DNA of 64,000 nucleotides from Gemmatimonadota bacterium. GTDB taxonomy: Bacteria; Gemmatimonadota; Gemmatimonadetes; Gemmatimonadales; GWC2-71-9. Below the pieces are notes generated by a model. That model was not told where the DNA came from. It saw nothing but the letters and a program-made list of their open reading frames with translations, and ran no database searches. The position numbers and the translations under genes were made by a program. The stretch lies in assembly GCA_036679645.1 (NCBI GenBank), contig JAZDCY010000060.1, positions 9,247-73,246 on the forward strand. Direction: 5' to 3'. This document shows positions 1-64,000 of the stretch, one piece after another (the first letter of the stretch is position 1; every line of letters starts with the position of its first letter).

Positions 1-1080
1 AAAGGCCTCGCGGCCGCGCGCAAGATGCTCGACAAGCGCAAGAAGCGCCGACGGATTACCAGGTACGAGCACCGGCGCAAGATCTCGTTGATCTCCGGCG
101 GCGTTGACTGGTCGGGATTCCAGCGGGCAGATCTGGTGGTCGAGGCAGTACCGGAGGACCTCGAAATCAAGCGCGCGGTGTTTCGGGATCTCGAGCAACA
201 CACTCGCGCCGACTGTGTGCTCGCCTCGAACACGAGCACGATTCCCATCGAGCAGATTGCCGCGGCGACGGGACATCCGGAGCGCGTATTGGGAATGCAC
301 TTCTTCTCGCCCGTTGAGAAGATGCCGTTGCTCGAGGTGATCGTGACGGAAACGACGGCGCCGTGGGCCATCGTCACGGCAGTGTCCTTCGGTCGCGAGA
401 TGGGCAAGACAGTGATCGTGGTACGAGATTGCGCCGGGTTCTGGGTGAACCGCATCTTGGCGCCGTATCTCAATGAGGCGGGACGCCTGGTGACCGAGGG
501 TGTTCGCATCGATGTGCTCGATGCTCGGATGACGAAGTTCGGTTTCCCTGTCGGTCCGGTGAATCTCATGGACGAGGTCGGGCTCGACGTGGGGCAAAAA
601 GCAGTGCAGGTGCTGCACGAGGCATTCGGCGATCGCATGAAACCGGCGGCTGGCATCGATGCCTTGGTACGTGACAAGCGGTTGGGCCGGAAGACGGGAC
701 GCGGGTTCTACCTGTATGAAGGTGGGAAGAAGCGTGGCGTCGATGAGTCGGTGTATGCCATCGTGGGGGCGGCGAGCGATTCCACCGTACACGAGGACGA
801 CATCGACCGGCGCCTCATGTACGTAATGCTGAACGAGGCCGCGCGCGCGCTGGACGAAGGTGTCGTACGCTCGGCGCGAGACGGTGACATCGCAGCGATC
901 TTCGGATTCGGCTTCCCGCCGTTCCGCGGCGGTCCCATGCGCTACATGGATCGGATCGGCATCCGCCAGACCGTCGAGACACTGCAGGAACTCGAGCACC
1001 TGTATGGCGACCGGTTCACGCCCGCCCCGGCGTTGGTCCGCATGGCAGATGCGGGCGACCGCTTCTACTCCGACAACTAG
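1..1080 (+). CDS. fadJ: Fatty-acid oxidation complex alpha subunit (3-hydroxyacyl-CoA dehydrogenase part), 5'-truncated by window edge
   Basis: Frame open from base 1. Motifs DLVVEAVPE, ASNTSTIP, GMHFFSPV, GFWVNRIL, DEVGLDV, GRKTGRGFY, GFPPFRGGP match the FadB/FadJ C-terminal half. Confidence 0.85.
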   Translation, partial: KGLAAARKMLDKRKKRRRITRYEHRRKISLISGGVDWSGFQRADLVVEAVPEDLEIKRAVFRDLEQHTRADCVLASNTSTIPIEQIAAATGHPERVLGMHFFSPVEKMPLLEVIVTETTAPWAIVTAVSFGREMGKTVIVVRDCAGFWVNRILAPYLNEAGRLVTEGVRIDVLDARMTKFGFPVGPVNLMDEVGLDVGQKAVQVLHEAFGDRMKPAAGIDALVRDKRLGRKTGRGFYLYEGGKKRGVDESVYAIVGAASDSTVHEDDIDRRLMYVMLNEAARALDEGVVRSARDGDIAAIFGFGFPPFRGGPMRYMDRIGIRQTVETLQELEHLYGDRFTPAPALVRMADAGDRFYSDN

Positions 1081-1082
1081 GA

Positions 1083-2015
1083 ATGCTCCGCGCCGCGCTG
1101 TTGTGGCTCAGCGAACGGCCGGCCGTCTTCGATTTCATCAAGCGCAATGGTATGGCGCGCCGGATGGCACGCCGCTTCGTCGCGGGTGAAGGTCTCGAAC
1201 ACGCGGAGGAGGCGACGCGTGAACTCAATGGGCGCGATGTCACGGTCACGCTAGATCCTCTGGGCGAGAGTGTTCGGAGCGCGGATGAAGCGGCGAGCGC
1301 GCGCGACACCGCCATCACGATCCTGGACCGAATCCACGAAACGGGTCTCGCCGCCAATATTTCCCTAAAACTGACCCAGATGGGCCTCGATCTCGATCCC
1401 GAACTCGCCGCCGACAACATGTGCACGATCTTGGAACGTGCGCGCAGCTACGAGACATTCGTCCGGATCGACATGGAGGCATCGGACTACGTCCAGCCGA
1501 CCCTCGATCTCTTTGCAGAGCGGCTCCACCCGGAATACGGCGCAACCGTCGGTGTCGTGATACAGTCGATGTTGCGGCGCTCCGCCGAGGACGTCGAGCG
1601 TCTCATCGAGCTGCACGCTCGGGTGCGTCTCGTGAAGGGCGCATACATGGAGCCAGGGGAAGTAGCGTTCCCTGACAAACGCGATGTCGATGACAGTTTT
1701 GCGCAACTTGCCGAGCGACTCCTCGCCAGCGGCAACTACCCGGCCGTCGCCACCCACGATGAGCGTCTCATCGAACACGCACGGGCGTACGCCGCGGCGC
1801 ACGAGATCAAGAACGGAGCCTACGAGTTTCAGATGCTCTACGGCGTGAGACGTGATCTGATGGCTAGGCTGCGTGCGGCAGGGCACAACATGCGCATATA
1901 CGTGCCGTTCGGGACGGACTGGTATCCGTATCTCATGCGGCGTCTTGCCGAACGGCCCGCGAACCTGGCATTCATCGCGGCAAACATCGTACGGGAGACG
2001 TTCGCGCGATCGTGA
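1083..2015 (+). CDS. Monofunctional proline dehydrogenase
   Basis: RRFVAGE, SLKLTQMG, RIDME, RLVKGAY, ATHD, EFQMLYG, YVPFG..WYPY.MRRLAERPAN motifs; 310 aa. Confidence 0.92.
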   Translation: MLRAALLWLSERPAVFDFIKRNGMARRMARRFVAGEGLEHAEEATRELNGRDVTVTLDPLGESVRSADEAASARDTAITILDRIHETGLAANISLKLTQMGLDLDPELAADNMCTILERARSYETFVRIDMEASDYVQPTLDLFAERLHPEYGATVGVVIQSMLRRSAEDVERLIELHARVRLVKGAYMEPGEVAFPDKRDVDDSFAQLAERLLASGNYPAVATHDERLIEHARAYAAAHEIKNGAYEFQMLYGVRRDLMARLRAAGHNMRIYVPFGTDWYPYLMRRLAERPANLAFIAANIVRETFARS

Positions 2016-2335
2016 CGGACGATTCTACGCTGGGCGGCTACCTGCAGCGGCACGCGCGGCCGCCGGCATTCGAGGGAAGTGATGGCGTGCCATATTCGGT
2101 CGACATGTATATCAACGACACGCCCGACGCCGAGGGCCGCTACGGCGCGGCGATCCTGTTTGTGCGGTGGTCAGATGCCGGTGACGCACCGGTCGGGCAT
2201 CTCGAGACCGACTATCTGGCCCACGGGAACACGATGACGGAAGCGCAGGATCAGTTGCAAGAGATCTCGCTCCAGGAGCTAAAAACACATCTCGACCGCC
2301 TGATCGGTGAGCAGAGGGAGAGGCCCGATTGGTAG
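2012..2335 (+). CDS. Hypothetical protein (107 aa)
   Basis: GTG start overlaps the upstream stop (GTGA) and the 3' end overlaps rsgA; protein-like composition; family not recognised. Confidence 0.7.
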   Translation: MTDDSTLGGYLQRHARPPAFEGSDGVPYSVDMYINDTPDAEGRYGAAILFVRWSDAGDAPVGHLETDYLAHGNTMTEAQDQLQEISLQELKTHLDRLIGEQRERPDW

Positions 2336-3234
2336 CGCGCGGAGTAGTATTGAGCCGCGCGGGCGGCCGGTACCGTGTGGATTGTGGCGGGGAGGTCGTC
2401 GAGGCGTCCCTTCGCGGGCGAATGAAACGCGGCCGCGTCCGCGTGCTGGTGGGAGACGAGGTGACGCTCGCATATCAGGAGGACGGTGCCGCAACGATTG
2501 AGGATATCGGACCCCGGCGGTCCCTGCTGCGTCGCAGAGCCCCGGGCCGTTCGCACGGTACGCGGCCGGTTGCGGCCAACATCGATCAAGTCGTAGTTGT
2601 AGGTGCGGCCCGGGATCCCGACTGGAATCCGCTCATGATGGATCGGTTCACGGCGGTGGCGGAGGCGAACGGGCTCCCGATCGTCGTCGTCCTCAACAAG
2701 ATCGATCTCGATATTGAGGCAGAGCGTCACGCCGCGCCGTACCGCGATGCCGGTTATCAGGTGCTGTTGGTGAGCGTAGCGGCGTCGGCTGGGCTCGACG
2801 AGCTCGCGGCACAACTCACCGGGAAAGTATCCCTCTTTACGGGTCCCACTGGTGTTGGGAAATCCAGTCTGCTGAACGCGCTGTCACCGGGGCTGGAGTT
2901 ACGGACCGCTGAGGTGAGCAAGCGCTCGCGGGCAGGCCGACATACGACGGTGTCGTCAGAGATGTATCCGTTTGGCGGCGACGGGTACGTGGTCGATACA
3001 CCGGGCTTACGGGACATCGGGCTCTGGGGGCTGGATGCCCACGAAGTCGCCGCCGCGTTTCCGGAGTTGGCGCGCTACGGCGGGCAGTGCCGTTTCGACA
3101 ATTGCCGTCATCTCGAAGAGCCAGGATGTGGCGTCGTAGCCGCGGTCGATCGAGGGGAACTCAGTGAGACTAGAGTTGAGTCGTACCGACGACTCTTGGA
3201 AGAAGCGGATCGGGCTACGAGGCCGTGGGAGTGA
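2329..3234 (+). CDS. rsgA: Ribosome small subunit-dependent GTPase A
   Basis: Circularly permuted GTPase motifs NKID, GPTGVGKS, GRHTT, DTPG; C-terminal zinc motif CRFDNCRHLEEPGC. Confidence 0.95.
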   Translation: MVARGVVLSRAGGRYRVDCGGEVVEASLRGRMKRGRVRVLVGDEVTLAYQEDGAATIEDIGPRRSLLRRRAPGRSHGTRPVAANIDQVVVVGAARDPDWNPLMMDRFTAVAEANGLPIVVVLNKIDLDIEAERHAAPYRDAGYQVLLVSVAASAGLDELAAQLTGKVSLFTGPTGVGKSSLLNALSPGLELRTAEVSKRSRAGRHTTVSSEMYPFGGDGYVVDTPGLRDIGLWGLDAHEVAAAFPELARYGGQCRFDNCRHLEEPGCGVVAAVDRGELSETRVESYRRLLEEADRATRPWE

Positions 3235-3272
3235 TTGCAGAATGCAGATTGCAGATTGCAGATCTCAGATTG
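3229..3272 (+). repeat. Degenerate heptamer tandem repeat (TGCAGAT-like) at the rsgA stop
   Basis: TGCAGAA TGCAGAT TGCAGAT TGCAGAT CTCAGAT directly after the TGA stop. Confidence 0.85.
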
Positions 3273-3299
3273 ATTCAATGTTCTTGACAGGGCCATTAC

Positions 3300-4517
3300 G
3301 TGAACGCTGACCTTCCTTCTCTCGTGCAGCCGTTTCGGGCGCTGCGATACGCGACGACCGATCTGCTCGACCCTTTCGTCTCACCGCCGTATGACGTGAT
3401 CTCGCCGGAGCGGCGGTCGGTGTTGGCGGCGCAAGATCCGCACAACATCGTGCACCTCATCCTGCCGGAGGCGGCGGGCGACAAGTACGCGCACGCTGCG
3501 GACCTGCTGAATGCGTGGCGCCGTGCCGGTATCCTGGTGCGCGATGTGGCGGCGGGCGTGTACGTGGTTCAGCAAACGTTCGCGACGCCGGGTGGAACGA
3601 CTCACGTGCGGACCGGCGTCATTGCAGGGTTGCATGTCGAACCGTACGATGCCGGGCGCGTGCGACCGCACGAGCGAACGCACAGGGGACCAAGAGAAGA
3701 TCGACTCGCACTTTCTCGCGCAACCCACGCCATGCTCGAGTCGATCTTCGTTCTTGCACCCGACACGGACGGGCGTCTGCGGACCGCGTTGCGTAACGAG
3801 GTAAAGCGTGCACCCGACGCTGCGGCTACGCTCGATGGTGTGCGGACCCAAGCGTGGCACGTGACGGGAACGGACGCGGCGGCCATCGCAGATTCAGCGG
3901 GGGCCGGAGCCATCTACATAGCGGACGGACACCACCGCTTCGAGACGGCCAACGCCTACCGGGCGGAGCAGCCGGGCGCCACGCACATCCCCGCGCTCGT
4001 CGTCCCGGTCGGCGACCCGGGGCTAGTTGTCCTCCCCACGCATCGTATGGTTGCGGGCAATGTTCGAGACGTCGCACGCCTGGTTGAGGAGTGGAAGAGC
4101 CGGTACCGTGTGGAGGCCGTGACGCTCCAGGGGGAATGGAACGGGGAGCCGGAGGACCTCGTGGCCGGTCTTCCGCGTATGGAGCCGGCGTGTGTCGTCG
4201 TTCTGCCGGGTGGGTCGGGGTATCGCGTGACGGGGTCGGCGGACGCCGCCGGGACACCCGTCATTGCGGAGCTGGAAGAGCGAATCGTCGGACCCCTCGA
4301 GGTGTTGCTGGGCGGCGATGTATCCTACTCGGCGTCTGCACGGGAGGCGATCGATGCGGTCGAGCAGGGAGACTGCGTTGCGGTGCTGGTGCCGCCCACG
4401 CCACTGGACGTGGTGCTCGCCGTTGCAGATGCGGGGGGGGTGATGCCGCCCAAGTCCACCTACTTTGCACCCAAGGTCCCCAGCGGATTCGTCATCATGT
4501 CGTACGAAGAAGGATGA
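3300..4517 (+). CDS. DUF1015 family protein
   Basis: PPYDVIS, PHERT, YIADGHHRFET, MPPKSTYFAPK motifs. Confidence 0.88.
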   Translation: MNADLPSLVQPFRALRYATTDLLDPFVSPPYDVISPERRSVLAAQDPHNIVHLILPEAAGDKYAHAADLLNAWRRAGILVRDVAAGVYVVQQTFATPGGTTHVRTGVIAGLHVEPYDAGRVRPHERTHRGPREDRLALSRATHAMLESIFVLAPDTDGRLRTALRNEVKRAPDAAATLDGVRTQAWHVTGTDAAAIADSAGAGAIYIADGHHRFETANAYRAEQPGATHIPALVVPVGDPGLVVLPTHRMVAGNVRDVARLVEEWKSRYRVEAVTLQGEWNGEPEDLVAGLPRMEPACVVVLPGGSGYRVTGSADAAGTPVIAELEERIVGPLEVLLGGDVSYSASAREAIDAVEQGDCVAVLVPPTPLDVVLAVADAGGVMPPKSTYFAPKVPSGFVIMSYEEG

Positions 4518-4587
4518 ATGGCACCGTTGATCATCGACTTGCGAACCGTCACATTGTGATGGACGAGCCAACCCGGTCGGAGATGAC

Positions 4588-4839
4588 ATGACTCCACGTC
4601 CCAGAACCCGTATCCTAGAGAACCTCGAAGAGGTCTACCGCGAGGCATATGACAAAGCCAAGACAGTGGCAGACGAGCATCGGATGGCCGAGCTCGACGC
4701 TTCGTTCCAGCGGGAGCAACTCCTCCTCGAGGTGTTGCTCGATATTCGGGACGGTATCTACACGATAGGCGATGCGGAGTCGTCGTCGTCCGCATTGGAC
4801 AAGCTGAACGTCTTGCGCAAGCTGACGAGGCTGCGGTAG
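4588..4839 (+). CDS. Small hypothetical helical protein (83 aa)
   Basis: GGAG RBS before ATG; fills the gap between co-oriented genes; [15 protein letters not shown] helix. Confidence 0.7.
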
Positions 4840-4888
4840 GTGCGGCAGCATCGCTAGTGATCTCGATCTGAAGTATCTTTCTCCACCT

Positions 4889-7030
4889 ATGGCAACCAAG
4901 ACCAGAGCATCCTCCAAAGGCGCGCGACGCGGCCCGGCGGCCCGGCTCGACAAAGCGGAGCTGCTGGACATGTACCGCCTGATGCTGCTGTCGCGGCGTC
5001 TCGATGACAAAGAAATCCAACTCAAGCGGCAGAACAAGATCTTCTTTCAGATCTCGGGCGCCGGCCACGAGGCGGTACTGGTGGCGGCCGGGAAGCTGCT
5101 GAAGCCGGGGTACGATTGGTTCTACACATACTATCGCGACCGCGCGCTTTGCCTGGCGTTGGGCATGACCCCGACCGAGATGCTGCTCTCGGCGGTGGCG
5201 GCGGCGGACGACCCCAATTCAGGGGGACGGCAGATGCCGTCACACTGGGGTCACAAGGAACTGAATGTCGTGAGCTCTTCGAGCCCCACGGGAACGCAGT
5301 TCTTGAATGCGGTGGGCTGTGCCGAAGCGTGGTACCGCTACGACGTGATCGACGAGATCGGCGATCGTGAGTTAGCCGCGCAACGGGACGAGGTCACACT
5401 CTGCTGCGCTGGTGACGGAACCACCAGCGAGGGCGAGTTCTGGGAGGCTCTCAACACGGCGTGCAGCCTAAAACTGCCCGTGTTGTTCCTGATCGAGGAT
5501 AACGGGTACGCAATATCGGTCACCGTCGACGTGCAGACGCCGGGCGGTTCCGTGTCCAAGCTCCTCGCTGGGTTCCCGGACCTTCACATCATGGAGGTCG
5601 ATGGGTGCGATCCGATCGCCTCATACGATGCAATGTCGCTTGCCGTCGCACACTGTCGCGCGCGAAAAGGTCCGGCGCTGGTCCACGCGCACGTCATCCG
5701 GCCGTATTCGCATTCGCTCTCTGACGATGAGGTGGCGTACAAGCCTGCGCCGGAGCGCGAGAAGGAGGCCAAGCGCGATCCCGTTACGACATTCCCCGCA
5801 AGGCTAATCGCGGAAGGCGTCGCGTCAGAAAGCGAGCTTGCGGAGATCCAGCGGGCGGTCGAAGAGGAAATCGACCTCGCGGCCGAGATCGCACTCGCGG
5901 CACCGCAGCCGGCCGCCGACACGATCTACACGCAGGTGTACTCGCCCGACGTCGATCCGACCGCGGAACAGTTCGACACGGAGGATGACCCACAGTTCGA
6001 GGGGAATCCCACCACGATGGTCGATCTGCTCAACCGGTGTCTCGAAGACGAGATGCGACGGGACCCGCGGATCGTGATGTTCGGCCAGGATGTCGCCGAC
6101 GTCTCGCGTGACGAGCACATCGAAGACGTGAAGGGCAAAGGCGGTGTGTTCAAAGTCACGTGGGGGCTTCAGAAGAAGCTCGGGAGCCACCGCGTCTACA
6201 ACTCGCCGCTCGCGGAAGCCAATATTGTGGGGCGCGCGGTGGGTCTTGCCACCCGCGGGCTGAAGCCCGTGGTCGAGATACAGTTTTTCGACTACATCTG
6301 GCCTGCCTATCACCAGATGCGGAACGAGCTCGCGGTGCTTCGGTGGCGGAGTAACGGGGACTTCACTGCACCGGTTGTAGTGCGGGTAACATATGGCGGG
6401 TACCTGAGAGGCGGCGCTGTGTATCACTCGCAGACCGGAGCCGCCATCTACACGGGGATTCCAGGACTGCGGGTGGTGTGTCCGGCGACGGCCCTCGACG
6501 CGAACGGCCTCCTGCGTACCGCGATCCGTTGCGACGATCCGGTGCTCTTTCTCGAACACAAACACCTGTACCGCCAGACCTACAACAAGGCGCCGTATCC
6601 CGGACCGAACTTCATGATCCCGTTCGGGAAGGCCAAAGTCGTGAGGGAGGGGACAGATCTCACGGTGATCACCTATGGGGCAGTGGTTCAACGCACCGTG
6701 AACGCCGCACGCGAGCTTGCGGAGGAAGATGGTATCGATGTGGAAGTGATCGACCTTCGGTCACTCAGCCCCGTGGACTGGGAGACGATCGCCGCATCCG
6801 TGAAGAAGACGAACAAGGTGATCGTGGCCTATGAAGATTCGCTGTCATGGGGCTACGGCTCGGAGATCGCGGCCCGAATTGCCGACGACTGCTTCACGTG
6901 GTTGGATGCGCCCGTGAAGCGTGTTGCTTCAACCGACACGTTCGTGGCGTACGCGCCGGAGCTGGAGGATGTAATCCTACCGCAGAAGGATGACTTGGCG
7001 AAGGCGATGCGAGAGTTGCATGGCTTTTAG
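4889..7030 (+). CDS. 2-oxoacid dehydrogenase E1, fused alpha/beta subunits (probably branched-chain)
   Basis: TPP-binding GDGTTSEG...DNGYAIS, HSLSDD, beta-domain [25 protein letters not shown]; 713 aa. Confidence 0.92.
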
Positions 7031-7034
7031 ACCA

Positions 7035-8885
7035 CTACGTCCGCAATTCTTCCCTGATCTCGTCCGCCGCATCGATCGCCGCCTCGACATCGAAGGACAG
7101 AGCCTTTGCCGCCTGCGTCGCGCTGGTGAGGTCGTCTAGCACGGCGGCGACGCCCGCCGAGCGAAGGCGTAGCAAGTCGAAGCGCACGTTCTGGACGGCC
7201 AGCACGCAAGATTCGAACTGCGCTTCGACGCTCTGACGTCGCCCCACGAGTTCGATCAGGCCTTCACGCTGCCGCTCGAGCAACTGGAGGCGTCGATCGT
7301 CGGTGTTCCCCTCTTCCCTGAGCTGGGCGAGCCGCTCGTCGAGCCGAACCAATGCATCCGGATCGACGTCACCTTCCATGTGACCGAGCGTGCGCGCCAG
7401 ATCGAGCGCGCGCGCCGACAACCGTTCGACCGTTTCGGTTACATCGGGCAGCATCTTGCGCTCCGACTCGGGCAGTTTCTCCACGATGGAGCTGATGGCC
7501 TGGCGATCGCGGTTCAGTTGCTTGATCTGATCCGCGAGCGCGCCAAAGTCGTCCGGCGACGCCACTTCGGGTAGAACCCGGGCTCGTTTTCCCTTGACGG
7601 CCTTTGCCGGTTTGGGAGGCATACGAGCCTCGATCGCGTCCGCTGCCGGGGGCCGGTTGAGGACATCCCGCCAGGAATAGCCCGCGAGCCAAAGACGCCG
7701 GTACTTCGCCCCAATACTGAAACCCCAGACACCCCACACGAACAATGACCACGGTTCGGTGATGCCGGTTGCCACATTGATCAGCGTGAGTCCACCGCAG
7801 ACGCTCACCCACTGGGCGAAATCGGCGCGGAACCCACGTACAATGGTCGGCTCCTTCGACGCCTGCTCGCCGGGCCTGTCGGTCGTCGGAAGCGCGCGGT
7901 CGCCCCGGCGAGCCGGTCGCCGCTCGCCGCGCTCCCATGACCGCTCTTGGCCCGTGCCACCCCGAGCCCGCGCGTGGGTACGGCGGCGGGCAACCTGCGC
8001 GGCGGGGCGGTAGGGAATCGATTTGCGGCTCTCGAGCGCGCGACGCAAGGAATCGGCGGTGGGCCACCGGGCCGGTGGGTCTTTCTCGAGACATCGCATG
8101 ATGCTCGCCGCGAGATCGTCGGGCATCTCGGGCCGGAGTAGCTTGATGTCGGGCGCCGGCTCCGTGATCTGCTTCATCAGAATGCCGGGAACGGTCGGCG
8201 CTTGGAACGGCAACTCGCCGGTCGCCATCTCGTAGGCCACGACCCCGAGCGCGTAGAGATCACTGCGGTGATCGATGTCCCGCTCCCCGGCGGCCTGCTC
8301 AGGGCTCATGTAGTGTGGCGTCCCGATGGCAACGCCGGTGCCGGTCAGCGTTCCAGGGCTCGCTTCGGAGAGCGCCTTGGCAATCCCGAAATCGGTGACC
8401 ATGACACGGCGCCGCGTTCCCTCGAGGAGCACATTGTCGGGTTTTATGTCGCGATGTATGACGCCCATGGCGTGCGCCATGCTGAGCGCGTCAGCCGTCT
8501 CCTTCATGATACGGCGGACCTCTTCGATCGGAAGCGCCTTGCGTCGTTTGAGCCGCGCGCCGAGGGACTCACCATCCACAAAACCCATGACGAAATAGAC
8601 GAGCCCGCCCGCGTCGCCAACGGAATGGACGGGGACGATATGGGGATGAGACAGACGGGCGGCCGTCTGCGCCTCGCGCATGAATCGCGTCTTGATTTCG
8701 GAACGGTACGCCAGCTCGGGTGGCAGGACCTTGATCGCTACCCGTCGCTTCAGGCTGAGGTCACGTGCGGCAAAGACCACACCCATCCCGCCTCGCCCCA
8801 CCTCGCGTTCGAGCTCATACGCGCCTTCGAGGATGCCCTCGAGGCGCTCCGCGAGCGGGCTAGCTTGAAGTTCGGCTTCATCCAT
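7035..8885 (-). CDS. Serine/threonine protein kinase with 2TM membrane domain and C-terminal coiled coil
   Basis: Probable start MDEAELQ (ATG at 8885). Hanks motifs GRGGMG, VAIKVL, HRDIKPDN, DFG, GTPHYMSPE; two hydrophobic helices (..LTLINVATG..PWSLFVWGVWG). Confidence 0.9.
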   Translation of the reverse strand: MDEAELQASPLAERLEGILEGAYELEREVGRGGMGVVFAARDLSLKRRVAIKVLPPELAYRSEIKTRFMREAQTAARLSHPHIVPVHSVGDAGGLVYFVMGFVDGESLGARLKRRKALPIEEVRRIMKETADALSMAHAMGVIHRDIKPDNVLLEGTRRRVMVTDFGIAKALSEASPGTLTGTGVAIGTPHYMSPEQAAGERDIDHRSDLYALGVVAYEMATGELPFQAPTVPGILMKQITEPAPDIKLLRPEMPDDLAASIMRCLEKDPPARWPTADSLRRALESRKSIPYRPAAQVARRRTHARARGGTGQERSWERGERRPARRGDRALPTTDRPGEQASKEPTIVRGFRADFAQWVSVCGGLTLINVATGITEPWSLFVWGVWGFSIGAKYRRLWLAGYSWRDVLNRPPAADAIEARMPPKPAKAVKGKRARVLPEVASPDDFGALADQIKQLNRDRQAISSIVEKLPESERKMLPDVTETVERLSARALDLARTLGHMEGDVDPDALVRLDERLAQLREEGNTDDRRLQLLERQREGLIELVGRRQSVEAQFESCVLAVQNVRFDLLRLRSAGVAAVLDDLTSATQAAKALSFDVEAAIDAADEIREELRT

Positions 8886-8969
8886 ATGGCAGTGGCACTT
8901 TCTCGGCCGTACATTAAGTCCGGCTCCGGGGCGCTGGCAACCTGGTCCGAAGGGCAGGCGCGAGAACGA

Positions 8970-9218
8970 ATGCGTTGGATAACCGATGATACCGGACGCC
9001 GGTGGTCGGCCGAGCGAGTCGGCCGGACTTCCGGCATTGTACCTACGAGACGCAAGTCCGCGGGTTTCCCCGAGCCAGCGGATATCGTGCGGTTCGAGTG
9101 CGAATCGGACCACGACCAGCCGGCCCGTGAGGTGACTACCCGAGCCGGCCTGCTGGAGCAACTCACGGACACCGAGCTCATAGCGTTGCTCAACGTCGCT
9201 CCCAGAAGTTCCTCCTGA
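8970..9218 (+). CDS. Small hypothetical protein (82 aa, MRWITDDTGRRW...)
   Basis: ATG at 8970 is in the frame of track ORF 8202..9218, lies clear of the kinase gene and diverges from it. Confidence 0.6.
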   Translation: MRWITDDTGRRWSAERVGRTSGIVPTRRKSAGFPEPADIVRFECESDHDQPAREVTTRAGLLEQLTDTELIALLNVAPRSSS

Positions 9219-9323
9219 CGACGCATAGGCTGCCAAATTGACAGTGATTCCGTGCTGAGCGGACCTGGCCAGTTGGAACGGCAGGAACCGTGGAGGGTGT
9301 TTACCACAAAGAGGCAGACATAC

Positions 9324-9340
9324 CTGGCATGGGAGGTGCC
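9324..9340 (+). promoter_or_regulatory. Possible sigma54 (-24/-12) promoter upstream of lon
   Basis: CTGGCATGGGAGGTGC has GG-N10-GC spacing, about 50 nt before the lon ATG. Confidence 0.3.
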
Positions 9341-9387
9341 GTACGTGGTGTGGCTAGATCCAGCTTCCAAAACGCAGGGCTACGGGG

Positions 9388-11805
9388 ATGACTGAAACAG
9401 ACCAGACCACGCCGATTCACCGGGAGCCGGACCGTATCCGTCTTCCCGTTCTTCCGCTTCGTGAGGTTGTGCTCTTTCCCGGCGTCACCGCACCGATCGG
9501 CGCCGGTCGGCCCGGGACGCTCCGCGCCATCGAAAAGGCGTTGCGCGACGATGAGCGCCTGATCTTCGCTGTTTGTCAGCGGGAGAATACCGACGATGTC
9601 GATCCCGCAAAGCTGTACTCGATCGGAACGGTCGCCAAGATCGGTCAGGTGCAACGCGGGCTAGGGGGCGTTCAGCTCCTGCTGCACGGTGAGTACCGTG
9701 CCAACGTGCTGCAGTACACCAAGGGCGACGGGTTCATGGAGGCCGTCGTATGTCAGGCGCCGGACCTTCCTCCGCTCGACGTGGAGGACGCGGTGTTCGT
9801 CGCACTCCACCGTGAAGTGCGCGAGCGGGCCGCGGAACTGGGGCAACGCTCGGGGCTCGATGAGGATGTCGTTGAACAGGTACTCGAGGGCGTGAAGGAG
9901 CCGTCCAAGTTTGCTGACCTCGTCGCCGGGTACCTCGACATCGCTGCCACCGACCGTCAGGGGCTGCTCGAGACCTTCGGTGTCGAGGAGCGGCTGCGTC
10001 GGGTACTCGTGCACGTGCAGCGCCAGCTCGAACTCCTCGATGCGCAGGAAGACATCAAGTCGAAGGTGCAGGAGGAGCTGGGTGAGCGACAACGCGAGAT
10101 GTTCCTCCGCGAGCAGCTCAAAGCCATTCGCCGTGAGCTTGGCGACGAGGAGGAAGGTGAAGCGGTCGACGAGCTGCGCGAGCGAATCCGAGCGCTCGAG
10201 TTGCCAGAAGAGGCGCAGAAGGAGGTCGATCGCGAACTGGCCCGGCTGGGGCGCGCGCCACGGGAGGGGATGGAATCGCAGGTCATTCGCACGTTCCTCG
10301 AAACCGTTGCCGAGTTGCCGTGGAGCGATTCGAGCGAGGATCACCTTGACCTGAAGCGTGCCGGGGGGATTCTCGACGACGACCACTATGGGTTGCTCGA
10401 CGTCAAGGATCGCGTGCTCGAGTTTCTTGCCGTGCGGCAGTTGCGCGGCGAACGGAGCCGTGAGGAGGCCGATGCGGAGCTTGCCCCCGGCAACGAGGAC
10501 GACCGTCTCGGGACGGGTTCGATCCTGCTGTTCGTGGGGCCACCGGGCGTTGGAAAAACCTCGATCGCGAAATCGATCGCACGCGCCATGGGGCGGAAAT
10601 ACGTGCGGATCTCGCTGGGTGGTGCGCGCGACGAGGCGGATATTCGTGGCCACCGGCGCACGTACGTCGGCGCGATGCCGGGACGAATCATTCAGGGAAT
10701 GAAGAAGGCGGGTAGCAAGAACCCCGTCTTTCTCCTGGACGAGGTCGACAAACTCGGGGTGTCGTTTCAGGGCGACCCGGCCTCTGCCTTGCTGGAGGTA
10801 CTCGACCCGGAACAGAACGACAGTTTCACCGATCACTACCTCGGCCTGCCATTCGATCTCTCCGAGGTGTTCTTCATAGCGACCGCGAATTTCCTCGAAC
10901 AGATTCCCGTGCCCCTACTCGATCGCATGGAGTTGATCGAGTTCTCGGGCTACACCGAGCGCGAGAAGCTCGCCATTGCGCGGCGCTATCTCGTTCCGCG
11001 ACAGCTACAGCAGAACGGGCTCACGAACGAGCAACTCGATCTCGTGGACGACGCCGTAAACCGGGTGATTTCCGGGTACACGCGGGAGGCCGGTGTACGA
11101 CAACTGGAACGAGAGATTGGCAAGGTCGCCAGAAAAGCGGCTCGGCAAATCGCATCCGGAGATAAGGAGCACGTCACGGTCGACGAGAAGAATCTCACGG
11201 ATTGGCTCGGCCGGCCGCGCGTACACCCGGAAGAGGCCGCACAAGAAGGTCGCGTTGGTATTGCTACCGGCATGTACTACACGCCGGTCGGCGGCGACAT
11301 CATGTTCGTGGAGGCGTCCATCATGCGCGGCCAGGGCGAACTCGTGCTGACCGGTCAGCTCGGTGATGTCATGAAGGAATCGGCGCGAGCAGCCCTGACG
11401 TACGCCAAGACGCACAGCGACGCGCTCGGCATTGCACCCGAGCGATTCGAGAACAAGGACATTCACATCCATGTACCCGCGGGCGCCGTCCCCAAGGAGG
11501 GCTCGTCGGCGGGGGTTACGATGGCGACGGCGTTGATCAGCGCGCTGGCGCGCGTGCCGGTGCGGCACGACCTGGCCATGACCGGTGAGGTAACGTTGTC
11601 GGGTCGGGTACTCCCTATTGGGGGTGTGAAGGAGAAGAAGGATAACGTTGCCGACCTCGACGACATCAGTGAAGCGGAACGCGCGCGCCTGACCGTGCAT
11701 CCCGTCGAACGACTGCGCGATGTTCTTGCCCTCGCCCTCAAAAGCCCTGAAGAGCCGGAGGTCGATGTGCGGGCGAGTGGAGATTTTGCGACAAGCGTGC
11801 GGTAG
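9388..11805 (+). CDS. lon: ATP-dependent Lon protease (apparent short in-frame deletion in the protease domain)
   Basis: LPVLPLRE N-domain, Walker [23 protein letters not shown], Walker B LLDEVDK; catalytic Ser in PKEGSSAG and Lys 43 residues later (GGVKEK). Confidence 0.93.
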
Positions 11806-11854
11806 GAACGGGGAAGGCCGCGGCAGGCCGATCAGGGTTTATGCCCTTGGACCC

Positions 11855-11905
11855 GGTCATCTCGGCGCAGTGCACCAACTGCGGGTGCTAACCTGCGCCA
11901 TGACC
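11855..11905. other. Long imperfect inverted repeat downstream of lon
   Basis: Nested pairings GGTCAT/ATGACC, GGCGCAG/CTGCGCC and GCACC/GGTGC. Confidence 0.55.
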
Positions 11906-12164
11906 TCGTAAGTGAGCGGTGCGGGCTGCAATAGGATCAAAGCAGTTGAGACCGCCACACCACGGCCATGTCGCATATTGATATCGGCGCGTCAGCGTTT
12001 CGCGACACGGTGAATTCAGAGTGAAGGGCCTGGCTTGCTTCTTGACGACTTTGCTCCTACGTTGACGACCATGTGAGTCCCAGTTGCTCTTGATCGAGAG
12101 CGGCTACATACGGTGGCCCTGACCTCCCGACGAGACACTTAGGCGGCTCGGTTCTGGACAGTCC

Positions 12165-13475
12165 ATGCGTTCGCCATCCCCCCCCCTCCCTCCCCGTTGT
12201 GCCGCACGAAGCGTAGCCGGAGCGGCGCTCCTAGTACTGGCTGCAGGCTGTCATCAAGAGCCCACCTCTTCACGACAACAGCCGCTTCTAGCAACAAGCC
12301 CGTCCGCGCCGTTCACCATTGACGACCGTTTTGAACTGATCGCTGATCTCGCACCGGGGTTTGGCGGCATGTACTTCGTCGGCGATCAACTGGTGATTAC
12401 AACAACGGGAGCATCCTCCAACGCCGTGGTGCGCACCGCCGTTCGCACGATTGATGACGGACGCCATTTCCGTCGCGTTGCCGCAGCTGACGCCCGCGGG
12501 ACCGTGCAGTACCGCACAGTGGCCTTCGATTACCCGGCCCTCCGAGGATGGGCCAGGTCGGCTTCCGCCGTTCTGACCGATCCAGGTGTTGTAACACTGG
12601 GCATTATTGCACGCACGAATAGCATTCAGATTGGCGTCGCGACTGCGGGCGACGTTACTAAGGTGACCGCGACGCTGAATGGGCTCGGCATTCCGGCAGC
12701 AGCGGTCGATCTGCAGATCGTCGGATCCGTGAGCGACCAGACGGACCTGGACGACAAGATCCGGCCATTCCCAGGTGGCGTGATCGTGAACGACGACTGC
12801 ACGGTAGGGGCCATAGTTGAAGCCCGCGAGTCCGATGACGGCTTCCTCACCGCCTCGCACTGCACGAACATCTTCGGCGGAAACGGGGATGGCACCAACT
12901 TCTACCAACACGAGAACATTCGCGGGCAAACGAACCACGTCGGGAACGAAACGGCCGATGGTGACCTATACCAGTATGGCTCGGGTGCAGCTTGTCCTTC
13001 ACCCCTCTGGTGCCGGTATTCCGACGCCGCATTCATTTCGCTCGACGATACGACGGACGATTATTACGGGGCGATCGCCAGAACAACCGGGTATGGCAGT
13101 ACTACCATTAGCAGCTCCACGCCGCGTTTCCTGTTGAATGAGCCGGCGCTCACCGCTCCGATTGAGGGAGACACGGTGCACATCATGGGTGCCGTCTCTG
13201 GGTGGCTGCGCGGCGAAGTACTAGATGAATGCTCGTGGCTCGCAGGTCCTGGAGCAAACCAACGTCGACTCTGTATGATGGTGGCCGACTACAACTCGGA
13301 CAACGGAGACAGTGGAGCTCCGGTCTTCACGTGGGATGGGAGCAGCACATACGTCGACCTCGTGGGGATCCACGCGGCACGGATCGCTAGTCTGGATATT
13401 GCTTTTTTTAGCCGCTGGCTCTACGTCGATCTTGAGCTGAACGACAAGATTGGCACCCTCAACGTGGCTTACTAG
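12165..13475 (+). CDS. Lipoprotein S1 (chymotrypsin/alpha-lytic-like) serine protease with pro-domain
   Basis: Lipobox LAAGC; catalytic triad motifs TASHC, SDAA, GDSGAP. Confidence 0.8.
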   Translation: MRSPSPPLPPRCAARSVAGAALLVLAAGCHQEPTSSRQQPLLATSPSAPFTIDDRFELIADLAPGFGGMYFVGDQLVITTTGASSNAVVRTAVRTIDDGRHFRRVAAADARGTVQYRTVAFDYPALRGWARSASAVLTDPGVVTLGIIARTNSIQIGVATAGDVTKVTATLNGLGIPAAAVDLQIVGSVSDQTDLDDKIRPFPGGVIVNDDCTVGAIVEARESDDGFLTASHCTNIFGGNGDGTNFYQHENIRGQTNHVGNETADGDLYQYGSGAACPSPLWCRYSDAAFISLDDTTDDYYGAIARTTGYGSTTISSSTPRFLLNEPALTAPIEGDTVHIMGAVSGWLRGEVLDECSWLAGPGANQRRLCMMVADYNSDNGDSGAPVFTWDGSSTYVDLVGIHAARIASLDIAFFSRWLYVDLELNDKIGTLNVAY

Positions 13476-13526
13476 CATTCATAATGTGGCGGCCAGGATG
13501 GTCGCTCAGCATGCAGGAGGTGGACA

Positions 13527-14063
13527 ATGTACATGAAAGTGGGATTGGTGATTGTCCCGGTTCTCGGCGCTGCGCTGGCGTGCGCGAATCTCGATCAACC
13601 CATTGATGCTCCTGACGGGATCGACGATCCGAATGACCAGGCCGTTGATGTGGAGTTGTGGAACCAAAACCTGAGTCTTGATGTAACGGTATTCCCAGCG
13701 GCGGATTCGCTAGTCTGGGCCAAGATCACGATGACAAATACCGGACCGGAAACGCTTGAGAGCTTCACGGGCGGGTGCGGATGGTGGTTCCGCGTGTTCG
13801 ACAGTCCGGGTCGGACCGGCTCACCGCTGTGGCGTGAGGAAGATTCATCGTACAACGTGTGCAACAACCGGCGGTTCCATTTCTCGATACCCCCAGGCGC
13901 ATCACATGAGTTCGAGTACGAACACATGATCGGCACGTTGGAGGAGATCACGGGCGGTCGGTCCTCCCTCACCTACTACTTCACAGCGGAACTTGCCTTA
14001 GGGCCCCAAGAGCAACGCACAAGGGCATACACCGCTGGCGAGGCGACTCTGCCTCCGAACTGA
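13527..14063 (+). CDS. Lipoprotein with Ig-like, BsuPI proteinase-inhibitor-like domain
   Basis: AGGAGG RBS; lipobox ALAC; pattern ITMTNTG...FRVFD..G...LWR...IPPGASHEF resembles BsuPI-type beta-sandwiches. Confidence 0.6.
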   Translation: MYMKVGLVIVPVLGAALACANLDQPIDAPDGIDDPNDQAVDVELWNQNLSLDVTVFPAADSLVWAKITMTNTGPETLESFTGGCGWWFRVFDSPGRTGSPLWREEDSSYNVCNNRRFHFSIPPGASHEFEYEHMIGTLEEITGGRSSLTYYFTAELALGPQEQRTRAYTAGEATLPPN

Positions 14064-14448
14064 CCGTGGGCAACGGTGGGCTGGACGGGCATCTGCGGGA
14101 AAGCGGGCGGCCCATTCGCTATCTCAGTCTCTTGGGCTAATCGATATCCTAGAGATGCAGATCGTGCTGCAGACTGCCGTAGGAGCGCGTGAAGAGACGG
14201 CAGTGCGCCGAACGGCATGTTGGCTCTCGGGCTCCTATTCGGTGCGATCACGAAGCCGCCATCAAATGCCGGACGGAAGCTGGTGCCCCAGGGAACACTT
14301 CGACGCCGAGCGGTCCTGCGAAGTCGACGTGCCGGATCTTTCGACGTTCGGACAGCGCCCATGACGCACGCGAACTCCCGAAGCCCGAACGGACTAGACT
14401 ACCAACCGGGCCTCCCGTTTCCCTTGGCGTTCGCCGGTATCCGACGGC

Positions 14449-15417
14449 CTACGGCGTGTTGAAGTTGTGCGTCTCGATCCACGTCCTCATCATGGTCCGA
14501 GCCTGGCTATCACCTAGCTGCACTCCCAATGCGGGCATCTCTCCGCGCGAGAACCGGAAGTAGATGTAGGAGCTGTCGGGTTGCTGCGGTTTGATTAGGG
14601 TCAGTCCGCTCGGCCCGACCTGGTCTACCGTGTTCTGCAGGAACGTCTGGTAGTTGAAGCTCACCGTGCTGTTTTGGTTGTGACAGTGCCTGCAGTTTCC
14701 CTGCACGTATCCCAACACGTCGCGCGTCAGGTTGTCTCCTGCGATGATCTCCGCCGGAGTGCTCGGCACTGCGGCGTCGAGAAACCCCATTGACGCAAAG
14801 CGCTCGAGCTGCGTAGTCGTTTGCGTTGCGAGCGTCGAGTTCAGGTTCAGCTCAGAGAAACCAATGATGAACGTCGGATTGAGACCGTGGCAGACCTGAC
14901 ATTGTGACAAGCTGGGTATTTGGTGCGTGAACGATTTACCCTGCGCATCCACGATTGGGGCGGGTGTTGGGGCGGCGCCGTCGAGCAGATCGGCGTCCGA
15001 TAGATCGCTCCGCCACCGGTACACCGCTGTTTGCCAACGTCCCTCGCGCCGACGGATGATGCGGGTCTCGACCGGGACAGGTGTCGTGGGTGAGCCCTGT
15101 GTGAGGTACGAAAATGTCTTGGTAAAGCGGATGCCGTCCGGGAAATTCCACTCGGACCGACTCGCCGTCCCGATCGTCCCCCCCTGCTGCAGCCACACCT
15201 TTCGGGTCTTCACAGATCCGTTCGTCCACAGCTTCCACTGCGGCTCGAACAAGGTGGCTTCCGGGGCGTCGATATCGAGTTGCGACAGAAGAGGCGGGAA
15301 GGCGTCGTCAGCCTCGTCTGTCCCATTTGGTCCGGTCGCTTCACCACATGCATTCATGGCAAGCGCGGTCGCGACGACAAGGGCGGCGCAGGGAAACGCG
15401 AATTTGGACGGTCGCAT
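14449..15417 (-). CDS. SO2930-like diheme c-type cytochrome lipoprotein
   Basis: Probable start MRPSKFAF with lipobox MNAC; two heme motifs CQVCH and CRHCH; LWTNG..K.R, FP.G...TKTF, PVETR segments; C-terminal MP. Confidence 0.75.
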   Translation of the reverse strand: MRPSKFAFPCAALVVATALAMNACGEATGPNGTDEADDAFPPLLSQLDIDAPEATLFEPQWKLWTNGSVKTRKVWLQQGGTIGTASRSEWNFPDGIRFTKTFSYLTQGSPTTPVPVETRIIRRREGRWQTAVYRWRSDLSDADLLDGAAPTPAPIVDAQGKSFTHQIPSLSQCQVCHGLNPTFIIGFSELNLNSTLATQTTTQLERFASMGFLDAAVPSTPAEIIAGDNLTRDVLGYVQGNCRHCHNQNSTVSFNYQTFLQNTVDQVGPSGLTLIKPQQPDSSYIYFRFSRGEMPALGVQLGDSQARTMMRTWIETHNFNTP

Positions 15418-15442
15418 AGGGGATAGTCTTACATGGGATTCG

Positions 15443-16009
15443 CTACCACGCCAGCCCCCGAGCGAGGAGATCACGGGTTGCACTCGTCCACTCGCCGGGC
15501 GAGGCAATCGAACCCACCCACACGCCGCGTAGCGCCAGATGCCCCAGACAGAGAGTGAGCGCCTGCGCTGCCGCGAGTTCGGGGTCGGCGTCGTCCCGGA
15601 AATAGCCGAGCCCCTGTCCTTCCGCGATGGCCCGGCGAATTGGAAAGAGGAGTTCGTTTGCAGTGACGCGCACCGTGTCCGCAGGACCCGTTTCACCAGA
15701 GCGCTCCACCAGCGCGGCGACCACCTCGGAGTGGGACGATAGGAACGCGTACATCTGGTTCAGGGCGGCGCGTAGCTGACCGGGCCCGCCCGGGTCCGAC
15801 TTTCCTTCCCCGCCTGCGGCTGCTGCGGCGTCCCGGACAACGTCCTCGTACAGGCCCTGCTTGGAGCCAAAGTAGTAGAAAATCAACTGCTTGTTTACAC
15901 CAGCCCCGTTTGCGATCCGCGCCACGCGAGCTCCGCTAAAGCCATGCTTTCCAAACTCTTCTCGTGCAGCGCCGAGAATCCGTGCCCGCGACACACCAGC
16001 TTGAGCCAT
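15443..16009 (-). CDS. TetR/AcrR family transcriptional regulator
   Basis: ILGAAREEFGKHGFSGARVARIA..AGVNKQLIFYYFGSK HTH; start probably MAQAG (16009). Confidence 0.9.
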   Translation of the reverse strand: MAQAGVSRARILGAAREEFGKHGFSGARVARIANGAGVNKQLIFYYFGSKQGLYEDVVRDAAAAAGGEGKSDPGGPGQLRAALNQMYAFLSSHSEVVAALVERSGETGPADTVRVTANELLFPIRRAIAEGQGLGYFRDDADPELAAAQALTLCLGHLALRGVWVGSIASPGEWTSATRDLLARGLAW

Positions 16010-16013
16010 GTAC

Positions 16014-16029
16014 TCAACCCTGTGGTTGA
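16014..16029. promoter_or_regulatory. Palindromic operator, likely TetR autoregulatory site
   Basis: TCAACC-CTGT-GGTTGA perfect inverted repeat just upstream of the probable start. Confidence 0.6.
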
Positions 16030-16079
16030 TTTTCATGGTCAATATGTGCCCGCCCGTCGCCAACCGCAAACCGCCGCAA

Positions 16080-16763
16080 CTATGACTGTGTGATTGCGTC
16101 GAAGGCGGCGTGGACCGACGCCGCCATTACCGTCGCGGACGTCCAGTAGCCCGAGGGGGCGTCGCCCACCGACGCCGCGAGAACGCCGTCCCCGCAGACG
16201 AGCAGGACTGGTAGATCTTCAAACAACCTGCCGATCAAGTGGTGGTCCACCGGCGCGACCGATGCCGGGATGTCGGGATCGCGATCCGCAGACCAGAGAG
16301 AGAGGTCGCCGGTTGCGCTGGCGCGAGCGCGGATTGCGGGCGCAAGTGCCTCGAGCAACGCCGCTGGGGCGAGAAGGCGGATGGGTCCGCGGCCTCTCAC
16401 GACGGTCCGGGTGATCAGATCGCGCAACGCCCTCGTTCCCTCCACCCGCACCAGGCTAGATCCACCGTCGTCCGGCGCCTCGCGAACCTGCTCCTCCAGC
16501 CGGTCCATCTTCGCCGCTTGCCGCTCGGCAATGAGGGCCAGCAGGGAGGGTGGCCGGAGGGGTCGGTACCGTTTGGGTCGCGGTTCGATCAACTGCGCGG
16601 CTCCCTTCGCCACTAGGCCATCAAGCGCCTGGTATCCGTTCGCGCGAGCGATCCCCAGTGACCGCGCGACGGCGTACGCTCCCGATGGTCCCAGCCCGAG
16701 CAAGGCGCCGTACGCAGCGCTTTCCGTCGGGGTAAACCCGAACGGCACGAGGTCTATCGACAT
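16080..16763 (-). CDS. TrmB family transcriptional regulator
   Basis: N-terminal wHTH (GFTPTESAAYGALL...AYAVARSLGIARANGYQALDGLVAKG...P.RY.P). Confidence 0.8.
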   Translation of the reverse strand: MSIDLVPFGFTPTESAAYGALLGLGPSGAYAVARSLGIARANGYQALDGLVAKGAAQLIEPRPKRYRPLRPPSLLALIAERQAAKMDRLEEQVREAPDDGGSSLVRVEGTRALRDLITRTVVRGRGPIRLLAPAALLEALAPAIRARASATGDLSLWSADRDPDIPASVAPVDHHLIGRLFEDLPVLLVCGDGVLAASVGDAPSGYWTSATVMAASVHAAFDAITQS

Positions 16764-16799
16764 GTGTAGTTTGATACGCTACTACGGGCGGCTTGTCAA
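16764..16799 (-). promoter_or_regulatory. Sigma70-like promoter with overlapping inverted repeat, probably leaderless, for the TrmB gene
   Basis: Minus strand TTGACA-N17-TATCAA-N7-ATG; GTAGT...ACTAC inverted repeat at 16766-16785; no SD sequence. Confidence 0.55.
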
Positions 16800-16804
16800 T
16801 GTTT

Positions 16805-16840
16805 CTGAGCTGTCTGTGCGTCTGAGCGTCTAGCTGTCTA
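16805..16840 (-). repeat. Degenerate octamer tandem repeat after a stop codon
   Basis: Plus strand TGAGCTGTC TGTGCGTC TGAGCGTC TAGCTGTC; related array at 21549-21582. Confidence 0.7.
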
Positions 16841-17944
16841 TGTGTATTCCAATTCCCACCCGGCGAGCTTCGCAATCAGCGCGAGCCGGAAGGTGACATC
16901 GGCCTGCCGGCGCTCGATCGTCTTGCCATCGAGCTCGAGCGGGAAGGCGTGCACTGATTGCCTCGACTTCCCCTTCGGGACGGCGCGGAGGTTTCGCGGC
17001 GACCAGACGCCGCGCTCGTCGAGTTCGCTGAGCAGCTTGACGAGAATCCGCTGGGCCACGTCGTTGGTGTGCAGCATTCCCAAGCGTACCAACAGTTCGA
17101 TCCACATGAGGGCGAGAGGGAGGTCTTTCGGATTGCCCGATCGGTCGGCTTCCAAGGGATTGCCGAGCAGGGTGAAAGTGGGCTGGACGACCTTGCGACC
17201 GAAGAGGATGACGTACTTTCGTTTTGTTTGCGGTGGCGCCAAAAATGCGCAGAGACGCTCGATGAATCCGGCGCGCTCACGTTGGAGCGATGGCATATAT
17301 GCGACGAGCGCAAACGACAGGAACGTAGGAGGATACGCCTTCGGCTGAAGCAAGTTGCGCGGTCCTTTGCGCACAATGGGTTTCCCGGAGAGATCACTGC
17401 GTAGGAATTGCGATATTTCTGTGATTATGCGATGCGCTGATCCTCTCACGCGTGGGTCCTCGGCCTTGCCGGCATGGGCGAGGGCGAGCGTTGCCGCCTC
17501 GCGGAACATGGCACGTGACCAGGCGACGATTGCGTGGTTCTGTTTGGCTGCGGCCTTGTACTCGAACGTGAGGTTGGGCGACTCGTCTCGCGACAGCAGA
17601 CGGTACAGGATCCGATCTGCCTGGCGAAATGCCCGAAGCGATGTTGGAGCGCCCAACTCGAGCAGCCGGCGGTACCGTACGATCGTCCCGACGTCCTTGA
17701 TTCCCTGGGCCTTGTTGGCCGCCAGACCCAGAATGTTGTCGCCCCATAGGCCACTCTTGCGCTGCTTGCGGATCGTCTGGGTGACCAGCTTGTACTCCAG
17801 CACCTCGGCCCTAAGGGCCTCGCAATCGGCCTCGGTGGCGGCGCCGGCAGGGAGGATGTCGTTCACAGTGCGCCACCTTATGGGGGCGCAAGCGTAAGCG
17901 CGAAGCCAACTTACGGGAATGCGGTGGCTTGTCGGGAGGTCCAG
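16838..17944 (-). CDS. Hypothetical alpha-helical protein (possible prenyltransferase/terpene-cyclase-like barrel); likely CTG start
   Basis: The track ORF starts at GTG 17866, but the frame is open to a CTG at 17944 preceded by AGGAG. Segments QRKSGLWG and DERGVW resemble QW repeats. Confidence 0.6.
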   Translation of the reverse strand: MDLPTSHRIPVSWLRAYACAPIRWRTVNDILPAGAATEADCEALRAEVLEYKLVTQTIRKQRKSGLWGDNILGLAANKAQGIKDVGTIVRYRRLLELGAPTSLRAFRQADRILYRLLSRDESPNLTFEYKAAAKQNHAIVAWSRAMFREAATLALAHAGKAEDPRVRGSAHRIITEISQFLRSDLSGKPIVRKGPRNLLQPKAYPPTFLSFALVAYMPSLQRERAGFIERLCAFLAPPQTKRKYVILFGRKVVQPTFTLLGNPLEADRSGNPKDLPLALMWIELLVRLGMLHTNDVAQRILVKLLSELDERGVWSPRNLRAVPKGKSRQSVHAFPLELDGKTIERRQADVTFRLALIAKLAGWELEYT

Positions 17945-18063
17945 ACGCCGCTCTCCTGTCTACTAGGGTGGGATGGGCGGCGGGAACATACACGTTTGTG
18001 CATGCCGGTGCCAGACATTCTCCCGGATTTCCTGCCCCGCGTGGCCCGTGAGAGAGTGGGCCG

Positions 18064-18945
18064 CTAGAAGCATCTGAGCGTACGGATCACTCCTTCGCGG
18101 CCCCAGGCCTTTTCGCTGGTGACAACGACGGTGCGCTCGTCGATCCAGTCCACGGCCTCCCACTGCCTGAGCGGCAGACCGAGCCAACAGCCCTCCCCCT
18201 CGCGTTGCCATCCCGTCGCGGTGCGGTCAAAGAAGTACAGTTCGGTGAGCGTGCCCAGCACTGCGCGGTCTCCGGAAGGGGAGATGGCGGCCGCTGTAAC
18301 CCATCTTCCTACAAGCGGTTGAGGGTCAATAGCGACGGTATCCGGTGCGGTGAGGACGAGGGAATCCGACGCAAAGGCGCGGGGCTCGATCGAGTATCTG
18401 AGGATGAATCCACTGCGACCCTTACTGAAGAGCAGGAGCTGGCCGTCAGGCAGAATTGCCAGCGCCTCGGCGTCTCGCGGACCGTCTTCGTATTCGACGT
18501 GAAGTGCGCGCGCGACCGCGACGTGCCCGGTAGAGCCGGACAATGAGCCTGGGTCCGGTTCCGGGACCACATAGATGACCACATCGTCCCGTCGCTCGTC
18601 GTTGTCGCCGGTGTCGGCAATGAAAAGGCACGCGACTCCCAAACCGGGATTCGGGCATGGGCCCAAGGCGATGTCTTCCCAATCGACCGCGTGCGCGCCG
18701 TCGACGCGATAGGTCGCGACGAGGTGGCCGGACCAATCGACGGCGTAGAGCAGCGGGTTGTCGCCCGAGTCATTGTGCGTCCACAGGAGATCCGGGTGAT
18801 GGCGGCTCACGGCAACGCCAGAACTCTCGCGGATTCCGGCGTCGCCTAGTGCCCCGGTGACCGTACTCTCGACCGGCACGCGCTGCGCCTGCACTGGGTG
18901 AACGGAGAGGAACGCGAGGATGCAGGCGGCAACGAGCGGACGCAT
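18064..18945 (-). CDS. Secreted beta-propeller-type protein (phytase/esterase-like)
   Basis: Signal peptide; ESSGVA, WTHNDSG, DWEDIA, IADTGDN, DAEAL, QWEAV motifs. Confidence 0.7.
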   Translation of the reverse strand: MRPLVAACILAFLSVHPVQAQRVPVESTVTGALGDAGIRESSGVAVSRHHPDLLWTHNDSGDNPLLYAVDWSGHLVATYRVDGAHAVDWEDIALGPCPNPGLGVACLFIADTGDNDERRDDVVIYVVPEPDPGSLSGSTGHVAVARALHVEYEDGPRDAEALAILPDGQLLLFSKGRSGFILRYSIEPRAFASDSLVLTAPDTVAIDPQPLVGRWVTAAAISPSGDRAVLGTLTELYFFDRTATGWQREGEGCWLGLPLRQWEAVDWIDERTVVVTSEKAWGREGVIRTLRCF

Positions 18946-19004
18946 CGTGCAATTCTACGCGGCGGCTTGCTCGGTCGGGAGGCCCTGATGAGATTTCTCC
19001 CCTG

Positions 19005-21053
19005 ATGATAGAGAGTCTCAAGCACAAGCCGCTCACCAAACGACCCGACCGCCTGACGTTTCCCGGTCGGGTGCTCTTCCTCGTGGACGATGCGCTGCTC
19101 ATGCGGCGTCAGCTGGAGGGAGGAGACCTTCCCTGGCCGCCCGGTGCGGCGTTGCGAGACAACATCTCCACCGACGAGATCACGCCGGCCTACATCTGTT
19201 ACTACTACGACGACACACTCGGTGATTTTCCCTACCTGGGATTGCAGGCGGGCGCCGAGTTCCCAGTCGAGCGCGAAACCGTACGAGCGGGCGGGTTCGT
19301 CTGTTCCGTCAGCGGCAAACGCCGGGGGAAAGGGTCCTCGCGCGAGCAATCGCCGTACGCAGAGATGTGCGCAGGCATCCAGTTGGTGATCGCGGAAAAC
19401 ATCGAGCGCATTTACCGGGAGAACTGTCAGAACCTGGGCATGCTCACGAGCACGGATTTTGGGTTGATCGGCCGCGTGCGCGCCGGCGAGGCCATTCCGC
19501 TGACCGACTTCACCGCCGGCGAAGGCGACATCACGCGGGGCGTTATCGAGTATGGCGGTCTCTTCCACTACAATGTGGCGCGTCTGCAGGGCAGGGTATC
19601 CGTGCCGGAGGTGGACACCCCCGCCCGTCCAATGACCCTTGCGGAGAAGATCATCGCGCGTCACTGGGTGACCGATCTCGCGCACGACACGGTGGGTGTG
19701 CCGCACGTGAAGCCCGGCGACGAGGGGTTTGTGCGGACGGACATCCGCTTCAGCCACGAATACGTCACTCCCATGGCTGCCATCTTCTGGGAAGATCTGG
19801 TAGGGACGGACGAGCGCGTGGTCGATCCGGATTCCATTTTCATGTTCCGCGATCACCTCACGTTCCTCGACCTCGTGATGACCGAGGCGCGCAAGGCCGA
19901 GGGACTCTTGGATGTCGCCCTCGAGCTGAAGGCAAAGCAGGAGGATTTCTCAGCCAAGCAGGGCATCACGCTCTACGGCGAGTTGGGCCGCCAACTCCAG
20001 GGGCGCCACGGTATTCCCACCGGATCCGAGGCGATATGCCACTCGAAGATTCTCGAGCAGCACGCCCTTCCCGGCCATCTCATTGTGGGAACCGACTCGC
20101 ACACGCCGCACGCCGGTGCGATGGGCGCGATTGCTTTTGGCGTGGGCACGACGGCAATCTTCAATTCGTGGCTCACCAAGGACGTGCGCATCAAGGTGCC
20201 GCCCTCGGTGCTCGTGCGTGTGACCGGGGACAAGCCGCCGGGGATTACCGCGAAGGACTACATGTTGCAGATCCTGCGGCATCCGTACGTGAGGGATGGG
20301 CACGCGATCGGCAAGGTCGTGGAGTACGCGGGCGATGCGGTGCGAGGGCTGGATATCGATGAACGTGCCACGATGACCAACATGGCGGCGGAGGTCGGCG
20401 CGTTCACCGGTGTCATCAGGCCGGATGAGAAGTCGATCGAGTTTCTCTCTCGTGAACGCGGTGTGGATCCGGAAAAGGTGCGGCCATTGCTGGAGGGGCT
20501 CTTCTCAGATGCAGATGCCGAATACGAGAAGATCATTGATATCGACGCGGGCGCGTTGAAGCCGATGGTCGCCTTGCCCGGTGATCCCGGAAATGGGCTC
20601 TTCATTGATGAACTCGGCGACCGGGTGAAGGTCGACATTGCCTATGCGGGCTCGTGCACCGCCGGCAAGAAATCCGATATGGACATGTACGCCGCCGTGT
20701 TCCGTGATGCGCTGGACCGTGGCGAGCGCGTGCACGCGGACGTGAAGTGCTTCATTCAGTGCGGATCACAGGAGGTGAAACGGTATGCGGAAGAACGGGG
20801 CTACCTCGAGATCTTCGAGAAGGCCGGCGCCGTTTTCATCGAGCCTAGCTGTGGGGCGTGCATCAACGCCGGGCCCGGCGTGTCATACGACACTGACACG
20901 GTGACGATCAGCGCCATCAACCGGAACTTCCCCGGCCGGTCCGGTCCGGGACGGCTCTACCTCGCTAATCCCTATACGACGGCGGCCTCCGCAATCGCTG
21001 GGTACATCACTGCCTGGGAGCCACGGAAGGTCGGTGCCGGGGTCTCGGTCTAG
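19005..21053 (+). CDS. Aconitase-family dehydratase with fused small (swivel) and large subunits; likely 3-isopropylmalate dehydratase
   Basis: N-terminal NISTDEITP and GKGSSREQ (LeuD-like), then MTLAEKI, GTDSHT, GSCT, PSCGAC, NRNFPGR (LeuC-like, three Fe-S Cys). Confidence 0.85.
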   Translation: MIESLKHKPLTKRPDRLTFPGRVLFLVDDALLMRRQLEGGDLPWPPGAALRDNISTDEITPAYICYYYDDTLGDFPYLGLQAGAEFPVERETVRAGGFVCSVSGKRRGKGSSREQSPYAEMCAGIQLVIAENIERIYRENCQNLGMLTSTDFGLIGRVRAGEAIPLTDFTAGEGDITRGVIEYGGLFHYNVARLQGRVSVPEVDTPARPMTLAEKIIARHWVTDLAHDTVGVPHVKPGDEGFVRTDIRFSHEYVTPMAAIFWEDLVGTDERVVDPDSIFMFRDHLTFLDLVMTEARKAEGLLDVALELKAKQEDFSAKQGITLYGELGRQLQGRHGIPTGSEAICHSKILEQHALPGHLIVGTDSHTPHAGAMGAIAFGVGTTAIFNSWLTKDVRIKVPPSVLVRVTGDKPPGITAKDYMLQILRHPYVRDGHAIGKVVEYAGDAVRGLDIDERATMTNMAAEVGAFTGVIRPDEKSIEFLSRERGVDPEKVRPLLEGLFSDADAEYEKIIDIDAGALKPMVALPGDPGNGLFIDELGDRVKVDIAYAGSCTAGKKSDMDMYAAVFRDALDRGERVHADVKCFIQCGSQEVKRYAEERGYLEIFEKAGAVFIEPSCGACINAGPGVSYDTDTVTISAINRNFPGRSGPGRLYLANPYTTAASAIAGYITAWEPRKVGAGVSV

Positions 21054-21069
21054 GCGCTAGCGCAAGGCG

Positions 21070-21107
21070 ATCTGCAATCTCGAATCTCAAGTCTATAATC
21101 TCAAATC
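21070..21107 (-). repeat. Degenerate heptamer tandem repeat (same family as 3229-3272)
   Basis: Plus strand ATCTGCA ATCTCGA ATCTCAA GTCTATA ATCTCAA; reverse complement gives TGCAGAT/TTGAGAT units. Confidence 0.75.
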
Positions 21108-21137
21108 GACCCCCCCGCCCCCCTCTCGGTCCTCAGT

Positions 21138-21503
21138 TCATACGGTACTGTGCGACAAGTGCTCCGCCACAACCTCTTCGAAGGTCGTTCTCGAGACGGC
21201 GTTGTTGGGTATCTGCACGACTCGTATTCCGGCAGCTTTGAGAACAGCGGTCCGGCCTTCGTCGTATGTCTCGCGACTGTCGTGCACGGGTCCGTCAATC
21301 TCCAAAGCGAGCTTGAGTTCGGGGCAATAGAAATCCAGATGGAACCCGCGCATGGGATACTGCCGCCGGAACTTGTAGCCCAATACACGACGTGTTCTGA
21401 GGAGCGCCCAGGCTGCGCGCTCGGCCACGGTCATCTCCTCCCGCAGCCGGCGCGTACGATCTCTCACGGGTCTTCCGAAGAGCATGACGCCAGAATGGAG
21501 CAT
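21138..21503 (-). CDS. DUF559 / Vsr-like endonuclease domain protein
   Basis: LREEMTVAE..W..LR, KFRRQYP, DFYCPELKLALEIDG..H motifs; start uncertain (21485, 21503 or 21536). Confidence 0.85.
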   Translation of the reverse strand: MLHSGVMLFGRPVRDRTRRLREEMTVAERAAWALLRTRRVLGYKFRRQYPMRGFHLDFYCPELKLALEIDGPVHDSRETYDEGRTAVLKAAGIRVVQIPNNAVSRTTFEEVVAEHLSHSTV

Positions 21504-21548
21504 GAGGTACCGGCCTGTGCAACCGTCTTGCCGCACGGCGGTGGCGTT

Positions 21549-21582
21549 TAGCCGCTTCTGAGCGTCTAGCCGTCTAGGCGCC
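21549..21582 (-). repeat. Degenerate octamer tandem repeat
   Basis: TGAGCGTC TAGCCGTC TAGGCGCC, just after the amrB stop; shares CTGAGCGTCTAGC with the 16805-16840 array. Confidence 0.65.
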
Positions 21583-21584
21583 TT

Positions 21585-22412
21585 TCACCTGATCACCACT
21601 CCGGCATATGCCACAACGCTCTCGTCATCTCCGGTCACCCATCCGCTGTGCCGGTAGTCGACGACTTCGGCCGAGGAAGCACCGAGCTGTTTCGCGGCCT
21701 CGATCACGATCGCCGCCGGCGCGCGACCACACATCGTTACGTGCTCGCGATGGCACACCTGCAAGAGAGCCTCGGCTTGGAGGCGTTCGATGGCGGCCAG
21801 CGCATGCTTGTCCTTGTGTGCTGCGCTCGCGGCCGACTCGTAATGAGTCATGTCCGAGGACGCGATCAACAGCACGTCGTCAGATGTCTGACGGACCACG
21901 GCGACCAGTGCGTCCGCGATCGTCCTACAGAAAGCCCAGTCGTCTGATGCGAGCACAATGGGGACAATGCTCGTCGTGTCGCTGAGCAGCTGGAGGAAGG
22001 GAAGCTCGACCTCGATGCTGTGCTCGCCGCCATGCGCGACGGGGTCGTGCGCCATCACGGAGCAGGTGTCGATGAGCGCTTCCGCGAACTCTTTGGCGAC
22101 CTGGAGGTCTCCAAGGGGAGTCTGGAACGCGCCCCGCGCCCACGTTCCGGCGAGTCGTCCGGTCCCCACGCGGCCGCGGTGGTTCGGTCCGACGAGTACG
22201 GTTATGGGCGGGATGGCCAGGCGGCGGAAAACGTGTGCCGCACACTGGCCCGAATAGACGAGCCCGGCGTGGGGTACGATGGCCCCGAAAGCGGGCCCGG
22301 GTTCCCCGTCGGCCCCATCGAGCTGGGTCCGGACGAGATCCTGAAGCTCGTCCCGATCTGCAGGGTAGAAGCGGCCGGCGACGGCGGGGTGGCGGAGATC
22401 GTGTTTGGGCAT
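21585..22412 (-). CDS. amrB: AmmeMemoRadiSam system protein B (MEMO1 family)
   Basis: RHPAVAGRFYP, PHAGLVYSG, GPNH, EHSIEVELPFLQ, ASSDMTHY, TMCG, VVAYAG motifs. Confidence 0.9.
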   Translation of the reverse strand: MPKHDLRHPAVAGRFYPADRDELQDLVRTQLDGADGEPGPAFGAIVPHAGLVYSGQCAAHVFRRLAIPPITVLVGPNHRGRVGTGRLAGTWARGAFQTPLGDLQVAKEFAEALIDTCSVMAHDPVAHGGEHSIEVELPFLQLLSDTTSIVPIVLASDDWAFCRTIADALVAVVRQTSDDVLLIASSDMTHYESAASAAHKDKHALAAIERLQAEALLQVCHREHVTMCGRAPAAIVIEAAKQLGASSAEVVDYRHSGWVTGDDESVVAYAGVVIR

Positions 22413-22489
22413 CGTGTCCGCAGTGTTAGCGCACAGCGGAATTTCCTGCCAAGATAGAGCCCCGAGCCTGATTCTGCGATGCGTGTGCG

Positions 22490-22585
22490 ATTGATTGCTT
22501 GCGCGCCCTAATTGACCGGTTCCGATTCCGAATTGATGCGTTCCATCCCCACATTGACGTTGGCTTGCTTGACGCCGGCTATGTT
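22490..22585 (+). promoter_or_regulatory. Phased direct repeats and -10 element upstream of small lipoprotein 1
   Basis: ATTGAY at 22490, 22511, 22532 and 22553 (exact 21-bp period), TTGCTTG at 22565, then 8 nt, then TATGTT (22580-22585). Confidence 0.6.
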
Positions 22586-22639
22586 CGGCACGGTTGATCG
22601 AACACAGTGAATCTCACACCGGCGTCGGAGGAAGACGGA

Positions 22640-22852
22640 ATGTTGAAGAACAAGATTCGGGCGATCGTGCCCATCGTCGCATTGGTCCTCGTTGCAGCCT
22701 GTTCGGATTCCACAGGCCCCGGGGCGCCGGAACTGGCGGAGATTCAGCAGGAGAGTCCGGAACAGGATCAAGCGAATAGAATACGGGGCATCGACACCGA
22801 CACGAAGCGGAAGACCCCGCTCGATCAAGAGCGCGAAGACAGGGAACGGTAG
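22640..22852 (+). CDS. Small lipoprotein 1 (70 aa)
   Basis: GGAGG RBS at 22627; MLKNKIRAIVPIVALVLVAA-C lipobox; short polar mature part; similar to 25166..25357. Confidence 0.75.
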   Translation: MLKNKIRAIVPIVALVLVAACSDSTGPGAPELAEIQQESPEQDQANRIRGIDTDTKRKTPLDQEREDRER

Positions 22853-22864
22853 CTAGCGGAGAAA

Positions 22865-22950
22865 GCCGGCATACCCTTATCCATCCCACCTGCCACGGAG
22901 CAGTGCCGGCCTTAGGGGGTGTACAGCGAAAACGCTGTGCGCTCCCTCCT
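22865..22950 (+). ncRNA. Candidate structured 3' element (two hairpins), copy 1
   Basis: Stem GCCGGCAT(22865)/GTGCCGGC(22903) encloses CCATC...CGGAGCA; then TTAG and hairpin GGGGGTGTACAGCG-AAAA-CGCTGTGCGCTCCC followed by TCCT. Confidence 0.5.
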
Positions 22951-22997
22951 CCCGTTTTGGGGTGCGCGGTGAGCTGTGCGCGGGTGGGTGGGGGGGG

Positions 22998-24881
22998 TTA
23001 CCCGGCTTGGTGACGTAGAGATTCGTGTCGCTGCTCGAGGCGCTTTCGCTGACCGGGAGTGAGGAGTTCCGACAAGACAACCTCGCGGAGCAACGCGGCC
23101 TCGACGAAATACCGATCTCCATCGAACGAGACGATGTGATGCCGCTCGAGTTGAGCGAGTGCATCTTCGATATCTGAGGTTGCGATATCCAGCAGTCCAC
23201 TCAAGACGTCGGGTTGAACTTCGGAACCGCCGACGCAGGTCCCGACGAGCACGTCCTTTGCGGTGGCACTGAGCAGTTGGACGCGCTCCATGGTAGCCGC
23301 TTTCACTAGCTGCGGGATGTCGAACGGCACCGGAGTTTCGAGCGTGACGTTCTCGAGCGGCCACACAAGCGCCTCGCCACGCAGCGATGAAACCTCGGCG
23401 AGTCCACGCAGCAAGGACACGGTAAGGAACGGATCGCCTCCGGTCTCGAAATCCACGCGCCGCGCGAGGCGGGCCAGTTGCTCCTCCCCGTCACACCAGG
23501 GCGCCATCTCTTGCACGAGCGCGCGGACCTCGTCACCCGAGAACAGCTCGAGCTCGACGGTTCCCCCGGCTAGGCGTCTGCCGACATCCCCCAGGAGCTT
23601 TGTGAGCCCGGTGTATTCACCCTTGGCGTCTTCGCAAGTGCTGAGCACGACGAGGATGGGGCGACCGATAGCCGTGCCAATGGCGCCTCGCAACGCCGAC
23701 AACGTGGCTTCGTCGGCCAGGTGTGCGTCGTCGATGACGACCGCGAGCGGAGTTTCCTCGGCGATCGCCTCGAATAGCCCGCCCAGGGCATTCCCAATAT
23801 CGGTATGGCCGAGCCCGGACATCGGCTCGAACCGTTCCGCCAATCGCGGGACGACCGACGCGAGCATGCGTAGAGCGGTCGGATCGGTCGCGGCAAGACC
23901 CGGCGCATCGAACAGACCGCCTCGCATCAGCTGCCGCAGTGTGCTCCATGGTGTCCCGGGGTCGGTTCCCAGGGGATTGGCCAGCGCGATCATCCCACCT
24001 TCCAATCGCCACCGATTCACGCACTCCGACAGGAGCCGGGTTTTTCCTCGTCCGGCCAGCGCACTCACGACCAGCACGCGGGGACCTTGGGCAAGTGCCA
24101 TGGACAACTCGGTGAATGCGCGGTTGTGCTCCCGCTCCCGCCCCACGAGCGGTGGTTCCGCGTCGGTATGCACCAGCGATGCGCGCCGCCACCGACCTTC
24201 GCGAATCCGCTCGGCCAGGGCGCGCAGCTCCTTGCTGGGCGGCACACTGTACTCGCGCTCTATGTGCCGAGCGAAATCACGATACGTAATGAGTGCGCCG
24301 GAGGAGTCGCCGCTAAGCGCGGATGCGCGCATTTGCAGCCGTACGGCCGCTTCGGCTTCGGCATCGATACCGAGCGCCCGTTGGGCCACAGTCTGAGCGA
24401 CCTCGAACTCAGATGTCGAGAGCGCCTGCTCTCCGCTGTCGATCAACGAAGAGAGACTGCGGTTGCGGAGTCGCGCGCGCTCCTGCTCTAGCCACTGCTC
24501 GAACGCGGGCGCATCGGGAAGGCTCAGGCCGTCGAGGAACTCTCCGTCCCCTTCCCCGTCGCCGAGAGCATCCACGCGCAGTTGCTCGCCGCTCAGCGTG
24601 ATCGCGTCGCCGCGCGAAATGAGGCGCTTGGCGCCAAGTGCGGCCCGCAGCCGGCGCACGGCCTCGTTGAGTGAATGGCGGGCGCGGGCCTGGTCCTTTT
24701 CGGGCCACAACAAGCCCATGAGATGGTCGCGGGACCGTGTGTGCTGCGGCGAAAGTGCGAGATACGCCAATAACGCCACGTGTTTCCGCCACATGACGTC
24801 GGCCGCGGGCTCCTCGCCGTCCACCAGGACGGCCGGGGGCCCGAGGCATCTCATCTCGAGAGATCTGGGTTTCCCGAACAT
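22998..24881 (-). CDS. SARP/BTAD transcriptional activator with P-loop NTPase domain, copy 1
   Basis: wHTH (ALLAYLAL...SRDHLMGLLWPE...ARHSLNEAVRRLR), BTAD (FL.GL...DAPAFEQWL..ER), PLVGRERE, Walker A ALAGRGKT, Walker B VVIDDAH, TGGDPF. Start probably 24881 (track gives 24962). Confidence 0.85.
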   Translation of the reverse strand: MFGKPRSLEMRCLGPPAVLVDGEEPAADVMWRKHVALLAYLALSPQHTRSRDHLMGLLWPEKDQARARHSLNEAVRRLRAALGAKRLISRGDAITLSGEQLRVDALGDGEGDGEFLDGLSLPDAPAFEQWLEQERARLRNRSLSSLIDSGEQALSTSEFEVAQTVAQRALGIDAEAEAAVRLQMRASALSGDSSGALITYRDFARHIEREYSVPPSKELRALAERIREGRWRRASLVHTDAEPPLVGREREHNRAFTELSMALAQGPRVLVVSALAGRGKTRLLSECVNRWRLEGGMIALANPLGTDPGTPWSTLRQLMRGGLFDAPGLAATDPTALRMLASVVPRLAERFEPMSGLGHTDIGNALGGLFEAIAEETPLAVVIDDAHLADEATLSALRGAIGTAIGRPILVVLSTCEDAKGEYTGLTKLLGDVGRRLAGGTVELELFSGDEVRALVQEMAPWCDGEEQLARLARRVDFETGGDPFLTVSLLRGLAEVSSLRGEALVWPLENVTLETPVPFDIPQLVKAATMERVQLLSATAKDVLVGTCVGGSEVQPDVLSGLLDIATSDIEDALAQLERHHIVSFDGDRYFVEAALLREVVLSELLTPGQRKRLEQRHESLRHQAG

Positions 24882-25068
24882 TGTACGCAAGCCGCTGTAA
24901 TATCTCGTTTTGCGGTCAGATGTGGTACTAGACGTCCGGGTTGCATCTGGGTTGTGACTCATTCAGTAGAGCAATACGGGTGAAGTGATCGGAAAGATGC
25001 GAAGAAGGCGGAATGGCGAGAAGGGCGCTTGAGGGCGGGAATAGGTTAAATGGTTATACGACAGTGAG

Positions 25069-25121
25069 TTGACAGCAGTTGGCGGGGGATTGAGAGCTGC
25101 TTGAGGGGTGGTCCCTAGCTT
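25069..25121 (+). promoter_or_regulatory. SARP-box-like phased repeats and -10 upstream of small lipoprotein 2
   Basis: TTGAC 25069, TTGGC 25079, TTGAG 25090, TTGAG 25101 (10/11/11 spacing); last heptamer, then 8 nt, then TAGCTT (25116-25121). Confidence 0.62.
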
Positions 25122-25165
25122 TGCTTTCAGTAAGTGACGGCAATGACCTGCTCTGGAGGCGAACC

Positions 25166-25357
25166 ATGAAAGCCAAGCGCATTTTCCCCGCAATCGCGAT
25201 CACGCTGATCCTCGCTCTTTCTGCCTGCTCAGACGCTCTCGGGCCGACCGGTCAGAACCCAGAAGTCGCCACGGTGCTCGAGAACCAGGACGACTCCAGC
25301 CAGGACGCGCAGGGACAGCAGGGCAAGAAGCAGGATAACCCGCTCGAACAGCAGTAG
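25166..25357 (+). CDS. Small lipoprotein 2 (63 aa)
   Basis: GGAGG RBS at 25155; MKAKRIFPAIAITLILALSA-C lipobox; Q/D-rich mature part; divergent from the BTAD regulator. Confidence 0.78.
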   Translation: MKAKRIFPAIAITLILALSACSDALGPTGQNPEVATVLENQDDSSQDAQGQQGKKQDNPLEQQ

Positions 25358-25376
25358 GGATCGCTGAGAGGTTCTA

Positions 25377-25456
25377 CCGCCGGGAAGATCGACCATCTCG
25401 CCTCGGAGCAAACCGGCGGCCTAGGGGGCGCGGAGGGAAACCTCCCGCCCCTCCTT
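25377..25456 (+). ncRNA. Candidate structured 3' element (two hairpins), copy 2
   Basis: Stem CCGCCGG(25377)/CCGGCGG(25413) encloses CCATC...CGGAGCA; then CTAG and hairpin GGGGCG-C-GGAGG-GAAA-CCTCC-CGCCCC followed by TCCT. Confidence 0.5.
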
Positions 25457-25520
25457 CCTTTCCCCCCAACCCTTCCACACCACCCCCGGTGGGAGGGCGG
25501 AAAGGCGGAAAGAGTAGCCG

Positions 25521-26603
25521 CTATCTGCCGCCTCGCATCCGCTCCACCACCATATTGCCCATGTCGGAGGTCGCGATGCCGCTGCGGGCGTCGGCCGATT
25601 TCACCTGACCGCTCGTGAGGAGGTCCGCGATCGCGTCGTCGATGCGTTTGGCGCCGCTCGTCTCGCCAAGGAAGTCGAGCATCATGCCCGCGGCCGAGAT
25701 GGCGCCGAGTGGGCAGGCGACGTTTTTGCCGGCGTACTTGGGTGCCGAGCCGTGGATCGGCTCGAACATCGACGTCTGACCTGGGTGGATGTTCCCTGAG
25801 GCGGCGATGCCCATGCCGCCCTGGAGCATGGCGCCCAGGTCGGTGATGATGTCGCCGAACAGGTTCGTGGTGACGAGCACGTCGAACCACTCGGGGTTCT
25901 TGATCATCCACATACAGCACGCGTCGACGTACGCGTGGTCCTGCTCAACCTGCGGGAAATCCTCCGCGACTTGCGCGTACACACGCGTCCAGAGGTCGTG
26001 GGGCCGTATGGCGTTCGCCTTGTCGACAAGCATCACACGCGCCTGGTGTCCGTTGCCTTTTTCCTTCGCGCGTCTCTCGGCGAGCTCGAAGGCGTAGCGC
26101 GATGCCCGCTCACAGCCCTTCCATGTGTACACGCCGTTCACGAGGGCAACCTCGTCGGGCGTGTTCTTCTTCAGGTGCCCGCCGATCTGCGCATAGAGTC
26201 CCTCGGTATTCTCGCGGACGACGATGAAGTCGATGTCGTCGGGTCCCTTGCCCTTCAACGGACAGAGGTGCTCGCTATAGAGCTTGATGGGCCGGAGATT
26301 GATGTAGAGATCGAGGCCGAATCGCAGTCCCAGAATGACCGATCGCTCGACCAGCCCAGGCTCGACGTCCGGATGCCCGATGGCGCCGAGCAGTACGGCG
26401 TCGAGCGTGCGCCACTCGTCGATGACCGAGTCGGGGACCAACTCCCTGGTCTTGAGGTAGTAGTCGCCGCTGTAGGGGTAGTCGACCAGTTCGTAGGTGA
26501 ACCCCTCGAGCTTGGCTACAGCCGCGAGGGCTTTGAGCGCTTCGTCGGTGACCTCGGGTCCAATACCGTCACCGGGGAGGACCCCGATCGTGTAGGATGC
26601 CAT
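25521..26603 (-). CDS. leuB: 3-isopropylmalate dehydrogenase (beta-decarboxylating dehydrogenase family)
   Basis: GDGIGPEV, ERSVILGLRFGLDLYINLRP, RENTEG.Y, VDKAN, NLFGDIITD, FEPIHGSAPK motifs. Confidence 0.82.
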   Translation of the reverse strand: MASYTIGVLPGDGIGPEVTDEALKALAAVAKLEGFTYELVDYPYSGDYYLKTRELVPDSVIDEWRTLDAVLLGAIGHPDVEPGLVERSVILGLRFGLDLYINLRPIKLYSEHLCPLKGKGPDDIDFIVVRENTEGLYAQIGGHLKKNTPDEVALVNGVYTWKGCERASRYAFELAERRAKEKGNGHQARVMLVDKANAIRPHDLWTRVYAQVAEDFPQVEQDHAYVDACCMWMIKNPEWFDVLVTTNLFGDIITDLGAMLQGGMGIAASGNIHPGQTSMFEPIHGSAPKYAGKNVACPLGAISAAGMMLDFLGETSGAKRIDDAIADLLTSGQVKSADARSGIATSDMGNMVVERMRGGR

Positions 26604-26621
26604 TGCGCGTGTGGTAGTGGG

Positions 26622-27278
26622 TCAGAAGCCGAAGGAGAGCCCAATCGAGATGACCGGATAGTACTTGAACAGATTGAGATCGTCCTCCGCGGCGGCCACT
26701 TCCCGGTCGAGGTCGGCCTGGAAGCCTGGCGTCTGGGAGATCGGACCGTTCGCCGTGAACGTCACGTCGGGCTGTCCCTGAAAGGCGACGCCCAAGTCGA
26801 GGATGAACCCGATCCGTCCGCTGGCGATGTTCCCCCATCCGATGCCGATGTAAGGCGCGATGTCGTTGTTGACGATCGTCCCGGTCAGGCTACCGACATC
26901 TGTTCCCGCGTAGGTGGAATCCCCGATATCAACCGTTCCCGTGAATACGCCGGTGATGTCGAGATCCGGTGAGGAGAACAAGACGCCGCCGCTCACGCGG
27001 AACTGACCCGCGAGAAAGAGGTCGACGAATCCGACGAACTGCGGTGAGGGAAGGTCGACCGTGAAGTCGATGTCCGAGATCGTGAGATCGATATCCGATG
27101 GGAAGATGCCACCGCCGACGCGCAAGGTGACCCGATCGTGCACCGCGATGCCGATGTCCGCACCCAATCCCAGCGTGCCGACGTGGGGCGCCACGCCAAA
27201 GCTCGGGCCTTGGGCCAGGATTGGAGCGGGCGCCGTCGCCACAGCGAGGCACGCGAAGAGGGTCAGCAGGCGTGTCAT
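26622..27278 (-). CDS. Outer-membrane beta-barrel protein
   Basis: Signal peptide MTRLLTLFAC..., GTLGLG, PYIGIGWG, amphipathic strands, terminal YPVISIGLSFGF. Confidence 0.75.
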   Translation of the reverse strand: MTRLLTLFACLAVATAPAPILAQGPSFGVAPHVGTLGLGADIGIAVHDRVTLRVGGGIFPSDIDLTISDIDFTVDLPSPQFVGFVDLFLAGQFRVSGGVLFSSPDLDITGVFTGTVDIGDSTYAGTDVGSLTGTIVNNDIAPYIGIGWGNIASGRIGFILDLGVAFQGQPDVTFTANGPISQTPGFQADLDREVAAAEDDLNLFKYYPVISIGLSFGF

Positions 27279-27346
27279 AGATATGCTCCAAGTCTTACGG
27301 GAGTTCGATAATCGCCGGCCGGGTGAGATCGTTGACCGGTACGGAC

Positions 27347-29242
27347 CTAATCTAATCGCGTGCGTGCGCCGGACCACTCTGCGAAACGTGTCTCGAAGCG
27401 CTTGCGGCGGCTGGGTGTCAGGAACTCGCCGCGTATTACCGCGGCAATGATCGGAGCTTCCAAGTGGAACCGATCTCCGTCGAACACCACGAACCGGTGC
27501 CGTTCGAGTTCCTCGAGACCACGATCTACGGTGGCCGCGTCGAGTTCCGTGAGAGCGACGATCGCCTCGGGGTCGATGACGCGCGGCCCGATCGTCGCCG
27601 CGACCAGAACGTGACGCCCCTGCTCGGAAAGCTCGTTTGCCCGAGCAATCGTCATGAGCCGGACGAGTTCCGGAACGTCGAATGGAACGGCTGAATCGAT
27701 CGTATGACGTGGAGGCGGCCACTGGGTCGCGTCCTCGCGGAGCGCTGTCACGCGGCGGAGACCCTGCAACAACGTGGTTGCGAGGAGTGGGTTCCCGCTC
27801 GTCTCGTACCAGACCCGGCGTGCGAGCCGGTCGCGCTGCTCATCGTCGGGGCACCAATCAGCCAGCAGCATGACGAGCGACGTGATATCGGCCTCGGTAA
27901 GGGGACCGAGGCGAACGATCATTCCCGGCAGACGACGGCCGATTTCCCCGACCAATCCGATGCGGCTACCTTGTGCGGTCCCGCCGTCCGCGGCGGCAAC
28001 GGCCAGCAGCACCGGCTCGTCGCGTAGCTGGCCCATGGCTGCCTGCCAGGCTCCCAACGTGCTGGCGTCCGCCCAATGCCCGTCGTCCACGACGATCGCC
28101 ACCGGCTGCTCTTCGGCGACCGCTCGGATGAGCGACACGAGTGCCGTGGCGACGTGTGCGTGATCCAGCGCCGGCGAGGGATCCGCTCGTTCGCACAGCT
28201 CCGGTATGACGCTCGCGAGCACCGCGAGGGCGGCGGGATCTGTTCCGGCGAGCCCGGGGGCGTCGAGTAGACCTCCGCGGGCCAGCGCGCGCAACGTGCT
28301 CCACTCGGCATCACGATCCTGTTCCAGCGCGCGACCGACCGCGAGCAAACCGCCGTCGAGTTGCCAGCGATTCACGCACTCGCTCAGAAGACGAGTCTTT
28401 CCACTTCCGCTGTCACCGAGTACGGCGGCGGTGCGGCTCGCTCCCCGAAAAGCCTCCCCTACGAGCCGGAAGATCTCCTCGTGCACGGCGGCCCGGCCGA
28501 CGAGCGGGGGATCCACATCCGGCGACGCCACCGAGCGTCGGCGCCAGCGCCCGTTGCGGATGCGCTCCGCGAGCGCCGTCAGCTCGCGGCTGGGATCCTC
28601 GGCGAACTCCGCCTCGAGACGGTTGGCGAATTCGTGGAACCCGCGTAGCGCACCGGCAGCATCCCCCGCCAAGGTCGCGGCGCGCATCCGCAACCGCGCG
28701 GCCGGCTCGGAGTACGGGTCGAGCGCAAGCACGCGGGCTGCCGCCTCGTGCGCCTCGGCAAACCGCAGCGCGGCCAGCTCCCGCTCGCCGGTCCGCAACA
28801 AGGCCGAACTTGCCTGGGTCCGATGTCGCCCGCGCTCGGCCATGACCCAATCCTCAAAGGCCGGGGCGTCGTCGAGGGTCAGGCCCTCCAGGAAATCCCC
28901 GCGCGTAAGCGCCCGCTCGAGATCGTCCGCGTCGACGGAAAGTGCGGTGTCGTCGAGCGTGAGTGTGTCGCCCTTCGAGCGGATTCGGTCTGTCCCGAGT
29001 CCGGAGCGGAGTCGCCGCACCGCCTCGTTGAGTGAGTGGCGCGCCTTCGTCTGGTCCTTTTCGGGCCAGAGGAGCCCGAGCAGGTGTTCCCGCGACCTGG
29101 TCCGGTCGGGCGAGAGCGCCAGGTAGGCCAACAGCGCCACGTTCTTGCGCCATAGCACGTCCGTGGGCGGCTCCGCTCCGTCGATCCGGATGACCGGAGG
29201 GCCGAAACACCGGAGCTCCAGGGTCGGCAACTGATCGGGCAT
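27347..29242 (-). CDS. SARP/BTAD transcriptional activator with P-loop NTPase domain, copy 2
   Basis: Start MPDQLPTLELRCFG; collinear paralog of 22998..24881 (LLWPEKDQ..ARHSLNEAVRRLR; GDSGSGKT; IVVDDGH; TSGNPL). Confidence 0.85.
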   Translation of the reverse strand: MPDQLPTLELRCFGPPVIRIDGAEPPTDVLWRKNVALLAYLALSPDRTRSREHLLGLLWPEKDQTKARHSLNEAVRRLRSGLGTDRIRSKGDTLTLDDTALSVDADDLERALTRGDFLEGLTLDDAPAFEDWVMAERGRHRTQASSALLRTGERELAALRFAEAHEAAARVLALDPYSEPAARLRMRAATLAGDAAGALRGFHEFANRLEAEFAEDPSRELTALAERIRNGRWRRRSVASPDVDPPLVGRAAVHEEIFRLVGEAFRGASRTAAVLGDSGSGKTRLLSECVNRWQLDGGLLAVGRALEQDRDAEWSTLRALARGGLLDAPGLAGTDPAALAVLASVIPELCERADPSPALDHAHVATALVSLIRAVAEEQPVAIVVDDGHWADASTLGAWQAAMGQLRDEPVLLAVAAADGGTAQGSRIGLVGEIGRRLPGMIVRLGPLTEADITSLVMLLADWCPDDEQRDRLARRVWYETSGNPLLATTLLQGLRRVTALREDATQWPPPRHTIDSAVPFDVPELVRLMTIARANELSEQGRHVLVAATIGPRVIDPEAIVALTELDAATVDRGLEELERHRFVVFDGDRFHLEAPIIAAVIRGEFLTPSRRKRFETRFAEWSGARTRLD

Positions 29243-29396
29243 ATCGGGCGAGAATATGCCCCGCAGTCCGGTCGCCCGCGAGCGACCGGGACAGGGGCGC
29301 CGTAGCGGCTGGCGGTGACGTAGTACAGACTTAGACTCATGTACCGGCCGCGCTCGGCCGGTCTCCGACCCATTTCCCGTCGCGAGGGACCGCCGC

Positions 29397-30548
29397 ATGG
29401 CTCCGACCCTCTCTGATACCGAGTTGCTGGCGTGCCTGGTAGCGTTCGACACGACGAGCAGCAACAGCAATCTTCCGCTGATCGACTTCGTATCCGACTA
29501 CCTGGATCGGCCCGGTATTCGTCTGACGCGAAACCGGTCGCCGGAAGAGACGAAGTCGAACCTGGTGGTCGAGCTTGGGCCGGAGGCGGGCGACGAGCGG
29601 GCGGGCCTCATGCTCTCCGGACACACTGACACGGTGCCCGCGGAGGAGCCCGAGTGGCGCACGCCGCCGCATCAACTCACCACGGTGGACGGGCGGCTCT
29701 ACGGCAGAGGCAGCAGTGACATGAAGGGATTCGTGGCGCTGGCCATCAACACCGCCGCCACGCTCGATCCCAACGCCATGAAAGCGCCTCTCGCGCTCGT
29801 GCTGACGTACGACGAAGAGGTCGGCCTACTTGGCGCCAAGCAGTTTGCGGAAACTTGGCCGGCGTCCGCCCGTCTCCCGAAGAACACGGTCATCGGGGAG
29901 CCGACACGGCTCGAGGTAGTACGCGCGCACAAGGGCTTCGTGGATCTCCGGTTCATCTTCAGCGGTGAGAGCGCCCACAGCGGATACCCGCATCTGGGGC
30001 GCAATGCCATTGAGCCGGTGGGGAAGGCGATATCCGCGCTCGTCGAACTACGACGGTTGCTCGAGGCTGAGGGCGGTCCACACGCAGATGAGTTTCCGGA
30101 TGTGCCGTACGCTCCGCTCAACGTTGGGCGTGTCGTCGGGGGTGTCGCCACGAACGTCGTGCCGGACAGATGTGTCCTCGAGATCTCAACCCGACCCCTG
30201 CCCGGGATGCAGCCCTCGGATCTCGCGGAGCGCATCGAGCGGGTCGTTCGCAACGCGGCAGATGGAGAACCGCTCGAGGTGGAGACGATGAGCAGCAGCC
30301 CACCCCTGCTGCTCGCCCCCGATGCGGAGGTCCACATCGCCGCACGTGAAGCGGTGGGACAGACCGAGGACAAGGCCGTCTCGTATGCAACGGACGGCGG
30401 GTGGTTTCAGCAGATGGGCTTCGAGTGCGTGGTTTGGGGCCCCGGCGATATCGCCCGCGCGCACAAGCCCAACGAGTTCATCGGTATCGACGAACTCCAG
30501 CGTGGGCGTGAAGTGCTGGATCCCTTCGTTCGGCGTTTCTGCTTCTAG
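29397..30548 (+). CDS. argE: Acetylornithine deacetylase (M20 family)
   Basis: SGHTDTVP, GRGSSDMKG, YDEEVG, GEPT, AHKG, AHKPNE motifs. Confidence 0.88.
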   Translation: MAPTLSDTELLACLVAFDTTSSNSNLPLIDFVSDYLDRPGIRLTRNRSPEETKSNLVVELGPEAGDERAGLMLSGHTDTVPAEEPEWRTPPHQLTTVDGRLYGRGSSDMKGFVALAINTAATLDPNAMKAPLALVLTYDEEVGLLGAKQFAETWPASARLPKNTVIGEPTRLEVVRAHKGFVDLRFIFSGESAHSGYPHLGRNAIEPVGKAISALVELRRLLEAEGGPHADEFPDVPYAPLNVGRVVGGVATNVVPDRCVLEISTRPLPGMQPSDLAERIERVVRNAADGEPLEVETMSSSPPLLLAPDAEVHIAAREAVGQTEDKAVSYATDGGWFQQMGFECVVWGPGDIARAHKPNEFIGIDELQRGREVLDPFVRRFCF

Positions 30549-30726
30549 CTGCAGGTCCGACTGCGCGCGGTGCGGTTCGTCTTCCGCTCGGCGATGGCAT
30601 CGCTGTCGAACTCACCGACGCGCGCTCCAGCACCGACCGGTGTGCTCCGCTGGACGAAGGCAGATCGGTTACGCCCACTCCCATCGTGGCGAGAAGAGCG
30701 GACTAGCCTCGAATCTCCTTGTGTGA

Positions 30727-30763
30727 CAAATTGCAATCTGAAATCTGCATTCTGCAATCACTC
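30727..30763 (-). repeat. Heptamer tandem repeat at the ALDH stop (same family as 3229)
   Basis: Minus strand GAGTGATTGCAGAATGCAGATTTCAGATTGCAATT; the first 22 nt are identical to 3229-3250. Confidence 0.85.
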
Positions 30764-32338
30764 GTCCCCAAACGTGACACCTTGCGCCAGCGGCAGGTCC
30801 GTACTCCAATTGATCGTGTTCGTTTGTCGACGCATGTACGCTTTCCATGCGTCGGATCCCGACTCGCGCCCGCCTCCGGTCTCTTTCTCTCCACCGAACG
30901 CACCACCGATCTCCGCTCCGCTCGTACCGATGTTCACGTTGGCGATACCGCAGTCGCTGCCGCGCTGCGAGAGGAACATCTCCATCTCGCGCATGTTCTC
31001 GGTGAAGATCGCGGACGCCAGCCCCTGGGGAACGGCGTTGTGGAGCGCGATCGCCTCGTCTATCTCCGAAACGGCGTCGGTCGGTGACGCGTCGGCGTTG
31101 CCGTAGCTGATGATATACAGGATGGGTGCGAAGGTTTCTTCCTGCACGATATCAAACTCGTTCCGCGCTTCGGCGATGCACGGCGTGACATAATGGCCGC
31201 CGGGGAAGTCCGGTCCGTCGAGTTTTTCGCCGCCGCAGCTAATAGTGCCGCCTTCATTCTTGATGCGGTCGATGGCTTTCATCATGTCGTCCACTGCGCC
31301 GAGCGTGACAAGCGGCCCCATGAGCGTGCCGTCCTCGCGGGGATCGCCGATAGTGATACCGTCGTACGCTTTGACTAGTCGCTTGACGAGTTCGTGCTTG
31401 ACCGACGCGTGGACGATGATCCGTCGCGTGGACGTGCAACGCTGACCTGCCGTGCCTACAGCGCCAAAGAGGATAGCGCGGAGCGCCAGGTCGAGGTTTG
31501 CGCTTGGGGTTACAATGATGGCGTTGTTACCGCCAAGCTCGAGGATCGTACGGCCGAGCCGCTTGCCAACGACCTGTGCCACCCGATAGCCCATCTTACA
31601 ACTGCCCGTGGCGGAGACGAGCGGAATGCGGGTGTCGTGGAGCAGACGGTCGCCGACAGTCGAACCCTTGCCGACCACGAGCGAGAAGATGGCGGGATCC
31701 ACGTCGTTCTCGCGGCACACCTGCTCGGCAATCCGGGTGCATGCAATTGCGGTGAGCGGTGTCTGGCTGGACGGCTTCCACACCGTACTGTCGCCGCACA
31801 CGCATGCGATAGCCGTGTTCCAACTCCACACCGCCACCGGAAAGTTGAAGGCGCTGATTACGCCCACGACGCCGAGCGGATGCCACTGCTCGTACATGCG
31901 GTGGTCGGCCCGCTCAGAGTGCATGGTGAAGCCATAAAGTTGCCGTGAGAGACCGACGGCGAAATCGCAGATGTCGATCATCTCCTGGACCTCGCCCTGT
32001 CCCTCCGCGCCGATCTTCCCCATCTCGAGCGTGACCAGTGCGCCGAGTTCGGTCTTCCGCTCACGCAACCGATTGCCGAGTTGCCGAACGATCTCGCCCC
32101 GCTTGGGTGCGGGCACGGTGCGCCACGTGTGAAACGCGGCATTGGCCCGCTCGACGATTCCATCGTACTCGTCTTCGGTGACCTGTTGGACGGTGGCGAT
32201 GCGTCTGCCGTCGATGGGGCTCGTGACCGCGAGGTCCGGGCCGGACCCGATCCAATCACCGGCGAACCCACCGGAATTGGCGTCCTGAATGCCCAGTTTT
32301 TGCAGAAAATCAGCTGCCGCAAGAGATATTGAAGCCAT
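30758..32338 (-). CDS. Aldehyde dehydrogenase family 7 (antiquitin / piperideine-6-carboxylate dehydrogenase-like)
   Basis: PAPKRGEIVRQ, GEVQEMIDICDFAVGLSRQLYG, ISAFNFP, LELGGNN, GQRCT, GGEKETGGGRESGSDAWKAYMRRQT; start MASIS (32338). Confidence 0.92.
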   Translation of the reverse strand: MASISLAAADFLQKLGIQDANSGGFAGDWIGSGPDLAVTSPIDGRRIATVQQVTEDEYDGIVERANAAFHTWRTVPAPKRGEIVRQLGNRLRERKTELGALVTLEMGKIGAEGQGEVQEMIDICDFAVGLSRQLYGFTMHSERADHRMYEQWHPLGVVGVISAFNFPVAVWSWNTAIACVCGDSTVWKPSSQTPLTAIACTRIAEQVCRENDVDPAIFSLVVGKGSTVGDRLLHDTRIPLVSATGSCKMGYRVAQVVGKRLGRTILELGGNNAIIVTPSANLDLALRAILFGAVGTAGQRCTSTRRIIVHASVKHELVKRLVKAYDGITIGDPREDGTLMGPLVTLGAVDDMMKAIDRIKNEGGTISCGGEKLDGPDFPGGHYVTPCIAEARNEFDIVQEETFAPILYIISYGNADASPTDAVSEIDEAIALHNAVPQGLASAIFTENMREMEMFLSQRGSDCGIANVNIGTSGAEIGGAFGGEKETGGGRESGSDAWKAYMRRQTNTINWSTDLPLAQGVTFGDE

Positions 32339-32360
32339 GGATTCATCCACCAGTGGGTAC

Positions 32361-33584
32361 TTACCGCTCCGGCTCGAGTTGGTCGGCGTCGACGGCAACC
32401 GCTTCGAGCCAGCGCAGAGTGGGGGGCAGCAGGCGGAACGCGTCCGCCGGATAGACCGAGCGAGGATTCCAGAGCACCCACTCGCCAATTCCCAGCTCTT
32501 CGGCCGCCCGGATCTGCGCGCGGATCATCTTCGCGTCATACCGCACGCGGTAGATCGTGAAGGCTTGAAGATACGGTCGAATCTGCGGGGGATCGTCCAT
32601 GGCGGCCGCTCGTTCGAGTCCATCCTGGAGCGCACGCCGAACGATGCCATAGGGCTCGCCGTTGGGGTGCTGGATGCCGAAGGCGCCCCGGTAGTAATGG
32701 CTGGGATAGACCATCGGCAGAATCACGTCGGCGAGCGGAGCGAGGTCGGACCATCGCTGGCCGATCCCGACATCGCCGTTGGAACTCATCGTGAGTCCAA
32801 ACACGTCGAGCGTGAACGGCACTCGCAGGTGCCCGAGCCGGTCCCGCATGAGTCGTACGTTGCGACGCACCGCCGCGTGGAACGGCTCGCGCGCATGGCG
32901 CGCGGGGAAAACCGCGTACTGGAGCAACTCGTGCGGCTCATCGGGGAAGCGGAGATAGTCGAACTGCACCTCGCGAAATCCGAGCAGGACCGCCTCTGCA
33001 GCTATATCCGCGGCATACGTCCAGACCGAGTCGTTGTACGCATCGACCCACTTGGAATCGATGCGGTCGTGCCAAAACCCGCCGCGGGAATCCTGTACCG
33101 CCCACCCGGGTTTTTCCACCGCGAGCAGTGGGTCTTTCGCGACGACGATGCGAGCGATCGGGTAGATGCCGTGCTCGTGTAGCAGGGCGATGCGCGCGGC
33201 CGCGTCCCGCGCGCGGATCATCCCGTTGGCCCCTACTTCGAGCGCGGTGGGGACCGACGAACGATACGTCAGGTACCCGGTATCGTCCTTGACGTCGATG
33301 ACAAAGGCGTTGATCTCGGTTGTATCGGCGAGACTCAATAAGTCGTAGAACCGCGATCCACCGAACGCCCATGCATTGAGATAGATGGCTCGCACTGCGA
33401 CCGGCGCCTCACCCGGAGGTGGCGGCGGCAGCTGAATCGATTCGGGTCCTGACGGCAGGACCTCGGCGAGATAGTTCGGACGCCGGTCGGCGTGATGCCG
33501 TAGCGGGTCCGTTGCTTCCTGTGCCGCGCTCGCTGCGGGAACGGCGGCAGCGACCGCGAACAGCACTACGAGTACGCGGCGCAC
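32361..33584 (-). CDS. Putative glycoside hydrolase (DUF4015-like), exported
   Basis: GTG start overlapping the upstream TAG; signal peptide; RAIYL, NAFVIDVKDDTG, IYPIARIVVAKD, QFDYLRFP, PMVYPSHY, RPYLQAF. Confidence 0.8.
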   Translation of the reverse strand: MRRVLVVLFAVAAAVPAASAAQEATDPLRHHADRRPNYLAEVLPSGPESIQLPPPPPGEAPVAVRAIYLNAWAFGGSRFYDLLSLADTTEINAFVIDVKDDTGYLTYRSSVPTALEVGANGMIRARDAAARIALLHEHGIYPIARIVVAKDPLLAVEKPGWAVQDSRGGFWHDRIDSKWVDAYNDSVWTYAADIAAEAVLLGFREVQFDYLRFPDEPHELLQYAVFPARHAREPFHAAVRRNVRLMRDRLGHLRVPFTLDVFGLTMSSNGDVGIGQRWSDLAPLADVILPMVYPSHYYRGAFGIQHPNGEPYGIVRRALQDGLERAAAMDDPPQIRPYLQAFTIYRVRYDAKMIRAQIRAAEELGIGEWVLWNPRSVYPADAFRLLPPTLRWLEAVAVDADQLEPER

Positions 33585-35890
33585 TAATGGTCCCGGAGCA
33601 GCGTGTTGAAGAGGAGCGGATAGGTCGCGATCGTCTGGGCGCGGTACTGCGGCCGGAATCCAAAGAGCACCACATGCCCGTTCCCGACAGATGCGTCCAC
33701 CATGGCGGCCTTCCCGGCTACGACCTCGGGGCCGAGTACCCAACCCGACAAGAGCACGTCCTCGGGGTTGCTGGGATACCACGCAACGACATCGATCGAG
33801 TCCGAGTTGGTGACCTCGAGGGCAGGGCTGTTCTGAAACCACGCAATGCTGTGTGACGGCATGCCAGCGGTGAGCGGATGGGTTGGGTCGAGATCGAGTC
33901 GGAAGATGCTGCCGGGAGCAAAGAACTGATCGCTCTCGAGCCCGTCCGTGGCGACGCGCACGGGGAGATCGAAGGCCGAGATGGCCCACTCGGTGGCATC
34001 GTCGAGCGTCACAAGCGTGCCGCCGTCGCGCACAAAGTCTCGCAGCGCCTGCACGCCGACCTCACCCAGACCACCCGAATAGGGTGCGGGGTAGTCATCT
34101 CCCCGGCCCTCGACGAGGTCGGCGCGCGACTGGCGCGGAATCACGATGACGTCGAATGAGGCGTGGAGGCTCCCAGCTCGGACGGTCGAATCGACGACTG
34201 ACTCGTACGGGACGTGCCACGTATCGAAGATCCACCGAGTCCACCCCTCGTCCATCGAGGCCGCGTAGGACTTGTAGAGCCCCACGCGAGCCCAGTTCCC
34301 GTCACCAGCTGCGTACCGTGGCGCCGGGGCGGCGGGCGGGTCGATCGGATCGGAGAGCCGGACGGCCACGCTGTCGTGCACGCTCTCAACCTGCACGTCC
34401 ATGAGCAACGGCAGTGTGTGCGCTGTCACATCGTAGGGTGGGCGAGGCGGACCGCCCGGGTATTGGCGCAGGTCCGGGTAGTGTTGTCGCTCGAGCAGCG
34501 CCTTGGCAAATGCTCCATACGGTTGGCGCAGAACGACGAGGTAGGTCCCCTCTGGGTACTCGCGCCCGCCGGCAGCGAACGTGCCGCGCGCGGTGCGGAT
34601 CTCGACAGCGCCACGGTGGAGGATGCCAAGAAGGGTCGCGAGACCAATGGCGTTCTCCTGTACCGCGGGGATCGCGAACGCATACGGCCATCCCTCCCAT
34701 CCCTGTACCGCACGTTCGCCGATCGCGAGGAAGTTCTGGAGCCAGGTCCGTCGGTTCGCCGCAGCGTGGTCCAGCAGTGCGATCGCGCCGGAACTCATGT
34801 AGTCCACGATATCGGCGAGCGTCCATTTTCCGCCCGGCCATGGGTTGGGAAAGTTCCAACTGGGGGTTTGGGCGTCGAAACCGCGTCGCCCGCGCAGGTC
34901 AGCGAAATCGACGTCGATGGGCGTTGCCAGTCGCGCGCTCGCGGTCTCGGAGAGAATGCGCACGCCCGCGTGGTAGTGCTGATATGCGCGCGCGGGCGTC
35001 CATGCGTCGTAGGTGGCTTGGACGACGATCCCCTTCTTACCTTGACCCGCCAGCTCCCACGCCATGTGCGTGCCGAGCGAGTTGAAACCGGAGACGATGA
35101 GCGGATCGACGTTCGGCTCGACCGGATCGAGAAACGGCGGGAGAAAGAAGCGGCTGCCTTGCGAACCCTGTTGGTGAATGTCGTGCACGATCTGCGGATG
35201 CCACGCGTTGTGCAGGCTGTCAATCGTAAGCTGTGTTTCGACCTGCGTGAACGCGTACCAATCGCGGTTGTTGTCGTGCCCGACATAGTGATGGTACAAC
35301 TCGGGCGGCGACGTCCCTTCAGCCGGCGTCCCGAGAGTCTGGTTATACCAGCGGCTCACGATCGTGACGCCGTCCGGGTTCAGCGACGGGACGAGCAGCA
35401 ACACCGTCGCGTCGAGAATGTCCAGAATGCGAGGCTCAGACGATGTCGCGAGCCGGTGCGCGATGATCGTTGGGGCGAGATGCCCACCGACCTCAGTTGA
35501 GTGAATGCTCGAGGTGATGAGCACGATGGTGCGCCCATCGCGCAGCAACCGGTCGCGTTCGTCGGACGAACCGATACGGCGCGGATCGGCCAGGCGCGCG
35601 TTCATGTCGCGGATCTCATCGAGCCGCTCCATGTTCGCGGGGCTGGTAATCACGAGGGTGACGAATGGGGCGCCAAGCGTCGTCTTCCCCAACTCGCGGT
35701 ACTGCACACGGTCGCTGGCCGCCGCGAGCCGCTGGTAGTACTCAACCAACACCGGCCACTCGACCAGCTTGCGGTCCGTCCCGGGTACGAATCCTAGGAC
35801 ATCCTCGGGAGCGGGTATCCCCTGCGCGGCGAGGCGCCCGGGGACGGAGGCGGCGAGGAGGAGGCAGAGCACGACAGCGGTCCGAAACAT
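33584..35890 (-). CDS. Secreted M14 family zinc carboxypeptidase
   Basis: Signal peptide; HSTE zinc motif, NPDG, DNNRD, HDIHQ, YDVTAHTLP; C-terminal GATase-like domain. Confidence 0.85.
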   Translation of the reverse strand: MFRTAVVLCLLLAASVPGRLAAQGIPAPEDVLGFVPGTDRKLVEWPVLVEYYQRLAAASDRVQYRELGKTTLGAPFVTLVITSPANMERLDEIRDMNARLADPRRIGSSDERDRLLRDGRTIVLITSSIHSTEVGGHLAPTIIAHRLATSSEPRILDILDATVLLLVPSLNPDGVTIVSRWYNQTLGTPAEGTSPPELYHHYVGHDNNRDWYAFTQVETQLTIDSLHNAWHPQIVHDIHQQGSQGSRFFLPPFLDPVEPNVDPLIVSGFNSLGTHMAWELAGQGKKGIVVQATYDAWTPARAYQHYHAGVRILSETASARLATPIDVDFADLRGRRGFDAQTPSWNFPNPWPGGKWTLADIVDYMSSGAIALLDHAAANRRTWLQNFLAIGERAVQGWEGWPYAFAIPAVQENAIGLATLLGILHRGAVEIRTARGTFAAGGREYPEGTYLVVLRQPYGAFAKALLERQHYPDLRQYPGGPPRPPYDVTAHTLPLLMDVQVESVHDSVAVRLSDPIDPPAAPAPRYAAGDGNWARVGLYKSYAASMDEGWTRWIFDTWHVPYESVVDSTVRAGSLHASFDVIVIPRQSRADLVEGRGDDYPAPYSGGLGEVGVQALRDFVRDGGTLVTLDDATEWAISAFDLPVRVATDGLESDQFFAPGSIFRLDLDPTHPLTAGMPSHSIAWFQNSPALEVTNSDSIDVVAWYPSNPEDVLLSGWVLGPEVVAGKAAMVDASVGNGHVVLFGFRPQYRAQTIATYPLLFNTLLRDH

Positions 35891-35997
35891 CCAGCCCTCT
35901 GAAAAAGAAGGACCAGGAGTCTAACGCGCCGAGAGGTGAAAGGCGACCGAGTCCAAGTCTCGGACCCGGCCGCCGGTTTCTGCTGGACTTCGTTCCC

Positions 35998-37563
35998 CTA
36001 CGGGTTCTGGCCCTCGATGAGATGCAACTCCACCCTGCGGTTGCGGGATCGGCCGGCGGCGGTGCTGTTGGTCGCGATCGGTTGATCCGGCCCGTAGCCC
36101 TGCGCTTCCATCCGACCCGGGGCTACCCCCTTCTGCGCCAGGTACGCTCGCACGGCGAGCGCGCGTCCCTGCGAAAGGCGCATGTTGAGAGCGCGGGATC
36201 CGGTCGCGTCGGTGTGCCCGGCGATCTCGATGCGCACCTCGGGGTGGCCTATGAGCGAGGCGGCGACCTGATCGAGCGTGGTGTAGGAATCGGTCGTGAG
36301 GGCCGAGCGGCCGCTCCGAAACGAGACGCCCTGGAGGACGAGTGGCCGGGCGCGTCCCTCTTCCACGACGAAGAGAATGGGACACCCGACGCCGTCCACC
36401 TGCTGGCCCGCCCGCGTGCCGGGACAGCGGTCCTGCGGGTCTGGGACGCCATCCCCGTCGGAGTCGCGCACGATGCGGCAACCCCGCGAATCGACCTCGG
36501 TCCTCAAGGGCGTGTTAGGACACTCATCCACCGGGTCGAACACGCCGTCGCCATCCTCGTCCGTGGAGCAGCCGCGCGCGTCGACCTGCGTGTCGGCCGG
36601 TGTGTCGGGACATTGGTCGAGTCCGTCAAATACGCCGTCGCCGTCCTGATCCATGGGGCAGCCGACCTCATCGATCGTGGCGCCCGTGGGCGTGTCGGGA
36701 CAACGGTCGAGCCCGTCGAGCACGCCGTCCCGGTCCCCGTCGCTGGGGCAGCCGCTCACGTCGACGGTGGCGCCGGTCGGCGTGCGGGGACAGGCATCGA
36801 TCCCGTCGAGCACCGTGTCAGCGTCCGAATCGGACGGGCATCCGCGCGCGTCCACAGTGGCGCCGCCCGGCGTGTCGGGGCACTCGTCCAGCCCGTTGAG
36901 GTAGCTGTCTTGATCGTCATCGGATGGGCAACCGACTGCATCTACGGTGGCACCCGTGGGTGTGTCGGCACACTCGTCCCGCCGGTCTACCACACCGTCG
37001 ATGTCCTGGTCTCGGGGCGGACCTCCGAATGTGAAGATCGAAAGCCCGGCGCTCACACTGAGATTCATCACCGATTGGTCCGGCCCGCGCAGTGACGAAC
37101 TGGGATAGAAGGATGTGCGCCCCTCGATGCGGAACGCCGCCCGACCGCCGAGAGGCATCCTTTCACCGAAGACGACCGTGAAACCGGTTTCATCTCCCGT
37201 TCGCGTACCGCGATACGTGGTGCGCTCGAGCCCCGTCCCCAGATACAAACCCAGAATGCGAAAGTGAAAGAGCCCAAGTGCCGCGAGTCGCGTCACGTTG
37301 ACGCGGTCGATTGCCGTGCCCTCGTTCGTCTCCGTGAAGTCGCCGGCGGCTTCGATCGAGATCAATCGGGAGAAGAAATAGGCGAGCCGACCGCCGGCGC
37401 CAAATTCGTTGGCGAGGGCGAGTCCCGTCTCGTCGTACCGGGAAATCCCTGCGTATCCGCCCAACTCGATCTGTCGTGCCTGCCCGATTTGGGCTGAGGC
37501 TGTCGTGACAAGACCGGCGAATGTGACAAGGAAGATGGCGAGAATAGATGACGTGCGGCGCAT
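35998..37563 (-). CDS. OmpA family protein with N-terminal beta-barrel and thrombospondin type-3 repeats
   Basis: Start MRRTSSIL; seven DxDGVxDxxDxCPxTP repeats; C-terminal IAGHTD...LSQGRA..V...NRRVE peptidoglycan-binding domain. Confidence 0.9.
   Translation of the reverse strand: MRRTSSILAIFLVTFAGLVTTASAQIGQARQIELGGYAGISRYDETGLALANEFGAGGRLAYFFSRLISIEAAGDFTETNEGTAIDRVNVTRLAALGLFHFRILGLYLGTGLERTTYRGTRTGDETGFTVVFGERMPLGGRAAFRIEGRTSFYPSSSLRGPDQSVMNLSVSAGLSIFTFGGPPRDQDIDGVVDRRDECADTPTGATVDAVGCPSDDDQDSYLNGLDECPDTPGGATVDARGCPSDSDADTVLDGIDACPRTPTGATVDVSGCPSDGDRDGVLDGLDRCPDTPTGATIDEVGCPMDQDGDGVFDGLDQCPDTPADTQVDARGCSTDEDGDGVFDPVDECPNTPLRTEVDSRGCRIVRDSDGDGVPDPQDRCPGTRAGQQVDGVGCPILFVVEEGRARPLVLQGVSFRSGRSALTTDSYTTLDQVAASLIGHPEVRIEIAGHTDATGSRALNMRLSQGRALAVRAYLAQKGVAPGRMEAQGYGPDQPIATNSTAAGRSRNRRVELHLIEGQNP
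36390..37010 (-). repeat. Coding tandem repeat (about 87 nt, x7; TSP3 Ca-binding)
   Basis: 29-aa units such as DIDGVVDRRDECADTPTGATVDAVGCPSD; boundaries approximate. Confidence 0.85.
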
Positions 37564-37592
37564 GAGAGCCAATCTATAATTGTTCTCGTCGG

Positions 37593-39005
37593 TCAATGCC
37601 ACCAAACCCCGGTGCGTGGGGTGCCGGCCATGTCCCTTCCCCCAATCAGGATCGCGATGGCGCGACCCCTCTGGTCCCAGGCGGCGGGTGCCGCGGCGCC
37701 GTCGAGCACGCCACCGCCGAGATCGGCGATCGTCACTTGCCCCGTAGTCGCAAAAGGCCCAATCGTGCCATCCGCCGCGATGAGAGCGAACTCGGACTCG
37801 TCCTGGGATGGCCGACCGCCGTAGATGCCGCCGGCGACGACGAGGGCACGCCCGAGCACGAAGGCGGCGTGCCGGGAACGCGGCTGCAGTAACGGTGCGA
37901 GTTCGGTCCAGGCCGAGTCGGCGAAGAATCCCGTACGTTCCGAGAGCCGCATTACCCAGACGCTCGAGCGAACGTTGGCGCCGCTCGTATCGCTGACGTT
38001 GGGCGACACCGATCCTGTCTCGCCGCCGACCACGTAGAGCCGGTCGCCGTCTATCACCGCTGCAGCGAAAGCGAGGCCCTCCGGAAGATCCGGTCCGTCG
38101 AACCACCCATTTATGGTGCCGTTGGGGTTGACGATGGCCGCGTTCACGTTGGTCAGCGCTAGCGAATCCGCGCCAAACCCTCCCATGACCATGAGATTAC
38201 CGAATGCCGCAATGGCCACGGCGCCCGCGCGAGCGACGGGGAGAGGAGTAAGGCGGGTCCAGAGTCCGTACTCGCCGGTCGCTGTGATCCCGATGCCGAA
38301 AACGTCGGGCAGAAGCCGTCCCGCCGTATCGATCCCGCCGACCATGTATGCGACGGACTCGAGTTCCAGAGACGTGTTGGTGCGATCGACTCCCGCCAGT
38401 GCGTGGAGATAGCGAGCCGCCGGAACCACGGAGTCGGGGGCGGGCGTCCATGAGGCGAGCGCACCGGATGCGTCTATCGTCCCGAGAAATGTGGAGTTCT
38501 GAACGACGCCGTCCGCATCGACCCCGCCGTTCAGAACGACGATCGACGCCATCGTGCCGCCCGACGGGTACCGCAGGACGGCGGAGGCCGCACCCCAGAG
38601 TCCCTGGGGCAACGACGCGCCCGCCGTCCACGCTCTCGTGGCCGGATCGAAAGTATCGGCTTCGCGGATAAACAGGTCCAGCGGACCGAGGGTCTCGCCC
38701 CGCACGAGTAAGGAGACTGGTCCGCTGGCTGCCCCCTGAGGCAGCCGCGCGCGGATCTCGCCGTCGCTCCATGACAGCACCTCGGCAGGAGTCTGTCCCT
38801 GTGTGGTGCTCACGAGAACCGCCCCCGACCCCTGGTCGGCTCCGAACCCGCTGCCGCTGCAGACGAAGGTGGCTTCCGGCAGGAGCGCGGCGTGCGCCGC
38901 GCCGTTCACGGCGATGAGCCGCGCCGCGATGGAAGTTGGCGCCGCCGAGTCACGACACGCGAGCGTCGTAACCGCGAGAGCCAGGGCGACTGTCCGGTTC
39001 GTCAT
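37593..39005 (-). CDS. Lipoprotein with IPT/TIG domain and Kelch-like propeller
   Basis: Lipobox TTLAC; GSGFG...SWSDGEI (IPT); repeated YMVGG/MVMGG/YVVGG...W Kelch motifs. Confidence 0.78.
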   Translation of the reverse strand: MTNRTVALALAVTTLACRDSAAPTSIAARLIAVNGAAHAALLPEATFVCSGSGFGADQGSGAVLVSTTQGQTPAEVLSWSDGEIRARLPQGAASGPVSLLVRGETLGPLDLFIREADTFDPATRAWTAGASLPQGLWGAASAVLRYPSGGTMASIVVLNGGVDADGVVQNSTFLGTIDASGALASWTPAPDSVVPAARYLHALAGVDRTNTSLELESVAYMVGGIDTAGRLLPDVFGIGITATGEYGLWTRLTPLPVARAGAVAIAAFGNLMVMGGFGADSLALTNVNAAIVNPNGTINGWFDGPDLPEGLAFAAAVIDGDRLYVVGGETGSVSPNVSDTSGANVRSSVWVMRLSERTGFFADSAWTELAPLLQPRSRHAAFVLGRALVVAGGIYGGRPSQDESEFALIAADGTIGPFATTGQVTIADLGGGVLDGAAAPAAWDQRGRAIAILIGGRDMAGTPRTGVWWH

Positions 39006-39047
39006 CTGTGTGGAACCGATACACCCGCGGCCCACGCGGGGTTCGCG

Positions 39048-41258
39048 CTACGGGCCGGCGTCGCTCGCGTCCGAGCCCTGGAGGAAGCGCACGCCGGCCG
39101 CCAACTGCTCCGACGCGGCCGACAGATCCTGGGCGCCCCGATCCAGTTGTTCGATGGCGGCGCGTTGCTGTGCCGCGTCGTGCGCGACGGCCGCTGCTTC
39201 TTCCGCCGACCGCTTGGCGGCCTCGCGCGCTTGCCGGAGTGCCGCGTGAGCCTGTTCGGCCTGGCTGAGGGTGGCGCGCGGCACGTCGACCATGCGCTCG
39301 CCGGCTCGCCGGGTCTGTTCGGCAGCCTCGAGGATTTCCTCGAGTCCCTGCTGGGAGGCGGTCGAGCTGTCGAGCAGTCCCTTCAATGCGGTCGCGATCT
39401 CCTCCAGCGTATGGGCGACGCGGTCCAGGACCCGACTCGTGGCCTGCGCGCTGCGACCCATGCGGCGGGCGGCTTCCGTACTCTCTTCCGCAAGCTTGCG
39501 AACCTCTTCCGCCACGACCGCGAACCCCTGCCCGTGGATACCCGCACGCGCGGCCTCGATGGTGGCGTTCAGCGCTAACAGGTTGGTCTGACTCGCGATC
39601 GTCTCGATTGTCTCTGCGAAATGCTCGACCTCCTGAGCGGCATCGTGCAGGTGTGCCACTTCGCTCGCCCCCGCGTCCACGGTGCCCGCGAGGTCGGCCA
39701 GTTCCGCCGCCGCCTTCGCGCTGCTCTGCTGCACGCCGGTTGCCCGATCGGACATGGCACGCGTGATCCGCTGCGTATTCTGCGCGGTGGTCATCGTATC
39801 CTCGACGCCGGACACCAATGCCTCGAGCGTCTGTTCCGCGTCCGCAACGCGGCTCACCGCGTGCTCTGCTTCGGTTCCCGCGCGTGAGGCCTTGCCTGAT
39901 ACGTGTTCCGCCGTGGCGCGGATATCGGTGATAGTCGTCGCGACGTCGCGTACGTAGGCCGTCGCCTGATCGCTCGACTCCACGACGGGGCGCAACATCG
40001 ATGACAGTGCCAGCGATAGCGCCAGTTGGGGCGCCAGCAAGTTGAGGAGGTCGCCGTCTTCCCGACGGTACATGCCGGGCTGGTCGTGTCGGACACTCCA
40101 GAGCCCCACCAGTCGTGGGCCCTGGAAGAGCGGGATGAGGACTTCCGAGGCGTGCTGGTCCTGCTCGTCGAGCTGGATGTCCGCGTGTTTCGTGACGCGA
40201 GCGGCGACCACTGGTCGTTGGGTTCGGACGGCGACCGCAGTCTTTCCCTGGTCCGCGCTGAACTGCGCCCGCTCGTGGAAGCTGGTGTCGGCGAGCAATT
40301 CCATGTGGTGGGTCTCGGGGATGTACCGGGCGAAACCCATCGCGGTCCACGGCACGAGGTGGTGCGTGAATTCCTGGATCAGTTCAAAGCTGCGCTCGAT
40401 GCTGACTTCGGTTGCCACCGCGCCCGCCAGTCCCTGGACCATACGTAGCTCGTCGGCACGCACGCCCGTCGAGATCAGCCACAGGATCCCCGTGCTGGCG
40501 CCGATCAAGGCGATGACAATCGCTGTCGTTGCCCCAGTGCTAGCGCCCGCTGTAGCCATGGACGTCCACCCCAAGGCCAGGGCCACCGAGGTGACGTAGA
40601 CGACAAGCTCCCATTTCAGGGTGAGCCGCGCGTCGTTCCAGGCAAAGAACTGGCGGAGTGCCAGCTCCAGGTAGAACGTACCGTTGACGACCGCGGGGAG
40701 CGCGAACAGGTAGATCGCGAGGGGCACGAGATTCTTGGCGGCGACAGCAGCGGCCCCCACCGCCCCGCCCAAAGCGCCGTACAGCAGGCCGGCTATGGTG
40801 GCACCGAACACCAGGTGTGCCGCCGTCGTGAGGGCGGCACGCGGACGCGCCTGTCGCAAGCCGATGTCCCCGACCAGGAGCCCCACCGAACCGGACAGGA
40901 CCGCGAGCTGCCACCCGTCGATCAGCTGGGCGACCACCATGGCGCCAAGGGTGAACGAGGCGAATCCCTTGCCGGGGAGCGCCACGCCGAACCGGCGGGT
41001 GAGCATGATGGCGCCCGCGAGCACGAGCAGCTGCGTGACGTATGCGCCCGTATCCAAGCCAGGCGTAGTGCTCACGCTGTAGACCGCCGCTACGAGCATG
41101 GCGAGCGCACTCAACTCGATGACAGCCCGCGTGCGCACGGCATGCCGCTGGCGATTCACCGTCTGCGAAATAGGCGCCTCGGTAGGGATCGCGGGCAATG
41201 TTGTGTAGCGCGAACCTTTAATCAAGCGCGAGAGGTTGGCGTCTGGGAAGGGGTGCAC
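39048..41258 (-). CDS. Methyl-accepting chemotaxis-type receptor with multi-TM N-terminus and GAF domain
   Basis: [38 protein letters not shown] hairpin tip; GAF-like SEVLIPL...LVG.WSV; several TM helices. True start may be downstream of 41258. Confidence 0.85.
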
Positions 41259-41303
41259 GTTAAACTTCGGTCGCCATCACCCTTACGGGATTCAACTGAC
41301 CTC

Positions 41304-41537
41304 ATGATTATCGCCATCCAGTACTGCGTCGTCTGAAACTACAAACCGCGAGCCGTCGGTCTGGCGGCTGAGCTTCGCGATCGCTACCACGATGCCGACG
41401 TGCGTCTGCTCGAATCTTCCGGGGGCGCCTTCGAGGTGACGGTCGACGGGGATCTTGTGTTCTCCAAGCTGGCGCTTGGCCGGCACGCGGAAGAGGGAGA
41501 GGTCGTAGGTCTCGTCGTCGAGCGGGTTGCGCGCTGA
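41304..41537 (+). CDS. SelW/SelT/SelH (Rdx) family selenoprotein, 77 aa with in-frame UGA (Sec)
   Basis: MIIAIQYCVV-U-NYKPRAVGLAAEL...SSGGAFEVTVDGDLVFSK...RH: CxxU motif and the GxFEV/FSK Rdx signature; TGA at 41334-41336; absent from the ORF track. Confidence 0.88.
41351..41369 (+). promoter_or_regulatory. Bacterial SECIS-like hairpin
   Basis: AGCCGTC-GGTCT-GGCGGCT stem-loop starting 14 nt after the UGA; G-led GGUCU loop as in the E. coli fdhF SECIS. Confidence 0.72.
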
Positions 41538-42617
41538 GTGCGAGTTGCCATCTCGACGGGCGGCGGCGACGCCCCGGGCCTGAACGCCGTCATCCGGGCC
41601 GCGGTACTCGCCTCCCGACACAGAGGTTGGGATGTGCTGGGAATCCTGCGGGGGTTTGGCGGGCTGCTGGAGGCAGACGAGGTCATCCCGCTCGATCGGC
41701 TGGCGGTCCGCGGGATCACCCACACCGGCGGGACCATACTCGGGACCACGAATCGCGGGAACCCCTTTTCCTGGTCCGTGACGGAAGAGGATGGGTCGGT
41801 CGTGGTCCGTGACCGATCCGACGAGTGCCTCGCCACCTTTCGTGACCTTGGTCTCGACGCGCTCATCGTGGTGGGCGGTGACGGGACGCTGCGGATTGCC
41901 CACGAGCTCTGCAAGAAGGGGCTTCCCGTCGTGGGCGTGCCCAAGACGATCGACAACGATGTGCGAGGCACGGTAGTGACGTTCGGGTTCGATACCGCCG
42001 TTACGACCGCTACGGACGCCATCGACAAGGTGCATTCCACGGCCGAGAGCCACGAGCGCGTGCTCGTGGTAGAAGTGATGGGCCGGAACGCGGGATGGAT
42101 TGCCCTGCAATCGGGACTCGCTGGTACCGCGGACGTGATTCTCATGCCCGAGGTCGCTTACGACATCGCCAAAGTGTGCCGGAAGATCCGGGATCGGGAA
42201 GCCGAGGGCCGCAAATTCAGCATCGTGGTGGCCGCCGAGGGGGCGCGACCGGTCGGTGGATCGGTCGTCCTCAAGGAATCGGCAGTGGCGGGTCGCGAGC
42301 AACGTCTGGGCGGGATCGGGGAGCAGGTTGCTCGCGAGATCACCGCGTGCAGTGGGAAGGAAACGCGTACGGTGACGCTCGGGCACCTGCAACGAGGTGG
42401 CACCCCGACTGCCTACGACCGCGTGCTGGCCCTCCGGTTCGGTGCCGCGGCCGTACGAGCGGTCGCGGCCGGCAAGTTCGGCTACATGGTCGCACTCGAC
42501 CCCCCCGACGTGACGTTAGTCTCGTTTGAGCACGCGTTGGCCGGACCGCGTCCGGTCCCCCTGGACGGCGATACCGTCTGCACGGCTCGAGAGCTGGGAG
42601 TGTGTCTCGGAGACTAG
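41538..42617 (+). CDS. pfkA: 6-phosphofructokinase
   Basis: GGDAPGLN, GGTILGT, GGDGT, PKTIDND, GFDTA, EVMGR, LGHLQRGG motifs. Confidence 0.93.
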   Translation: MRVAISTGGGDAPGLNAVIRAAVLASRHRGWDVLGILRGFGGLLEADEVIPLDRLAVRGITHTGGTILGTTNRGNPFSWSVTEEDGSVVVRDRSDECLATFRDLGLDALIVVGGDGTLRIAHELCKKGLPVVGVPKTIDNDVRGTVVTFGFDTAVTTATDAIDKVHSTAESHERVLVVEVMGRNAGWIALQSGLAGTADVILMPEVAYDIAKVCRKIRDREAEGRKFSIVVAAEGARPVGGSVVLKESAVAGREQRLGGIGEQVAREITACSGKETRTVTLGHLQRGGTPTAYDRVLALRFGAAAVRAVAAGKFGYMVALDPPDVTLVSFEHALAGPRPVPLDGDTVCTARELGVCLGD

Positions 42618-45163
42618 CGGATATTCGCGACCACTTCCTCCCACCCGACCTCGAAGCCTACCGCCGCGCGGAGCCCCGGAGCGGCCGACTCATCGTCATC
42701 GCCCCGACGCGTGCCGCGTGTGAGACCATTGAGCTGGCGCTCCAGCTCCGGATCGAAACCGTCCTGGAGCGAGAACACGGTGGGGAGATTCGCTCACTCG
42801 CTGGTCGGCCGCACGGGTTCGGTATCGTTGCTGGGACGGGAACGGGAAAGACGCTCGCGATCCGCCCGATCGCCGAGGAGATCCTGCAGTCGGCCCTCAG
42901 GATGGGTGTGGTCAATCGCGAACGGGAGGCGACGCCCGAGACGCCGACCTGGAATGTCGTCATCGTTACCACCGGGATCGCGCGCCGCTGGTTCCAGAAC
43001 GACCTGATCGATCAGCACGACACGCTCGTGGTCGACGAGATTCACCAGACCTCGGCAGAGCTCGAGTTGTGCCTCGCCCTGGGCAAACGCGTGGGATGTC
43101 GGTTCATCTGGCTCTCCGCCACTGTGGATCCCACGTTCTACGCGAATTACCTCGAGTCGGTCGAGGTGCTCGAAACGTCGGCGTTCGATCCCGACCTGGC
43201 GGCCACCGTGACCACGACACCACGCGAGCCGCTCGAATTCCTGGATGCGCGGTTCATCAAGCGCGTAGTGCGCGAACGGCGGGGTGTTGCGGTGTTTGTT
43301 CCGACCCGCGCGGAGGTCGAGCAGGTCGCGGCCGATCTGCGCGCCGCGTTCCCACAGATCGAGACGGCCTTCTATCACGGCGGCGAGCCGATTCGAGTGA
43401 TCCGCCCGTTTCTGGAAGGGACGGCGGAGCGGCCCTTTGTGCTGGCGATGACTGCGGCAGGACAGTCCGCCCTGAACATCTCCGGTCTCGATACGGTCGT
43501 GATCTCGGACGCGCGTTACACCAATCTGGTCCAGCGTGGCCGCAACGTGCTCACGCGGCAATACCTCGGTGCTAACGAGGTACTGCAGATGGCGGGCCGC
43601 GTGCACGGGCGGGTCCCGAATGGTGAGGTGTTCATCCTGACGGACCGTGACCTCGAGTTCGACGCGCTGAAGCCTACCCCGCCCGAGTTCCAACTCGCCG
43701 GCGATTCGGAGCGAGTGGCGCTGACGGCGGCCGCGATTGGGGTCGACCTGGAGGAATTGGACCTGCCGGTACCGCTCGACCAGCGAGCGTATCGCGCGGC
43801 GGTGCAGGAGCTTACCGAACGGGGCATCATCGCTAACGGGAGGCTCACCGAGTACGGCACGAGTGTGGAGGCGATGCCGGTCGAGCGTCCGTGGGGAGAG
43901 TTGCTCGTGCACGCCGATGAGTCACTCCGTCCCGTCGTCGCGGTGAGCGCCAACATCGAGTCGCTCCATCGCATGACACGAGACGAACGGGACCTGCGCG
44001 GCCTCACCGTGCGGAGGAGCGACCATCTCACCGCCTACCAGGTGTTCGCCGGGGCCGTGAACGAACACGGGTACATTGGCAAGGTCTACGATCTCGACCG
44101 TCACCTGTTCCGGGAGACGATCGATGAGTGGGCCGAACGACGCGGTGTGCTCGTGAAGGCGCTCGAAGACGCGGCGCTGGGCACCGCGGCCGTCTACCGG
44201 ACGCTCGAGCGCCAGCTACCGGCCACGCTGCCGCGCATGGGCGGTGAACTGCAACGGGCTTTCCGCGAGCTGGTGGCGCGCGTCATGCCATTCGATCTGG
44301 TGATTGAGCAGGAGACGGCGGAGGGCGAGCGCGTGCGTGTATCGCGGGGATCGCTCTGCGCCCCGCACGGCGCCGTGGCGGGCAGCATCCGCTACTTCGC
44401 TGACCGCTTTGGGGTGCCGCGCGGAGCCATCGAGGGCACCAACATCGGGTTCGATCTCATCCAGCAGCACGCGCGGCGCGGTGCGCCAACCGTTCGCGTG
44501 CGGACGACGGGTGGCAAGATCGGTCTCGTCACCGAACAGACGACCCGGTACAGCGGGTTCGAGTTGGACCGCAAGCGTCAACCGCTACGCGGCCGGTTTC
44601 CCGCGGACCTAGCTGTTCAAGCACGGCTCGCCATTGCAGAGGCGGTCGTGGCCGGCCGGACGCAGCATCCCGACCAGAAGCGCCTGTCCCGTTCGCTCGC
44701 GCGGATCGACGAGTACTGGCGCCGCTCCGGCGGAACCATCGAGAGCGCGAGCCAGGACCACGTTGCCAGTGTCCTGGCGGGCCAACTCCGCGAGATCGAA
44801 AGTTGGGAGGACTTCTCGGGGGTCTCACTCCGGCTCGATTCAGGCGAGTTCGTGGACCCCGGGCGCCAGCAAGAGCTCGACGCCCTCCCTGCGTCGATGC
44901 ATCTCCTGGGCGATCGCCTCCCGCTGCTCTACGAGGTGGAAGGCGGGGCTGCGGTGGTCCGGCTCCACTTGCGCGAGGGGAAAGCTCGCCGTGTCCGGCG
45001 CCGCGATCTCACGACGCTGGACCGGCCGCTGCGGTTCACGGTGTTGCGGGGCCGTACGGAAGTGCTTCGGGCGGCGTCGTTTGACGAACTGAAAGAGGGA
45101 CTCGAGCGGCTCCCCGCCAAGAAGCGCCGGGGAAACCACCCGCGGCGCCGTCGGCGGCGGTGA
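42602..45163 (+). CDS. Divergent DEAH-box (HrpB-like) SF2 helicase
   Basis: GTGTGKT, DEIH, SAT, VFVPTR, QMAGR, and GRLTEYG (HA2 region); basic C-terminal tail. Confidence 0.8.
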   Translation: MSRRLADIRDHFLPPDLEAYRRAEPRSGRLIVIAPTRAACETIELALQLRIETVLEREHGGEIRSLAGRPHGFGIVAGTGTGKTLAIRPIAEEILQSALRMGVVNREREATPETPTWNVVIVTTGIARRWFQNDLIDQHDTLVVDEIHQTSAELELCLALGKRVGCRFIWLSATVDPTFYANYLESVEVLETSAFDPDLAATVTTTPREPLEFLDARFIKRVVRERRGVAVFVPTRAEVEQVAADLRAAFPQIETAFYHGGEPIRVIRPFLEGTAERPFVLAMTAAGQSALNISGLDTVVISDARYTNLVQRGRNVLTRQYLGANEVLQMAGRVHGRVPNGEVFILTDRDLEFDALKPTPPEFQLAGDSERVALTAAAIGVDLEELDLPVPLDQRAYRAAVQELTERGIIANGRLTEYGTSVEAMPVERPWGELLVHADESLRPVVAVSANIESLHRMTRDERDLRGLTVRRSDHLTAYQVFAGAVNEHGYIGKVYDLDRHLFRETIDEWAERRGVLVKALEDAALGTAAVYRTLERQLPATLPRMGGELQRAFRELVARVMPFDLVIEQETAEGERVRVSRGSLCAPHGAVAGSIRYFADRFGVPRGAIEGTNIGFDLIQQHARRGAPTVRVRTTGGKIGLVTEQTTRYSGFELDRKRQPLRGRFPADLAVQARLAIAEAVVAGRTQHPDQKRLSRSLARIDEYWRRSGGTIESASQDHVASVLAGQLREIESWEDFSGVSLRLDSGEFVDPGRQQELDALPASMHLLGDRLPLLYEVEGGAAVVRLHLREGKARRVRRRDLTTLDRPLRFTVLRGRTEVLRAASFDELKEGLERLPAKKRRGNHPRRRRRR

Positions 45164-45164
45164 G

Positions 45165-45761
45165 CTAGGCCGGAGTTCCCAACGACAGCAGGCCTGCCCA
45201 GAACGCCGCGTACCCGGCTTCGAGGCCGGTGGGGGGCATGCCGGCATCGAGTTGGTGCCCGAATCCCGCCACCACCGCGGCAAGCAAGGCTCCCAGCTCC
45301 CCCGGTGGGACGGCAGCGGTCAGTCCAATCCTGCTGAAAAGAGCCTCAATGGAAGCAGCCAGGCACTTCGCAAACGCGGCGCTCGCCTCCTTGACTGCCT
45401 GGACAGTCACCTCTCCCTGCTCGACCGCTAGTGACGCGGACGCGGTGGCAACGCCGGTTCTTGACTCATTGGCCAATAACTGCCAACTCGCGTCAATTGC
45501 CTGTTTGGGGTCGGTCGCCGCGAGTGCCTCGTGCCAGTTGTCGGCCCGGTCGGCCCAGATGCGCGAGGCGGCGGCGGCAAACAGCCTGTCTTTGGTCTTG
45601 AAGTGATAGTGTACGAGTCCCTTAGCACTTCCCGCCTCCCGCGCCACCTCTTCAACCGTCACTCCCGCCGCAGGCTCCCTGCAGAGGGTTCGAACGGCCG
45701 CCGTTAGGATGTCGTCCTTGGTCTTCTTCGCCCGTGTTTTGGGCGCCGCCTTCTTGGGCAT
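45165..45761 (-). CDS. TetR family transcriptional regulator
   Basis: ILTAA...VTVEEVAREAGSAKGLVHYHFKTKD HTH; GGGAG RBS. Confidence 0.88.
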   Translation of the reverse strand: MPKKAAPKTRAKKTKDDILTAAVRTLCREPAAGVTVEEVAREAGSAKGLVHYHFKTKDRLFAAAASRIWADRADNWHEALAATDPKQAIDASWQLLANESRTGVATASASLAVEQGEVTVQAVKEASAAFAKCLAASIEALFSRIGLTAAVPPGELGALLAAVVAGFGHQLDAGMPPTGLEAGYAAFWAGLLSLGTPA

Positions 45762-45784
45762 TGCTCCCCCGATCCTTCGTTACC

Positions 45785-45798
45785 TGACTAATAGGTCA
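45785..45798. promoter_or_regulatory. Palindromic TetR-type operator
   Basis: TGAC-TAATAG-GTCA, 23 nt upstream of the TetR start. Confidence 0.5.
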
Positions 45799-45956
45799 AG
45801 ATAAGCAAGATGAGGCAAAGCGCCAAGGACGATTGCGTTGGATGGCCGGACAATCAACATGCACGCAGATCAGCCCTCGTTCCGCCCCTCCGCCCCTGCG
45901 CATTCCCGCCATTTCCATTGTGAAACTCGCCGTCGCCTGAGACGTATGGCCAAGGT

Positions 45957-46400
45957 ATGAGCGGGACGAGCACACCGAGCGGGGCCACGCTGTTTTCGCC
46001 GCTGGCCCGGACTGTCATGGATCGGTTCCACGAGGCCGTCGTTCTTTTTGACGGCGACGGCAGGTTGAGCTACGCCAACCGGCCCGGTCGGGCGGCGCTC
46101 GACATCGTCGCGGGAGAGAACGGCCTGAATAGCAGGTCGTTGCTCCAGAAGTTGGGACGACTCGGGGCGCGCATCGAGCGACTCGAAGTTGGCGAGATGG
46201 TGCTGGGGCACGCGGTCTATCTCTCCAAGCCACACGCGAACACGCTGGCCGAGCAGGAACGCCACGCGATCGTCGAGACGTTGCACGCTACCGGATGGCG
46301 TCTTACCGAAACGGCCAGACGACTCGGTATCTCCCGCACCACCCTCTGGCGGCGTCTCAGACAATACGGAGTGCGGCCGCGGGAGGCGGGTACGGAGTAG
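45957..46400 (+). CDS. Small regulator: PAS-like N-terminus plus Fis-type HTH
   Basis: EAVVLFDGDGRLSYANR (PAS start); TLAEQERHAI..TL..TGW.LTETARRLGISRTTLWRRLRQYG (Fis HTH). Confidence 0.78.
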   Translation: MSGTSTPSGATLFSPLARTVMDRFHEAVVLFDGDGRLSYANRPGRAALDIVAGENGLNSRSLLQKLGRLGARIERLEVGEMVLGHAVYLSKPHANTLAEQERHAIVETLHATGWRLTETARRLGISRTTLWRRLRQYGVRPREAGTE

Positions 46401-46402
46401 CT

Positions 46403-48598
46403 ATGCGTAGGTGGGCGCTCGCCGTCCCCACCCTTCTGGTACTCGTGAGTGCCAGTCTCTCGGGCCAGTCGCCCGATACCACGACCTACGCCAACCGCGC
46501 AACGGCGGATCTAGTTGCCCTCGCGCGCCTCCGCCACCTGCGACAAGACTCACTGGTTCACGATTACCGCGCGGTGATAACCACGCGCATGGACGCTTCG
46601 GCGGGCCGCAGTCGATTTGCGCGGATGCTGCCACTCATCGCGCATGAGACGGCGGCCCGCGTTACCTGGCGCCGGCCTAACGATCTCAAGCTGGACGTGC
46701 TCGGTGTACGGGCGCGCTCGATCTTCCGAGGCGTGAATGCAGAGGTCGCGTACGACCGGCCTTGGTTCGTGCCGCGCGCGCTCGGTGATTCGATCACGCT
46801 GATGGGAGTGCCCGAAACGGCGGCCCTCCATCCGCTGGCGCCGGGTGCGGAAGACATCTACCACTATGCCGTCACCGACTCGGTCATCATCTCTCTGCCG
46901 GGCCGAACGATCCGCGCCATCAAGATCCGCGTCCAGCCCAAGACCTTGGGGCCCTCGATGGTGGCTGGCGACATGTGGGTCGACGCAGTGTCGGCTGATG
47001 TCGTGCGCTTGATGATCACTTTCCTTGGGGAGTATCTCTGGGACACTCCCAAAGAGGGGGCGACCGCCGAGGACTCGGCGGACGTGCGGAACGACAACAA
47101 GTGGGCGCAGCGGTTTGTGACGGTGCAGGCGGATCTTGAGTACTCACTGCTCGAGAATCGCTACTGGATGCCGTATCGCCAGCTGCTCGCCATCACGGTG
47201 GAGGTCAACTTCCTCATTCAGGGTGCGTTGCCGGTACGCGCCCTTACGACGTTCCGCGACTACGAGGTCAACGTCGATCCGGTGCTCGCGTTCACCGTGG
47301 CAGGCGATAGCCTCGAGGAGAAAACTCGGGAAGAGATCCACTGCGGGGACGCGCTCGATGATGGGCCAGTGTGTCCGGAGGACGTGGGTCGGGACGAGCG
47401 ACGCGAGTTGTTCGGGTACGCGCGGTCGGGGTTGTGGTCGGGTGGCCGGTGGGAGGTATCGATCCCGCCGCAGGAATCGCTCGCGACGTACGCATGGCGC
47501 GACTCGCTCGATTTCGAGATGGATGAAGATGTTGCCGAGCGCATTCGCCAGGCCATCGCCGATCTCGAGACGATGGTGGAAGATCTTCCCCCCGAATGGG
47601 TGGCACGGCAACGGTACGGCCTGGCGTGGGACAAACTCGCCGACATCGCTCGGTTCAACCGCGTGCAGGGGACGTCGTTCGGGTTGGGGTACGAGGTGCG
47701 ACCAGGTCCGCGGTTCACGGTCTTTCGTGGCTCAGCGCGGTTCGGCATCTCCGATCGTCGATTCACGGGTTCGCTGACGTGGCGTCGCGACGGGCCGGGC
47801 GGTGCCCTGGAGATCAGTGCGTACCGATCGATCCTCGAAGTCGAGCCGTGGACCACCGGGCAGAGCCTCGGCAACTCGCTCAACGCGGTGTTCGCGGGTC
47901 ACGATGACGCCGACTACTTCCTGGGTCATGGCGGCGAGCTTTCCTTCTACGCGTACACGGGCCGGCTGCACGATACGCGGTTCGCCGTCGCGTTTGAGCG
48001 TCACGATGCCATCCGCACACGCGCAGGATCCTCTATCAACAACGCGTTGGGTGGACCGGGTGTCTTTCAGCTAAACCCGTCCGTCATCGAGGGCGAGTTC
48101 GTGCGCGCATCTATCAGGCCTTCGTGGCGAATCGGTCGCGCACGCATTACGGCGGGCATCGAGGGGATGGCGGGCGATGGCCTGGCCGGCGGTCGCGGAT
48201 GGGCGGCGGCACGCGTGCCGTTTGCCATCATGGGGCGCACGGGCGCCCTTTCGCTCCGGGGTGGGCACACGGCGGGCGATTCCCTGCCGCAACTCCGGTT
48301 CAGAGTCGGTGGTCCCGCGACCGTGCGCGGTTACGATTACGGTGCGTTACGCGGTGAGGGGTTCTGGTCGGCGCAGTTGGATTTCGCGCTGACGCAAGAG
48401 TGGGCCCTGGCACCCGTTGCGTTCATCGATGTGGGCGACACGTTCGCCTTCGATGAGCGGTTTGATGCCAATGATGCCCTCGTCGGCGTCGGTGTCGGCG
48501 CGTCGCTCCTCAATGGGTGGCTCCGATTCAACCTCGCGAAACCGCTGAATTCCTCCGGTTCCGTGCGGTTCGATCTCTTGTTTGGAGCGCCCCGCTAG
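46403..48598 (+). CDS. Exported/outer-membrane protein with C-terminal Omp85-like barrel
   Basis: Signal peptide MRRWALAVP; RFNRVQG, VGGPATVRGYDYG, AFIDVG, GVGVG motifs. Confidence 0.65.
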   Translation: MRRWALAVPTLLVLVSASLSGQSPDTTTYANRATADLVALARLRHLRQDSLVHDYRAVITTRMDASAGRSRFARMLPLIAHETAARVTWRRPNDLKLDVLGVRARSIFRGVNAEVAYDRPWFVPRALGDSITLMGVPETAALHPLAPGAEDIYHYAVTDSVIISLPGRTIRAIKIRVQPKTLGPSMVAGDMWVDAVSADVVRLMITFLGEYLWDTPKEGATAEDSADVRNDNKWAQRFVTVQADLEYSLLENRYWMPYRQLLAITVEVNFLIQGALPVRALTTFRDYEVNVDPVLAFTVAGDSLEEKTREEIHCGDALDDGPVCPEDVGRDERRELFGYARSGLWSGGRWEVSIPPQESLATYAWRDSLDFEMDEDVAERIRQAIADLETMVEDLPPEWVARQRYGLAWDKLADIARFNRVQGTSFGLGYEVRPGPRFTVFRGSARFGISDRRFTGSLTWRRDGPGGALEISAYRSILEVEPWTTGQSLGNSLNAVFAGHDDADYFLGHGGELSFYAYTGRLHDTRFAVAFERHDAIRTRAGSSINNALGGPGVFQLNPSVIEGEFVRASIRPSWRIGRARITAGIEGMAGDGLAGGRGWAAARVPFAIMGRTGALSLRGGHTAGDSLPQLRFRVGGPATVRGYDYGALRGEGFWSAQLDFALTQEWALAPVAFIDVGDTFAFDERFDANDALVGVGVGASLLNGWLRFNLAKPLNSSGSVRFDLLFGAPR

Positions 48599-48631
48599 CG
48601 ATCCTCTATCTGCCCCTCTACGTTCCCGACC

Positions 48632-49096
48632 ATGGCCGAAGCACCGTTTACCATTGACGAATACGTCCGCTGGTCGGATGTGGACTACGCCGGGATCATC
48701 TTCTACGGTGCGTATGTCCGCTTCTTCGAGATCGCCGAGACCGAGCTGTTCCGACAAGCGGGTCTACCGTATGGCGAGGTGTTCGATCGTTTCGATATTT
48801 GGCTACCGCGTGTACACCTCGAGGCCGATTTCAAGTATCCGGCCCGGCTCGACGACGCCTTGCGGGTGGCGGCGTACATTCCACGGTTCGGGACTAGCTC
48901 CGTGAGGCTCAACTTCGACGTGCTGCACCTCGAGACCGGCAAGCTCGCGGCACTTGGCCACGAGGTTCTCGTCTGCACTGACCGCACGACGATAACAGCG
49001 CGTCCCCTCCCGGACGCACTGCGCGCTGCATTAGACGGTTTCTCCATGTCGCCCGAGGAGGCACGCGAGCGCATGGGCGTGAGTGGGGTAGTGTAG
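48632..49096 (+). CDS. Acyl-CoA thioesterase (4HBT/YbgC family)
   Basis: VRWSDVDYAGIIFYGAYVRFFE, FKYPARLDD hot-dog fold motifs. Confidence 0.88.
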   Translation: MAEAPFTIDEYVRWSDVDYAGIIFYGAYVRFFEIAETELFRQAGLPYGEVFDRFDIWLPRVHLEADFKYPARLDDALRVAAYIPRFGTSSVRLNFDVLHLETGKLAALGHEVLVCTDRTTITARPLPDALRAALDGFSMSPEEARERMGVSGVV

Positions 49097-49728
49097 TGAA
49101 GTGGGTGGGGACTGTCGCGATCGCGGCGCTTGCGGCCTGTGGGCCTGAGTCGCCACAGATTACCGAGTCGGACACGCTTGAGGTGGCGGACGCCTCGATC
49201 GACTGGCGCACGGCGGAACTGCCCGCGTATCCGGACTATCCGGACCACAGAGGAGGGCGTCTGTCCGCACGCGCGGTTGGGGTAACGGATTTCGACGACG
49301 CGTGGCGCGCCCACGCCGTGCGGTGCGCGGCTCCGGCGAGGCTTCTTCTGATCGCGGAGGACGAGGAGGGCGGTGTGTCTGTGCTGCTCGAGATTCCGGA
49401 TGCCGAAACCGTGGTCGGCGCGTATCCGGTGCACAGCGGAGATCCGCGCGATGTGCCGGAGCCCCCGGCTGCCGATGTCGGGTTTCAGTTCTTCGAGGAG
49501 TTCGGGGCGAGCGCGTACCAGGCATCGGCCGGGACGGTCCAGATCAATCGGTTCGACGGGCGCGTCAGCGGGCGTTTTCGGTTGGAGATCGAGCACATAC
49601 GGACTGCGGAGCGCGCGCGGGTCTCGGGCACGTTCGAGCGTGTCAGGGTGGACAGCGCCGCAGCCGTCCGCTGCGCCCGAGCGGGCGAGCATGCCGACTC
49701 AGTCGACGCGTTGGGAGGGGAATCGTAG
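49096..49728 (+). CDS. Hypothetical lipoprotein
   Basis: GTG start overlapping the upstream stop; lipobox LAAC. Confidence 0.7.
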   Translation: MKWVGTVAIAALAACGPESPQITESDTLEVADASIDWRTAELPAYPDYPDHRGGRLSARAVGVTDFDDAWRAHAVRCAAPARLLLIAEDEEGGVSVLLEIPDAETVVGAYPVHSGDPRDVPEPPAADVGFQFFEEFGASAYQASAGTVQINRFDGRVSGRFRLEIEHIRTAERARVSGTFERVRVDSAAAVRCARAGEHADSVDALGGES

Positions 49729-49763
49729 CATGTCGATCACTGCGTGGGACACGGGACACTGAG

Positions 49764-50948
49764 ATGACGTATTTCCGGAAAGGATTCGGACTCAAGCGCG
49801 AGATCGAAGGAGACCTCGCGGCGTATCACAGCGACCTCGTTTCGGCCATCCGCGAGCAGGACTACACGCTTGCGGTGGGCGATCTCACAATCCGACTCGC
49901 AGGAGAATTCGGATTCTGCTACGGCGTGGACCGCGCCGTAGAGTACGCGTACGAGACACGGCGCAAGTTCCCAGACCGGCGGCTCTTCCTCGTGGGTGAG
50001 ATCATCCACAACCCGCACGTGAACGATCGGCTCGCGGCGCTGGGCATCACGATCATTGGATACGACCCGAGCGGGGAGTTCGATTTCTCGGCCATTGGGG
50101 AGGATGACGTCGTGTTGATGCCGGCGTTCGGGCTGAGCGTTGGGAGCTTTAGGACGTTGCGCTCCATCGGGTGCGTCGTCGTCGATACGACCTGTGGCTC
50201 CGTGCTGAACGTGTGGAAACGCGTGACACGCTATGCGAAAGATGGGTTCACCTCGCTAGTGCATGGCAAACACTACCACGAAGAGACCAAGGCGACGGTC
50301 AGCCAGGCCACGCAGTTCGATGGGGGCAGGTACCTCATTGTGCTGAACATGGAAGAAGCGAAGATCGTGTGCCGGTTCATCGAACAGCGGGACAACGTCG
50401 AGGAGATGGAGGCGACGTTCCGGCACAAGGTGTCCGCGGGATTCGACGTCGAGCGCGATCTTGTCCGGATTGGCGTAGCCAATCAGACCACCATGCTCGC
50501 TAACGAATCATTGGCGATTGCCAAGCGCGTTGGTGAAGCACTCGAGCGCCGCTACGGGGCCGCCAAAATCGACGAACACTTCCGCAGCTTCGATACGATC
50601 TGTTCGGCCACACAGGAACGGCAAGATGCGGTACTGGATCTGATCGACGAGCCACTCGACGCAATGATCGTGATTGGGGGCTACAACTCCAGCAACACGA
50701 ACAATCTGGCCAGGATCTGTGCCAAGAGCGTCACGACCTATCACATCGCGGGCGCGCGCTGCATCGAGCCCGAGAGCGGGTGCATTCTGTTCAAACCCGT
50801 CGACTCAAAGGAAGAAACTGTTCTCGAGAACTGGCTCGAGGGCGTCGATCGGATCGGCGTGACCGCTGGCGCATCCACACCCAATAACAAGATTGGCGAA
50901 GCGATCGAGCGTATCCTCGAGACGAAGGGCCTGACGCTCCCCGCCTAG
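49764..50948 (+). CDS. ispH: 4-hydroxy-3-methylbut-2-enyl diphosphate reductase
   Basis: FGFCYGVDRA, IIHNP, DTTC, NQTT, DTICSATQERQ, SSNT, AGASTP; start MTYFRKG. Confidence 0.93.
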   Translation: MTYFRKGFGLKREIEGDLAAYHSDLVSAIREQDYTLAVGDLTIRLAGEFGFCYGVDRAVEYAYETRRKFPDRRLFLVGEIIHNPHVNDRLAALGITIIGYDPSGEFDFSAIGEDDVVLMPAFGLSVGSFRTLRSIGCVVVDTTCGSVLNVWKRVTRYAKDGFTSLVHGKHYHEETKATVSQATQFDGGRYLIVLNMEEAKIVCRFIEQRDNVEEMEATFRHKVSAGFDVERDLVRIGVANQTTMLANESLAIAKRVGEALERRYGAAKIDEHFRSFDTICSATQERQDAVLDLIDEPLDAMIVIGGYNSSNTNNLARICAKSVTTYHIAGARCIEPESGCILFKPVDSKEETVLENWLEGVDRIGVTAGASTPNNKIGEAIERILETKGLTLPA

Positions 50949-51094
50949 GGACCCCACATCTTCGGCCGGCTCTTCGTGATCTCCTTCATGATCTTCATGA
51001 CGGCGCGGCAGTCCTTGCGCCGCTCGTCATCGGCGATCGACTTGACGAAATCCGTCACGCTGCGCTCGGTCGGCTTTGTCTTGAGTTTGGCCAT
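50945..51094 (-). pseudogene. 5' fragment of a DUF1801-family gene
   Basis: AGGAGG RBS; MAKLKTKPT..SV..F...I.D..RRKDC...MKEIT...PKMWGP then TAG, where the family continues. Confidence 0.7.
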
Positions 51095-51136
51095 CGTCGT
51101 CCTCCTAGGGTAACTCCATCGCGGCATCGTGCTTGG

Positions 51137-51376
51137 TTGTACGTGAAACTGTATCGTGGACGGCCGAATGGCCAGCAGCGGGAGGTGCCGCTACTCGTGT
51201 TGTCGACAAGGGCGCCGTTCTCGGACTTGTACTCGGAGGATTACCAGGCGTTCGTGCGGAAGCTCGCGCCGCACGCCACGTTCCAGGTCTGGGAAGACAT
51301 CTCACACTTCGTCATGATGGAGGATTCGGAGCGGTTCGAGCGCCTGCTCGTGAACCTGCTGGCCTCGCTCCGGTGA
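51137..51376 (+). pseudogene. 3' fragment of an alpha/beta hydrolase
   Basis: VPLLVL...LAPHATFQVWEDISHFVMMEDSERF...L matches a hydrolase C-terminus with the catalytic His; no nucleophile elbow upstream. Confidence 0.55.
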
Positions 51377-51385
51377 AACCGGACG

Positions 51386-51667
51386 CTACGCTAGCTTGGG
51401 CGTTTCCTTCCAGTTCCACCATTTCAACAACTCCGGCTCGTGGGAACCGTTGCTCGCGTAGTACACCGCGCAGCGGAAGACATAGAGCACGCAGCGGTCC
51501 ATGTGGGCACCGCGAAGGTGGCACAGTCGATCGTAGAGTTCTTCGGGGTCCCTGCCGCGGAGGTCACTCACCCGGTGAATCCCAAGATCCCGCAGAACCT
51601 GCTCCATACTCGGCCCGATACCGGGGATCTCGCGTAGGTTGGAGACAGTCCTGGTTGTGGTTGTCAC
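51386..51667 (-). CDS. Helix-hairpin-helix (Cdd1/'pathogenicity locus') family protein
   Basis: LREIPGIGPSM...LGI....L...DPEELY...DRCVLYVFRCAVYYA...KWWNWK; GTG start at 51667. Confidence 0.82.
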   Translation of the reverse strand: MTTTTRTVSNLREIPGIGPSMEQVLRDLGIHRVSDLRGRDPEELYDRLCHLRGAHMDRCVLYVFRCAVYYASNGSHEPELLKWWNWKETPKLA

Positions 51668-51726
51668 CGCGGGAAGCCCCTTCCGTGTTGTGCCTCTTTC
51701 AGCATAGCACGGCGGGAGCGGAGTCG

Positions 51727-52848
51727 CTAGAAGACCGATCCCAACAGGAGATAGGCGAGACCCCCAAGGAGTGCAGCGCAGGGGAGCGTGATCACCCATG
51801 AGAGCAGGATACCGCGCATCACGCGCGCGTCGGCTTGCCCGGTGACGAGCCCTATGCCGAACAGGGAGCCGACCGACACGTGAGTCGTGGATACCGGGAG
51901 GCCGAGTCGGCTGGCCCCGATGACCAGGAGCCCGGTCGTTAGGTTCGCCGCCAGACCCTGCCCGTGGTTCAGGGTGGTGATCTTGCGTCCCATCGTCTGC
52001 GCCACATTCCGCGCGCTCAAGAATGCACCCACGGCCATGCTGGCGCCTACTATCAGCAGCGCGCCGGGCACGTGCGTGACACGATGAACGAGCAGGAGTG
52101 CCGCAATCTTGGGCGTGTCGTTCAGGCCGCGGGCGAAGCTCACGACCCCGGCGCTCGCGTAGTGAGCCGTATCGACGAGCTGTTGCCAGGACACGCCGAA
52201 GAACTGTCCGTGGTAACGCCTCTCGCAACGCGCGGTTTCGTCCACCGCGACGTGCAGCTCGCCCACCGTACCGGTTAGGGCGGCCATCCCGCCGGCGACC
52301 GCGGTTACGGGGGGTACGACCTGCCCCACGCACACACAGGTGTCACTCGCGATCCCGAGGTGTTGTCGCGCGTGGTGCAGCGTCAAGTAGAGCAGACCGC
52401 CGACGAGCACGGCCAGGAGTGGACTCAGGAGCAGCGGAAGCAAGAACGTAGATGAGAGAGCGTTCAGGCTCACCGCGGTGCCCGCTGCAGCGAGACCCGC
52501 GCCGACAATCGCACCGACCAACCCGTGCGTCGTGGAGATAGGAAAGCCAAGTCTCGTGGCGAGTGCCACGGTACCGCCGGCACCTACGGCAATCGCCAGC
52601 AGAAACGATCCTCCGCCCGCGATCTGATCGGGAACGAGGCCTTTGCCGGAGAAGGCTGCCAGCAGGGACTGCGCCAGAAAAAGTGATGCGACCGAGCCGA
52701 GGAATGTGGTGACGGTACCCCACGTCAGGGCAGTTCGATAATCGGCTGTGTCGCTGCCCAACAGCGACGCGACGCCCTTGAAGTTGTCGTTGGCGCCGTT
52801 TGCGTAGGCCAACAGGCAGGTTGCTGCGAACAGGAAGGAGCCCAGCAA
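51727..52848 (-). CDS. Inorganic phosphate transporter (PiT family)
   Basis: NGANDN, GFPISTTH, GLNDTPK, GLPVSTTH, SWVITLP motifs. Confidence 0.88.
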   Translation of the reverse strand: MLGSFLFAATCLLAYANGANDNFKGVASLLGSDTADYRTALTWGTVTTFLGSVASLFLAQSLLAAFSGKGLVPDQIAGGGSFLLAIAVGAGGTVALATRLGFPISTTHGLVGAIVGAGLAAAGTAVSLNALSSTFLLPLLLSPLLAVLVGGLLYLTLHHARQHLGIASDTCVCVGQVVPPVTAVAGGMAALTGTVGELHVAVDETARCERRYHGQFFGVSWQQLVDTAHYASAGVVSFARGLNDTPKIAALLLVHRVTHVPGALLIVGASMAVGAFLSARNVAQTMGRKITTLNHGQGLAANLTTGLLVIGASRLGLPVSTTHVSVGSLFGIGLVTGQADARVMRGILLSWVITLPCAALLGGLAYLLLGSVF

Positions 52849-52961
52849 TGTGGTGTCCCGGAAGAAGGCTATGGGTTGGGGTAGATCATTGTGGCAACGG
52901 GTGGACGGGATACCGGGTTCCCCGGGAAGGGTGGCGGGATGTGGACCGTGTCGCCAAACGG

Positions 52962-53774
52962 CTAGCTGGCAAGCTGCAACACCTCCCGAACTCGTGTACT
53001 CGCATCCTCGAGCAACCGCACCTTGTAGGCCTCGCTCGCCGGCTTATCGGGGTAGTGCAGGCTCGAGCCGGCGTCGAGCAACATGCGCACCAGTTCGACA
53101 TACTCGTCCTGCCGTTGTTCGGCGCCACCGGAATAACGCGAGCCATGGACGGCCCAGCCGAGCGGCGAACCTTCGTGTGTCGTATCGAAAGCGTCCAGAG
53201 GTGCCCCGGCATCGATCAGTAACCGGGTATTGGCTGGTTGACCGAACCATGCGGCCTGATGTAGCGGTGTTCCCGAGTCGAGTCCGGGAGCGGCCAGGTC
53301 GGCACCCGCCGCGATCAGAAAAGCGACCGGCTGGGCATCGTTGCGACCGGCGACGTCTGCAAGCAGCCTATCCTCTTCCGCGTTGCCTGTGCGCGCTACG
53401 TCATGATGCTCGGCGAGCATACTGCCCGCCTCTTTGAGACGCCCGTTGATGACGGCGATCGCAAATCGATCTGCGTCATTCAACTCGGCATTGGCACCTC
53501 GTCGGACAAACAACGTGACCAACTCGTCAAACCCTCGGCGGGCCGCGTGGGCGTACGCGGTCTTCCCGCCCGCCGCTTGCGCGTCGATCTCGGCACCGCG
53601 ATCGAGGAGAATCGCGACGGCTGTTTCTCTGCGCCGGCGTGTGGCAACGTGTAGCGGCGTTTCGGAATCGGGACTAGCGCATGCATTTGGATCGGCGCCG
53701 TCCTCGAGTAGCCGACGCAGGCCAGCGTCGCCATCCGGTCCGAAGTGGTGGTCAAGGAATTCGTGAAGAGTCAC
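52962..53774 (-). CDS. Ankyrin repeat protein
   Basis: TPLHVA, TAYAHAA, TPLHQAA, SPLGWA repeats with LL..GA. Confidence 0.88.
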   Translation of the reverse strand: MTLHEFLDHHFGPDGDAGLRRLLEDGADPNACASPDSETPLHVATRRRRETAVAILLDRGAEIDAQAAGGKTAYAHAARRGFDELVTLFVRRGANAELNDADRFAIAVINGRLKEAGSMLAEHHDVARTGNAEEDRLLADVAGRNDAQPVAFLIAAGADLAAPGLDSGTPLHQAAWFGQPANTRLLIDAGAPLDAFDTTHEGSPLGWAVHGSRYSGGAEQRQDEYVELVRMLLDAGSSLHYPDKPASEAYKVRLLEDASTRVREVLQLAS

Positions 53775-54232
53775 TCCTCGCCGCCCTTTGCATCGAGGTG
53801 CGCTGCCACGTAGTCACAGTCGTATGTCGTCACTTCCAGGCGGTGGGCCCAGGGATCACAGAAGTGGAACGAGTACGCGCCGCGGTGATCGCTCACGCTG
53901 GCTCGTGAGACGCGCTCGCCGCGGATGTCTTTCAGCTCGAGTGTCGCGAGCTGATCGGCGAAAGCAACGAAGCCCGGTCCGTCTATCCGAAAGGCAACCT
54001 GATCGTACCCGCCGCGCTTGCCACTCGACGCACTTCCCGTGAAGAGGGCCAGCTTCGTGTTGCCGGCGTCAGGGGAAATCATCAGGGGGCCGTTGGGGTC
54101 TGCGGCCCAGTGCTCGTGTTGCTCGAGGATTGTGAGACCAAGCACCCTCTCGTACCAGCGGGCCGCCTCGTAGCGCTCCGGCACGAAGAGTTCGACATGA
54201 TCGAGCTGCTGAACGCGAAAGCTTTCAAACAT
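53771..54232 (-). CDS. VOC (glyoxalase) family protein
   Basis: LDHVEL...WYERVLG, QVAF, FCDPWAHRLE motifs. Confidence 0.85.
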   Translation of the reverse strand: MFESFRVQQLDHVELFVPERYEAARWYERVLGLTILEQHEHWAADPNGPLMISPDAGNTKLALFTGSASSGKRGGYDQVAFRIDGPGFVAFADQLATLELKDIRGERVSRASVSDHRGAYSFHFCDPWAHRLEVTTYDCDYVAAHLDAKGGEE

Positions 54233-54507
54233 CAGCCCTCGATGATGTTGTGCACAGGCCGAATCTGGGGTTGCGGTGGCGCAATGCCGATCTTCTGAAA
54301 TGCGGGTATGAGGGACTGCGCAAAAGCGCTCAGGTTGTCCTCACTGTCCCATACGTCCACAACAAACCAGCCCGCTCCGTCCGGTGACGCGACGTGATAG
54401 AGGCGACCTTTCGGGGCACCAGCACCGCTGTTGTCGAGTTCCTTGACCACGGTGTCGTACTGCTCCGCGGTCATCTCCGGGGCGTTGAAGACTGCCGTGA
54501 TGGCCAT
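54232..54507 (-). CDS. Small dimeric alpha/beta-barrel-like protein
   Basis: MTAEQYD, G.LYHVA, VVDVWDSE pattern; coupled to the VOC gene. Confidence 0.7.
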   Translation of the reverse strand: MAITAVFNAPEMTAEQYDTVVKELDNSGAGAPKGRLYHVASPDGAGWFVVDVWDSEDNLSAFAQSLIPAFQKIGIAPPQPQIRPVHNIIEG

Positions 54508-54770
54508 GTGATTTCCCTTCCGCCCTTGGCGGCGCTATGGTGGAGTGAATCGGAATGCGCTGTTTCGTTTGCCAGCGATCACTTTCCTCGAGCACAGTAC
54601 GTGGACCATCGCCGTCAAGCCAGGCCCTGGCACCGAGTCACGGCCTCTGTTACGCGTTGCGTACCTCGTATCTCCAGCTACGTGATGAATCTGCACTCAT
54701 GATTGGGGAACCGACAACCTGTACCGTCCAAGGTCTGTCGAGAAACGGCGCGCTTGCGGCCCGATGTCCA

Positions 54771-55196
54771 GTGACCGATCATCCCGGGGTGCGCAGCGCG
54801 ATCCCGATCCTGCCTATGCTTCCCCTTGCCATGCTGGCGTGTGCCCATCCATCTGCCTCAGGGGCATCGGAGCAGGTTGCGCCCGTCGGCCCGGTGATCT
54901 CGAGACTGGTGCCGGACCACGGGCCCGCGGGCGAGGCGTACCCCATTCGGGTCGTGATCGAGGGGCGCGGTTTCGCCCCGGCCGCAAACACCATCCGTTT
55001 CGGGCCGGTGATGCTGTCTGACCTTCCTTCCGAGGGCGACGGCACGCGCATTCTGTTCTTTGTGCCCAAGGTAATGCCAGCACCAGGCGAGGCACCGCCA
55101 CGCCCGCTGCTGCCCGACGCCTACGAGGTAACCGTGATGACCCTCGATGGGACGAGCGCACCGGCGCGCTTCACGTTGCAGCCCGCCGGTCGATGA
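54771..55196 (+). CDS. Lipoprotein with IPT/TIG domain
   Basis: Lipobox MLAC; PVISRLVPDHGP, IEGRGF, IRFG, YEVTV...GTS; start uncertain. Confidence 0.68.
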   Translation: MTDHPGVRSAIPILPMLPLAMLACAHPSASGASEQVAPVGPVISRLVPDHGPAGEAYPIRVVIEGRGFAPAANTIRFGPVMLSDLPSEGDGTRILFFVPKVMPAPGEAPPRPLLPDAYEVTVMTLDGTSAPARFTLQPAGR

Positions 55197-58100
55197 CGCG
55201 CGCGTTACTCTTTTGGGGGATCGCGCTCCTGCTGCCCGCCATCGCACATGCGCAGCAAGCAAACGATAACCCGCGGCTGCGCTGGGAGGACTTCTACCAG
55301 CGGCGGGCATTCCCGTTTGACCGGATTCCGCCCGGCGCCCTGGCGCGCGCGCGCGCCGGCGCCCGCGCTCTCGAAGCGGGCGCAGCCCTCCGCGCGGCCC
55401 CGCCGCCGATAAGCGGTACACAGTGGCAGGCTCTGGGCCCCGCGGCCATTCCCATTAACGGAACGTCCATCGGCCGGATATCCGCCATTGCCGTGCATCC
55501 CACGGACTCCAACACGATTTACATCGGCGGTGCCCAGGGGGGCGTCTGGAAGACCTCAGACGGCGGTACCAATTGGGCGGCACTCACCGACGGCGAGTGT
55601 TCTCTCGCTATGGGATCCATCGCGCTCGACCCTGTCGATCCGCAGATCGTGTACGCGGGGACCGGCGAACAGCACTTCTCTGTCGACAGTTACTACGGAT
55701 GCGGCGTGCTGCGCTCTCTCGACGGCGGCGGAAGCTGGACCCAGCTTGGCGCATCCGCGTTCGGTGGCGCCAAGATCTCGCGGATCGTGATCGTGCCCAG
55801 TACCGCCGGCACGTCCGCCACTACTACGCTGTTTGCCGCCAGTGACTTCGGCCTGTTCCGCTCGCAGAACGGCGGCGGCGTCTGGAACGAGGTCCTCGTG
55901 AGTGGGCTCGGATGCTCCAGCACAATCGTCTGCTCTGTGACGGACCTCGTCATCCATCCGGGCAACGACCAGATCCTCTACGCCGCTGTCCGCACGCGCG
56001 GCGTGTACAAAACCACAGACGGCGGCGCCACATGGGTCTTCATGGGAAGCGGCTTTGCCTCCACCGACGTGGGCCGGATCAACATTGCCATCACGCCAAC
56101 CGCGCCGGACACCCTCTATGCCGCGGTCCACAACCCGTCAACTAGCCGGCTGCTGGGCATCTGGTGGTCCACCGACGGGGCCAACTCATGGTCGCAACGA
56201 GCCGCTACTGGTGCCGACTGCGGTACGCAGTGTTGGTACGACATGTACGTTGTCGTGCATCCAACCGACCCCAATACGGTCTATTTCGGCGGCGTGTCGC
56301 TGTTCCGGTCGGCAAACCGCGCAGGCAGCTTCGGTGACATCCGGGGCGGCATCCATGTGGACCAACACCTCATGGTGTTCGATCCGCAAAACCCGCAGAC
56401 GGTGTATGCCGCCAACGATGGGGGCATCTTCCGGTCGCGGAACGGGGGAAGCTCCTGGACGAGCCTGAGCAGCGGGCTCGAGCTGACCCAGTTCTATGAG
56501 GGCATCTCGCTCCACCCGAGCGAGCGCACTATCGTGCTCGGCGGCACGCAGGACAACGGTACGCTCCAATACAATGGAGTGCCGCGATGGCTGTTCGTGC
56601 TGGGTGGCGACGGGGGCTACACGGCGATCGACCGTGAGAACCCGAGCGTCCGGTACGCCGAGACGCAGTGGAGTTCCGGCAGCAACTTCTCCGGACCGCG
56701 GCGTTCCGACGGCGGATCGTTTTCCCGCAAGGTGAACGGCATCAACACCTCCGACCGAGCTCAGTTCATTCCGCCACTGGTCATGGGCCCGAGCGTCTCG
56801 TCCACGCTCTACTTCGGCACATTCCGGATCTACAAGACCACGGACCGCGCGGAGAGCTGGGCCATCATCAGCCCGGACCTAACCGGAGGCAACGGTCGCG
56901 TCACCGCCATTGCGCCGGCGCCGTCGGATCCCGCCACCATCTACGTGGGGTCGAACAGTGGCCTTCTGCAGGTCACCGAAGACGGCGGGACGATCTGGAA
57001 CGACCGGACTTTCGGCCTGCCGCTTCGCTTCGTGCAGAACATTGCGGTTGACCGTGCCGACGCGCAGACGGTCTATGTAGTGGTGTCCGGTTTCGGTAGC
57101 GGCCACGTGTTCCGCACGGTAGACGCCGGCGCGGCCTGGGCCGATGTGAGTGGAGCTCTGCCGGACGTGCCGGTGAACTCCATCGTGCTCGATCCGGCGG
57201 ACCGCGGCTTCGTGATGATAGGGACGGACGTCGGTGTGTTCGTCTCGGCCGATTCAGGCGGAGCCTGGACCGGCCTGACGCAGGGCATGCCCAACGTCGC
57301 GGTGTTCGACATCGCGTACAATCCCGCGACGGGATCGTTGATCGCGGCGACGCACGGCCGCGGCATGTTCGAGCTGCAACTCAACCGGCCGCTCACCTTG
57401 GCGGTGGTACCGGCCGTGCGTCGGGACACCGTGATGGTCGGCGCCACAACTCTCGCCAATGATTCCGCCGATGTGGTGCTCACCGGCATGGGGTCCGGCA
57501 CCGCCGGCTGGACGGCCACGCACGCCGCGGCCGCGACGTGGATTACGCTGGGCATGAGTTCCGGCATGGGCAACGGGACCGTCGTGTGGGCGCGCGACCC
57601 TACCGGGCTGGCTGGCGGCGTGTATGTGGACACGATCACGGTGACCGCGGTGGGCGCGGTCGACTCGCCCTGGCTGGTGTTCGACTCGCTGGTCGTGGAG
57701 GGAGCGTTGACGATGCTGGTGACGCCCGGCAGTCGCACAGGCGCGGTGCCCGTGGGATCCACCGGCCTGCGAGCCGATTCCGCGGCCATCCAACTTTCCG
57801 GCACCGGGGCGTCCACCACGAGCTGGTCCGCGGCGGCGACGCGTGGCGAGTGGATCACCGTCACGACGCCGTCCGGAACGCGGTCGGGCACGGTCCGCTG
57901 GACCGGGAACCCGCAGGGTCTGCTGGCGGGAGTGTACGTGGATACCATCGTCGTTACCGCGGCGGGCGCTGTGGGCAGTCCCGCCGACGTGATTGACTCA
58001 CTAGTGGTGCAGGTGCCCGCCGTGGTATTCAACCCCGCGAGTACGAGGGACACGGCCATTTCCGGTACGCCAGGAGAGCGGCCGGGCTCGGCGCAGGTCG

Positions 58101-58501
58101 TGCTTGCCGGCGGCGCTGACAGTACGAGTACATGGACTGTAACGCACACCGGTGCCGCGCGGCTTACGCTGCTCACGATGTCAGGGCAGGGGAGTCAGGT
58201 CGTTTTCTGGACGCGGAGTGCCGCGAGTCTCCTGGATCGGGTATATGCGGATACACTGACGGTCGTCACATCGAACGCGGACACGGCACTGATCGTGGAT
58301 GTGTTCGTGGTACAGGCCCCCGCCGTGACGAACGCGTGCGCAGCCGATCACATCCTGGGCGGTGCGTGTCTGGACATGGCTCAGCTCCGCTGGCTGGATC
58401 TGGCCGGTAATAATGACGGCGAGTTCAACGTGGGGGATCTCGTAGCGTTCTTTGCACGCGGCGGTGGCGCTTCGGTTCCGCCGGGGGGAAACGAGCCATG
58501 A
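55193..58501 (+). CDS. Large secreted BNR/Asp-box (VPS10-like) beta-propeller protein with three BACON-like repeats and a dockerin-like C-terminus
   Basis: Signal peptide; many S/TxDGGxxW repeats; HVDQH, GGTQDNG, GGDG, ATHGRG; three ~100-aa Ig-like repeats (..Y.DTI.V); terminal WLDLAGNNDGEFNVGDL. Confidence 0.82.
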   Translation: MTRALLFWGIALLLPAIAHAQQANDNPRLRWEDFYQRRAFPFDRIPPGALARARAGARALEAGAALRAAPPPISGTQWQALGPAAIPINGTSIGRISAIAVHPTDSNTIYIGGAQGGVWKTSDGGTNWAALTDGECSLAMGSIALDPVDPQIVYAGTGEQHFSVDSYYGCGVLRSLDGGGSWTQLGASAFGGAKISRIVIVPSTAGTSATTTLFAASDFGLFRSQNGGGVWNEVLVSGLGCSSTIVCSVTDLVIHPGNDQILYAAVRTRGVYKTTDGGATWVFMGSGFASTDVGRINIAITPTAPDTLYAAVHNPSTSRLLGIWWSTDGANSWSQRAATGADCGTQCWYDMYVVVHPTDPNTVYFGGVSLFRSANRAGSFGDIRGGIHVDQHLMVFDPQNPQTVYAANDGGIFRSRNGGSSWTSLSSGLELTQFYEGISLHPSERTIVLGGTQDNGTLQYNGVPRWLFVLGGDGGYTAIDRENPSVRYAETQWSSGSNFSGPRRSDGGSFSRKVNGINTSDRAQFIPPLVMGPSVSSTLYFGTFRIYKTTDRAESWAIISPDLTGGNGRVTAIAPAPSDPATIYVGSNSGLLQVTEDGGTIWNDRTFGLPLRFVQNIAVDRADAQTVYVVVSGFGSGHVFRTVDAGAAWADVSGALPDVPVNSIVLDPADRGFVMIGTDVGVFVSADSGGAWTGLTQGMPNVAVFDIAYNPATGSLIAATHGRGMFELQLNRPLTLAVVPAVRRDTVMVGATTLANDSADVVLTGMGSGTAGWTATHAAAATWITLGMSSGMGNGTVVWARDPTGLAGGVYVDTITVTAVGAVDSPWLVFDSLVVEGALTMLVTPGSRTGAVPVGSTGLRADSAAIQLSGTGASTTSWSAAATRGEWITVTTPSGTRSGTVRWTGNPQGLLAGVYVDTIVVTAAGAVGSPADVIDSLVVQVPAVVFNPASTRDTAISGTPGERPGSAQVVLAGGADSTSTWTVTHTGAARLTLLTMSGQGSQVVFWTRSAASLLDRVYADTLTVVTSNADTALIVDVFVVQAPAVTNACAADHILGGACLDMAQLRWLDLAGNNDGEFNVGDLVAFFARGGGASVPPGGNEP

Positions 58502-58902
58502 CCGCGCGCCGAGTGCTCTTTGTGGCAGGTATGGTCGCCGGTGTGGCAGCTCTCTCCACGTGCAGCGATCCGCAGGAACCGACACCGGGGTGGGCTAACA
58601 TAACCTTGACCACAGCCAACACGGAGCACGGTGGGATCGTGTTCACGCTAACCGGTCCCGCGGTGGACTCCGTGCGGTCGTCTCTCCCGAGCACATTCAC
58701 TAGGCGCGAGAGCGCCACGCAGGTGCGGGCGGTGGTGATTGGGGCATTGCGGGACGGCGCAGTCGTAGCCCAGGTACTGGTGCCGGACACGGGAGACCTG
58801 AGCGGGTATTTGGTGACGGTGACGGAGGTTGCGACGCGGGCACCGTCGTTTGCCCAGAGACCGGTGGCGGGCTATTCGCTGACGCTGAGTACCGTGCAGT
58901 AG
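58498..58902 (+). CDS. Small beta-rich lipoprotein (cohesin-like, tentative)
   Basis: ATGA overlap with the upstream stop; lipobox LSTC; alternating beta-strand pattern over about 110 aa. Confidence 0.65.
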   Translation: MTARRVLFVAGMVAGVAALSTCSDPQEPTPGWANITLTTANTEHGGIVFTLTGPAVDSVRSSLPSTFTRRESATQVRAVVIGALRDGAVVAQVLVPDTGDLSGYLVTVTEVATRAPSFAQRPVAGYSLTLSTVQ

Positions 58903-59039
58903 GGGGGGGTGGGGTGGGCGGCCGTTTGCGACGCGCTCCCGCGCTCGCGAATCACCCAGACAGACTCGTCGCTGCCGGCGTGCTGAAGAACGAATACTCC
59001 ACGGCTCCTGTCCACCGTCCGGAACTGGTCGGCCCGTCT

Positions 59040-59087
59040 ATGTATAGTTGACTTGACATTAAGTACAGTTACCTATACATTGACTCC
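59040..59087 (+). promoter_or_regulatory. Sigma70 promoter with tandem palindromic operators; leaderless
   Basis: TTGACA(59053)-N17-TACATT(59076) with GTG at 59088; operator-like TGTATAGTTGACTTGACA and GTACAGTTACCTATAC; ATGTATAG/CTATACAT inverted repeat. Confidence 0.7.
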
Positions 59088-59318
59088 GTGAGGCCACCGC
59101 ATGAGGTCGGGAATCATGTGCGGCGCCACCGACTCCAACTCGACGGCATGACCCAGCAGGAGTTGGCCGATCGGGTCGGTGTCACGCGGCAGACGATCCT
59201 CTCCATCGAGAGGGGTCGGTACAATCCTTCCGTTGGCCTAGCGTTACGGCTCGCCGCAACGTTCGGCGTCTCCGTGGAGGCGTTGTTCGAGATCGATCGG
59301 GAAGAAGGCCATGACTGA
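59088..59318 (+). CDS. XRE/Cro family HTH regulator
   Basis: MTQQELADRVGVTRQTILSIERGRYNPSVGLA. Confidence 0.92.
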   Translation: MRPPHEVGNHVRRHRLQLDGMTQQELADRVGVTRQTILSIERGRYNPSVGLALRLAATFGVSVEALFEIDREEGHD

Positions 59319-60075
59319 GCAGACTGCAGGAAGAAAGCTGCCCCCGCTACCCGGATTGATCGCGGGCGGCCTCGTGATTCTCGGCGTACTCCTTTCGATG
59401 TTCGTAGGCAGGGGTCTCATCGTCGTGGCAGGGCTGGGTGCGTTCGGCCCGGGAATCATCCGTGAGCTTGGTTGGCTCAGGGATCAGGACGAGTTCCAAC
59501 GACAAGCAGCCCGCCGGGCGGGATACCATGCGTACCTGATCGGTGGCCTCGCCACAGCTATCATCGTCTCTGCGCTCGAGTGGCGCGACGCGGACGCCGA
59601 GGTCACATCCGAATGGATCATGCTCATCCTGCTCGTCCTGTGGATAAGCTGGCTGTTCAGCGCGTTGCTGGGCTACTGGGGAGCACGAAAGACGGCGTCA
59701 GGGGTCCTGAGCGTATACGGCTCATTCTGGGCCGTTTTCGTCCTCGCATCCATCATCGGCGGGGAGTCACAGGATGTGAGTGTGGTGAATATTCTGCTGG
59801 CATCGCTGATGGGCTCCATCGTTGTCGTCCCGTTCTTCGTGCTCGCGCGGATGGCCGGCCGGCGGCCCCGCGGGACGGGCGTGGCGCTTCTCGCCGTGGC
59901 CGCGCTCTTCCTCGTGATGTTCGTTCCGGGCTGGGCAGCGCGTTCCTTCAAGTTGTCCAGTGTACTAGTCACGGCCACGCTGCTCATCGTGCCGCTGGTC
60001 GCTTCTGGAATAGCGCTTCTCCGGGAGGGTCCACAGTCGGAGGAGGGCGGGGCGCCACCTGACGTGGCAGGTTGA
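59311..60075 (+). CDS. Integral membrane protein co-transcribed with the XRE regulator
   Basis: Multiple hydrophobic helices; DE......AG..AY motif common in XRE-associated membrane proteins. Confidence 0.75.
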   Translation: MTEQTAGRKLPPLPGLIAGGLVILGVLLSMFVGRGLIVVAGLGAFGPGIIRELGWLRDQDEFQRQAARRAGYHAYLIGGLATAIIVSALEWRDADAEVTSEWIMLILLVLWISWLFSALLGYWGARKTASGVLSVYGSFWAVFVLASIIGGESQDVSVVNILLASLMGSIVVVPFFVLARMAGRRPRGTGVALLAVAALFLVMFVPGWAARSFKLSSVLVTATLLIVPLVASGIALLREGPQSEEGGAPPDVAG

Positions 60076-60090
60076 TGCTGAGTCCGTACG

Positions 60091-63000
60091 CTACCCCCAA
60101 TCCTTGGACCCGGGCGCCACCTGCCGCATCGATCGGAGAAACCGATACGACGACCCCGACTCGGCAACCATGCTAACCTCCCGCCCTTTCGCCTTCCCGC
60201 CATTCCGCCCTACCCGCAACGCCCGTACCTCTTCCGCAATGATGTTCAACGTGCCCTCGTCCTTTGCCACGGTGCCGGTGATCCATAGAAACGGCTCGCC
60301 ACGGATCGCAATGCGGTCCCGTTCGTAGATGTCGGGCTTCACGATTGCGTTGATCATGCCGCCTTCGTCCTCCATGAGAATGAAGACGAAACCCTTTGCC
60401 GTCTGTGGACGCTGTCTCACGGCGACCAGGCCCACGACCTCCACGCGCTCACCGTGTTTGCGCAACGGTAGTTGCTCGCTGGGTGTGATGCCCGGCGGCA
60501 GGGATCCGTTCAACAACGACAGCGGGTGCCCGCTCGCTGCAAAGCCCAAGACCGCGTACTCGGCGAGCAACCGGTCGCGCTGGTCGATATTGCCGAATCG
60601 CAGGTTCTCGTGCGGATGGTCCAAGGGTAACTCGAGCTGGCGCCGCACGCGCCGGGGATCACGATCGTTCTTGGGCGGCAGCCACAACCCCACCTGCCAC
60701 AACAACTCGCGTCGCGTGAGACCGAACGCATCACACGCACCGACCCACACGAGATATTCGATCGCGTTGCGGGAAAGCGTGGGCGGTGCCCTCCTGATGA
60801 ATTCGCCGAGGCTGCGGTACGGACCGCACCGCTCGCGTTCCTGAATCACCGCCTGCGCCCGCTCCTCGTTCCATTCCCGAATGAATCCGAGTCCCACACG
60901 TACGCGCCCGTCCTCGACCGCGCACCACACATCGCTCTGGTTGAGATCGGGTAGCTCTATCTCGACACCGTGGCGCGCGGCGTCGCGCCCCAACGCGTCG
61001 AGCGAGTAGAAGCCCATCGGTTGGTTGTTGAAGAGCGCGGTGTAGTACTCGACCGGGAAATAATGAAAGAGCCAGGCCGACTGATACGCGAGCAGACCGA
61101 ACGCGGCCGCATGCGATTTGGGGAACCCGAACGCCGAAAACGCAACGACCTGCTCGAAGACCCGTTGCGCGGTGTCCTCGGAGACGCCGTTGCCGGCGGC
61201 GCCGTCGCGGAACTCTTCCCAAAATCCTTCCAATAACTCGCGCGACCGGCGCCGGCTCATTGCCCGGCGCAACGCCTCGGCCTGGCCCGGAGAGAAACTG
61301 GCGAGCGCCTGACACACCTGGAGTACCTGATCCTGAAAGATGATGACGCCGAGTGTCTCGCCCAACGCGTCCTCGAGCAGTGGGTGATCGAACGGTGGCT
61401 TATACGGGTATCCCGCCTCGGTCGCGTGCCGTAGTGCCTCACGCCGACGCACGTACGGATTGACCGCGCCACCCACGATGGGCCCGGGACGCACGATGGC
61501 GACCTGGACCGCGAGATCTGGTAAGGTGCGTGGCCGCACACGACGGATCATCTGGATCTGCGCACGACTCTCGATCTGAAAGAGCCCGATCGTGTCGCCT
61601 TTGCAGATTGAATCGTAGATGTCCTGATCGTTGTAATCGATACGACTGAGATCCGGCGTGGCACCGTTCTTCCTTGCCACCAATTCGACACACTCCTCCA
61701 CCAGGGACAACATGCCGAGTGCGAGAAAATCGATCTTGATGAAACGTGCGTCGTCGCACGAATCCTTGTCCCACTGACAGATCACCCTGTCGGGCATGGC
61801 GGACAGCTCGAGCGGCACGATCTCGACCAGCGGCCGGCTCGAGATGATCATGCCGCCCGGATGTTGCGAGATGTGGCGCGGTAACCCCGCGATCTGCTCG
61901 GCCAAGTCGCAGAGATCCCGCCAGAGCGGCGCGTCCACCTTGTCCTTCAGTCCCGGCAGCCGTTCCATCTCTTCCCTGATCCCGGCCGCCGATCCGAACC
62001 CCGATGCGAGCTTGGCAATCTGCTCGATCTCACCGATCGGGAGATCGAGTGCCTTGCCGATCTCGCGTACCGCCGAGCGCAAGCGATAGGTGGGAAACGT
62101 GCTGACGAGCCCGACGTGCTCGTGTCCGTAGCGCGTGTACACACGGCGGATCAGCTCTTCACGGATCTCGCGCGGGAAATCGAGGTCGATATCGGGGACG
62201 GACGCGAGTTCCTCGTTCAGGAACCGGCCGATGAACAGATGGTTCTCGATGGGGTCGATATGCGAAAGACCCAGGAAGTAACAGATAATAGAGGATACGG
62301 AAGAGCCTCGTCCGCGGCCCGGTAACAGGTTCCCGCTCGCCCGCCGGCTGCCGCGTCGCACGTCGCACGCAACCTCCCGCGCCAGCTCGAAGAGATCGTT
62401 GTAGACCAGAAAGAACCCGCATAACCCGTGATGCTCCACCAGCCGCAACTCGTCCTCGAGTCTCCTGGCCGCTTCGTCTCGATTGCGCGAGCCGAGGGGA
62501 TACAGATCGTCGAGCTTCACACGACACAACTCCGCGAGAGCCTGCGGGGCAGGTCGTGTGTCGGCGCCGCGGAAATCGGGGAACGTGTACCCCAGATCCC
62601 GTGTGAGATCGAACGATGCACAGCGCCTGGCGATGATACAGGTGTTGGTGATGGCGTCCGGTCGATCGACAAAACGTTCCACCATATCCTTCGGCGGGCG
62701 CAGCCAGAACTCACTGTTGGGATGGCGCACGTCGTGCGAGCCGTCGAGCGTCGTGCGGTGCCGGATGGCGGTCAACACGTCGTGCAGGCGATGCAACTCA
62801 CGCCGGTCATAGTGCACGTCACCGGTCGCAACGACATCGAGGCCCTCGGCGTCGGCAAGGTCACAGAGTGTGCGCGTGAGGCGACGGTCGCCTTTGACCT
62901 CGTTACGCTGCAGCTCGACGAAGAATCCCTCGCGACCGAAGACGGTACGGCACCGTGCTGCCAGGCGCCGCGCAGCGGTGAGGCCCTCCCGATACAGCAC

Positions 63001-63393
63001 GGTGGGCAACAATCCCGCACGGCATCCCGAGAGCACGATCAGCCCTTCATGCCGGGCCTCGAGGGATGCGAAATCAAGCCGCGGGTCGCGCCGATCTTCT
63101 CTGCCCAGATGACACTCGGTGAGCAGGCGGCAGAGGTTCGCGTATCCGGTTGGCGTTTCAGCGAGGAGTGTGATGTGCGACCCATCGAACAGCGTCACGT
63201 CGGCGCCGGTGATGGGTTGGAGATCCAACTGTTTCGCCGCCTGCGCAAAGGCCATCGATCCGTACAACCCGTTGTGATCGGTGAGCGCGAGTGCGGGATA
63301 GCCGAGTGTCTTGGCCTGAAGGGCGAGTACCTCGGGAGGTGAGGTGCCGTCGAGGAAAGAGAAGGCGGAGTGGCAGTGAAGTTCGATATACAT
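60091..63393 (-). CDS. dnaE2: Error-prone DNA polymerase (ImuC)
   Basis: PHP ELHCHSAFSFLDG, GRGSS, PDIDLD, KIDFLALGML, FQIESRAQ, GFPKSHA, NNQPMGFY, RQRPQTAKG; located downstream of imuB. Confidence 0.93.
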   Translation of the reverse strand: MYIELHCHSAFSFLDGTSPPEVLALQAKTLGYPALALTDHNGLYGSMAFAQAAKQLDLQPITGADVTLFDGSHITLLAETPTGYANLCRLLTECHLGREDRRDPRLDFASLEARHEGLIVLSGCRAGLLPTVLYREGLTAARRLAARCRTVFGREGFFVELQRNEVKGDRRLTRTLCDLADAEGLDVVATGDVHYDRRELHRLHDVLTAIRHRTTLDGSHDVRHPNSEFWLRPPKDMVERFVDRPDAITNTCIIARRCASFDLTRDLGYTFPDFRGADTRPAPQALAELCRVKLDDLYPLGSRNRDEAARRLEDELRLVEHHGLCGFFLVYNDLFELAREVACDVRRGSRRASGNLLPGRGRGSSVSSIICYFLGLSHIDPIENHLFIGRFLNEELASVPDIDLDFPREIREELIRRVYTRYGHEHVGLVSTFPTYRLRSAVREIGKALDLPIGEIEQIAKLASGFGSAAGIREEMERLPGLKDKVDAPLWRDLCDLAEQIAGLPRHISQHPGGMIISSRPLVEIVPLELSAMPDRVICQWDKDSCDDARFIKIDFLALGMLSLVEECVELVARKNGATPDLSRIDYNDQDIYDSICKGDTIGLFQIESRAQIQMIRRVRPRTLPDLAVQVAIVRPGPIVGGAVNPYVRRREALRHATEAGYPYKPPFDHPLLEDALGETLGVIIFQDQVLQVCQALASFSPGQAEALRRAMSRRRSRELLEGFWEEFRDGAAGNGVSEDTAQRVFEQVVAFSAFGFPKSHAAAFGLLAYQSAWLFHYFPVEYYTALFNNQPMGFYSLDALGRDAARHGVEIELPDLNQSDVWCAVEDGRVRVGLGFIREWNEERAQAVIQERERCGPYRSLGEFIRRAPPTLSRNAIEYLVWVGACDAFGLTRRELLWQVGLWLPPKNDRDPRRVRRQLELPLDHPHENLRFGNIDQRDRLLAEYAVLGFAASGHPLSLLNGSLPPGITPSEQLPLRKHGERVEVVGLVAVRQRPQTAKGFVFILMEDEGGMINAIVKPDIYERDRIAIRGEPFLWITGTVAKDEGTLNIIAEEVRALRVGRNGGKAKGREVSMVAESGSSYRFLRSMRQVAPGSKDWG
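60178..60209 (-). repeat. Octamer tandem repeat within the dnaE2 C-terminal linker
   Basis: Minus strand GGCGGAAT GGCGGGAA GGCGAAAG GGCGGGAG. Confidence 0.6.
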
Positions 63394-63425
63394 AGCACGC
63401 CGACACTGTCAGGAGTGCGCGACAC

Positions 63426-63485
63426 ATCGTGCAACGTGCAACGTGCAACGCATGACGTGCAGGGTGCAGCGTGCAGCGTGTTGCG
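63426..63485. repeat. Degenerate heptamer tandem repeat (CGTGCAR)
   Basis: CGTGCAA CGTGCAA CGTGCAA CGCATGA CGTGCAG GGTGCAG CGTGCAG CGTG, next to the stop of 63486..63776. Confidence 0.85.
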
Positions 63486-63776
63486 TCATGGCATTTGTAC
63501 GAACCATTCGTTCGTCACCTCATCCTCGAACAACACCACGTGCGCCCCTCCTTCCAGGACGACCTCGACGTATCGGCGGTGAATGGGCTGGCGCCACCAT
63601 TCGTCATCGATGCGCCAGACCTCCACCACCTCTTGGACGGGCCCGCCCTGCCCTTCAGCTCCCTCCACTATCGCGATCGGTAGACCGTCAGTCCCGATCT
63701 CCACCTCCACAGCGGAGGGCAGATTCAGTGCTCGAACGCGATCAGTGCGTAGCGGCGTTCGGGAATGCGCGACCAT
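63486..63776 (-). CDS. Small mutasome-associated protein resembling a detached ImuB C-terminal domain
   Basis: GAGGT RBS; WRIDDEWW...RRY motif; lies between imuB and dnaE2. Confidence 0.72.
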   Translation of the reverse strand: MVAHSRTPLRTDRVRALNLPSAVEVEIGTDGLPIAIVEGAEGQGGPVQEVVEVWRIDDEWWRQPIHRRYVEVVLEGGAHVVLFEDEVTNEWFVQMP

Positions 63777-64000
63777 GGTTGTACCTCAATGACACGATAG
63801 AGGAGTTGGCGGCGGAATCGGGATTGGATCTCGTGGGCGGCGTTGCGCAGCGCGTTGCGGCGCCCGGCACGCGCGGCGGCCACGGCGTCGCGGGCAAAGA
63901 GCTGCAACTCGTCGGTGCCGCGGACGAAGGCGGTGAATTCGACGACCATCTGTTCGACCGCGCCGGTTGGCGGGTTCTGCTCGAGCTTGGCGTGCAGCGG
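63725..64000 (-). CDS. imuB: ImuB-like (inactive Y-family polymerase) C-terminus, 5'-truncated by window edge
   Basis: QLF clamp-binding-like motif and terminal PWSRIPERR; position upstream of dnaE2. Confidence 0.6.
   Translation of the reverse strand, partial: PLHAKLEQNPPTGAVEQMVVEFTAFVRGTDELQLFARDAVAAARAGRRNALRNAAHEIQSRFRRQLLYRVIEVQPWSRIPERRYALIAFEH

Follow-up and report, generated by a model that had tools for sequence, protein, structure and literature searches.

Repeat promoters, micro-lipoprotein genes and a recurrent 3' RNA element beside SARP-STAND regulators in Gemmatimonadota

Two very small genes lie on either side of a large ATPase regulator gene in a Gemmatimonadota genome, and the question that they raise is whether the regulator controls them and what their transcripts deliver. 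They were noticed in a 64,000-nucleotide stretch of DNA (the window, i.e. the whole stretch that was analyzed) by a reading made from the sequence alone, which proposed that each belongs to a unit of helically phased repeats with a -10 box, a tiny lipoprotein gene and a two-hairpin 3' element. The features located in the window are the following.

22490-22570, + strand: repeat array of unit 1, with ATTGA at 22490, 22511, 22532 and 22553 and TTG at 22565
22580-22585, + strand: -10 box of unit 1 (TATGTT), 20 bp after the -38 hexamer
22640-22852, + strand: micro-lipoprotein 1, 70 aa, lipobox Cys21, ribosome site at 22627, mature part polar and of low complexity
22865-22955, + strand: 3' RNA element 1, two stems (P1 and P2) and a pyrimidine tail
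22998-24881, - strand: SARP-STAND regulator 1, 627 aa, Trans_reg_C, BTAD and AAA_16
25069-25121, + strand: promoter of unit 2, with TTGA at 25069, 25090 and 25101 and the -10 box TAGCTT at 25116
25166-25357, + strand: micro-lipoprotein 2, 63 aa, lipobox Cys21, ribosome site at 25155
25377-25462, + strand: 3' RNA element 2, two stems (P1 and P2) and a pyrimidine tail
25521-26603, - strand: isocitrate/isopropylmalate dehydrogenase family gene, a bystander convergent with unit 2
26622-27281, - strand: outer-membrane beta-barrel-like gene directly after regulator 2, with a weak CarO match below cut-off
27347-29242, - strand: SARP-STAND regulator 2, 631 aa, domains and recognition helix as in regulator 1

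The two lipoprotein genes bracketing a BTAD-NTPase gene are thus real, each with a ribosome site and a lipobox, and repeats, -10 box, reading frame and two-hairpin element were located at both units. Unit 1 is convergent with regulator 1 and unit 2 divergent from it; the second BTAD-NTPase claimed at about 2 kb is regulator 2, found 2.0 kb past unit 2. Contigs of two public runs served as a check on the assembly, and no RNA run was listed among the public ones. A public DNA contig spanning 21500-25763 has zero differences from the window, and may derive from the source sample. The proposed homology of the twin units was upheld for the 3' elements, whose similarity was reached by 5 of 1000 shuffles; it is less clear for the lipoproteins, which align weakly and whose coding-DNA similarity was reached by 45 of 1000. 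A scan with the promoter matrix described below found no repeat promoter for the beta-barrel-like gene.

The regulators were examined for the domains expected of SARP activators. Pfam placed PF00486 and PF03704 above cut-off in both proteins, which are 48% identical to each other and have Walker A and Walker B motifs. Regulator 1 is ordered as an OmpR-type winged helix, BTAD, an AAA_16 NTPase, a helical domain and a second winged helix, after which both proteins end; a C-terminal sensor domain is absent from both. Judged by domain make-up, they are medium SARPs, albeit with AAA_16 where the definition of that class names NB-ARC. They resemble CdaR, CpkO and FdmR1 (PMC10972967) in comprising about 600 residues with only a SARP and a nucleotide-binding domain, and differ from them in the AAA_16 ATPase, in lying outside a biosynthetic cluster and in having envelope-type putative targets. 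The nearest solved relatives, by profile and by fold, were EmbR and AfsR. A structural model of regulator 1 (pLDDT 86.9) matched the AfsR SARP domain, and also the ATPase modules of Apaf-1, CED-4, ZAR1 and the MalT system. The equivalents of AfsR W74, R92 and R94 are kept in the regulators; in the alignment, 71 of 72 clade proteins have R77, the equivalent of AfsR R92, whereas none of 8 outgroup proteins does. No publication on such regulators in Gemmatimonadota was found in the literature.

The regulators lack the F/Y-HD latch of AfsR. Regulator 1 has Ala where the MHD histidine is expected, and the latch His occurs in none of the 72 clade rows or 8 outgroup rows and is present in both other paralogs aligned, through which (and not via AfsR directly) the position was assigned. 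The Walker A lysine is replaced by Arg in 24 of 72 clade proteins. Most orthologs extend C-terminally by just 71-96 residues, and no TPR family scored above cut-off in the three extended orthologs scanned. Because the MHD latch is absent and, in this subclade, there is no sensor domain, it is somewhat probable that the regulator is not ligand-switched in the manner of AfsR, and is controlled instead by its level or by phosphorylation.

AfsR of Streptomyces coelicolor binds repeats at -40 to -30 and -29 to -19 of its target promoter, with R92 reading T-38 and T-27, in keeping with the rule that SARPs recognize direct repeats spaced by 11 or 22 bp immediately before the -10 box (PMC10936776). 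In unit 1 the repeats step by 21 bp, and the last three elements (22532, 22553 and 22565) fall at about -59, -38 and -27 of a transcription start predicted near 22592; the start of unit 2 is predicted near 25128. De novo motif discovery in 30 upstream regions recovered a recurrent motif of fixed spacing, TTGAC at -59 and -38 and TTG at -27, followed by the -10 box. The spacings are 11 and 21 bp, and T stands at -38 and -27. In a leave-out test 23 of 25 training sites scored 20.7-44.3. With a matrix trained without the window's own sites, unit 2 had the highest score in the 4.05 Mb genome (33.5), and unit 1 took fourth place with 20.5. The top scores in three shuffled versions of the genome were 22.3, 19.4 and 18.3, so the unit 1 score alone lies within chance extremes; this site is backed by its position 109 nt before the start codon and by an ortholog in a related genome (G042). 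A one-mismatch pattern gave 26 matches in 151 genomes versus 17 in a reversed control, and therefore only the 10 exact matches and the matrix scores were used.

The motif is absent at the 8 outgroup loci, whose proteins also lack R77. A paralog in the same genome with a different recognition helix is accompanied by TTCAC repeats before small peptide genes, and these keep the 0/+21/+32/+47 spacing of the TTGAC promoter. The matrix scan found no promoter site within about 4 kb at 43 of 80 loci. The motif geometry, which is that of AfsR-afsS, supports the earlier suggestion of SARP-type control by phased repeats, and R77 and the TTCAC paralog lend indirect support to the predicted binding of the repeats and activation of RNA polymerase. 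By analogy with AfsR on afsS, protomers very probably occupy the -38 and -27 repeats, and additional sites would follow upstream in 21-bp steps.

The co-occurrence expected of a regulator and its target was sought in other genomes. An adjacent micro-lipoprotein gene was present at 24 of 80 related loci (29 reading frames) and at none of 8 outgroup loci, and 28 of the 29 lie on the strand opposite the regulator. Micro-lipoproteins thus recur beside these regulators across the clade; a twin arrangement around one regulator is confined to some of the loci. Six units contain promoter, reading frame and element in that order, so the three-part unit of the sequence-only reading exists. It is not the rule, since most micro-lipoproteins have no element and at 10 of 17 non-training loci the promoter precedes full-size exported proteins, large lipoproteins among them. 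Promoter, reading frame and element are therefore separable.

Both window reading frames and 30 others have a basic N-terminus, a hydrophobic core and a lipobox Cys, and are predicted from these patterns to be bacterial lipoproteins. Micro-lipoprotein 1 belongs to no Pfam or NCBIfam family; its ortholog in G042 is 61% identical, with a dN/dS of 0.31. Protein searches with micro-lipoprotein 2 gave 3 matches each, and an Atlas search with it returned only scores under 0.9. As the shared promoter also precedes full-size lipoproteins with similar first residues, the micro-lipoproteins could be decayed, functionless stubs of the regulon's ordinary surface lipoproteins, and 26 of the genome's 105 large lipoproteins do share their C-x(3-5)-[GEAD]-P motif. 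This motif is nevertheless present in 24 of 29 micro-lipoproteins, their size is held at 43-81 aa across many branches of the tree, and extra cysteines number 0 or exactly 2 in 32 of 32. Moreover, all 9 pairs compared gave a dN/dS below 1, demonstrating purifying selection on the coding sequences. Decay is accordingly a very improbable explanation.

The peptide resembles the lipidated tether of ordinary surface lipoproteins minus its payload. In LptM (bioRxiv 10.1101/2025.01.03.631273) the first nine mature residues suffice and the tail is disordered; LptM, like the peptides found here, is a tiny lipoprotein with Gly-Pro near the lipidated Cys. Membership of that family was rejected, as the NCBIfam score of 12.7 bits, confined to the signal region, falls short of the cut-off of 27.7, and the LptM nonapeptide motif is absent from the micro-lipoproteins. 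That the peptide acts via its first residues on lipoprotein sorting or outer-membrane machinery is a doubtful suggestion.

Alternatively, the micro-lipoprotein may be a feedback signal whose signal peptide or mature part targets either the regulator, in the way AfsS acts back on AfsR, or a neighboring Ser/Thr kinase. AfsR is bound by AfsS, the protein that its small adjacent target gene encodes (PMC10832544). The mature parts of the micro-lipoproteins are lineage-specific, which would suit a signal, and kinase motifs occur in 35 of 80 loci (93 in the whole genome of the window). Set against this, the peptide is built for export and the regulator lacks a membrane segment, the peptide is missing from at least 8 units, kinases adjoin all 8 outgroup regulators, which have no peptide either, and the nearest kinase motif in the window is 14 kb away. 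A complex prediction for regulator 1 with a micro-lipoprotein alignment scored 0.00 against a mark of 0.32, and speaks neither way. Feedback by the peptide is thus improbable.

The second possible product is the 3' element, each window copy of which folds into two stems. In element 1, a 7-bp P1 (22865-22871 with 22904-22910) encloses a 32-nt C-rich loop, and a 3-nt linker leads to the 15-bp hairpin P2 (22914-22947) and a pyrimidine tail. In element 2, a 7-bp P1 (25377-25383 with 25413-25419) encloses a 29-nt loop, followed by a short linker, a 12-bp P2 and a pyrimidine tail. The segments just beyond the elements (about 22961-22984 and 25488-25512) are dispersed genome repeats and lie outside them.

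The element recurs as claimed, and it also exists as a domain of its own: 14 copies were found, 6 behind micro-lipoproteins and 8 alone, directly behind the same promoter without any reading frame. When a model was built from only four lipoprotein-linked copies, the next-ranked sequences in 553 kb were three promoter-driven stretches lacking a reading frame. A second model gave four new strong matches in 150 whole genomes, all adjoining a regulator gene or fragment. Three had upstream promoter scores of 23-30 against a background of 13 (18,282 windows), and the strong match in G057 only 4.0; one had a micro-lipoprotein between promoter and element. In 100 loci the RNA model gave 6 matches, so that only a minority of the micro-lipoprotein genes are followed by the element, and several of these genes overlap the end of the regulator gene. 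Exact element patterns occurred in this genome only among 401 genomes of the order; among 401 family genomes they returned this genome, G042 and two chance matches inside genes. A single metagenome match was also due to chance, as was, apparently, a model match at another locus (L079) that resembles the loop core and appears to be kinase coding sequence. A loose two-stem descriptor was unspecific (52 matches in the genome).

Across the 14 copies P1 is 96% paired. Covariation, for which a downstream check had been proposed, is thin in these related copies, with two pairs changed on both sides; another test found one such pair, matched by 59 of 500 shuffles, and RNAalifold did not recover P1 from the plain alignment. 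Rfam 15 gave only chance matches far below gathering scores, and known riboswitches were rejected. HDV-like ribozymes have a P1.1 pairing that adjoins P1, and a catalytic J4/2 strand that leads into the P2 pseudoknot partner; by eye, neither P1.1 nor the J4/2/P2 pseudoknot strand was seen in the element, Rfam gave no hit, and this class was rejected too. Readthrough of the stop codon was considered because the loop core lies in frame with the lipoprotein gene in three copies, but was rejected, as third positions are fixed and neighboring conserved bases change frame. In 4 transcripts, the 3' end did not pair consistently with the ribosome site upstream of it. No description was found in the literature, although motif catalogs in supplements or subscription journals might hold the element.

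With promoter and regulator as proposed, the element could simply be a stabilizer and a barrier between convergent transcripts, with units lacking a reading frame damping the regulator gene by convergent transcription. Most units do face the 3' end of the regulator gene (24 of 29 reading frames; L061, L064, L065, G039 and G057), P2 ends in a U-run in several stand-alone copies, and a target scan using crude gene starts showed no clear preference for start regions. The window P2 hairpins failed a terminator scan on both strands. A barrier would not explain conservation of the unpaired loop, in which the core is identical at 20 of 21 positions between the window and G042, versus 118 of 271 four-fold sites of the regulator gene, and the word C-x-ACC is kept in 9 of 9 loops; nor would it explain why the element is retained in window unit 2, L062 and L123, all of which run divergently to the regulator gene. 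This explanation is considered unlikely.

The short conserved loop words held in a fixed stem might also be bound by a protein; the RNA domain would then not base-pair but serve as a decoy, either for the regulator itself or for some RNA-binding protein. CsrA is encoded in the genome, and Hfq was not found in it (92.7% complete). However, the 32 coding parts contain 54 A(N)GGA words where chance predicts 52.7, which is no enrichment, there are at most one or two per element, and no protein partner was identified. A CsrB/RsmZ-type sponge was rejected on these counts, and protein binding in general is judged to have a small chance of being correct.

The reading preferred for these observations, to which a probability of roughly one half is assigned, is that the SARP activates a transcript which yields both a lipid-anchored peptide and a small RNA rich in C. 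The role in signaling or envelope stress suggested by the sequence-only reading is a conjecture. The regulators would bind the repeats and switch on one short transcript per unit; the peptide is predicted to be anchored in the envelope, and the 3' domain to act as a small regulatory RNA. The unpaired C-rich loop could plausibly, if a little short of even odds, pair with G-rich ribosome-binding regions of target mRNAs and lower their translation without Hfq.

The layout had been thought to lack a described precedent. A SARP domain fused to a STAND ATPase beside a small target gene is known from AfsR/afsS (PDB 8HVR, 8K60; PMC10936776, PMC10972967), which shares T at -38 and -27 and the 20 bp between the -38 hexamer and the -10 box; a difference lies in the proposed peptide-plus-RNA output. 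AfsR, from a different phylum than the Gemmatimonadota host, further has NB-ARC instead of AAA_16, the F/Y-HD latch and a TPR region, in place of which there is no extension in the window and one of about 85 residues in most orthologs. The Gemmatimonadota promoter has an additional repeat 21 bp upstream, and the target is a putative lipoprotein and/or structured RNA, unlike AfsS, a cytoplasmic protein.

CpxR is an OmpR-type regulator that binds direct repeats, and RNAIII also encodes a peptide. Escherichia coli cpxP/CpxQ, under CpxR, is a short transcript yielding a small exported protein and a 3'-derived small RNA (PMC4817254), as predicted here. There is no sequence link between the two systems, and a one-component SARP-STAND protein replaces the two-component CpxR pair; the peptide here is a predicted lipoprotein, Hfq was not found, and the RNA is also encoded on its own. 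In Staphylococcus aureus, RsaE and RNAIII act independently of Hfq by pairing with ribosome-binding sites through unpaired C-rich words between stems (PMC2790875). The element shares such words, its pairing being only proposed; it has no Rfam match, and its loop word is not UCCC.

One clade of the Gemmatimonadota, a phylum that is abundant and for the most part uncultured, gains an operator with exact coordinates, a lipoprotein family outside Pfam and NCBIfam and an RNA family outside Rfam. The RNA domain, which occurs both by itself and at the 3' end of peptide-encoding transcripts, forms a natural series for the origin of dual-function RNAs, and the missing His latch hints at natural counterparts of the always-on AfsR variants recently made by mutation. 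The whole system would be a cell-surface homeostasis module. It is tentatively proposed that an unlatched SARP-STAND clade carries a modular cassette with a new small-RNA family at its core, in front of which a reading frame may be gained or lost to give dual-function transcripts, and that paralogs use the same grid with another five-base word, readable from the recognition helix, and other peptide outputs. If this is true, small peptides and RNAs would give the phylum a general means of controlling its cell surface.

The window spans G000:C58:9247-73246. The sequence-only reading had described a module of two BTAD-NTPase regulators and two micro-lipoproteins, and its observation is confirmed, with all four genes recovered at the following coordinates:

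22640-22852, + strand: micro-lipoprotein ORF 1, flanking the regulator 1 gene
25166-25357, + strand: micro-lipoprotein ORF 2, flanking the regulator 1 gene
22998-24881, - strand, opposite to the lipoprotein ORFs and between them: regulator 1 gene
27347-29242, - strand: regulator 2 gene, paralog of regulator 1 (48% identical)

A gene for a beta-barrel-like outer-membrane protein (26622-27281, -), which matches CarO weakly and below cut-off (E 4e-12), lies directly behind regulator 2. Two different short tandem-type repeats, at 22961-22984 and 25488-25512, recur at dozens of sites in the genome. A 132-aa ORF (21138-21536, -), which we take to resemble a small endonuclease-domain protein, is inserted between aconitase-family and Memo-family genes.

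The assignment of both regulators to the SARP/BTAD-NTPases was upheld: Trans_reg_C, BTAD and AAA_16 all score above cut-off in each, and the nearest solved relatives of the regulator profile are EmbR and AfsR. The predicted regulator structure (pLDDT 86.9) matches the SARP domain of AfsR as well as ATPase modules from Apaf-1, CED-4, ZAR1 and the maltose-system regulator. By their size and domains the regulators are medium SARPs as defined in PMC10972967; they are not AfsR-like large SARPs, because the TPR region and the latch are missing. Their relatives are nearly all from Gemmatimonadota (76 of 80 by record titles). A tree built from 80 proteins (the window's two and those of 78 of the 80 related regulator loci, with two partial rows omitted) resolved one clade of 72 and an outgroup of eight, the latter from L114, L115, L116, L128, L131, L132, L134 and L136, all of which carry a Ser/Thr kinase motif. 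The window's pair clusters with the regulators of L057, L062 and L109 (support 97), a group without the ~85-residue C-terminal extension that most other regulators carry.

Mutation of the MHD-type latch is described as rendering AfsR constitutively active (bioRxiv 10.64898/2026.09.02.748808). The latch histidine is found in none of the 72 clade rows and none of the eight outgroup rows, and is present in both other paralogs aligned; the column was located via those paralogs rather than AfsR directly, and its equivalence to AfsR H603 is therefore presumptive. The Walker A lysine is retained in both of the window's regulators and is arginine in 24 of the 72 clade rows. As latch and sensor are absent, regulator activity would depend on amount or on phosphorylation; kinase motifs occur in 35 of the 80 loci, none of them near the window's locus.

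Motif sampling in 30 upstream regions, a kind of check that the sequence-only reading had called for, returned a rigid repeat and box motif: TTGAC, a second repeat at +21 bp, TTG 11 bp further on and a TAGCTT-type box 15 bp later. Left-out scores were 20.7-44.3 in 23 of 25 training sites (two failed). With a matrix trained without the window, the promoter of unit 2 (micro-lipoprotein ORF 2) ranked first in the genome and that of unit 1 fourth, the unit 1 score falling within the maxima of shuffled genomes. No canonical sigma-70 promoter was found within 22400-25600. The ORF 128 nt downstream of the second-best site in the genome, G000:C7:19715 (-, score 31.2), encodes 66 aa, among them several cysteines, lacks a signal peptide and may be a distant part of the regulon.

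Placing the box at -12..-7 puts the repeat starts at -59, -38 and -27. AfsR occupies repeats at -40..-30 and -29..-19, where the -35 element (-38..-33) is poor; its R92 contacts T-38 and its T88 the template base at -36 (PMC10936776). AfsR R92 aligns with R77 of the window's regulators, which 71 of the 72 clade rows conserve and all eight outgroup rows replace with V or F; the repeat motif was not found in the eight outgroup loci. The homolog search patterns spanned the recognition helix only as far as R76, so the conservation of N72 and E73 was partly selected, and that of R77 was not. By analogy with AfsR, RNA polymerase is most likely recruited by regulators docked on the -38 and -27 repeats; further protomers would sit upstream at 21-bp steps. 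Both the regulator and its operator belong to the SARP type.

A paralogous BTAD-NTPase on contig C7 has Gln at the T88 position, whereas the window's regulators have Glu. Divergent from it, at L002 (G000:C7:251222-254629), are three tandem 47-51-aa peptide genes (ORFs 439-582, 760-915 and 931-1080, -) sharing an ELEERIAP motif and a weak NHLP-clan match. Two of the three are preceded by TTCAC repeats on the grid common to units 1 and 2, and these are the only two matches to the TTCAC geometry in the genome. Transport-like genes follow the peptide genes, with a large enzyme-like gene on the opposite side; L002 probably represents a RiPP-type cluster controlled by a paralogous SARP.

The micro-lipoproteins recur beside these regulators. 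Among the 80 loci, 29 ORFs of 43-81 aa in 24 loci passed a lipobox and ribosome-site filter, and none of the eight outgroup loci had one; a 25th locus was picked up by the promoter scan. Of the ORFs, 24 converge on the regulator gene and lie no more than 438 nt from its stop (22 loci); four diverge from it and the remaining one shares its strand. Across the full 4.05 Mb of the genome, a comparable filter of slightly greater stringency picked up nine such ORFs, of which six have a ribosome site. The trait is spread over many tree branches, several of the loci being close kin. Mature parts are 26-64 residues long, and P, S, A, G, T, Q, E and D are abundant in them; of 32, 14 contain two extra cysteines and 18 contain none. 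The motif C-x(3-5)-[GEAD]-P occurs in 24 of 29 micro-lipoproteins vs 26 of the genome's 105 large lipoproteins, and no Pfam or NCBIfam family passes cut-off. At L071, 212 nt past the regulator stop (-), the peptide behind a regulon promoter is 42 aa long and has a hydrophobic stretch but lacks a lipobox.

In G042, a genome of the same genus, the unit 1 ortholog sits on a different contig, next to a copy of the last codons of the regulator gene; dN/dS is 0.31 for this pair and 0.08-0.73 over eight further pairs, values from short genes to which no significance is attached. The G042 loci concerned are L148 (C77) and L037 (C88): unrelated small genes follow the intact regulator and unit 1 is elsewhere, which looks like insertion at the regulator's 3' end.

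The 3' element (stem P1 with a C-rich loop, linker, hairpin P2) was found by exact-pattern searches only in the window's genome and G042. The loop core is 20/21 identical between unit 1 and G042, and four-fold sites of the regulator gene are 118/271 identical (P ~7e-7, for a stretch picked after the fact). A model of the window's two copies, G042 and L062, searched in 553,377 bases, next ranked L061, L065 and L123 (E 0.005, 0.005 and 0.026), three of five promoter-driven stretches without an ORF; the remaining two gave no hit where one was expected. Each of nine chosen copies has a 6-9-bp stem whose loop measures 29-38 nt, then a linker of 0-7 nt and a hairpin of 11-15 bp, and all nine loops examined contain C-x-ACC.

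An eight-copy model run on 150 whole genomes (28 candidates scored per genome) matched in ten: four training genomes, two weak and false, and four new and strong. The new matches (G001, G039, G057 and G102) all lie beside a regulator gene or fragment, with upstream promoter scores of 26.9, 30.0, 4.0 and 23.0 (background, 13 of 18,282 windows above 12), and in G102 a 64-aa micro-lipoprotein lies between promoter and element. On 100 stored loci the model gave six matches, one directly after a 62-aa micro-lipoprotein (promoter score 20.9); most other micro-lipoproteins there had no match behind them. Conservation of the element extends to 14 copies, six behind micro-lipoproteins and eight standing alone. 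Over these, pairing in P1 reaches 96.3%, and two of six pairs show changes on both sides (shuffle test 0/500 and 1/500 for two measures, relatedness left in); covariation was weaker in a smaller copy set, RNAalifold on a plain alignment did not recover P1, and Rfam gave no match. Just past the regulator stop in L073, L079, L080 and L085, a simpler sequence of two hairpins, with a short loop of pyrimidines, unmatched by the RNA models, directly follows the promoter or a micro-lipoprotein (L079) and is possibly a reduced form.

One transcript would yield both a disordered, lipidated peptide and a 3' RNA. The element is taken as a small RNA because the unpaired C-rich loop is kept and ORF-less copies exist; like RsaE/RNAIII (PMC2790875), it would most likely pair with G-rich ribosome-binding regions. 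A target scan that used approximate gene starts gave no clear excess of hits at start regions. CsrA was found in the genome, which is 92.7% complete, and Hfq was not. In LptM, a few lipidated residues and a disordered tail are described as sufficing as a functional unit (bioRxiv 10.1101/2025.01.03.631273), and by analogy the micro-lipoprotein may be a complete one.

The claim that no such layout had been described held in part: a literature search found no description of the regulator clade, peptides or RNA, but the nearest known layout is that of AfsR and afsS, its small neighbouring target, AfsS being described as binding AfsR (PMC10832544). The proposed two-output transcript would work like that of cpxP/CpxQ (PMC4817254), to which it is not related. 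The earlier interpretation, a regulator-controlled system with a peptide and a 3'-derived RNA that may serve in signalling or envelope stress, is partly supported, and is extended by the stand-alone RNA and the absent latch. Across 17 loci with a promoter site outside the training set (37 of the 80 have a site scoring above 17), the site precedes full-size exported proteins in ten, micro-lipoproteins in two and no ORF in five; as the other promoter targets are exported or lipid-anchored proteins, the role points to the cell surface.

Follow-up and report, generated by a model that had tools for sequence, protein, structure and literature searches.

The two elements found downstream of paralogous micro-lipoprotein genes in the window (the whole 64,000-nucleotide stretch of Gemmatimonadota DNA analysed here) belong to a wider family of structured RNAs with no match in Rfam. 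The family, about 95 bases in length, comprises 13 copies in 12 genomes from 6 genera, all within a single Gemmatimonadota family, and every copy adjoins a gene for a wHTH-BTAD-AAA regulator of the AfsR/SARP-like type. Its members have in common a stem (P1) and an unpaired CCYACC motif, together with an inner stem (UCCUC/GAGGA), which is reduced in the window, and a terminator-like hairpin of variable sequence (stem 2). We see about an even chance that this structured module and its terminator-like hairpin form a small regulatory RNA which would pair with G-rich RNAs through CCYACC. Both window copies lie where a preliminary description of the sequence had placed them, one on either side of the regulator gene:

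22491 to 22585, + strand: predicted activator-dependent promoter 1, with TTGA repeats at 22491, 22512, 22533 and 22554 (21-bp period), a half-repeat at +11, a 20-bp spacer and a -10-like TATGTT (22580 to 22585)
22640 to 22852, + strand: micro-lipoprotein ORF 1 (70 aa, lipobox-like VAAC)
22865 to 22872, + strand: 5′ arm of P1 in copy 1 (GCCGGCAT)
22885 to 22890, + strand: conserved motif CCCACC of copy 1, predicted unpaired probability 0.90
22891 to 22902, + strand: reduced inner hairpin TGC-CACGGA-GCA of copy 1, putatively homologous by position to UCCUC/GAGGA
22903 to 22910, + strand: 3′ arm of P1 in copy 1 (GTGCCGGC)
22914 to 22958, + strand: stem 2 of copy 1 (15 bp, AAAA loop, 22914 to 22947) with a weak pyrimidine/U tail, terminator-like
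22998 to 24962, - strand: gene for a wHTH (Trans_reg_C)-BTAD-AAA_16 regulator, presumed activator, oriented convergently to unit 1 and divergently to unit 2
25069 to 25121, + strand: predicted promoter 2, with TTGA repeats at 25069 and 25090, a half-repeat at 25101, a 20-bp spacer and a -10-like TAGCTT (25116 to 25121)
25166 to 25357, + strand: micro-lipoprotein ORF 2 (63 aa, lipobox-like LSAC), paralogue of ORF 1
25377 to 25383, + strand: 5′ arm of P1 in copy 2 (CCGCCGG), with the core GCCGG at 25379 to 25383
25397 to 25402, + strand: motif variant CTCGCC of copy 2, the inner hairpin being largely lost
25413 to 25419, + strand: 3′ arm of P1 in copy 2 (CCGGCGG)
25424 to 25461, + strand: stem 2 of copy 2 (12 bp, GAAA loop, 25424 to 25452) with a pyrimidine tail, terminator-like
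25521: end of an Iso_dh-family gene convergent with copy 2

The products of ORF 1 and ORF 2 share 31% identity (E 7e-7); that of ORF 1 matched no Pfam or NCBIfam family, and the lipoprotein family was unconfirmed in JGI contigs. With a profile built only from copy 1 and its orthologue in a second genome (G001), copy 2, which sits 21 nt past the stop of the paralogous ORF, was the top non-self match in the genome (E = 0.38 genome-wide). A model derived from just the three same-genus copies recovered 5 of 9 homologues recognised by eye at E ≤ 0.034 among 84 regulator loci, and all 9 at E 5e-4 to 0.73 when run with filters off on 12 chosen loci. An untrained member (G436) was found by a second model (46 bits, E 1e-5), with promoter, lipoprotein, element and convergent regulator end arranged as in the trained members. 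The CCYACC motif served in part as a criterion for selecting members. A locus with the same promoter, lipoprotein and P1 and a different loop (L292) is excluded from every count of 13, and the weak matches L377, L379, L380 and L350 were inspected and excluded from the family count. No sequence variants were seen across the element in the DNA contigs, and a literature search found no publication on this RNA family.

The window copies are the sole two clear ones in their 4.05-Mb genome (G000), and each other scoring genome held one clear match. This is not the distribution of a REP-like dispersed repeat, and it supports the view, taken from the window itself, that the element is no ordinary genome-wide repeat. 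In Rfam 15, no match reached the gathering threshold anywhere in the window; at E ≤ 10 only chance matches were returned between 22500 and 25600, all outside the element, and the 10 homologous loci gave a single 25-bit match against a 45-bit threshold. Exact-pattern scans revealed no member outside the lineage: genome contigs gave no match and then 75, one of them with the full architecture; metagenome contigs gave 82 stretches, with the full architecture in none of the 83 matches screened, and viral sequences gave no match. A loose pattern was uninformative in 401 genomes, its matches being probably mostly coding, and two earlier pattern matches proved to be chance. In 40 further genomes bearing the regulator, model R2 returned nothing convincing (one 28-bit plain hairpin); the same was true of 10 more (one 24.5-bit match, L381), and no convincing member appeared beyond the genus in a 150-genome sample of the phylum (one 32.8-bit match without the architecture); as these searches scored limited candidates, their outcome reads as not found and never as absent.

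On the + strand both window copies fold into two hairpins, as originally described (z = -5.1 and -2.2), while folding of the - strand is unremarkable (z = -0.8 and -1.3). The P1 core is paired in 13/13 members, with C-G changed to U-A in three and G-C to A-U in two, and P1 pairing drops from 86% to 24-53% in slid registers. Compensatory change in stem 1 had been claimed for the window pair; it is seen in other genera but not in the window, where the core GCCGG/CCGGC is identical in both copies and the flanking pairs differ. The signal is modest, a shuffle test giving 13/500 for the covariation score and 203/500 for the pair count, and it represents two events among members that are kin, in an alignment fitted to the model. 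Three of the five core pairs are invariant, and P1 is thus conserved in sequence as well as in structure.

The CCYACC motif sits in an asymmetric internal loop, is exact in ten members and variant in three, and has a predicted unpaired probability of 0.65-0.99 across the family. Its variation is limited to C-to-U and A-to-G, both of which still pair with GGUGGG; these are also the commonest mutations. The inner stem UCCUC/GAGGA occurs in 9/13 members, with one mismatch in a tenth, and its constancy with zero covariation suggests constraint on the sequence. Of the conserved loop recognised in the window, GGA is invariant throughout the family, whereas CCATC is specific to the genus and gives way to CCYACC as the family feature.

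The invariant GGA had suggested binding by a CsrA/Rsm-type protein, which is now extremely improbable. GGA is present in all members, copy 1 carries a CACGGA loop and G000 encodes one CsrA, but CsrA was found in just 2 of 12 other genomes (11 with the element and one with a variant), and four genomes at least 91% complete, including one of the same genus, gave no CsrA match. Only one conserved GGA occurs in the loop region of any one RNA, and it is paired in 10/13 members.

Stem 2 is a strong, GC-rich hairpin of variable sequence, like that of an intrinsic (Rho-independent) terminator, and is followed within 2 nt by at least six U in 5/13 members, all five ORF-less. Terminator function would nevertheless account for the 3′ half of the element only, and the tails of the window copies are weak. 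The supposed C(T)TAGGGGG linker is in fact 3-4 nt long, since GGGGG belongs to stem 2, as its 5′ arm, with CTCCC/CCCCT as its partner; CCCTCCT is therefore mostly paired and offers no free anti-Shine-Dalgarno sequence. That earlier idea had picked the wrong bases: CCTCCT falls mostly within stem 2, and the anti-Shine-Dalgarno-like sequence of the family is the UCCUC of the inner stem. The purine tetraloop of the window copies shows no conservation across the family. In both window copies the UCCUC arm is gone and the U-tails are weak, and a strict terminator scan called neither of them; the two may be degenerate or retargeted.

If the loop paired with the 5′ arm of stem 2, the resulting pseudoknot would make the element a switch (antiterminator, riboswitch or HDV-like ribozyme). 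A 5-bp pairing with two covarying positions can be drawn in the three same-genus copies, but cognate loop and stem-2 combinations pair no better than non-cognate ones (2/13 in the top two of twelve), no gene follows on the same strand in the window, Rfam gives no match and the P1.1, J4/2, P2 order of HDV is absent from the element. We regard such a switch as most improbable.

A promoter pattern lies upstream of all 13 copies: TTGAC repeats spaced at 21-22 bp, followed by 20 bp of spacer and TAnnnT. When 33 promoters of other genomes were used to train a matrix, the window sites were among its 5 matches genome-wide, compared with none in a shuffled genome. The pattern is present in 33/81 usable regulator flanks and in 0/81 on the opposite strand. 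All ten RNA-bearing flanks have it, and 20 of the 33 promoter-bearing flanks contain a lipoprotein but no RNA, the distribution of the RNA being patchy. In three genomes P1 begins 11-13 nt after the -10 box. Repeats overlapping the -35 region in helical phase, the 20-bp spacer and an adjacent wHTH-BTAD regulator together give the layout of a SARP/AfsR-type promoter. The neighbouring AfsR/SARP-like regulator is likely to activate the predicted promoter, its binding to the repeats being deduced from position alone; the accompanying regulator tree is a quick version with 38 proteins.

In Streptomyces AfsR-afsS, a 20-bp spacer and direct repeats overlapping the -35 region are likewise described (PMC11301090). 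The unit described there and in a second source (bioRxiv 10.64898/2026.09.02.748808) agrees with the present system in a regulator with winged helix, BTAD and ATPase domain, in a small target unit adjoining the regulator, and in repeats of 21-22-bp period that overlap -35 and precede a 20-bp spacer. The present system differs in its phylum, in an ATPase that matches AAA_16 with no TPR family detected, in predicted rather than established binding, and in its output, which is a micro-lipoprotein and/or a non-coding RNA and not AfsS.

A micro-lipoprotein ORF precedes the RNA in 5/13 copies. The other 8, from four genera, stand alone behind the promoter-like site and keep the motif, so that the RNA appears to be retained without the protein. 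Together with the compensatory changes in P1, the unpaired conserved motif and the homologues in 6 genera, this supports the proposal of a functional RNA beyond a terminator. Strand-specific folding, G-U pairs, U-tails and the promoter-like site upstream make the accompanying suggestion of a single-stranded DNA role unlikely. As in 3′-UTR-derived or dual-function sRNAs, the terminator is common to an mRNA in 5/13 copies and 8/13 have a promoter-like site of their own; the difference is that here the output of one promoter type is, depending on the genus, a protein, the RNA or the two together.

Alternatively, the element could act in cis, as a terminator working in both directions, preceded by a hairpin that would stabilise the mRNA of the lipoprotein or of the convergent regulator, ORF-less copies being relics. 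The element indeed always lies at a 3′ end, 12/13 copies face the 3′ end of a regulator or its remnant, the strength and variability of stem 2 would fit, and two leaders hold apparent ORF remnants (a Shine-Dalgarno sequence without a start in one, a start-stop in the other). Against this, the 8 ORF-less copies retain both promoter and motif, the promoter strand is the one that folds better, copy 2, on the divergent side, has an unrelated gene opposite it, and many lipoprotein loci lack the element. This explanation is, in our view, unlikely.

According to the favoured reading of a regulator-induced, base-pairing sRNA, the regulator would bind the TTGAC repeats and switch on one short transcript, which stem 2 would terminate. 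In the genus of the window the RNA would be the 3′ UTR of the micro-lipoprotein mRNA, and might act as part of the whole mRNA or once cut free. CCYACC would provide a toehold on the target RNA and, where the inner stem is intact, the UCCUC arm might exchange its own GAGGA for the Shine-Dalgarno-type GAGGA of the target, blocking translation. Features expected of an sRNA are apparent in sequence, namely a promoter pattern without a lipoprotein ORF in 8/13 copies, five of these with tails of at least six U, and, in the predicted fold, a conserved single-stranded seed within a conserved structure.

Exact complements of the seed showed no excess in five genomes (71 sites, against 92 for the reversed control), and among 66 non-self exact-seed sites no cross-genus mRNA target was found, the one orthologue pair lying within a single genus. 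The regulator's own mRNA contained no pairing site common to family members, and scans of start regions in G000 yielded no more than lists of unvalidated candidates. In all 13 members the loop pairs more strongly with start regions than with the interiors of coding sequences, by 1.2-3 kcal/mol, a comparison made without composition control and not counted here. Fold-back onto the ribosome-binding site (RBS) of the element's own unit, as for a type I toxin, was considered and rejected: pairing was better than with shuffled RBS in 2/5 cases (2/500, 7/500), and the own RBS ranks just 8%, 15% and 44% among 1,321 candidate gene starts.

The lack of a base-pairing target in these searches would suit a module of P1, motif and inner stem that binds protein, as a decoy or as a feedback ligand, whether for the regulator or for a protein that recognises C-rich RNA. 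So would the sequence conservation of P1, with three of five core pairs never varying, that of the inner stem and GGA, and the strict tie to one regulator family. The spacing between motif and stems, which varies by 0-15 nt among members, is easier to accommodate in a seed than in a rigid binding site for protein, and no candidate protein emerged; a protein-binding role seems doubtful, if worth keeping in mind.

One candidate target is the GAGGAAGGUGGGG stretch of 16S rRNA in the 30S head, at about 1175-1190 in E. coli numbering; pairing there would act on ribosome assembly or activity. The site was confirmed as rRNA (RF00177), and the seeds of 13/13 members pair with it (mean -18.1, worst -12.2 kcal/mol), a result equalled by 2 of 4000 random windows. 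With an invariant target, it would also be understandable that the inner stem is invariant and that variation is confined to wobble changes. Yet 337 genomic sites score as well or better, which corresponds to P of about 0.06 per 1,500 nt or 0.17 per 4,500 nt, and the idea is post hoc. Furthermore, no copy is perfectly complementary, linker length ranges between 1 and 5 nt, pairing is weaker for the window copies (-14 to -16), and the GAGGAAGGUGGGG region is largely helical in the mature 30S subunit. We consider this target very unlikely. It would be just as much of a long shot to suppose that an AfsR-like STAND regulator induces an sRNA which pairs directly with a universally conserved 16S rRNA stretch in the 30S head, gaining its toehold by CCYACC and invading with UCCUC, and throttles ribosome assembly or translation, micro-lipoprotein and RNA being interchangeable outputs of a single stress switch.

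Among known RNAs, 6C sRNA of Actinobacteria offers a precedent for the favoured base-pairing sRNA, as its C-rich single-stranded seeds function without chaperones (PMC6486639). It resembles the present element in being a short hairpin RNA of a high-GC bacterium with a conserved single-stranded C-rich sequence, a potential seed for G-C-rich pairing. The two differ in that 6C has two hairpin loops with C-runs, whereas the internal loop carrying CCYACC in the element is asymmetric; the element is also bound to a single regulator locus and matches no Rfam family. Cuckoo RNAs of Alphaproteobacteria have CCUCCUCCC loops with an anti-Shine-Dalgarno-like pyrimidine motif. The 3′ end of copy 1 happens to contain CCTCCTCCC, but stem 2 takes up part of that stretch and the family does not conserve it, and the element is without repeated hairpin modules or an Rfam match.

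This work defines a structured RNA family that Rfam does not model, in a phylum that is widespread and for the most part uncultured. It also provides a testable candidate regulon for BTAD-ATPase regulators outside Streptomyces, comprising a promoter with its predicted binding site and, as alternatives, two outputs. Pairing with 16S rRNA, for which the evidence is weak, would if true be an unusual mode of ribosome control. The occurrence of lipoprotein alone, RNA alone or both under the same promoter type offers a natural series in which to study how a 3′ UTR may turn into a free-standing sRNA.

Both copies of the element claimed in the preliminary description, a predicted structured RNA of about 95 nt, were found, and these are the only clear copies in this 4.05 Mb genome. 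The features concerned are:

22865–22950, element copy 1
22998–24962, - strand, gene for a Trans_reg_C-BTAD-AAA_16 regulator, between the two ORF-element units
25377–25456, element copy 2
27347–29470, paralogue of the regulator gene, 48% identical

On the + strand each copy folds into a pair of hairpins, with z of -5.1 for copy 1 and -2.2 for copy 2; the corresponding - strand values are -0.8 and -1.3. A profile built from copy 1 and its orthologue in a same-genus genome (G001) alone ranked copy 2 as the top non-self match (E 0.38 genome-wide), and the likeness of the two copies thus exceeds chance given their position. The architecture first proposed needs revision: the GGGGG taken for a linker is one arm of stem 2, most of the CCCTCCT placed after stem 2 is its other arm, and the sequences of stem 1 (P1), thought to differ with pairing kept, have the same core GCCGG/CCGGC in both copies. 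Rfam gave no match for either window copy and none near threshold at ten homologous loci; the element belongs to no catalogued RNA family. No published description was found in a search which saw mostly listings and the beginnings of abstracts, with subscription journals outside it.

Each window copy lies downstream of a 63–70-aa ORF with a signal peptide and a lipobox-like cysteine. These two ORFs are paralogues without a Pfam or NCBIfam family; a profile search returned 14 proteins, including these two, with two labelled Gemmatimonadetes/Gemmatimonadales by their sources, and 9 representatives were obtained from the 50% library. Both end in TAG, their frame distance to the element is not fixed, and a tRNA-SeC is called by ARAGORN in the genome. 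A syntenic third copy is found in G001 behind the orthologous ORF, its stem 2 wholly different in sequence yet paired. The G001 unit is split: one locus holds the lipoprotein gene, the element and what is left of the regulator 3′ end; at a second the regulator is complete but stem 2 is reduced to its 3′ part, next to DNA that seems to have been inserted (L045, downstream flank of the regulator orthologue; L039:3100-3180). The 12-mer TGACCCACTACC at the L045 junction also occurs at 26613–26624 in the window, between an outer-membrane-protein-like gene and an Iso_dh gene (- strand), a recurrence that may reflect chance or a mobile-element end. The window regulator (22998–24962) and its G001 orthologue end soon after the aligned region, without the C-terminal extension of ∼80–100 aa of most homologues. 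A single-chain aconitase-family ORF (19005–21053), in which the C-terminal (swivel) domain comes first, lies near the Iso_dh-family gene (25521–26603) and a Memo-like gene.

Upstream of each window ORF, TTGA(C) repeats of 21–22-bp period are accompanied by a half-repeat at +11, and the last full repeat is followed, at a distance of exactly 20 bp, by a TAnnnT box. This geometry matches that of the Streptomyces afsS promoter, where direct repeats overlap the -35 region with a 20-bp spacer, according to PMC11301090; a 22-bp repeat also appears in bioRxiv 10.64898/2026.09.02.748808. Close homologues of the regulator were found in 84 of 401 family genomes, and 87 downstream flanks were examined. 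Among the 81 longer than 700 nt, 33 feature the promoter pattern directed at the regulator 3′ end, and none on the opposite strand. A matrix trained on 33 promoters of other genomes detects five sites in the window's genome, including the two upstream of the window ORFs, and none in a shuffled genome. The predicted promoter is presumably activated by the neighbouring regulator protein. The other three sites may mark additional regulon members: C7:19692(-) precedes a small Cys-rich ORF, C4:73372(-) an ORF of 286 aa and C89:2951(+) one with a signal peptide. At least 20 other loci (downstream flanks L010, L011, L291, L300, L313, L320-L369) have, behind the same promoter, a lipoprotein-like ORF, mostly of 52–83 aa, whose signal and AC(S/A)xxTxP start are conserved and whose mature part is unrelated.

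By the script's rule, the 33 promoter-bearing flanks comprise 20 with the lipoprotein ORF only, 8 with the RNA only, 2 with both and 3 with neither. The first nine homologues of the element were recognised by eye. A model (R1) built solely from the three genus copies recovered five of them among the 84 loci (E≤0.034), plus a variant (L292) and one false match; with filters off, at 12 chosen loci, it recovered all nine (E 5e-4 to 0.73), with five other matches at E 0.34–1.2. A 12-sequence model (R2) found an untrained member (46 bits) in genome G436, where it again lies behind a promoter and a lipoprotein gene and ahead of the convergent end of the regulator. Altogether there are 13 copies, spread over 12 genomes and 6 genera, with the promoter pattern upstream of all 13 and a lipoprotein ORF preceding five, the other eight being without; the searches found no convincing member outside the bacterial family. 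The L292 variant (1068–1158, - strand) occurs with a divergent lipoprotein gene that has the promoter pattern too. It shares the P1 palindrome and GAAA stem 2 but differs in its inner hairpin and lacks the CCYACC motif, and the L292 regulator groups with those of the window.

In three genomes of genus g53, P1 starts 11–13 nt past the -10 box and a U run follows stem 2, and a primary RNA of ∼95 nt is therefore predicted. Two ORF-less leaders, one with a Shine-Dalgarno sequence without a start and the other with a start-stop, suggest that the ORF was lost while the RNA was kept. In a quick regulator tree the included loci (five ORF-less, one with ORF) share a single group of 12 rows (support 88); the window's regulators belong to a separate group (support 99), and both groups show losses.

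The P1 core is paired in all 13 copies, with C-G replaced by U-A in g53 (three copies) and G-C by A-U in g49 (two copies). Pairing holds in 86% of cells of the model-fitted alignment, versus 24–53% in slid registers. Shuffled alignments reached the covariation score in 13/500 cases and the pair count in 203/500; covariation support is real but thin, with two events. The 5′ strand of the internal loop contains CCYACC, predicted unpaired (0.65–0.99), exact in 10 copies and replaced by CUCACC, CUUACC or CUCGCC in the others. An inner stem UCCUC/GAGGA is present in 10 copies, without covariation, and its loop varies and is often rich in C; in the window's genus it is reduced to UGC/GCA, and mostly lost in copy 2. 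Stem 2 is freely variable in sequence, with at least six U within 2 nt of it in 5/13 copies; U tails of the window copies are weak and unflagged by the terminator scanner. Folding z-scores across the family range from -1.7 to -5.6.

A loop/stem-2 pseudoknot, hinted at by the three genus copies, was rejected as non-specific across the 13. The CsrA/Rsm binding envisaged earlier was also rejected: CsrA is encoded in the window's genome, next to a FliA-like sigma gene, but was found in just 2 of 12 other genomes. Copy 2 is predicted to fold back onto its own ribosome-binding site with 13 pairs, a result equalled by 2/500 shuffles; within the full transcript the predicted pairing is 0.73. As a family feature this was rejected, own sites ranking at just 8–44% among 1,321 candidate starts; the fold-back may hold for copy 2 alone.

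The best fit, to which we would give about an even chance, is a base-pairing sRNA, in view of the covarying scaffold, the seed-like motif, the hidden UCCUC, and a promoter-like site and terminator with no ORF between them. All changes in the unpaired motif preserve pairing to GGUGGG, and the anti-SD-like UCCUC would be masked by the RNA's own GAGGA. A precedent for such a seed is 6C RNA, described in PMC6486639 as having C-rich seeds that act chaperone-free in high-GC bacteria. Exact seed complements in five genomes showed no enrichment (71 versus 92 for the reversed control) and no mRNA target common across genera. One of them lies in 16S rRNA, a site that pairs with all 13 seeds (mean -18.1 kcal/mol; equalled by 2/4000 random windows); 337 genomic sites score as well, giving, after the fact, P∼0.06 per 16S-sized RNA and ∼0.17 for all rRNA, and 16S pairing is a lead only. 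By analogy, the unit may work like AfsR-afsS, with the micro-lipoprotein and/or the C-rich sRNA as its output.
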